From an uncultured archaeon (lineage in GTDB: Archaea > Asgardarchaeota > Thorarchaeia > Thorarchaeales > Thorarchaeaceae): DNA of 23,037 nucleotides. The position numbers and the translations under genes were made by a program. Positions 1 to 23,037 of the stretch are shown in pieces; the stretch's first letter is position 1, and each line of letters begins with the position of its first letter. Location: NCBI GenBank assembly GCA_964610875.1, contig CAZSWP010000050.1, positions 1 through 23,037 of the forward strand. The letters run 5' to 3'. The notes below the pieces were generated by a model. That model made no database searches, was not told the DNA's origin, and worked only from the letters and a program-made list of their open reading frames with translations.

Positions 1-16
1 TTTGAAACCTGTTGTC

Positions 17-24
17 TTTATATT
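17..24 (+). promoter_or_regulatory. Putative archaeal TATA box (TTTATATT) for the small ORF at 75
   Basis: TTTATATT about 50 bp upstream of ATG 75; the implied start site (about 44-48) coincides with the 5' arm of a leader hairpin. Confidence 0.4.
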
Positions 25-74
25 ATGGTAACGTGTACTATTTTGTTGTCAGCCGCCGGGAGGGCCGACAACAC

Positions 75-344
75 ATGATGATGTTTACGAGAATGCTCAG
101 AAGACAGGGATTCTATCGTGTCAAGAATCAAGAAGAACCAGTATACATGAAGCACAATGTAGGACTGGGTGGAATTTATGTTCGCATCGAGGACAAGAAA
201 GCACTAATCACCGTTAGAGATCTTGGTATCGAAGAAGAATTTGACAGGGTTAAACGCCTAGAGAATTTCATAGATAAACTAGAGGATCAGTCCTATCGTC
301 AGAAGTGCTTCATTGTGCACAAGATGCGTGGTGTTGGTTCTTAG
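75..344 (+). CDS. Small basic hypothetical protein (89 aa)
   Basis: ORF 12..344 restarted at ATG 75, downstream of GGGAGGG; protein-like alpha/beta pattern; no recognised family. Confidence 0.7.
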   Translation: MMMFTRMLRRQGFYRVKNQEEPVYMKHNVGLGGIYVRIEDKKALITVRDLGIEEEFDRVKRLENFIDKLEDQSYRQKCFIVHKMRGVGS

Positions 345-433
345 ACTATCTTAGGTATAATGAATAGTGTTCATATGCCACACCGTATCACTTACCTATG
401 TATGTTTGGGAGTTAGGATATTGATTCCCTTAC

Positions 434-1828
434 ATGCATAGAGTGATGGGTGAAAAATTAGTGCAAGAGCGATTTCTGAATGCAGTACTATCAAAGGATT
501 TTGACAGGAGTAATCATATCCTCTACGAATCAGTGAGAGATGGACGCCTGGGAGAGATTCGTACTGAATTCGTTTCTACACTGAATGAGGTCAAAATCAA
601 TCTACTCGCAATGAGGGACCATCTCTTTAGGTTTTTAGGTGCTTCAACAATTTTTTTCGCATTGAGGAAAACTAGTGCAGATATTCTTGAATGGATGTCA
701 TCTCTTTCTAATCCTGAATTAATCAGGAAGGCGTTATTTGATTGGATTTTGAAGGGCTACAGAAGAGATAATGCGATAATTAACAGAAACGGGTTCGATA
801 TAGAGATGATTGCAACTACTAACCTATCTGCATTAATTCCTGATGTTATTTCAATGAATGAGAGAGAGCTACAAAACATGACTATCCCTTTTTCTAAGGA
901 AGATGCAAATACTGGGGTCATAAGAGAACGATATTACATAGCGGATATCCAAAACACTGTATACGGAAATCAAATTCTAATCGCACTTGGAATACCAGAC
1001 ACACTGGATGTGGTATCGTCTATTGAATGGAACAGAATTTATCATGCATTCAAGACACTTGGATTCGATATCCATCAATCACTCAAGGAAATAAGCAGAG
1101 ATGATTGGTTCTCAGAAATAAGACAAATGAGGAAAAGTCACAATTCCAAAAACACGAGTCATCCTGAACTTGAACTTCTAGAAGAAGCTTTGAATAGATA
1201 CCTTGAGCTCGATAGTCCTAATGAATCGGCACGTATAATAGCTCTCAAAGAATTGGCAAAGTACAGAATATCTGCGATACAAAATGATGTCATAAAACTC
1301 CTTGATAGTGGGTCAAAAAATGAGTCCTTAATGGCTGTTGACATACTTGCAAGCCATGGTGGCAGGGATGCTACAAATGCATTACAGAAAGTTTTAGGAG
1401 TTCCTCATTTACGTGCTTCTGCTGCTACAGCGATTTCTAAAATATCGTCAGCATTATTGTCATTAGGTAAGGCAAAATCAGAGATGCTTCCGGAAAAGGA
1501 AGCACGAGCGTTTCCAATGATCTCTACTACATCACTAACAGATAGAAAAGAATTAGCAAAACTTGCGGCTAATTCCAACGCCCTTGTGAGAAGGGATATT
1601 TTGAGAACCTTGTCACACATAGATGACCCCTTTGCAGAGCAATTGTTTTTCTCCTTCACAAATGACAGCGTAGTTGATTTACGTTTAGGACTTATCGAAT
1701 TATGTAAGAATGTTAGTTCAGAACTTGCTCATGCTACTCTTTCAGCATTAATGCTTGACATTGATAGTAAAGTAAGAGCAAAAGCAAAGCTTGTTGCAGA
1801 AGAATTATGGCCGAGCCAAGATTGGTAA
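434..1828 (+). CDS. HEAT/PBS-lyase-like repeat protein
   Basis: 464-aa ORF; C-terminal helical repeats such as SARIIALKELAK, LRASAATAISKI, LVRRDILRTLSHI and DSKVRAKAK. Confidence 0.7.
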   Translation: MHRVMGEKLVQERFLNAVLSKDFDRSNHILYESVRDGRLGEIRTEFVSTLNEVKINLLAMRDHLFRFLGASTIFFALRKTSADILEWMSSLSNPELIRKALFDWILKGYRRDNAIINRNGFDIEMIATTNLSALIPDVISMNERELQNMTIPFSKEDANTGVIRERYYIADIQNTVYGNQILIALGIPDTLDVVSSIEWNRIYHAFKTLGFDIHQSLKEISRDDWFSEIRQMRKSHNSKNTSHPELELLEEALNRYLELDSPNESARIIALKELAKYRISAIQNDVIKLLDSGSKNESLMAVDILASHGGRDATNALQKVLGVPHLRASAATAISKISSALLSLGKAKSEMLPEKEARAFPMISTTSLTDRKELAKLAANSNALVRRDILRTLSHIDDPFAEQLFFSFTNDSVVDLRLGLIELCKNVSSELAHATLSALMLDIDSKVRAKAKLVAEELWPSQDW

Positions 1829-1982
1829 AAGGGTAAAGTGGATCTGATTGTGATATGGAATTTTCGAGGAGATCGTCGGTATCAAGTTTAGTTCTTTGTT
1901 CATTGAAGTTTCTGATTGTAAAATCAGATCCACCTTTGCTGTGTGTGTCCTCTAATAGAACACACAAATCTTCGAAATCCAG

Positions 1983-2132
1983 AGATGCTTTTTGTTGATC
2001 TTACCAGCGTAACCGCGCTGAGTGGGAGAGGTTTCAATGGAATGTGAAGACCTCGCCAAGCAATGGACTGGTCCCCGTTGTCCATATGAGCTGCTGAGTG
2101 AGGTTCTCCACAGTTTTGCTGAATCCGCATCT
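1983..2132. ncRNA. Candidate structured RNA (multi-hairpin, locally GC-richer intergenic segment)
   Basis: Closing helix AGATGC(1983-1988)/GCATCT(2127-2132) enclosing hairpins CAGCG/CGCTG, TGG-GAGGT-TTCA/TGAA-ACCTC-CCA and ATGGAC/GTCCAT; no family recognised. Confidence 0.3.
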
Positions 2133-2266
2133 GTTTTATTGTATTGCGAAAATCACAAATACGGTTAATAACATTGTAATAATCGCAGGTTATTGCTATT
2201 ATATTGCGAATAATACAATATAAATCCTTTGGCTAATAGTAAAATTGCTTGTCAAAGAGAGAAATA

Positions 2267-3469
2267 CTAGAATATCTTTGACTTAAGATAACTAGGTGCC
2301 ACTGAAAGTAAGGTGCGAAATACGCTCTTTTTACCCACCAACATCTCTGCAATTAGTCTCTGATTCTTCTCTGAATCTAAAAATGAGGTTCTCTTTCCAG
2401 TTGAGCTTGATGAGGAAAATGGACGTTGTTGTAGCCACTTGGCCCACTTCAGGTCTGAACCAATTTCCTTTTTCCATGATGTTTCATAAGCTGAAAGTGT
2501 CTTCCCAGAGTAGTCTTTTCGTTTAATTGCCTTGGCTGCTGCTTCTGCAGCTATTCTTCCTGCGATTGCAGAATAATGTATTCCTTCACCGGAGAGTGGC
2601 GAACAATGGCCTGCAGCGTCACCCACTAAAAGAATATTATCGGTGTAGGATGGAGATACAACACCCTCTAATGGCATTGGGGCTGCATCCCTCTTTAACA
2701 GAACTGCGTCTTTTAGTTGTGGCCACATAGGGAGTGATGCTTTTATGAAAATGCTAAGGTAATCCTCCACTTTCTTATCATCGGTCTGAACTCGACTGAT
2801 TAAACCTCCGCTTCCAACCACTGCCACCCTTTTTCTAGGAAAGATCCATGCATATCCTCTCGGGGAATATCCTCCACCGTAGTAGAAAGCTATTCTACTA
2901 GGTAAATCCTCTGTACTGTCAGATATTTTGAGATGATGTTGTAAACCATAACCCATTCCATTAGTGGGAATCCGTTTTCTTATAGGAACCTTCTTGAGTG
3001 TTACTGGATATGCACCGCTAGCATCAATGACTATTTTTGCTCGTATTATATTATTTTCATTCTCTCTAATGGTGGAGGCTATAGCAATACCGTTCTCTTG
3101 TACTATTGAATTCACCAGAGTATTTTTTCTAAACCAATCTTGGTCGCCTGGAATATTTGACAACATTGCTTTACCCAGGTCTTCTCTTGTAACGTCTACG
3201 CCTATGACTTGCTCAAAATCAATAATAACGGGGTCCATTGCTGAGAATTTCATCTCAACAGATTTTATTTCATGTTGCGAAGGAATATTCCTCAATCCTA
3301 GTTCATCAAGGCCTTTCTTTGGAATAAATCCGGCACAAGGTTTTTTGATGCAAGGCGATTCCTCTTGTGTGACTAACTGGAAATCACAGTCATGCTCTTT
3401 CAGCAATCTAGCAGCATTTAATCCCGCAGGTCCTGCTCCAACAACAAGAACATCGGTTTTTTCATACAT
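2267..3469 (-). CDS. Geranylgeranyl reductase family FAD-dependent oxidoreductase
   Basis: DVLVVGAGPAG FAD motif, KPCAG, DASGA, PRGYAWIFP and LLVGDAAG...PLSGEGI motifs. Confidence 0.9.
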   Translation of the reverse strand: MYEKTDVLVVGAGPAGLNAARLLKEHDCDFQLVTQEESPCIKKPCAGFIPKKGLDELGLRNIPSQHEIKSVEMKFSAMDPVIIDFEQVIGVDVTREDLGKAMLSNIPGDQDWFRKNTLVNSIVQENGIAIASTIRENENNIIRAKIVIDASGAYPVTLKKVPIRKRIPTNGMGYGLQHHLKISDSTEDLPSRIAFYYGGGYSPRGYAWIFPRKRVAVVGSGGLISRVQTDDKKVEDYLSIFIKASLPMWPQLKDAVLLKRDAAPMPLEGVVSPSYTDNILLVGDAAGHCSPLSGEGIHYSAIAGRIAAEAAAKAIKRKDYSGKTLSAYETSWKKEIGSDLKWAKWLQQRPFSSSSSTGKRTSFLDSEKNQRLIAEMLVGKKSVFRTLLSVAPSYLKSKIF

Positions 3470-3528
3470 GATTCATAATAGAGATTTTACTGCTCTCTTT
3501 AATTTTTTTATTCCAAAAAAACCTGAAT

Positions 3529-3689
3529 ACGTGTACTCGAAAACATGCTCACATGAAATAGAATTTATTGCGTTTACTTAGCTATTGGAATATCTTTACG
3601 TACACCAAGGAGAATACGATTAAAACAATAAGTAAACGTTACCCTGTAAATAAATCAATATGTACACGCTATCCATGAGTAGTAAACGT
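3529..3689. repeat. Cluster of AGTA(A/C)ACG motifs in a divergent intergenic region (putative operator array)
   Basis: ACGTGTACT 3529-3537 (-), CGTTTACTTA 3571-3580 (-), TAAGTAAACGT 3629-3639 (+), GTACACG 3662-3668 (+), AGTAAACGT 3681-3689 (+). Confidence 0.5.
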
Positions 3690-3849
3690 ATTAATTTGTC
3701 AGTATCTCTGAAATACATAGCTAGTAAATGCTTGTTTTTTGAGAGATTTCTTTCTAGTGAATTTCAAAAGAGAATAGATTTTTGTATCAAATAGTTAATC
3801 AACAATTAATCCCAAACTGTGAGTGTTACTATAAAGGAAAAATGCAGAC

Positions 3850-4503
3850 ATGATGATGCAATTTGGAGAACATGGTACTGTCTTTCTACTATTGATTTTT
3901 CTAGTAGTAATGGTACTTCTTGTAGTTCTATATAGAAGATCTAACAATACATCTGGGGTTAGTTTTGAAGAAAAGCCTAGTTCAGCTCAACAATCAGGTC
4001 ATGGAGAATTAGAACCAAGCCCTGATAGCGATGATCCTTATAAGATACTAGCTTGGATAGAAATCCAGCGTAAGAGAGCTGAAAGTCTAGCAGAAGAAGG
4101 AGAATTGAGGAAAGCAACAGAACGTTTTTCACATATTTTAGAGCGTTTATACCGTGAGATGGCTAATCTAAGAACTCTGGGAATTCAGAGTAGCACCCAG
4201 CTCAAGAAGGAATTGGAATACTCAAGAGATGAATATGCCGCAAGAGCAAGTCTAGGGGAATTAAAAAATCTTGTTGCGAAAGTTGATAACATTGCTTCTA
4301 ACGATACAGAAGAATGGAATATAGAGAATCCTGATGAGAACTTGGATAATCTAATGAAAGAGGGAATGTCTTTAGCTGATGATGCATATGGTTTGGCAGA
4401 AAGCAGGAGTTTTTCTAAAATTCTCGAAGAAACAAAACAATTACGAGTGAGATTTATCTCAAGAATAAAAGATGCCAGAAAACGTCATGATGATAGATCA
4501 TAA
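3850..4503 (+). CDS. Single-pass membrane-anchored helical protein of unknown function
   Basis: N-terminal hydrophobic helix VFLLLIFLVVMVLLVVLY followed by RR, an S/E/P-rich linker and a charged all-helical C-terminus. Confidence 0.75.
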   Translation: MMMQFGEHGTVFLLLIFLVVMVLLVVLYRRSNNTSGVSFEEKPSSAQQSGHGELEPSPDSDDPYKILAWIEIQRKRAESLAEEGELRKATERFSHILERLYREMANLRTLGIQSSTQLKKELEYSRDEYAARASLGELKNLVAKVDNIASNDTEEWNIENPDENLDNLMKEGMSLADDAYGLAESRSFSKILEETKQLRVRFISRIKDARKRHDDRS

Positions 4504-4627
4504 AGCATACCGTAGTTAGTGTCTTCTAGTAGGTGTAATTTCACATCTTAGTAGCAATTATATGTATTTTATCTGTGGAATTATTCCTTAATATGGCATT
4601 CATTTAATTTAATCCTCATTCTGATTA

Positions 4628-4655
4628 TCACTCAATTTCTTTCGAAAAATCGAAA
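4628..4655. repeat. Left copy of a 28-bp imperfect inverted repeat with palindromic core TTTCGA-AAAA-TCGAAA
   Basis: TCACTCAATttCTTTCGAaaaaTCGAAA; matches the reverse complement of 5316-5343 at 22 of 28 positions. Confidence 0.7.
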
Positions 4656-5315
4656 TACAACTCTTGAGTTATTTGTCATATTTTATACAATGATTATATA
4701 TATTAACATTTATCTATTACTTTTAATAGTTCTTATAAATCCACGATATACCACTAATTGGTACATGTTGTACCATATTAATATTTTATATCGGCATATG
4801 TTACATCAAACAATTATTATAATTATTGCTTCATCTGTTGGAACTCATATTAAAATATAATCGAATATGGTCTCTATAATACCGAGCCAATAATTCTTCA
4901 TACTCAATTTCTGTGTTATATGATTCCTAATGCAAAAAAGACTGCAAATCATCCGGGTTATCCTCGGTGGAAGTAGGTAGTACACAGTATCTGAGTATGA
5001 AAAATCAATAGGGTATGGTGTGTGATCACTATATGTATTCAATTTCTAAATACAGTTTTTTTGAACCAAATATCAGTTTTCTTCCTCAATTGTTAATGAG
5101 GTTTAGACAATTAACATTGAACCTGTTCTAAGAAAAAAAAACAATTACAAAAGTTGAACATTTCTTCCGCTGCATAGTATATATTATAACATAATAGCGG
5201 AAGTAAAATATCTAAATTGTAAGATATATCTAAAAAATTAAAAAATTAGATGGATATAATATATTTATGACAAGTAACAAAACAAAAGCCATTTTTATCG
5301 CTCACCCAAAGACAC

Positions 5316-5343
5316 TTTCGAAAAATCGAAAGGGATTGAGTGA
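5316..5343. repeat. Right copy of the 28-bp imperfect inverted repeat
   Basis: TTTCGAaaaaTCGAAAGggATTGAGTGA; the 17-mer CTTTCGAAAAATCGAAA occurs exactly at both 4639-4655 and 5315-5331. Confidence 0.7.
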
Positions 5344-5546
5344 AAGCAGAGAAAATAGAAGGGGAAAAGAGCAAGATTTTATACTAGATATAATCGCAAC
5401 TTAGTTTTTATAGAGGTTCGCTATTGTATCAATAGACGCCAGCATAAGGCATAATAATATTAAGCAGATCTATGCTAATGCGGGATGCGGATAAGGTTAA
5501 GAGAATAATAATAATAATAGGCATACCAATGGGCAGGCTAAAACAA

Positions 5547-5909
5547 ATGGCAACGATATTCATAATCGATGACGAGGCAATCCTTCACAGGTTGTATAAG
5601 GATGTATTTGCTATCAAAGGTCATGAAGTAGTCGCTGATGCATATGACGGTGAAGAAGCTGTACAGAAATTCAAAGCTATGGAACCAAAACCGGATGTAA
5701 TCATCTTAGATCATAGAATGCCCAACAAAGACGGTCTTGAAGCAATGAGAGAAATCCTTGGTATAGAAACGAATGCAAGAATTGTCTTCATTAGTGCTGA
5801 TGCTAATGTACGTGAACAAGCAATGAAAAATGGTGCAGTCAGTTTTGGATTGAAACCTGTAACTATACGTCATATGTTGGATTTGGTTGAAAGCGCAGTC
5901 ACTAATTAG
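5547..5909 (+). CDS. Stand-alone response regulator receiver (CheY-like), intact phosphorylation site
   Basis: IFIIDDE, VIILDHRMP (phospho-Asp), VFISA, LKP; start moved to ATG 5547 (MATIFIIDD). Confidence 0.92.
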   Translation: MATIFIIDDEAILHRLYKDVFAIKGHEVVADAYDGEEAVQKFKAMEPKPDVIILDHRMPNKDGLEAMREILGIETNARIVFISADANVREQAMKNGAVSFGLKPVTIRHMLDLVESAVTN

Positions 5910-5962
5910 TTCTTTATTGGCACCTCGCTTGTAGCATATAGACAATTGGAGACAAGTGTGAT

Positions 5963-6325
5963 ATGGTGTCAGTAGTAATCGCTGGTGATGTTCCTCTATT
6001 ACGTTCACTCATGCGAATGGCTATTGAAGACATAGGATACACCGTACTGGAAGAAGTTAGTGAAGTTGACGATTTACTAGCAATCTGTGTATCAAGAAGT
6101 ATAGGGATAATAATTTTAGATCTCCACCTTTCAGAAAAAGAGGTGGTAAATGTTATCGAGTCTATCTTGGATGTTAATCACAGGTTATCAGTTGTGGTAG
6201 TGTCTGACTTCTTAGAAGAATATCAAATGAAAGCACTATCTGCTGGTGCTAGGGCATATATCCAGAAACCCTTCTCAATCTATGATTTGATTACAGTTCT
6301 ACGGAAAGTCACTCCTGTGTTTTAA
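5963..6325 (+). CDS. Stand-alone receiver domain protein, partly degenerate acidic pocket
   Basis: VVIAGD (G replaces the first acidic residue), IIILDLHL, VVVS, GARAYIQKPF. Confidence 0.88.
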   Translation: MVSVVIAGDVPLLRSLMRMAIEDIGYTVLEEVSEVDDLLAICVSRSIGIIILDLHLSEKEVVNVIESILDVNHRLSVVVVSDFLEEYQMKALSAGARAYIQKPFSIYDLITVLRKVTPVF

Positions 6326-6328
6326 TTA

Positions 6329-7081
6329 CTAACTTATCCTTGCTTCTGGAAACACAGTAATGCCACTGTCTTCTATCTTGAATAGAACTGGTTTCATCAT
6401 ATGACTTGTTCCTCGTATCTTCACTATGCGCAGCGTGCGAATGAAATCTCCACTTGTATAATTCATATCAAGTTTAATCACCGCATCAGCAATGAAATAG
6501 GGCATTTCATCATTTTTAGCACCAGACAATGACCTTAGTTCATGAGTCATCATAATAGTAGATTCATCCATTGAAACGTCTCTGACGAAGGAATAAATCA
6601 TCTGTCTTACTTCAAACTTATTTCCTGCTAGTTCCAAAAGAGGACCGAGACCATCGATTACTACTCGTTTTGCTTTGATTTCTTCAGCTTTATTTCGAAC
6701 CAATTCAGTTAGTCGAGGAATGGTGAAGGGTTGTTCTCGGAGCAATGGATGATCAAATCCAATGATATAGTCATAACCTCTCTCTGTTGGAATTAGTTTC
6801 AATGCTCCACTTAAGATAGTTAATTTTTCTCTTTCAATCGCTTCTTCAGGATTCCAACCGAATTTTTGCATATCGGTTTGTATCATTTGCACAGGCTGGT
6901 CTAAAGATAGAAGAATTGCTGGTTCATCGTTTTTCAGGCCTTCAAATACGTAATGCCAAGTTAGGATACTCTTTCCTGTACCTGGTCCACCTGCTAGGAG
7001 TACTGTTCTTCCTTTGATGAAGCCTCCACCTAGCATTACATCTAGGCCTGCTACTCCACTACTCACACGCTTCTGCATCAT
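6329..7081 (-). CDS. Single-domain KaiC/RAD55-family ATPase
   Basis: SSGVAGLDVMLGGG, Walker A GGPGTGKS, Walker B RVVIDG, ADAVIKL, RTLRIVKIRGT; GGTGAGGAG RBS upstream. Confidence 0.92.
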   Translation of the reverse strand: MMQKRVSSGVAGLDVMLGGGFIKGRTVLLAGGPGTGKSILTWHYVFEGLKNDEPAILLSLDQPVQMIQTDMQKFGWNPEEAIEREKLTILSGALKLIPTERGYDYIIGFDHPLLREQPFTIPRLTELVRNKAEEIKAKRVVIDGLGPLLELAGNKFEVRQMIYSFVRDVSMDESTIMMTHELRSLSGAKNDEMPYFIADAVIKLDMNYTSGDFIRTLRIVKIRGTSHMMKPVLFKIEDSGITVFPEARIS

Positions 7082-7234
7082 CTTCTCCTCACCAAGGTAT
7101 ACATCATGCGAGGATTTAACACTTCTCAGTGGAAATACAGTGAAAACATGCGGATGAATGCACTAGAATATTTTTGATAAGTGAGTGTTAGTTCGAAGCC
7201 AGATAATATTAAGAAATAATATCTCAGTTTGGTG

Positions 7235-8824
7235 ATGATTGAAGTGTCAAAAAGTCCCATTATTCCTGAATTTGCTATGTATGAAGATGGACTCGAGAAG
7301 TCAGAGATTGATGAGCTTCAGAGTAGATTCAGTTCAGGACATCGTATTTCAAAAGACCCTTTTAGACACTTTACCGATATTCTTACCGACTATATTGGAA
7401 GTGGTGAATGGAAAAATCATAGCAATTCATTCTTAGCTATGTGTGCAAAAGCATCATTTCTAAGAGGTCTTTATGGCTACAATCAAATCATCGCAAAAGG
7501 TTGCAAGTTTGTTACATGTAAAGGCTATGCAGCCGCAGCCTACTGTAAACAGAGTCTTGATCCACGATGGTTGAACAATCTTCGTAACTACATCAATCAA
7601 GCATGGCAACAGAAGGACTACATTGGTTTTGCAGAGCTTTCTGGACAACTTGCGAAAGTCTTAGCAGAATTGGGATATACAGAACATGCAAGAGAAACTG
7701 CACAAGAGAGCATTGATAAAGTAACAAAAATCACTGCTAAGGATGAGCGCATCCGAACAAAAGTACAGGCTGCTTTACTCCGTTCAAGAATCATCATGGC
7801 ATACATTGATACAACTGCAGGCCAGCGAGATGAAGCATTTGTTCGACTAGACCATGCTGAAGAAACAGCTCAACATCTTAATCATGAGTTGGCATTGGCA
7901 GATATCCAATATTACAGAGCTGTTGCACTGGAAGAGGCACAGGAGTACGATCGGTCATTCAATTTAGTTACTTCTGCCCTTAGAAAATATGTACAGATGG
8001 GATATCTTGAAGGTGTAGCTAATGCAAGAAATATCAAGGGTCTCATCTTTATGGACAAAGGACAAGCACAAGATGCTAGAGATGAATTCGAAGAATTGCT
8101 TGTAATCCAACAACAACTGCATAACCAAGTTGGTTTAGCTAAATCACTCATCAATGTGGGAGAGATTGATAGAATATTGGGACAAATTGACCAGATGGAA
8201 ACTTATAATCTCCGTGCGTTGGAAATAAGTCAAGAAGCTGAATATATGCGAGGAATAGCCGTTTCAAAAGTGAATCTAGGTGATGTAGCAGTCAGACGTG
8301 GTGATATCAATACAGCAATCTCATACTACCAAGAGAGTAAAGAATTGGCAGAATGTTCAGGGATGAAAGATTTACTACAGCTAATAATATTTCTTGAAGC
8401 CGATGCTGAGTTCTTACTGAACGACTATGACCGAGCAATTGAACTATATCGCAAAGCTGCTGTATTTGGCAAAGAATCAGCATATCCTATTTCATCATTC
8501 TTGGGGACTATCAGCGAGCTTGTCACAGATTGGACCGCCATGAAAAAACCTAGAGATGAAGTCCTTGAAGAAGTGAAACAGGCTTTTGTTAACAAAGAGC
8601 AATGGCTCGAATCAAATAATGCAAATCTTATGCGCGATGCAAGGCAGAAAATCGCAGATGATCCTACTATAGAGAGTGATCATTGTATTTTCTATGATAG
8701 AGAAAAAAACTTTGATTGCAGAGTTGACAGAAGCAGTTTGGTGAAAGAATGTACAGCAAATTTATTTTGGAAAGGCGGGTTATGCCCCTATTTCATACAG
8801 TTTATGACACGCTTATACGATTAG
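7235..8824 (+). CDS. TPR-repeat protein with C-terminal four-cysteine motif
   Basis: About 40-aa TPR_12/MalT-like repeats (GVANARNIKGLI, GLAKSLINVGEI, GIAVSKVNLGDV) and a C-x10-C-x10-C-x10-C tail; start uncertain (7229, 7235 or 7244). Confidence 0.85.
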   Translation: MIEVSKSPIIPEFAMYEDGLEKSEIDELQSRFSSGHRISKDPFRHFTDILTDYIGSGEWKNHSNSFLAMCAKASFLRGLYGYNQIIAKGCKFVTCKGYAAAAYCKQSLDPRWLNNLRNYINQAWQQKDYIGFAELSGQLAKVLAELGYTEHARETAQESIDKVTKITAKDERIRTKVQAALLRSRIIMAYIDTTAGQRDEAFVRLDHAEETAQHLNHELALADIQYYRAVALEEAQEYDRSFNLVTSALRKYVQMGYLEGVANARNIKGLIFMDKGQAQDARDEFEELLVIQQQLHNQVGLAKSLINVGEIDRILGQIDQMETYNLRALEISQEAEYMRGIAVSKVNLGDVAVRRGDINTAISYYQESKELAECSGMKDLLQLIIFLEADAEFLLNDYDRAIELYRKAAVFGKESAYPISSFLGTISELVTDWTAMKKPRDEVLEEVKQAFVNKEQWLESNNANLMRDARQKIADDPTIESDHCIFYDREKNFDCRVDRSSLVKECTANLFWKGGLCPYFIQFMTRLYD

Positions 8825-8885
8825 CTTGCCACACTTAGTTATATATGCCATTAGATGATTGATATCATATAGGGGCCTTGATGAA

Positions 8886-10271
8886 ATGCGAAATATTGGT
8901 GCAGTTCCTCCAGACCTACTGAACGTAATGACACTTGATAATGGATATGTTCTAACAATAGTCGGGCGTCCAGGTACTGGTAAGTCTCTGTTGTTGCAAG
9001 AGATGTTCAGAGATTGCAGGAATTCTATCATGATACTCTCCGATACTGAAAACTATGAAACAACATCAGATGTTCTTAGTAAGGATATAGTAGATTGGGA
9101 AAACCGTCACATCTTGACGCATCATTGGCGTGAAGTCAATCTAAGAGGTATTGAAACACTCAATTTAGAGGATCAACTAAAGAATCTCTGTGGATTCACG
9201 TCATATTCGTCTGATACTAAAGTTATTTTCATTGATTCTTGGAATGATTTTATTGCACCAGTACCAGTTGAAGAACAATATAGGGTTCAACAAGCACTGC
9301 TATACTCTATTAGAAGAGATAAGAAAAAACTTGTCCTAGTAAATGAAGTAGATTGGAGTGACAATGTCATTCATCCAATATTCTATGCAACGGATGGAAT
9401 TGTCATTCTTGAAAAGAATTCTGCTAATAATAGAATGTACCGGCAAGTGATTATCGAAAAACTCCGAGCTCGACAAATTGACCAGGATTCATTCCTTTTC
9501 ACCTTATGTGATGGCCGCTTTACCTATCTTCCATGGTATGAACACCAATATCCCGCCATAACTCTTGCACGTGATCCTATTCCTGACCCATCAGAAGATA
9601 GAATTTCAACTGGTAATGAAAGTCTAGACAACATGTTGGGAGGCGGATTCAAGATAGGTCATCTAAGTCTAATAGAAGTCCAAAATATGGCAGTCCCTTA
9701 CATGGAAACTATCTATATTCCATTCCTATCTAATCATCTTCAACTCGGTCGTCCAGCCGTTATTCTTCTCCCTGAAGGCTGGTCTGCTAATAGTTTTGCT
9801 TCTAGTCTTTCTCGTTTTATTGACTATGATGAGATTATGGAGCAGATTGTTTTCTTTGGTAGGCATGCGCTTGGCAATAAAGGGAACACCCGTGGATTAG
9901 ATATGGACCCTAATAAGATTCTACAAGAAATGCGATACGAAGCAAACGAATTGCAAAGGAAATCAAAAAGTGTTGTCACCGAGTTATTCGCTTTGGATAC
10001 ACTGGAGAATATGTATGGACCCAAAGTTGTGAAAGGTATGATTGCAGAAATCACTGCTGCTCTTCCAGGAACTGATCGAGCAACTGTTACGATATTGAGT
10101 CAGCATCAAGCATTACGAAGCGAATCGGTATCCTGTGATTCACATCTTAAAGTTGAACAGCTGAGTGGTGTTCTCAGTGTCTATGGTATCAATCCTCGTA
10201 CAGGATATCAAGCTCTTCGACCTATTCTATCAGAAGGATTTCTAGACTATAATCTGATTCCAATAGTTTAG
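8886..10271 (+). CDS. Two-domain KaiC-superfamily ATPase, GvpD-like (first P-loop intact, second domain lacks Walker A)
   Basis: GRPGTGKS, IFIDSW, TDGIVIL, RQVIIEKLRARQIDQDSFLFTLCDGRF (resembles the GvpD basic region); second repeat ISTGNESLDNMLGGGF without GxxxxGK; start at ATG 8886 or TTG 8859. Confidence 0.82.
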   Translation: MRNIGAVPPDLLNVMTLDNGYVLTIVGRPGTGKSLLLQEMFRDCRNSIMILSDTENYETTSDVLSKDIVDWENRHILTHHWREVNLRGIETLNLEDQLKNLCGFTSYSSDTKVIFIDSWNDFIAPVPVEEQYRVQQALLYSIRRDKKKLVLVNEVDWSDNVIHPIFYATDGIVILEKNSANNRMYRQVIIEKLRARQIDQDSFLFTLCDGRFTYLPWYEHQYPAITLARDPIPDPSEDRISTGNESLDNMLGGGFKIGHLSLIEVQNMAVPYMETIYIPFLSNHLQLGRPAVILLPEGWSANSFASSLSRFIDYDEIMEQIVFFGRHALGNKGNTRGLDMDPNKILQEMRYEANELQRKSKSVVTELFALDTLENMYGPKVVKGMIAEITAALPGTDRATVTILSQHQALRSESVSCDSHLKVEQLSGVLSVYGINPRTGYQALRPILSEGFLDYNLIPIV

Positions 10272-10438
10272 GAATATATTCACCAAGCATAAATTGAATA
10301 GTATCAATTCCAAGATAAATAATACCAGATGGAGTTTATCTACGAAAGATAAAGGTACAAAATGATTACCATGAATCCTGCAATTATCTTCCATCGAAAT
10401 GGATGATAACGGGACCTTTGCATATGCGCGGTGAAAAC

Positions 10439-10831
10439 ATGGATACTGTAAAACATAGAATACTTGTTGTTGATGATGAAGAAGTCACAACAGAATTAGC
10501 TAAGACATTCCTAGAAAGACATGGTTTTGAGGTAATCTGTGCACAAGATGGAGAAGAAGCTCTTAGTGTGGCATCTACTGAGAAACCAGATCTAATTCTT
10601 CTGGATGTCATGCTTCCAAAAATCGATGGGTTTGAAGTATGTCAACGTCTGAAGAATCAAAAACAATTTCAAAGTACTCCTATCCTAATGTTCACTGCAA
10701 AGGGCTTGAGTAAAGATATTGCGATGGGAGAGAAAGTAGGTGCTGATGAATATATAATCAAACCTTTTTCAGGTAAGGCGCTGGTTGCGACAATACGTAA
10801 ACATCTGGGAATTAGTGAAAACGAAGAGTGA
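10439..10831 (+). CDS. Stand-alone response regulator receiver (OmpR/PleD-type REC), intact site
   Basis: ILVVDDE, LILLDVMLPKIDG, MFTA, YIIKPF; GGTGA RBS before ATG 10439. Confidence 0.93.
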   Translation: MDTVKHRILVVDDEEVTTELAKTFLERHGFEVICAQDGEEALSVASTEKPDLILLDVMLPKIDGFEVCQRLKNQKQFQSTPILMFTAKGLSKDIAMGEKVGADEYIIKPFSGKALVATIRKHLGISENEE

Positions 10832-10835
10832 GGAG

Positions 10836-11519
10836 ATGGATGTAAGCACCGGAAATTCCGGTTCTCTAGACGGTAATATAATTGATAGTCTAATCTCCAA
10901 ACCTCCACAGGGCTATGTTTTTTTGGTAATGGCGTCTCAGGATAGCCATTTTGACCTATTCATGCTTACACTAGTACAGAAGGCTCTTGAATTGGGAATG
11001 ATGACCCTAGAGGTAATTACTGAAGCTAGAAATCGAAGTCTGATGACAGATATGTCAAGCATGCAAAATGAAATGTTTCAGATTCTTGAAGTGAATTATG
11101 GTCAAGAGTTGCTAGGAAAATACTCATGCTCGCCTCATCTACATGAAATCAACATCATGATGAGAGGTCTACGAAATAATCTTGGTCCACAAGTCATTAC
11201 ATTCGAAGCTCTTACTCCTCTCTTGATAGATTTTTCATCAAGAGATGTGGTGCAATTTTTCAAAGAGAGTGTTGAAGAGAGTATCAAAGCAGGTTCCAAG
11301 GAGTTCTATCTGATTCACTCCAATACTGCTGATGATGTTACAATAAACCAATTGTTCTCTCTTGCTCAAGGGATTATTACTCTATCAACAGCTCGTGGAA
11401 AGCATTATCTTACAATAAAAAAATCGACTGGAGTTGAATTACCATTTAATCCGATCGAGTACGTTCCAAAAATGAATAATTCCGATAGGATAAAATGGAC
11501 AATTGAGATGAATTGGTAA
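10836..11519 (+). CDS. Inactivated KaiC/RAD55-like ATPase-fold protein
   Basis: No Walker A (MASQDSHFD in its place); ITFEALTPLL at Walker B, FSLAQGIITL and YLTIKKSTG retain the RAD55 C-terminal pattern; GAGGAG RBS, 4 bp after the REC stop. Confidence 0.7.
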   Translation: MDVSTGNSGSLDGNIIDSLISKPPQGYVFLVMASQDSHFDLFMLTLVQKALELGMMTLEVITEARNRSLMTDMSSMQNEMFQILEVNYGQELLGKYSCSPHLHEINIMMRGLRNNLGPQVITFEALTPLLIDFSSRDVVQFFKESVEESIKAGSKEFYLIHSNTADDVTINQLFSLAQGIITLSTARGKHYLTIKKSTGVELPFNPIEYVPKMNNSDRIKWTIEMNW

Positions 11520-11658
11520 AACTGGCATTTGGCTACAAAGATATCTTTAGAATTGGTGTTTTATTCTCTTTTCATTCCAATACTCATCATTTGCTCAAAA
11601 TTCAATAAGCTAAAATAGATGAATAACAATAGACAATGAATAGTCAAGATTGAGGAGA

Positions 11659-13077
11659 ATGAAATTGCCAATTGATAAAGATAGCATAGACCTGCTATCA
11701 GATTTTGGTCTAACAAAATACATGGCAAAGTTGTATCTGACATCAGTGAAGATTGGTCTCGTAACGGTCAGTGAGCTTTCTAAGAAATCACGAGTACGAA
11801 GAGAAGAAGTGTATAGGACATTACCAAAACTGGAAAAAATTGGTCTCATTGAACGTGTATTGAGTAGACCTGCAAAGGTAAGGGCAATTCCATTTGAAGA
11901 CGGCATCTCCATATTAATGAAAAGAAAACAAAATGAAGCAAGAAAAAAGATTGTTCAATTGTCTGTGAAGAAAGAAGAGCTTCTTGAGAGAATAGTAGAT
12001 GATAGCGAATCAACTGAAAAATCAGATGATGATGCTGAATTTATTTTGGTAACGGAAAAAGCAGCTGCATCAAAACGGATGGAGAAACTAATTGAAGAAT
12101 CAGCAATAGTGATTGAGGTAGTAGATTCAATTCATAGCATAGTTAGATTTCTTCTAGCTTATGAGGAAGCAATATTGAAATCTCTAAAAAATGAAGTACA
12201 TGTACGGATTTTAACTGAAACTCCTCAAATAGAAGACACAATTCCTAGAATGTTAGCTAACTTTGTTCCAAAAGAGAATCTTTCGATAAGATATGTAGAT
12301 GACATTCCAGGAAGATATATTCTATTTGACCGTGTGAAAGTCATGTTAGCTACTTCAGCAAAAGATGGTTTTACTGACAGTTCTTTTCTTTTGAGTCAAG
12401 ATGCTAATCTTGTTTCCCTAATCCGGAGGGACTTTGAAGAGCAATTTCGTAGATCTATCGATTGGAAATCGTATCATTCAAAAGACAAAGGAACCCTAGG
12501 TATAAGTCTGAAGCATATTCGACCTAGAGATCATATAGTTCTTTTTTATGATACAATTGAACTCAAGCACGAAGTATTATTCAGCTACATACAGGATGCA
12601 ATCCAACAAGGCGAGGCCGCAATTTATGTTTGTTCAGAAGAGAAACCTAAACAAATCGAAGCGGCAATGAAATCTTTTGGTATAGATGTTCAAGAAAATA
12701 AGGCGTCAGGCGCTCTGCAGATTCTATACTATACGGATATGTATATTGTTGATGGAGAATTCAGTATAGATGAAGTCATGGAAAAGTGGGAACATCATAA
12801 CACTGAAGCTCGAGCATTAGGTTTCAAAGGATTACGGGTCACAGGAGAGATGAATTGCTTCTTCAAACATAATCTCACATCGGAATTGATGGAATATGAA
12901 AAGGCTTTACATACAATTTTAGATATTCCCATTACCGCCATCTGTGCGTATAGTACAGATACTCTTGAGAAGATTGAGAAACCGATCGGCATATACTCCG
13001 AACTAGTCAAAGCTCATGGTAAAGTGCTTTTTGCAACTTCTGACCAACCTATTGGACGTATTGAAGTCCGCATATAG
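11659..13077 (+). CDS. TrmB-family transcriptional regulator fused to a C-terminal MEDS (DcmR-type sensory) domain
   Basis: N-terminal FGLTKYMAKLY...ELSKKSRVRREEVYRTLPKLEKIGLI (TrmB wHTH); middle VHVRILT...RYILFD TrmB effector-like domain; C-terminal DHIVLFY...GALQIL...GLRVTGEM...EYE...AICAY (MEDS). Confidence 0.85.
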   Translation: MKLPIDKDSIDLLSDFGLTKYMAKLYLTSVKIGLVTVSELSKKSRVRREEVYRTLPKLEKIGLIERVLSRPAKVRAIPFEDGISILMKRKQNEARKKIVQLSVKKEELLERIVDDSESTEKSDDDAEFILVTEKAAASKRMEKLIEESAIVIEVVDSIHSIVRFLLAYEEAILKSLKNEVHVRILTETPQIEDTIPRMLANFVPKENLSIRYVDDIPGRYILFDRVKVMLATSAKDGFTDSSFLLSQDANLVSLIRRDFEEQFRRSIDWKSYHSKDKGTLGISLKHIRPRDHIVLFYDTIELKHEVLFSYIQDAIQQGEAAIYVCSEEKPKQIEAAMKSFGIDVQENKASGALQILYYTDMYIVDGEFSIDEVMEKWEHHNTEARALGFKGLRVTGEMNCFFKHNLTSELMEYEKALHTILDIPITAICAYSTDTLEKIEKPIGIYSELVKAHGKVLFATSDQPIGRIEVRI

Positions 13078-13078
13078 A

Positions 13079-13324
13079 CTAGTTCGGAATGTAGATCCAT
13101 TGCCGCATATCTAAAAGACAAGGAATTCTTCTGATTAACTTCTTTGATAGGAGACGTCTAAGTGCATATCTCACAGTACGCGGTGCAAAAGCCACTTGGT
13201 CCATCAATTCTTTTGGAGTAACTCCATCCTTTCCGCTCTCTCTTAGAATTGCAAGAACTTTCTTCTGGCTTTTGGTCAGCCTATGATTGCGAAGTTCAAT
13301 TTCCAACTCATTATCACTCATCAT
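13079..13324 (-). CDS. Small archaeal winged-helix (MarR-like) DNA-binding protein
   Basis: LTKSQKKVLAIL...TPKEL...APRTVRYALRRL...DMRQWIY; GGAGG RBS. Confidence 0.85.
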   Translation of the reverse strand: MMSDNELEIELRNHRLTKSQKKVLAILRESGKDGVTPKELMDQVAFAPRTVRYALRRLLSKKLIRRIPCLLDMRQWIYIPN

Positions 13325-13418
13325 ATTTGGTTCCTCCAGCGGATACAGATTACACTATATAATTTAGATAACTTAAGCATGTGTTACTGTGTTGACGCAG
13401 CTACAAGTTTTAACGAAA

Positions 13419-14120
13419 CTAACGGTTTTTTTCAACACTAACATCTTTAGTTTTTTCTTCATTTTCTTTGCGATCTTTGAACATATCTTCAAATACTGAA
13501 AGTACAACTTTGAGAGGGTCTGGACTTTCGTCCTTATCATCCTTTAAATCAGACTTTACCGGGTTTATCAATGACCTTACATATTGGCAACTTTCATTAT
13601 CCCAATCACGTTCTTCCATAATTTCTTCTATGCGTTTGATAATATGGCCACGAAGATTAGCAAATCTTAACCGTTCATTATCTAGTTCAGAAAGCTTCCT
13701 ATTGACCAATCTTAATTGTTTCAATAATGATCGAACAGCTTTTTCATCTGGTGATAACTGAGATACCGAAAAACCTTGAGGAATAGTTAATGTTCCCGTT
13801 GGACCGGTACGAGTGATCCTAACAACAAATGAGTTTGGAAGAATTGTTGTCGAGAGTCCAAATGAAACATTTAATTTGTAATAGGTTCTATCGGGGCCCA
13901 AATCACTCTCTGTTACTTCTTTAGAAACTAATCCTACTTCATGTAACGATTCCAAGTGTTTTATAATTACTCTAGAAGAATATCCGAGTAATTTTGCTAT
14001 CTCATATGGATATCTTGGGTTTCGAGCTAAAAGGCGTAGAATCTCTCTTCTTGTGCTATGACCTAATGCACGAAACAACCTGTCAAGATCATCTGGGTTT
14101 CTGCGCCCATCCTTACTCAT
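13419..14120 (-). CDS. ArsR/SmtB-family HTH regulator with coiled-coil extension (COG1777-like)
   Basis: LFRALGHSTRREILRLL...EIAKLLG...IIKHLESLHEVGLV...GPDRTYY, then heptad helix LLKQLRLVNRKLSELDNERLR. Confidence 0.88.
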   Translation of the reverse strand: MSKDGRRNPDDLDRLFRALGHSTRREILRLLARNPRYPYEIAKLLGYSSRVIIKHLESLHEVGLVSKEVTESDLGPDRTYYKLNVSFGLSTTILPNSFVVRITRTGPTGTLTIPQGFSVSQLSPDEKAVRSLLKQLRLVNRKLSELDNERLRFANLRGHIIKRIEEIMEERDWDNESCQYVRSLINPVKSDLKDDKDESPDPLKVVLSVFEDMFKDRKENEEKTKDVSVEKNR

Positions 14121-14164
14121 TATCTAATGGCTCCCAAATACCTCTTGGATTCTTAATGAATTTA

Positions 14165-14311
14165 TTAGAGGTAATCGATTCTCTGCCAGATTCCATATAG
14201 AAACTGTAGCCATTCGACATATAGAATGTCATCCTTCAGCAGTCCCAATCCAGTATCATCATCTACTGTGTTTTCTTCGTATTGAATATCATCATATCGT
14301 AAGTTATGCAT
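14165..14311 (-). CDS. Unannotated 48-aa acidic small protein
   Basis: Hand translation MHNLRYDDIQYEENTVDDDTGLGLLKDDILYVEWLQFLYGIWQRIDYL*; GAGTGA RBS-like site 6 nt upstream; fills the gap directly upstream of the ArsR gene on the same strand. Confidence 0.6.
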   Translation of the reverse strand: MHNLRYDDIQYEENTVDDDTGLGLLKDDILYVEWLQFLYGIWQRIDYL

Positions 14312-14404
14312 GGTAAATCACTCGCTTTTCAGTTAATCTAAGGACCTTTTGTTCACTAGTGAAGTACCATTTTGCCAATATAAGCTTTGAGAGAGGTGCA
14401 GATT

Positions 14405-14746
14405 TCAGGTGCGTTTTATTTTTGGTCCATCTGGTTTAAGTGCCTTATCAACTACTGTTACTCGTGATTGATTTTCAGATTGAGTTCTCTCTGTTCTAAA
14501 TCTCTGCAGAAGTGTATCACCTTTCTCATATATGGGACCTGAACCGGTGATGTAACCACTTGCTACACCTTCTTTCGAACTGATATTGGGTCGTGATGCT
14601 ACCATCAATAGATGTCGCAAGAAATCAATATCAGTTACCTTACTGCCTACTTTTCGTTGATATCTGGATTTCTCCTCTTCCCAAGTTAGAATATCATGTT
14701 CAGTTAAACCTTTGAACAACTTATTTTTTGAACCCTTAACAGTCAT
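14405..14746 (-). CDS. Hypothetical protein, possible ribbon-helix-helix-like N-terminus
   Basis: Start moved to ATG 14746 after GGTGAG; strand-helix-helix pattern KLFKGLTEHDILTWEEEK...TDIDFLRHLL. Confidence 0.6.
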   Translation of the reverse strand: MTVKGSKNKLFKGLTEHDILTWEEEKSRYQRKVGSKVTDIDFLRHLLMVASRPNISSKEGVASGYITGSGPIYEKGDTLLQRFRTERTQSENQSRVTVVDKALKPDGPKIKRT

Positions 14747-14870
14747 CTCTCTCACCAATCTAATGGTAAACTTGTTAACCATTCTAAGCACTAATGTCCT
14801 ATAATATGGAGTATCACACCAGTGTTACTTGATGTGAGGAAAGAGCTAAGAATATTCTCAAATTCAGTTG

Positions 14871-16028
14871 TTATGATTCATTCTTTGCAGCAGGATCATC
14901 TGAAACTTTACTTGATTTTGATTTTTGTTCTCTTTTTTCCTTTGCAGGAGTGAATGTGATGACTTCTTTTTCCTCATCGGGTTCAGCAACACCAACATGG
15001 TATAACTCAGTTGTTCTTGCCTGTCTGAATCTTGTAACAGCAGTCCATGTGGCGGATTTGTCAGCTATTACTGTTAATTTCTTGATCCTAAACATGACAA
15101 TCGCAGCAATGTCGATTAAGATTATGTTCATACCTAGGAGCATTAGAGATCCAACACCAATATTCATGGCAATCATTTCTCCAGAAACTAGTCCAAGCAT
15201 AATCATCATTCCGACATTTACAGCAGGTGGCATAAGAGCTGCAGATATTGCAACACCTACTAAGGAGGACATGTCACCTTTTGTGATTGAGATCGCAACT
15301 GCTGCTCCGGAAAATACGGCGATACCCACATCAAGAGCTGAAAATCCTCCTCGCCTTGTCACTTCAGTTGCAACATTATTTGTATAATCATCCACAACTT
15401 GGGCTAGAAATCCCGGGTATCCGGGATACAGGGAATCTGGAGGTGCAAGAATTGGCATGAGAAGGGCCATTACTGCACCTACTGCAAAAGAAAGCCCTAA
15501 TGCTATCAATTCATTGACTGTACCTTTCATTGATAAATCCCAATCACGAACAACCCAACCTAGTGCAACTCCAAGCATGGGTCCTATGAGTGGTGATAGC
15601 AGCATTGACGCTACAATTATAGTGGCATTGTTTTGGATAAGTCCAAATCCTGCCACTAGTGCTGAAATCATTACGAAAGCAATGAAGTCAAAGCTCAAAG
15701 ATGCTTGCTTCTTCACATTATCATAGATTTCTTCAACTGCAAGCGTTGCTTCACGCTGCATTCGTTTTTCAGTTGATTCTTCAGATGCATATCGCGGGAG
15801 TGATGCTTTTAGATCAAGCATATCAACAAATCCAAATTCGACGCCAACACCTCTACTCTTGAGACCCTCAACGGTGTCTAACATCTTATCATCACTAATT
15901 CTGAATTGTAGTAGATGGGCATTGTCAGCATTGAATTTCATCACATTCTTAACATCTAAGACATCGTGAAGGAAATCCATGACGGTTTCCGTTTTGTCAA
16001 AGGGAATGACTATCTGTACCTGTTTCAC
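14871..16028 (-). CDS. DUF389 / TIGR00341 family membrane protein
   Basis: IIVASMLLSPLIGP and LVGVAISAALMPPA signature motifs, multiple TM helices; likely GTG start at 16028 (VKQVQIVIP). Confidence 0.9.
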   Translation of the reverse strand: MKQVQIVIPFDKTETVMDFLHDVLDVKNVMKFNADNAHLLQFRISDDKMLDTVEGLKSRGVGVEFGFVDMLDLKASLPRYASEESTEKRMQREATLAVEEIYDNVKKQASLSFDFIAFVMISALVAGFGLIQNNATIIVASMLLSPLIGPMLGVALGWVVRDWDLSMKGTVNELIALGLSFAVGAVMALLMPILAPPDSLYPGYPGFLAQVVDDYTNNVATEVTRRGGFSALDVGIAVFSGAAVAISITKGDMSSLVGVAISAALMPPAVNVGMMIMLGLVSGEMIAMNIGVGSLMLLGMNIILIDIAAIVMFRIKKLTVIADKSATWTAVTRFRQARTTELYHVGVAEPDEEKEVITFTPAKEKREQKSKSSKVSDDPAAKNES

Positions 16029-16151
16029 AGAATTCAGGCTCCAGTAATTACATTTTACGCCTCTCTCTAGATTATTAAGGATTACTAGGAGGATAATTGT
16101 AATACGACTAATAACAAAACAAAGAGGTTTTACCTTATCATTATACTTTTC

Positions 16152-16175
16152 TTTCGAAATCAATTGAATTCGAAA
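16152..16175. promoter_or_regulatory. 24-bp near-perfect palindrome (putative operator) between the divergent DUF389 and LysE genes
   Basis: TTTCGAAaTCAATTGAaTTCGAAA, one mismatched pair, 11 bp upstream of the LysE ATG. Confidence 0.5.
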
Positions 16176-16186
16176 CAGGAATCAAT

Positions 16187-16858
16187 ATGGCAGTCGTTGA
16201 AATATTACTAGCATGGTTTGCACTTTCACTTACAGGTGCCCTTATGCCAGGTCCTTTATCAGCAGCTTGTGTAATGCAAGCAAACCGTCATGGCAGGTTG
16301 CATGGAATATTGCCAATGCTGGGACATGCAATTGTAGAGCTTGGTATCGTTGCTGTAATTATTGTAAGTGTTCAAGTTTTCATGTTTGACAATTTCACTA
16401 CTGGATTACTAGTAGGAATAGGTGCATCTGTTATCGTCATATTTGGACTCTTAGCATTGAAAGACTATCGTTACAAAGAAAAAGACCTTCAAATTGAATC
16501 ACATGAAACATCCGCAAAATCAGTTGCTGAAGCAACAATGCAAGGTGCAACGGTCAGTATTTTTTCACCCTATTTCTTGCTTTGGTGGGCGGCAATTGGT
16601 CTATCGAATGTCACACTTCTAGTCAATGAATTACAAGTTGGTGTTGGGATGGTCTTTATTGCTGGTGTTTTAATCTATCTCACGCATGTTTCTACTGACT
16701 TCTTGTTTGGTGCTGTGCTAGCAATTGGAACTGATAAAACATCAAAACGAGCAAAAGTAAGGGGCATTAATTGGATTAATGTAATAATTGGGATTTTTCA
16801 GATATTCTTGGGAATCTGGTTTATTATTCAAGCTTTCCCACTAATCATGACTGTCTAA
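16187..16858 (+). CDS. LysE-family translocator
   Basis: LSLTGALMPGPL, GHAIVE, SPYFLLWW motifs; about 6 TM helices. Confidence 0.9.
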   Translation: MAVVEILLAWFALSLTGALMPGPLSAACVMQANRHGRLHGILPMLGHAIVELGIVAVIIVSVQVFMFDNFTTGLLVGIGASVIVIFGLLALKDYRYKEKDLQIESHETSAKSVAEATMQGATVSIFSPYFLLWWAAIGLSNVTLLVNELQVGVGMVFIAGVLIYLTHVSTDFLFGAVLAIGTDKTSKRAKVRGINWINVIIGIFQIFLGIWFIIQAFPLIMTV

Positions 16859-16913
16859 TACAAGTAGCAAAAGCTTTTCTTCTAGACTAGATATACATAG
16901 ATGGGTAGTTTGA

Positions 16914-17519
16914 TTGAGAAAAGCATTGATTACTGGATATGAACCATTTGATGACTTTAAAAAAAATCCATCAGAAGAAGTGGCAAAATTGTTTAACGAT
17001 ATCAATGTAGGTGATTTTTCAGTTTCATCAATTATTCTTCCACTTGATTACACCAAGGCCTTCGAATTAACATTAAAGATGATTGCAGAACACAAACCCA
17101 ATGTCATCCTATGTTCTGGTCAGGCAACTAGGGGTGCAATTACAATTGAGAGAGTAGCTGTCAATGCAGTTAATCCTCAAAAAGAAGATAACTATGGAAA
17201 TATCCCTGAATCTGATGTTATTGAACCTGATGCACCTGCTGCTTACTTCACAAATATAGATCCTCATCCATTAATAGGCACACTTCATGAGCATAATATA
17301 CCCGCAGAAGTCAGTTATCACGCAGGAGTTTATGGATGTAATTGGTTGATTTTCAGAGTCATGCATATGATCCAAAAGACAAGTCTAAACACAAAAGCGA
17401 CATTCATCCATATTCCACCATTACCGGAGCAAGCTATCCAGAAACGTAGCACATCTCTGCCAACGATGGATCTCGAAACGACGGTACTAGCATTCACGAA
17501 AATTCTTGAAATATTGTAA
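16914..17519 (+). CDS. pcp: Pyroglutamyl-peptidase I (peptidase C15)
   Basis: LITGYEPF, NPS, IERVAVN (Glu), AGVYGCN (Cys), FIHIP (His) catalytic triad. Confidence 0.93.
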   Translation: MRKALITGYEPFDDFKKNPSEEVAKLFNDINVGDFSVSSIILPLDYTKAFELTLKMIAEHKPNVILCSGQATRGAITIERVAVNAVNPQKEDNYGNIPESDVIEPDAPAAYFTNIDPHPLIGTLHEHNIPAEVSYHAGVYGCNWLIFRVMHMIQKTSLNTKATFIHIPPLPEQAIQKRSTSLPTMDLETTVLAFTKILEIL

Positions 17520-17520
17520 A

Positions 17521-17545
17521 AGGAGTGTCGATTAGTGACACTCCT
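17521..17545. terminator. Hairpin between convergent genes (putative bidirectional terminator)
   Basis: AGGAGTGTC-gattagt-GACACTCCT perfect 9-bp stem. Confidence 0.65.
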
Positions 17546-17552
17546 AATTTGA

Positions 17553-18338
17553 CTATTCGGATGTTACTACTTCATCCAATGAAGTGTTATCATACCAAAG
17601 GTCTCTAAAAGCATGTATCACTGCTAACAAAATAGTTGTAGACACAAGTGTTGCAGCAGTTCTTTCAATAAGCATTGCTGGAAATATCGCTGTACCGAAA
17701 ACAATGCTTGGGATTGCTAATATGTAAACTGCGCCCATTGTCATCATAGAGAATTCTGTAATTGTTCCAATAAATGCAAATGGTAAAATTTGCAGATATT
17801 TCATGATACCTTGTTTATCTGGATCAAATCTGATTCTTTTAAACTGAAGGAATAGAGAAACAAATGCAGCCAGAATATATGGGGAAATAAACCACCAACT
17901 GTCATAGTTGGGTATTAGATATAGTGCAGCAATTCCAAAAAGATAAACGGCCGTTATAGTTGGGCCTGGTATCAATAATGTACCTATTTTGGTCATTGGT
18001 TTCAACGCAAGTCCAGTCAGGAGACCTGATATAGCTGCTCCGAAAACTAGTATTGGAACGAGTTGGAAGAGTCCTCCTGAACCACCTATGAACCAGACTA
18101 TTATCCCAGCAATCAAACCAAAAACAAAACCTCGAGATGAGCCTAATAGAATACCAAAAAGTGGCGCAACTAATATTGTAATGCTAATTGTTGCTGTAAC
18201 TCCAGAGGCTACAATAAATCCACTCACTGGAATGAGAGAGCCCACTGCATATACTGCAGCTAATATCGCTCCTATCGCGACATATTTTGTTTCCATTGAC
18301 CCGCCAAATAGTATCATATCTTCACTTACTTCTGTCAT
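17553..18338 (-). CDS. Polytopic membrane protein, ECF S-component-like
   Basis: AILAAVYAV...APLFGILLGSSRGFVFGLIAG pattern typical of S-components; about 8 hydrophobic segments. Confidence 0.6.
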   Translation of the reverse strand: MTEVSEDMILFGGSMETKYVAIGAILAAVYAVGSLIPVSGFIVASGVTATISITILVAPLFGILLGSSRGFVFGLIAGIIVWFIGGSGGLFQLVPILVFGAAISGLLTGLALKPMTKIGTLLIPGPTITAVYLFGIAALYLIPNYDSWWFISPYILAAFVSLFLQFKRIRFDPDKQGIMKYLQILPFAFIGTITEFSMMTMGAVYILAIPSIVFGTAIFPAMLIERTAATLVSTTILLAVIHAFRDLWYDNTSLDEVVTSE

Positions 18339-18440
18339 AAAGAATACCTTCTACCAATTTTTGACTGCCAGGTCGATTTACTACCATGATATGTCCTTAA
18401 TTACCATTTGGGTCCATTATACGCGTACATGTTGAAACCT

Positions 18441-18481
18441 AAAAAAAAATAGAGGGGATTCAACTCCTGTGAAAATCCCCT
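18441..18481 (-). terminator. Stem-loop plus T-tract terminator downstream of the LURP-one/scramblase gene
   Basis: AGGGGATT(18453-18460)/AATCCCCT(18474-18481) stem followed on the minus strand by T9. Confidence 0.7.
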
Positions 18482-18518
18482 TAGTTTCTGCTTAATTTCT
18501 ACAAATCATGAATCCACA

Positions 18519-19118
18519 TCATGGAAACATTGATGCCATGATTGTCAATACGACAAAGAGTAAGGCAAAACATACGATACAGAAGACTAATCTTCCACAT
18601 CCGCTCTTGCCTTTGAAAAATACTCTGTCCACAACCAAAGCAGAGGAAACTGCATGAAGTGGGTCCATAAAGTCTGAAACAGAGACCCTGAATTGGTCTC
18701 TTACTGACAAAATCTTCTTGTCAAGTTTGAATGCAAATTGCTCTTGACTCGTACGAGCTTCAAATCCCCATGCAAGGTATCCACCCTGAGCTTTTATCTC
18801 CTCGTCACGATACATGATTGTAAAATTCTTGCGTAGGGCAATCCAAGGACGCGTTATCTTCGCAATCTTACTACCATCTGAATCAAGCAACCAGAAAGTT
18901 TTGTCAAAGAATCCTCCCTTTGCAGTTAGGATTTTGTTTCCTTGTTCATCTTCAATGTTTATTGTAGACCTTAAGAAACTAAGCCAGGTTTGTCTAGCTG
19001 TTGCTAATTTCTCACCTGTCTGTTCGTCATAGATTTCATAAACTGGTCTCATAGAGATCAGTTTCTGTACTACTTTGAAGTCTTTAGTTCCTCCACCGGT
19101 ACCACTATCTATTGACAT
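18519..19118 (-). CDS. LURP-one-related / scramblase (tubby C-terminal-like) protein with C-terminal membrane anchor
   Basis: FKVVQKLISMRPVYEIYDEQ, repeated beta units (IEDEQGNKIL, LLDSDGSKIAKI), KKILSVRDQFRV...ALVVD, then TM LVFCIVCFALLFVVLTIMASMF. Confidence 0.8.
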   Translation of the reverse strand: MSIDSGTGGGTKDFKVVQKLISMRPVYEIYDEQTGEKLATARQTWLSFLRSTINIEDEQGNKILTAKGGFFDKTFWLLDSDGSKIAKITRPWIALRKNFTIMYRDEEIKAQGGYLAWGFEARTSQEQFAFKLDKKILSVRDQFRVSVSDFMDPLHAVSSALVVDRVFFKGKSGCGRLVFCIVCFALLFVVLTIMASMFP

Positions 19119-19180
19119 AGTTACCTACCTTTACCTACTTGCGAATAATGATATTATATAACTATTCCGAGAAATATTGA

Positions 19181-19867
19181 CTAGTCCCAAAAGCTTCCGG
19201 GTTCGTCAATCTCAGGTCCAGTTGGTGGTACTGATTCCTGATATCCACATCGAGGACAAATGATTTGGTTTCCATTAAAGCTGATTCTTTTACTTTTAGG
19301 ATTGTAATAGATTCCACAGCGTGGACATTTGTGTTGACGTTCGGAAATGGAGGCTAATTCTTCTCTGCCAACATCTTTAGGTTCAAATTCAACAGCAATG
19401 TACTTGCCAATGTATCCAACAACAAATGAACTGACTACGAAACTGATTATTATCATTGTACTAGAAATGGCAATTAGAACCGGAATGCCAAGAATCATTA
19501 GGGAAAGGGAAAAGAAATAAAAAGGGCCTATAATTGGGAACATAACATAGAGCAAGATACTTTGACCGCAATAGCTAGTAATTGAATGCTTTACTTGAAG
19601 GTTCCAAATCCAATTTGCAAGAATACTATTTAATACCCCTGAGAAAAGAATCACAATAAAACACAATATGAGCAGGATTCCTGCAATCGAAAATAAGAAT
19701 GAATAATCAACACTCAAAATCATTGCTAATACAATAGCGATAACTAAACTAAACTGTACTAGTGAAAAAATGAAACCGTGTAAAAAGTACCTACTTAGAT
19801 TCCCGCTAAATCTAAAATCAGAGTTAGACATAGGTGTTCCATGATCTGCCCATGAGTCATTTTCCAT
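19181..19867 (-). CDS. Four-TM membrane protein with C-terminal zinc ribbon
   Basis: Hydrophobic helices, then CPRC...CPRC; start moved to ATG 19867 after GGAGGAGG. Confidence 0.75.
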   Translation of the reverse strand: MENDSWADHGTPMSNSDFRFSGNLSRYFLHGFIFSLVQFSLVIAIVLAMILSVDYSFLFSIAGILLILCFIVILFSGVLNSILANWIWNLQVKHSITSYCGQSILLYVMFPIIGPFYFFSLSLMILGIPVLIAISSTMIIISFVVSSFVVGYIGKYIAVEFEPKDVGREELASISERQHKCPRCGIYYNPKSKRISFNGNQIICPRCGYQESVPPTGPEIDEPGSFWD

Positions 19868-19984
19868 ATGTGTTCCTCCTCCTAATTTAGGATACACGCA
19901 ACAATATGTCGCTAAAGTATACCCTAATAAATCATAACCAACTGCTGTACATTTTCAATATCATTGGAATTAATATTGCTTTTC

Positions 19985-20260
19985 TTAACTCAATCTAAAT
20001 ACTACTCCAAAAGTACCCCTTGGATAATTCCAGTCTACTGCATCTTTAGGACATACAATTTTACATGTCCCGCATTCTATGCAATCCTCATATTGAAAAT
20101 GGAGTTCTTCGTCCTCTATAGTGAAACATCCTGCAGGACATCCTGAAACACAGGGTTTTGTATCACATTCTAGACATTTATTCGAATCAGCTATTATATG
20201 TGGAATGCTATCGATGTTATATCTAAGGAGTCCAAGTTTCTCTTCAAGTCGTGTTTTCAT
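19985..20260 (-). CDS. fixX: FixX-type ferredoxin
   Basis: CLECDTKPCVSGCPA and CIECGTCKIVCP, WNYPRGTFGV C-terminus; 4-bp ATGA overlap with fixC. Confidence 0.9.
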   Translation of the reverse strand: MKTRLEEKLGLLRYNIDSIPHIIADSNKCLECDTKPCVSGCPAGCFTIEDEELHFQYEDCIECGTCKIVCPKDAVDWNYPRGTFGVVFRLS

Positions 20261-21543
20261 ATTGCTCTCACCGCCTCAATCATATCCTTTAGCAGGTGTG
20301 AAACTGACATACTTGAAAGGATTCTTCTCATTACTTGCGGCAATATTTTACCTCTAGGACCCATCCTTGAGGTGTATAGGTCTCTGAAGATTTCATTAAT
20401 CAAATTTGGATAATCAGTATTCACTCGTGGAATCGCCATCAACTTTGGAAATCTCTTGAAGGTTTTGAGGTTTTTGAGAACCCCAAATTCATCTAGAGCC
20501 TTCTCATAGTAGCTCAAACATATTTTTGAAAAATCTCTTTTCTTACGAGCTCGAATTGTTGTGTTAGCTGCAGCAATTCCTGATGCGATAGCATAGTTCA
20601 TCCCCTCAATTGTGAAACCTAGGTTAAGGACAAAACCTGCAGCATCACCCGTGACTATCATACCATCATCATAGAGATTTGATAAACCAGAATATCCAGC
20701 TTCTGGTACGAGATGTGCTGAATACTCGAGTAGTTTTCCATCTTTAACCAATCGTTCAATTATTGGTGACTGCTTCAAATAATCAACTATTTCTTTTGCT
20801 ACGGCATGATTCCTTTCAAATGATGTGAGATGAAGAACTGAACCAAGAGAGATGCTCTCTAAATTGGTATATAAGAATCCCCCTCCAGGATTTCCTTTGG
20901 TCGCACCAAGGAAGAGATGTGCAACACCTTCATTATGAGATAAGACAAATCGATCCTCAATCACATCTCTTGGAAGTCCTATGACTTCCTTTACACCGAG
21001 AGCAACCTCATGTGGTTGATAGTCATTACGAAGACCTGCTCCAATAGCCATCTTTGAATTTACACCATCGGCGGCAATTACAACATCTGCGTATACTGAT
21101 TCATCGTCACTCACGATGCCAACAACTTTGCCATCTTCAATTAAAGGACCATCTACACGAACGCCTGTTGCAAGTAACGCGCCAGCTTCTTCAGCTCTTT
21201 TGGCTAACCAATAATCAAAATTCCCTCTAGTTACTGAGAAACTGTTGTAGGGGGGCCTGGCATAGTTTGGTTCCCGAAAATCTATTGTTGTGGATCTTCT
21301 CTTACTCAGCATTGAGATACGATAACCAGTGATTATACGTTCAATTGGTGCGTCTTCCCAAAAATTAGGAATAAGAGAATTCAATATCTGACTGAACAAT
21401 ATTCCACCTGAAACGTTCTTCTCACCAGGGCGTGATGCACGTTCAACAAGCATCACATTTACATCTCCTTCTGCCAGTTTTAATGCTGATGCACTGCCTG
21501 CTAAACCAGCTCCCACAATTATTACATCAACTTTCTCAACCAA
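20257..21543 (-). CDS. fixC: FixC-type electron transfer flavoprotein:quinone oxidoreductase
   Basis: IIVGAGLAG, PGEKNVSGG, ADGVNS, GGGFLYTN, EYSAHLVPE, GDAAG...EGMNYAI; coupled to fixX. Confidence 0.9.
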   Translation of the reverse strand: MVEKVDVIIVGAGLAGSASALKLAEGDVNVMLVERASRPGEKNVSGGILFSQILNSLIPNFWEDAPIERIITGYRISMLSKRRSTTIDFREPNYARPPYNSFSVTRGNFDYWLAKRAEEAGALLATGVRVDGPLIEDGKVVGIVSDDESVYADVVIAADGVNSKMAIGAGLRNDYQPHEVALGVKEVIGLPRDVIEDRFVLSHNEGVAHLFLGATKGNPGGGFLYTNLESISLGSVLHLTSFERNHAVAKEIVDYLKQSPIIERLVKDGKLLEYSAHLVPEAGYSGLSNLYDDGMIVTGDAAGFVLNLGFTIEGMNYAIASGIAAANTTIRARKKRDFSKICLSYYEKALDEFGVLKNLKTFKRFPKLMAIPRVNTDYPNLINEIFRDLYTSRMGPRGKILPQVMRRILSSMSVSHLLKDMIEAVRAI

Positions 21544-21618
21544 TGATTATGTCTCCACCAAACTAAAGCAGAATCCTACAAATATCATTTGCGTCTTGAA
21601 TATGCACTACTAGAAAGT

Positions 21619-22242
21619 TCATTCTGATATTGATTGTCCAAGATTCATATTTAGAAATGCTTCTACCAATGACTTGAAACTAGCAAATCCTTCATATTGA
21701 TATGCATTAATTCCAATCTCTTTTGCTGACTGAACATTCTTTGGAGAATCATCAAAGAAAATACAATCTCGCGATTCTGTACAAATAATCTGTAGAGTTT
21801 TGTAAAATGCATTCTTTTCAGGTTTACAATATCCCAAGTCACTTGATGAGATGACATAGTCGAATGGATATTCACTACCAAATTCTGTTAATATCCGTTC
21901 TTTTGAGATTGAATCGCAATTTGTAAGAATCACTTTTGTAATCGAATCCGGAATGGATTTCACAAACTCTAGTATCTCATTATTGAAATAGTTCTTACCA
22001 AAAACACCATTCCAGATAATGTCTTGGTCTACATCATCTAATCTTTCATCAAGTGTAGTAACCTTCATCCACCATTCTTGACGATTAATTTTTCCAGTAA
22101 GAAAATCAGAGAGATACTCGTTGTTCCAGAGTAAGTCAGACAGCTCACGAAAGGAAAAATCAATTCGTTGTGCATTTCTTTCTGCATTCTCTATATCAAC
22201 AAGTTTCAGAACGCCGTCCATATCTAGAATAAGGGCTTTCAT
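21619..22242 (-). CDS. HAD-superfamily phosphatase (subfamily IA)
   Basis: ILDMDGVL, ILTN, KP, FFDDSPKNV motifs. Confidence 0.9.
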   Translation of the reverse strand: MKALILDMDGVLKLVDIENAERNAQRIDFSFRELSDLLWNNEYLSDFLTGKINRQEWWMKVTTLDERLDDVDQDIIWNGVFGKNYFNNEILEFVKSIPDSITKVILTNCDSISKERILTEFGSEYPFDYVISSSDLGYCKPEKNAFYKTLQIICTESRDCIFFDDSPKNVQSAKEIGINAYQYEGFASFKSLVEAFLNMNLGQSISE

Positions 22243-22365
22243 AGATAATCAAATCCATATCCAAAACATGATACAATTAGACAACTCTTGCATAATTATA
22301 CGCTATCAGTTAAACCTAAGAATGTCTTTCGTTGTATTTGTTTCTATTGATTCATACTTGATTGT

Positions 22366-23037
22366 GTGATTACTGTGAGAAATCGGGACGGAAGGAGAAT
22401 CGTAGTTAGTTTGATATGTTTCGTTCTAGCTGGCACTGTATTTACTACCTTCAATATCTATCTCGATTCATATTCAATCATTGATTGGAACTATGAAACA
22501 AAAATTGGTCCTTCTGCCATGATTCTTCAAAGTTCAATGGAGCCACCTTCATCGGATAGAATTATGGAGATTGAAGGTATCACCAAAGCTGCATCAATTC
22601 GGAAAGCATGGGGCACTGTGGTTATTTTTCCGCCCCATCAAAATGATACTCTCTATACCTCTGATTCATCATTCAAACCACTTGCAGGATATGATGTAAG
22701 CATAAATACTACAATTAGAGTGATTGAGATGAATCAGAACCTAATTGAACAGTTCCCATCAATCTATAATCTAACAGAGGGACGATGGCCTCTGGCTTCC
22801 GATGAGGTTGCTTGTGCAGAATGGCTTATGATTAATTTCGATGTCGAGCTAGGTGCAACTGCCACTTATCGCTATACTCAAGAGTACATCTACCACACTC
22901 AAACAGTTGGTGGAGTTTGGTGTTTTATTAGGAATGTTTCTCAGTATTCTTGTCCTTCAGACTTCTCTGACTTATACAGGAGTTTCAAACTCAGTTGACT
23001 GGTATACGCTTCCTTTGCATGTTACAATACCTCATAT
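22366..23037 (+). pseudogene. MacB/FtsX-type ABC permease, apparently internally deleted and frameshifted (or mis-assembled); runs off the window edge
   Basis: N-terminal TM plus LTEGRWPLASDEVA (MacB extracytoplasmic motif). After about 22910 the +1 frame reads FGVLLGMFLSILVLQTS...YTLPLHVTIPH, resembling the C-terminal part of an FtsX domain, while the original frame stops at 22998. Confidence 0.55.

Follow-up and report, generated by a model that had tools for sequence, protein, structure and literature searches.

KaiC-like ATPases have been called a 'signal transduction hub' of archaea by Makarova, Galperin and Koonin (2017), with signalling predicted to go through protein–protein contacts (as cited in PMC5847659). 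The archaeal neighbourhoods so described contain single- and two-domain KaiC-like ATPases, inactivated KaiC proteins, stand-alone receivers, TPR proteins and wHTH regulators, as does the locus analysed here. Compared with those hubs, our locus has a REC-REC-TPR-Cys4 core, carries its KaiC-fold trio as an optional, all-or-none set and is confined to one Thorarchaeota family.

In haloarchaeal gas-vesicle clusters, the P-loop and basic regions of GvpD are needed for breakdown of the activator GvpE (PMC4390858). The two-domain protein of our locus (dKaiC) likewise combines a P-loop in its N domain with conserved basic residues, but it is accompanied by KaiC1, iKaiC and receivers, with no GvpE here and no gas-vesicle genes nearby. 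Fusions of the iKaiC-REC, REC-DUF835 and MEDS-REC types are found in Methanosarcinaceae, Methanomicrobia and Nitrososphaera (PMC5847659). Like REC-iKaiC fusion regulators, the locus pairs a receiver with a P-loop-less KaiC-fold domain, although here REC3 and iKaiC are unfused, the iKaiC family is tiny and lacks a Pfam model, and REC3 outlives the loss of iKaiC in some loci. The cyanobacterial KaiABC system, with its SasA/RpaA and CikA outputs, resembles the locus in its KaiC fold, in having a KaiC-like protein of two domains and in its connection to two-component receivers. Unlike that system, the present cluster has no KaiB match and no kinase, its KaiC1 lacks the Glu pair, and the second domain of dKaiC lacks a P-loop. 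TrmB, TrmBL1 and TrmBL2 regulators and MEDS sensors resemble another gene found here, which has a TrmB wHTH, a TrmBL2-like middle and a MEDS domain. This fusion differs in being paired with a gene for an 81-aa wHTH protein, and its closest relatives also have an MFS transporter gene, not KaiC genes, beside them.

Organization of the locus

The window, which is the whole of contig C50 (23,037 nucleotides), contains the following features.

5547..5909, + strand: REC1, stand-alone canonical receiver (Pfam Response_reg, 8.6e-21)
5963..6325, + strand: REC2, stand-alone atypical receiver (Pfam, 1.6e-14)
6329..7081, − strand: KaiC1, single-domain KaiC-like protein with intact P-loop (PF06745, 1e-47)
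7229..8824, + strand: TPR protein with a C-terminal Cys4 tail (~8684–8785; TPR_12, 1.4e-18)
8886..10271, + strand: dKaiC, GvpD-type two-domain KaiC-fold ATPase (PF06745, 5e-8 in the N domain; ORF opens with TTG at 8859)
10439..10831, + strand: REC3, stand-alone canonical receiver of OmpR/PhoB-like sequence type (Pfam, 9.7e-30; ORF opens at 10403)
10836..11519, + strand: iKaiC (ORF7), P-loop-less KaiC-fold protein starting 4 nt past the REC3 stop
11600..11638, + strand: conserved promoter-like motif upstream of TrmB-MEDS (block CAATAAGCTAAAATAG...ATAACAATAGA)
11659..13077, + strand (ORF from 11650): TrmB-MEDS regulator (TrmB, 5.7e-14; MEDS, 1e-30), first gene of an inserted cassette
13079..13324, − strand: 81-aa wHTH protein, convergent partner of TrmB-MEDS (HTH_24, 2.7e-6)
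13419..14120, − strand: ArsR/Phr-like wHTH regulator, convergent neighbour of the cluster (HTH_5, 2e-10)
14165..14311, − strand: micro-ORF of 48 aa, acidic and Trp-rich, upstream of the ArsR/Phr-like gene

A previous sequence-only reading had placed eight signalling genes here in a probable Asgard archaeon. All eight lie at the positions given there and are supported by Pfam-backed gene calls or, for ORF7, by a structure model. The Asgard assignment is supported as well, since related records are Candidatus Thorarchaeota. Seven of the eight make up the cluster of one Thorarchaeota family, and the eighth, TrmB-MEDS, is part of a separate cassette. We have high confidence in this architecture, comprising a core, a KaiC-fold trio and a separate TrmB-MEDS cassette. 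The KaiC1 gene is convergent with REC2 and divergent from the TPR operon.

A conserved receiver–TPR core and an optional KaiC-fold trio

The order REC1, REC2, KaiC1 (opposite strand), TPR-Cys4, dKaiC, REC3 and iKaiC recurs in more than 25 Thorarchaeota loci, with order and orientation kept in L026–L036, L040, L043 and L044–L075. This supports the earlier reading in so far as receivers and KaiC-fold genes do form a conserved neighbourhood. In those loci the cluster is always followed by an ArsR-like gene, then a hypothetical gene, DUF389 and LysE. The flanking housekeeping genes (LysE, DUF389, pyroglutamyl peptidase and geranylgeranyl-reductase-like) are likewise syntenic, and conserved order alone is therefore weak evidence for a functional link.

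The near-universal core of the locus is REC1-REC2-TPR-Cys4: of 36 family genomes 33 have it, whereas 24 genomes from outside the family all lack it (TPR-Cys4 counted at E ≤ 1e-20). Reduced loci retain REC1-REC2-TPR, with or without REC3, even after loss of the entire KaiC-fold trio, so the KaiC-fold proteins are not the core of the module that they had been taken to be. The Cys4 tail (C-x10-C-x10-C-x10/11-C) is invariant in 30 orthologues. REC1 retains the DD pair, phospho-acceptor D, S and K in all 22 orthologues, and its between-genus identity (68–92%) far exceeds that of flanking genes such as the pyroglutamyl peptidase (42–68%). REC3 has invariant DD, D, T and K residues (33 orthologues) and persists in some loci without the trio. 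Most of the 25 REC2 orthologues have Gly at the first position of the acidic pocket (motif A-G-D/E); the acceptor Asp and Lys are retained, and the protein may not be phosphorylatable.

Roughly half of the genomes carry the KaiC-fold trio, usually together with the third receiver. KaiC1, dKaiC and iKaiC behave as an all-or-none set: 23 distinct loci have all three, 10 have none (lost or decayed; 'lost' loci were chosen for absence of dKaiC or iKaiC) and no locus is mixed. L086 and L074 have intact receivers and an intact TPR gene, but every member of the trio has suffered truncation, deletion or a frameshift. The retained TPR gene lies between KaiC1 and dKaiC, and REC3 lies between dKaiC and iKaiC. 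Thus, the trio genes are not contiguous, and loss of all three needs separate deletions. Mapped onto the TPR gene tree, rather than a species tree, trio loss requires nine changes, at least six of them on strongly supported branches, and the trio has therefore been lost independently at least six times. All six independent pairs agree both for KaiC1–dKaiC and for iKaiC–dKaiC (sign test, p = 0.031).

KaiC-fold proteins

The Walker A motif GGPGTGK[ST] is present in all 24 KaiC1 orthologues. At the positions aligned with E77E78 and E318E319 of KaiC, these proteins carry SLDQ (20 of 24) or SLDE (4 of 24), and in the KaiC1 of the window the catalytic Glu pair is replaced by D-Q.

The dKaiC protein combines an active-looking N domain with a degenerate C domain that lacks a Walker A motif, and judged by its sequence only the N domain looks catalytically complete. 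Its description as a GvpD-like double ATPase is upheld by hhalign against proteins carrying both GvpD_P-loop and GvpD_bR2 (probability 100%, E = 1.7e-45, full length), and 'GvpD type' here denotes likeness to these doubly positive proteins. PF07088 is matched by 7 of 12 dKaiC orthologues, and in a Pfam search the protein of the window falls below the GvpD model. Conserved basic residues R183, R186, K192 and R194 align with the invariant R257, R258, R260, K266 and R268 of the GvpD-Pfam proteins. The predicted structure (pLDDT 76) has full-length KaiC as its best Foldseek match (~480 columns, E = 1e-21), with a low global TM score of 0.36–0.40 and an rmsd of ~17 Å.

No Pfam family matches iKaiC. 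Its AlphaFold2 model (pLDDT 90.6) retrieves KaiC, PH0284 and FlaH in Foldseek (TMq 0.67–0.71, E ~1e-11), and a Walker A motif is missing from all 14 orthologues, which agrees with its earlier assignment as an inactive KaiC-fold protein. Identity is 58–74% for 12 same-family orthologues of A1 and 28% for one orthologue from another family, and at E ≤ 1e-3 just 37 of 1.84 billion representatives belong to the family. Because ORF7 has a KaiC-like fold without a Walker A motif, and the dKaiC C domain also lacks one, the earlier tally, two intact Walker A motifs in five KaiC-fold domains, stands.

A separate TrmB-MEDS cassette

MEDS is considered an inactivated KaiC-like domain (PMC5847659), and the MEDS domain here gives a partial PF06745 match (3.5e-6). 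Residues 15–268 of the protein are TrmBL2-like, and its gene is the sole MEDS gene of the genome. The fusion is widespread in Thorarchaeota: it is found in at least 247 clusters, and nearly all of those with a named source belong to this group. Among loci around its orthologues, 11 of 13 have a convergent 81-aa homologue after TrmB-MEDS (tblastn, 63–81% identity); the other two, truncated loci of distant TrmB-MEDS paralogues, hold none as fetched. The same partner is present in all three contigs of the closest homologues, and the window shares the block CAATAAGCTAAAATAG...ATAACAATAGA with three orthologous cassettes whose surroundings are unrelated (L087, L088, L013). The 81-aa wHTH gene was absent from the earlier reading.

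TrmB-MEDS is placed between iKaiC and the ArsR/Phr-like gene only in this genome, in a comparison that took in 36 family genomes, 32 public loci and its three nearest homologues (64–68% identity), and it is beside a receiver–KaiC cluster in none of 15 other loci examined. Among sampled genomes, seven have TrmB-MEDS but no trio, and in ten the reverse is true. Thus, TrmB-MEDS does not track the trio, and synteny between the two is not conserved. TrmB-MEDS, the 81-aa wHTH gene and the upstream motif form a separate cassette outside the conserved cluster. Contrary to what had been suggested, the cluster does not end in TrmB-MEDS, since in every related locus the ArsR-like gene directly follows iKaiC; the proposed MEDS link to a KaiC assembly likewise lacks support, given TrmB-MEDS orthologues elsewhere that each have their own 81-aa wHTH partner.

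Kinases and a candidate mechanism

Profile searches yielded no HATPase_c or KaiB match on the contig, in agreement with the earlier reading of a window without a histidine kinase or KaiB. The system overall is not kinase-less, and the picture of a self-contained circuit is contradicted by a genome-wide census of 26–27 HATPase_c matches against 8 receiver domains. HisKA was detected in only seven of these matches, and some will be non-kinase GHKL ATPases. The cluster holds three of the genome's five stand-alone receivers. Across 13 family genomes, counts range from 9 to 29 for HATPase_c and from 0 to 20 for REC, and in G012, G004 and G003 the locus supplies three of only 4–5 receiver domains.

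We somewhat favour, as the best explanation of the whole, a family-specific, kinase-fed receiver–TPR core with an optional, GvpD-like KaiC-fold trio. Input to the receivers most likely comes from orphan histidine kinases, and the optional ATPases most likely work in the manner of GvpD; the mechanism in full, with kinase input, a TPR-Cys4 scaffold and a GvpD-like trio, is offered tentatively. Orphan kinases encoded elsewhere would phosphorylate the receivers, and with many such kinases acting on them the locus would funnel two-component signals. The TPR-Cys4 protein would be a scaffold on which the receivers act, possibly with a metal or redox input. The three KaiC-fold proteins would form one ATP-dependent unit requiring all its members and, by analogy with GvpD, probably controlling how much of a regulator is present or how active it is.

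In a family that rearranges its genes slowly, inherited synteny could have kept genes of separate pathways together with no common function, and the equally syntenic unrelated flanking genes fit such an account. We consider it unlikely, because the three non-contiguous KaiC-fold genes were lost or decayed jointly in six of six independent contrasts, the REC3–iKaiC spacing is 4 nt, all members come from signalling families that are fused together in other archaea, and the TPR-Cys4 gene and iKaiC family are essentially restricted to this lineage. The sequence-only reading proposed a self-contained circuit lacking kinases, with receivers modulating mixed oligomers of active and inactive KaiC-fold subunits and MEDS relaying this to TrmB-dependent transcription. 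TrmB-MEDS does follow iKaiC on its strand at a distance of 130 nt, and its MEDS domain, the only one of the genome, is of the type regarded as inactivated KaiC-like. This circuit is nonetheless improbable given that the adjacency is unique to this genome, that TrmB-MEDS has its own wHTH partner and an upstream motif common to the three closest cassettes, that it occurs independently of the trio, and that the genome has many kinases.

Pseudo-receiver domains are used by KaiA and CikA. The atypical acidic pocket of REC2, together with best structural and sequence matches to cyanobacterial KaiC, could thus suggest that the trio is a receiver-gated timer or oscillator, clock-like without KaiA or KaiB. 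Such a timer is very improbable: the window has no KaiB match, the single KaiB-like ORF, itself weak, is next to other KaiC genes on another contig (C1), KaiC1 lacks the catalytic Glu pair, the double ATPase is GvpD-type with a dead second domain, and about half of the family dispenses with the trio. We give even less credence to the trio being a RadA/Rad55-like DNA-repair or defence-type accessory set that just happens to lie within a receiver locus. Annotation of the proteins as 'KaiC/GvpD/RAD55 family RecA-like ATPase' and their patchy, accessory-style presence would suit it, but Pfam reveals no accompanying nuclease, helicase or DNA-binding domain, profile comparison points to GvpD-type regulators as closest, and the trio is interleaved with receivers in an operon-like arrangement with TPR and REC3.

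The ArsR/Phr-like neighbour

If the KaiC-fold trio does act like GvpD, the ArsR/Phr-like protein would by adjacency be its nearest candidate target, and its gene adjoins iKaiC in relatives. Its NCBIfam matches are to Phr (2.2e-12) and SurR (2e-10), both far below cut-offs. The gene stays where the trio has been lost and is absent from one genus that retains REC1-REC2-TPR (L077, L082). This independent presence, together with its own TATA-like box, palindrome and micro-ORF, indicates that it may be an independent unit. The earlier reading had left this convergent gene uncounted. The TATA-like box and palindrome TTCACTAGTGAA (14352–14363) precede the 48-aa micro-ORF, whose conserved C-terminal motif LY.EW..FL..IW...[DE]YL recurs in 26 related loci.

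Conserved gene order of the locus

The source of the window is a genome bin of 3.75 Mb that is 95% complete, and the window is one entire contig of it. Gene calls from an ORF listing together with Pfam and NCBIfam scans recover all eight signalling genes where the sequence-only reading had placed them, and add a gene for an 81-amino-acid winged-helix (wHTH) protein that it had overlooked.

Signalling genes of the window and the adjoining wHTH gene (alternative starts separated by a slash)
5547-5909, plus strand: REC1, receiver
5963-6325, plus strand: REC2, receiver
6329-7081, minus strand: KaiC1, single-domain KaiC-like gene
7229-8824, plus strand: TPR protein (TPR-Cys4)
8859/8886-10271, plus strand: dKaiC, two-domain ATPase
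10403/10439-10831, plus strand: REC3, receiver
10836-11519, plus strand: ORF7 (iKaiC), no family from Pfam/NCBIfam scans
11650/11659-13077, plus strand: TrmB-MEDS
13079-13324, minus strand: wHTH81, 81-amino-acid wHTH gene

The organism had been called a probable Asgard archaeon, and the related genomes are indeed Candidatus Thorarchaeota or Promethearchaeota. The synteny comparison covered 36 genomes from this family, together with 32 public loci; a search for relatives with the single TrmB-MEDS protein gave no confirmed relative, and an alignment of iKaiC orthologues was used instead. Across these genomes and loci the order REC1, REC2, KaiC1 (opposite strand), TPR, dKaiC, REC3, iKaiC comes back without change, and receivers and KaiC-fold genes do form a conserved neighbourhood. 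Directly after iKaiC there always follow a convergent ArsR/Phr-like gene, a conserved hypothetical gene, DUF389 and LysE. KaiC1, dKaiC, iKaiC and the three receivers thus show the neighbourhood proposed for archaeal KaiC hubs (Makarova et al. 2017), in which a KaiC-like ATPase lies with iKaiC/MEDS, REC and HTH genes, but the MEDS domain does not, its adjacency being unique to this genome. Outside the family, an iKaiC homologue (28% identity, locus L039) lies instead beside a radical SAM enzyme, a P-type ATPase and a surface protein, and because these neighbours are unrelated, the cluster is confined to the family in this sample. Longer proteins matching the iKaiC profile (ankyrin, HTH_3-GvpD and V4R types) yielded no Rosetta-stone fusion with receivers.

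The TrmB-MEDS gene belongs to an inserted cassette

TrmB-MEDS joins a TrmB wHTH domain (5.7e-14) and a MEDS domain (1e-30) in one protein, and both Pfam domains are also present in homologues at 42-68% identity. The proposal that the module ends in this regulator does not survive the comparison: TrmB-MEDS lies within the cluster in none of the 36 family genomes and 32 public loci, where iKaiC is followed by the ArsR-like gene, and its orthologues (42-52% identity) are located elsewhere, without any cluster gene. The closest homologues in a large protein collection (64-68% identity) adjoin an MFS transporter gene. Nor is TrmB-MEDS tied to the KaiC genes by co-occurrence, since in the sampled family it is found without them in seven genomes, they are found without it in ten, and both are present, at separate places, in four.

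What does accompany TrmB-MEDS is the convergent 81-amino-acid wHTH gene, which stands directly after it in 11 of 13 loci fetched around orthologues and three closest-homologue contigs; none is found in two truncated loci of distant paralogues. The wHTH81 protein of the window is 63-81% identical to its counterparts, and the three closest cassettes share a motif upstream of TrmB-MEDS. Because of its own wHTH partner, the shared upstream motif and the orthologues elsewhere, TrmB-MEDS plus wHTH81 is a self-contained cassette, and this genome is the only one in which it stands between iKaiC and the ArsR-like gene. The insertion has neither direct nor inverted repeats at its flanks. The TrmB-MEDS ending is a local insertion, the feature particular to this window, and not the output of the module. 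The insertion may have made a new functional link, but nothing supports this.

Three KaiC-fold genes are kept or lost together

Where dKaiC and iKaiC are missing from a genome, REC1, REC2 and TPR are still in position, and REC3 may or may not be there. Of 36 family genomes, 33 have the TPR-Cys4 gene; it was found in none of the 24 genomes sampled from other families of the phylum. The core of the locus is REC1-REC2-TPR, not its KaiC part.

Among distinct loci with all positions visible, KaiC1, dKaiC and iKaiC are all present in 23, all absent in 10 and mixed in none. Two loci show decay of this trio in progress: all three genes are reduced to fragments in L086, and in L074 KaiC1 is 5′-truncated, dKaiC deleted and iKaiC frameshifted, with no damage to the receivers, TPR or the ArsR-like gene in either locus. 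Trio loss maps to nine changes, at least six of them on well-supported branches, on a tree that is the gene tree of TPR. In independent pairs, the states of KaiC1 and of iKaiC agree with that of dKaiC in six of six (p=0.031 each), where the ‘lost’ loci were selected for absence of dKaiC or iKaiC and the state of KaiC1 was unselected. A single deletion cannot account for these losses, because the retained TPR gene stands between KaiC1 and dKaiC, and REC3 is often left between dKaiC and iKaiC. The three KaiC-fold genes thus behave as a unit, and the all-or-none pattern of non-adjacent genes amounts to a natural experiment, which says that the members of the trio need each other.

In another locus (L060, 4666-5405), KaiC1 is split across two frames at residue 96/97 in an otherwise complete cluster, which reflects a sequencing error or else the initial step of trio decay.

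KaiC-fold proteins and the GvpD relationship

All three trio members have the RecA-like core of the KaiC/RecA superfamily. KaiC1 is placed in the KaiC/RecA superfamily by Pfam (PF06745, 1e-47) and by KaiC in the PDB (9e-41). The predicted structure of iKaiC (pLDDT 90.6) retrieves KaiC, PH0284 and FlaH in Foldseek at TMq 0.67-0.71, and Walker A is absent in 14 of 14 orthologues; iKaiC is an inactivated KaiC-fold protein, as had been proposed for ORF7. Its family is small, with only 37 representatives at E<=1e-3 among 1.84 billion. For dKaiC (model pLDDT 76), the best Foldseek match is full-length KaiC (E 1e-21), but with a low global TM-score of 0.36-0.40.

The earlier assignments of fold and of missing P-loops also stand. 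Walker A is absent from MEDS, from iKaiC and from the second domain of dKaiC. The C domain of dKaiC has the STGNxSLDxxLGGGF lead-in without a P-loop. The dKaiC N domain retains GxPGTGK[ST], the conserved Glu and IIDSW, and is the sole KaiC-fold domain with all three. KaiC1 has an invariant P-loop with Walker A and Walker B, but at the positions of the KaiC glutamate pairs (E77E78 and E318E319), which follow strand 2 in active KaiC-type ATPases, it reads SLDQ in 20 of 24 or SLDE in 4 of 24 orthologues, that is, D-Q or D-E for E-E. Judged from these motifs, the number of complete ATPases among the five KaiC-fold domains is probably one. A KaiABC clock, with KaiB, and KaiA too in cyanobacteria, beside a double-domain KaiC that has two active P-loops, is not seen in the locus: dKaiC has one P-loop, and the contig gives no KaiB match, in line with the sequence-only reading. 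Elsewhere in the source genome (contig C1, 159889-161530), two strong KaiC-domain matches, of which the second contains an interrupting TAA, have a weak KaiB-like ORF (E 1.8e-4, under the cut-off) immediately upstream, and this may be a KaiB-KaiC-like pair.

Whether dKaiC is ‘GvpD-like’ might be doubted, as the protein of the window has no match at E<=0.01 to PF07088 (GvpD_P-loop) or PF20440 (GvpD_bR2). This objection is countered by its orthologues, 7 of 12 of which match PF07088 and 2 of 12 PF20440, and by a full-length alignment of the orthologue profile with proteins passing both GvpD models (probability 100%, E 1.7e-45). The term is therefore justified, as predicted homology to a broader GvpD-type branch, even though the window copy falls below the Pfam GvpD model. 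The breakdown of the activator GvpE by GvpD requires the Walker motifs and arginine-rich regions of GvpD (PMC4390858). Of these features, dKaiC retains the P-loop, and a basic stretch of its sequence is aligned as well, but neither gvpE nor gas-vesicle genes accompany it in the window or the syntenic loci.

Receivers and the kinases of the genome

All three REC proteins belong to the two-component receiver family (PF00072). The five receiver residues (acidic pair, acceptor Asp, Thr/Ser and Lys) are invariant in 22 REC1 and 33 REC3 orthologues. In REC2 the first residue of the acidic pair is replaced by Gly in most of 25 orthologues, but the acceptor Asp and Lys are retained. Between genera, REC1 identity is 68-92%, far above that of neighbouring genes, and the TPR protein ends in a C-x10-C-x10-C-x10/11-C pattern invariant in 30 orthologues.

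The system had been described as kinase-less. This holds for the window, whose contig has no HATPase_c match, and the syntenic loci have no kinase among the cluster genes that would be the cognate partner in a canonical two-component system. It fails for the system, because the source genome has 26-27 HATPase_c matches (some expected to be other GHKL ATPases) versus only 8 receiver domains; three of its five stand-alone receivers are inside the cluster. In 13 family genomes counted, HATPase_c matches number 9-29 and receivers 0-20, with histidine kinases exceeding receivers roughly 1.5- to 4.5-fold, and in three genomes the cluster locus supplies 3 of only 4-5 receivers. The simplest interpretation is that the receivers of the cluster are fed by kinases encoded elsewhere.

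Orphan kinases form a dense island in one region of the source genome (contig C7, 43000-92500), with nine HATPase_c matches in 50 kb and no receiver domain on the contig. Another genome of the family (G009, 93% complete) has nine HATPase_c matches and no receivers at E<=1e-5; its TPR-Cys4 gene is a C-terminal fragment only.

A possible signalling mechanism

No known prokaryotes are closer relatives of eukaryotes than the Asgard archaea, and to our knowledge there is almost no experimental knowledge of their signal processing. As receivers are few and the cluster locus carries most of them in several family genomes, it is a small, defined and testable candidate for a central relay. Relative to the archaeal KaiC-hub neighbourhoods that have been proposed, the locus is a lineage-specific variant with an unusual hierarchy, namely a receiver-TPR core and an optional all-or-none KaiC trio. 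The latter offers a concrete entry point to the KaiC hub idea, which is so far a proposal.

We suggest that phosphorylated receivers would act on the TPR-Cys4 scaffold and that the trio, where present, would contribute an ATP-dependent step. By analogy, the client of the trio is likely a regulator, because GvpD acts on GvpE and the features that dKaiC shares with GvpD are retained. The nearest candidate, the adjacent ArsR/Phr-like protein, is weakly linked, since its gene comes with a separate promoter-like region, a palindrome and a conserved micro-ORF, and persists without the trio. Other archaea provide precedents for the pairing of a receiver with iKaiC, in the form of fusion proteins (PMC5847659). 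Complex prediction for REC3 and iKaiC, both supplied as alignments, returned ‘no answer’ (score 0.00), which speaks neither for nor against binding.

A fuller reading, which we consider rather unlikely, is that REC1-REC2-TPR-Cys4 would be the family's main point of convergence for at least a dozen orphan histidine kinases, that the optional trio would form a three-part ATP-driven device setting the level of a transcription factor by receiver phosphorylation, and that in this genome the insertion of the TrmB-MEDS cassette beside iKaiC may have supplied the trio with a second client, one with a KaiC-like domain.

Flanking regions

Upstream of REC1, about 1 kb (4504-5546) has no convincing ORF, and relatives have a similar gap between REC1 and a geranylgeranyl-reductase-like or hypothetical gene. 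Just upstream of the ArsR/Phr-like gene lies an acidic, Trp-rich micro-ORF of 48 amino acids (14165-14311, minus strand), the C-terminal motif of which is kept across 26 related loci. Ahead of the micro-ORF are a TATA-like box and a perfect palindrome, TTCACTAGTGAA, with elements at 14352-14363 (the palindrome) and 14377-14385; relatives do not keep the exact palindrome. Always between the ArsR/Phr-like gene and DUF389 is a 128-amino-acid protein (14405-14791, minus strand) with no Pfam match, the identity of which across genera (52-82%) exceeds that of most neighbours. Farther along the window, a 238-amino-acid ORF (19181-19897, minus strand) matches the Sec23/Sec24 zinc finger just under threshold (PF04810, 23.7 bits versus a cut-off of 25), and this Asgard genome may thereby carry a signature domain of eukaryotic type.
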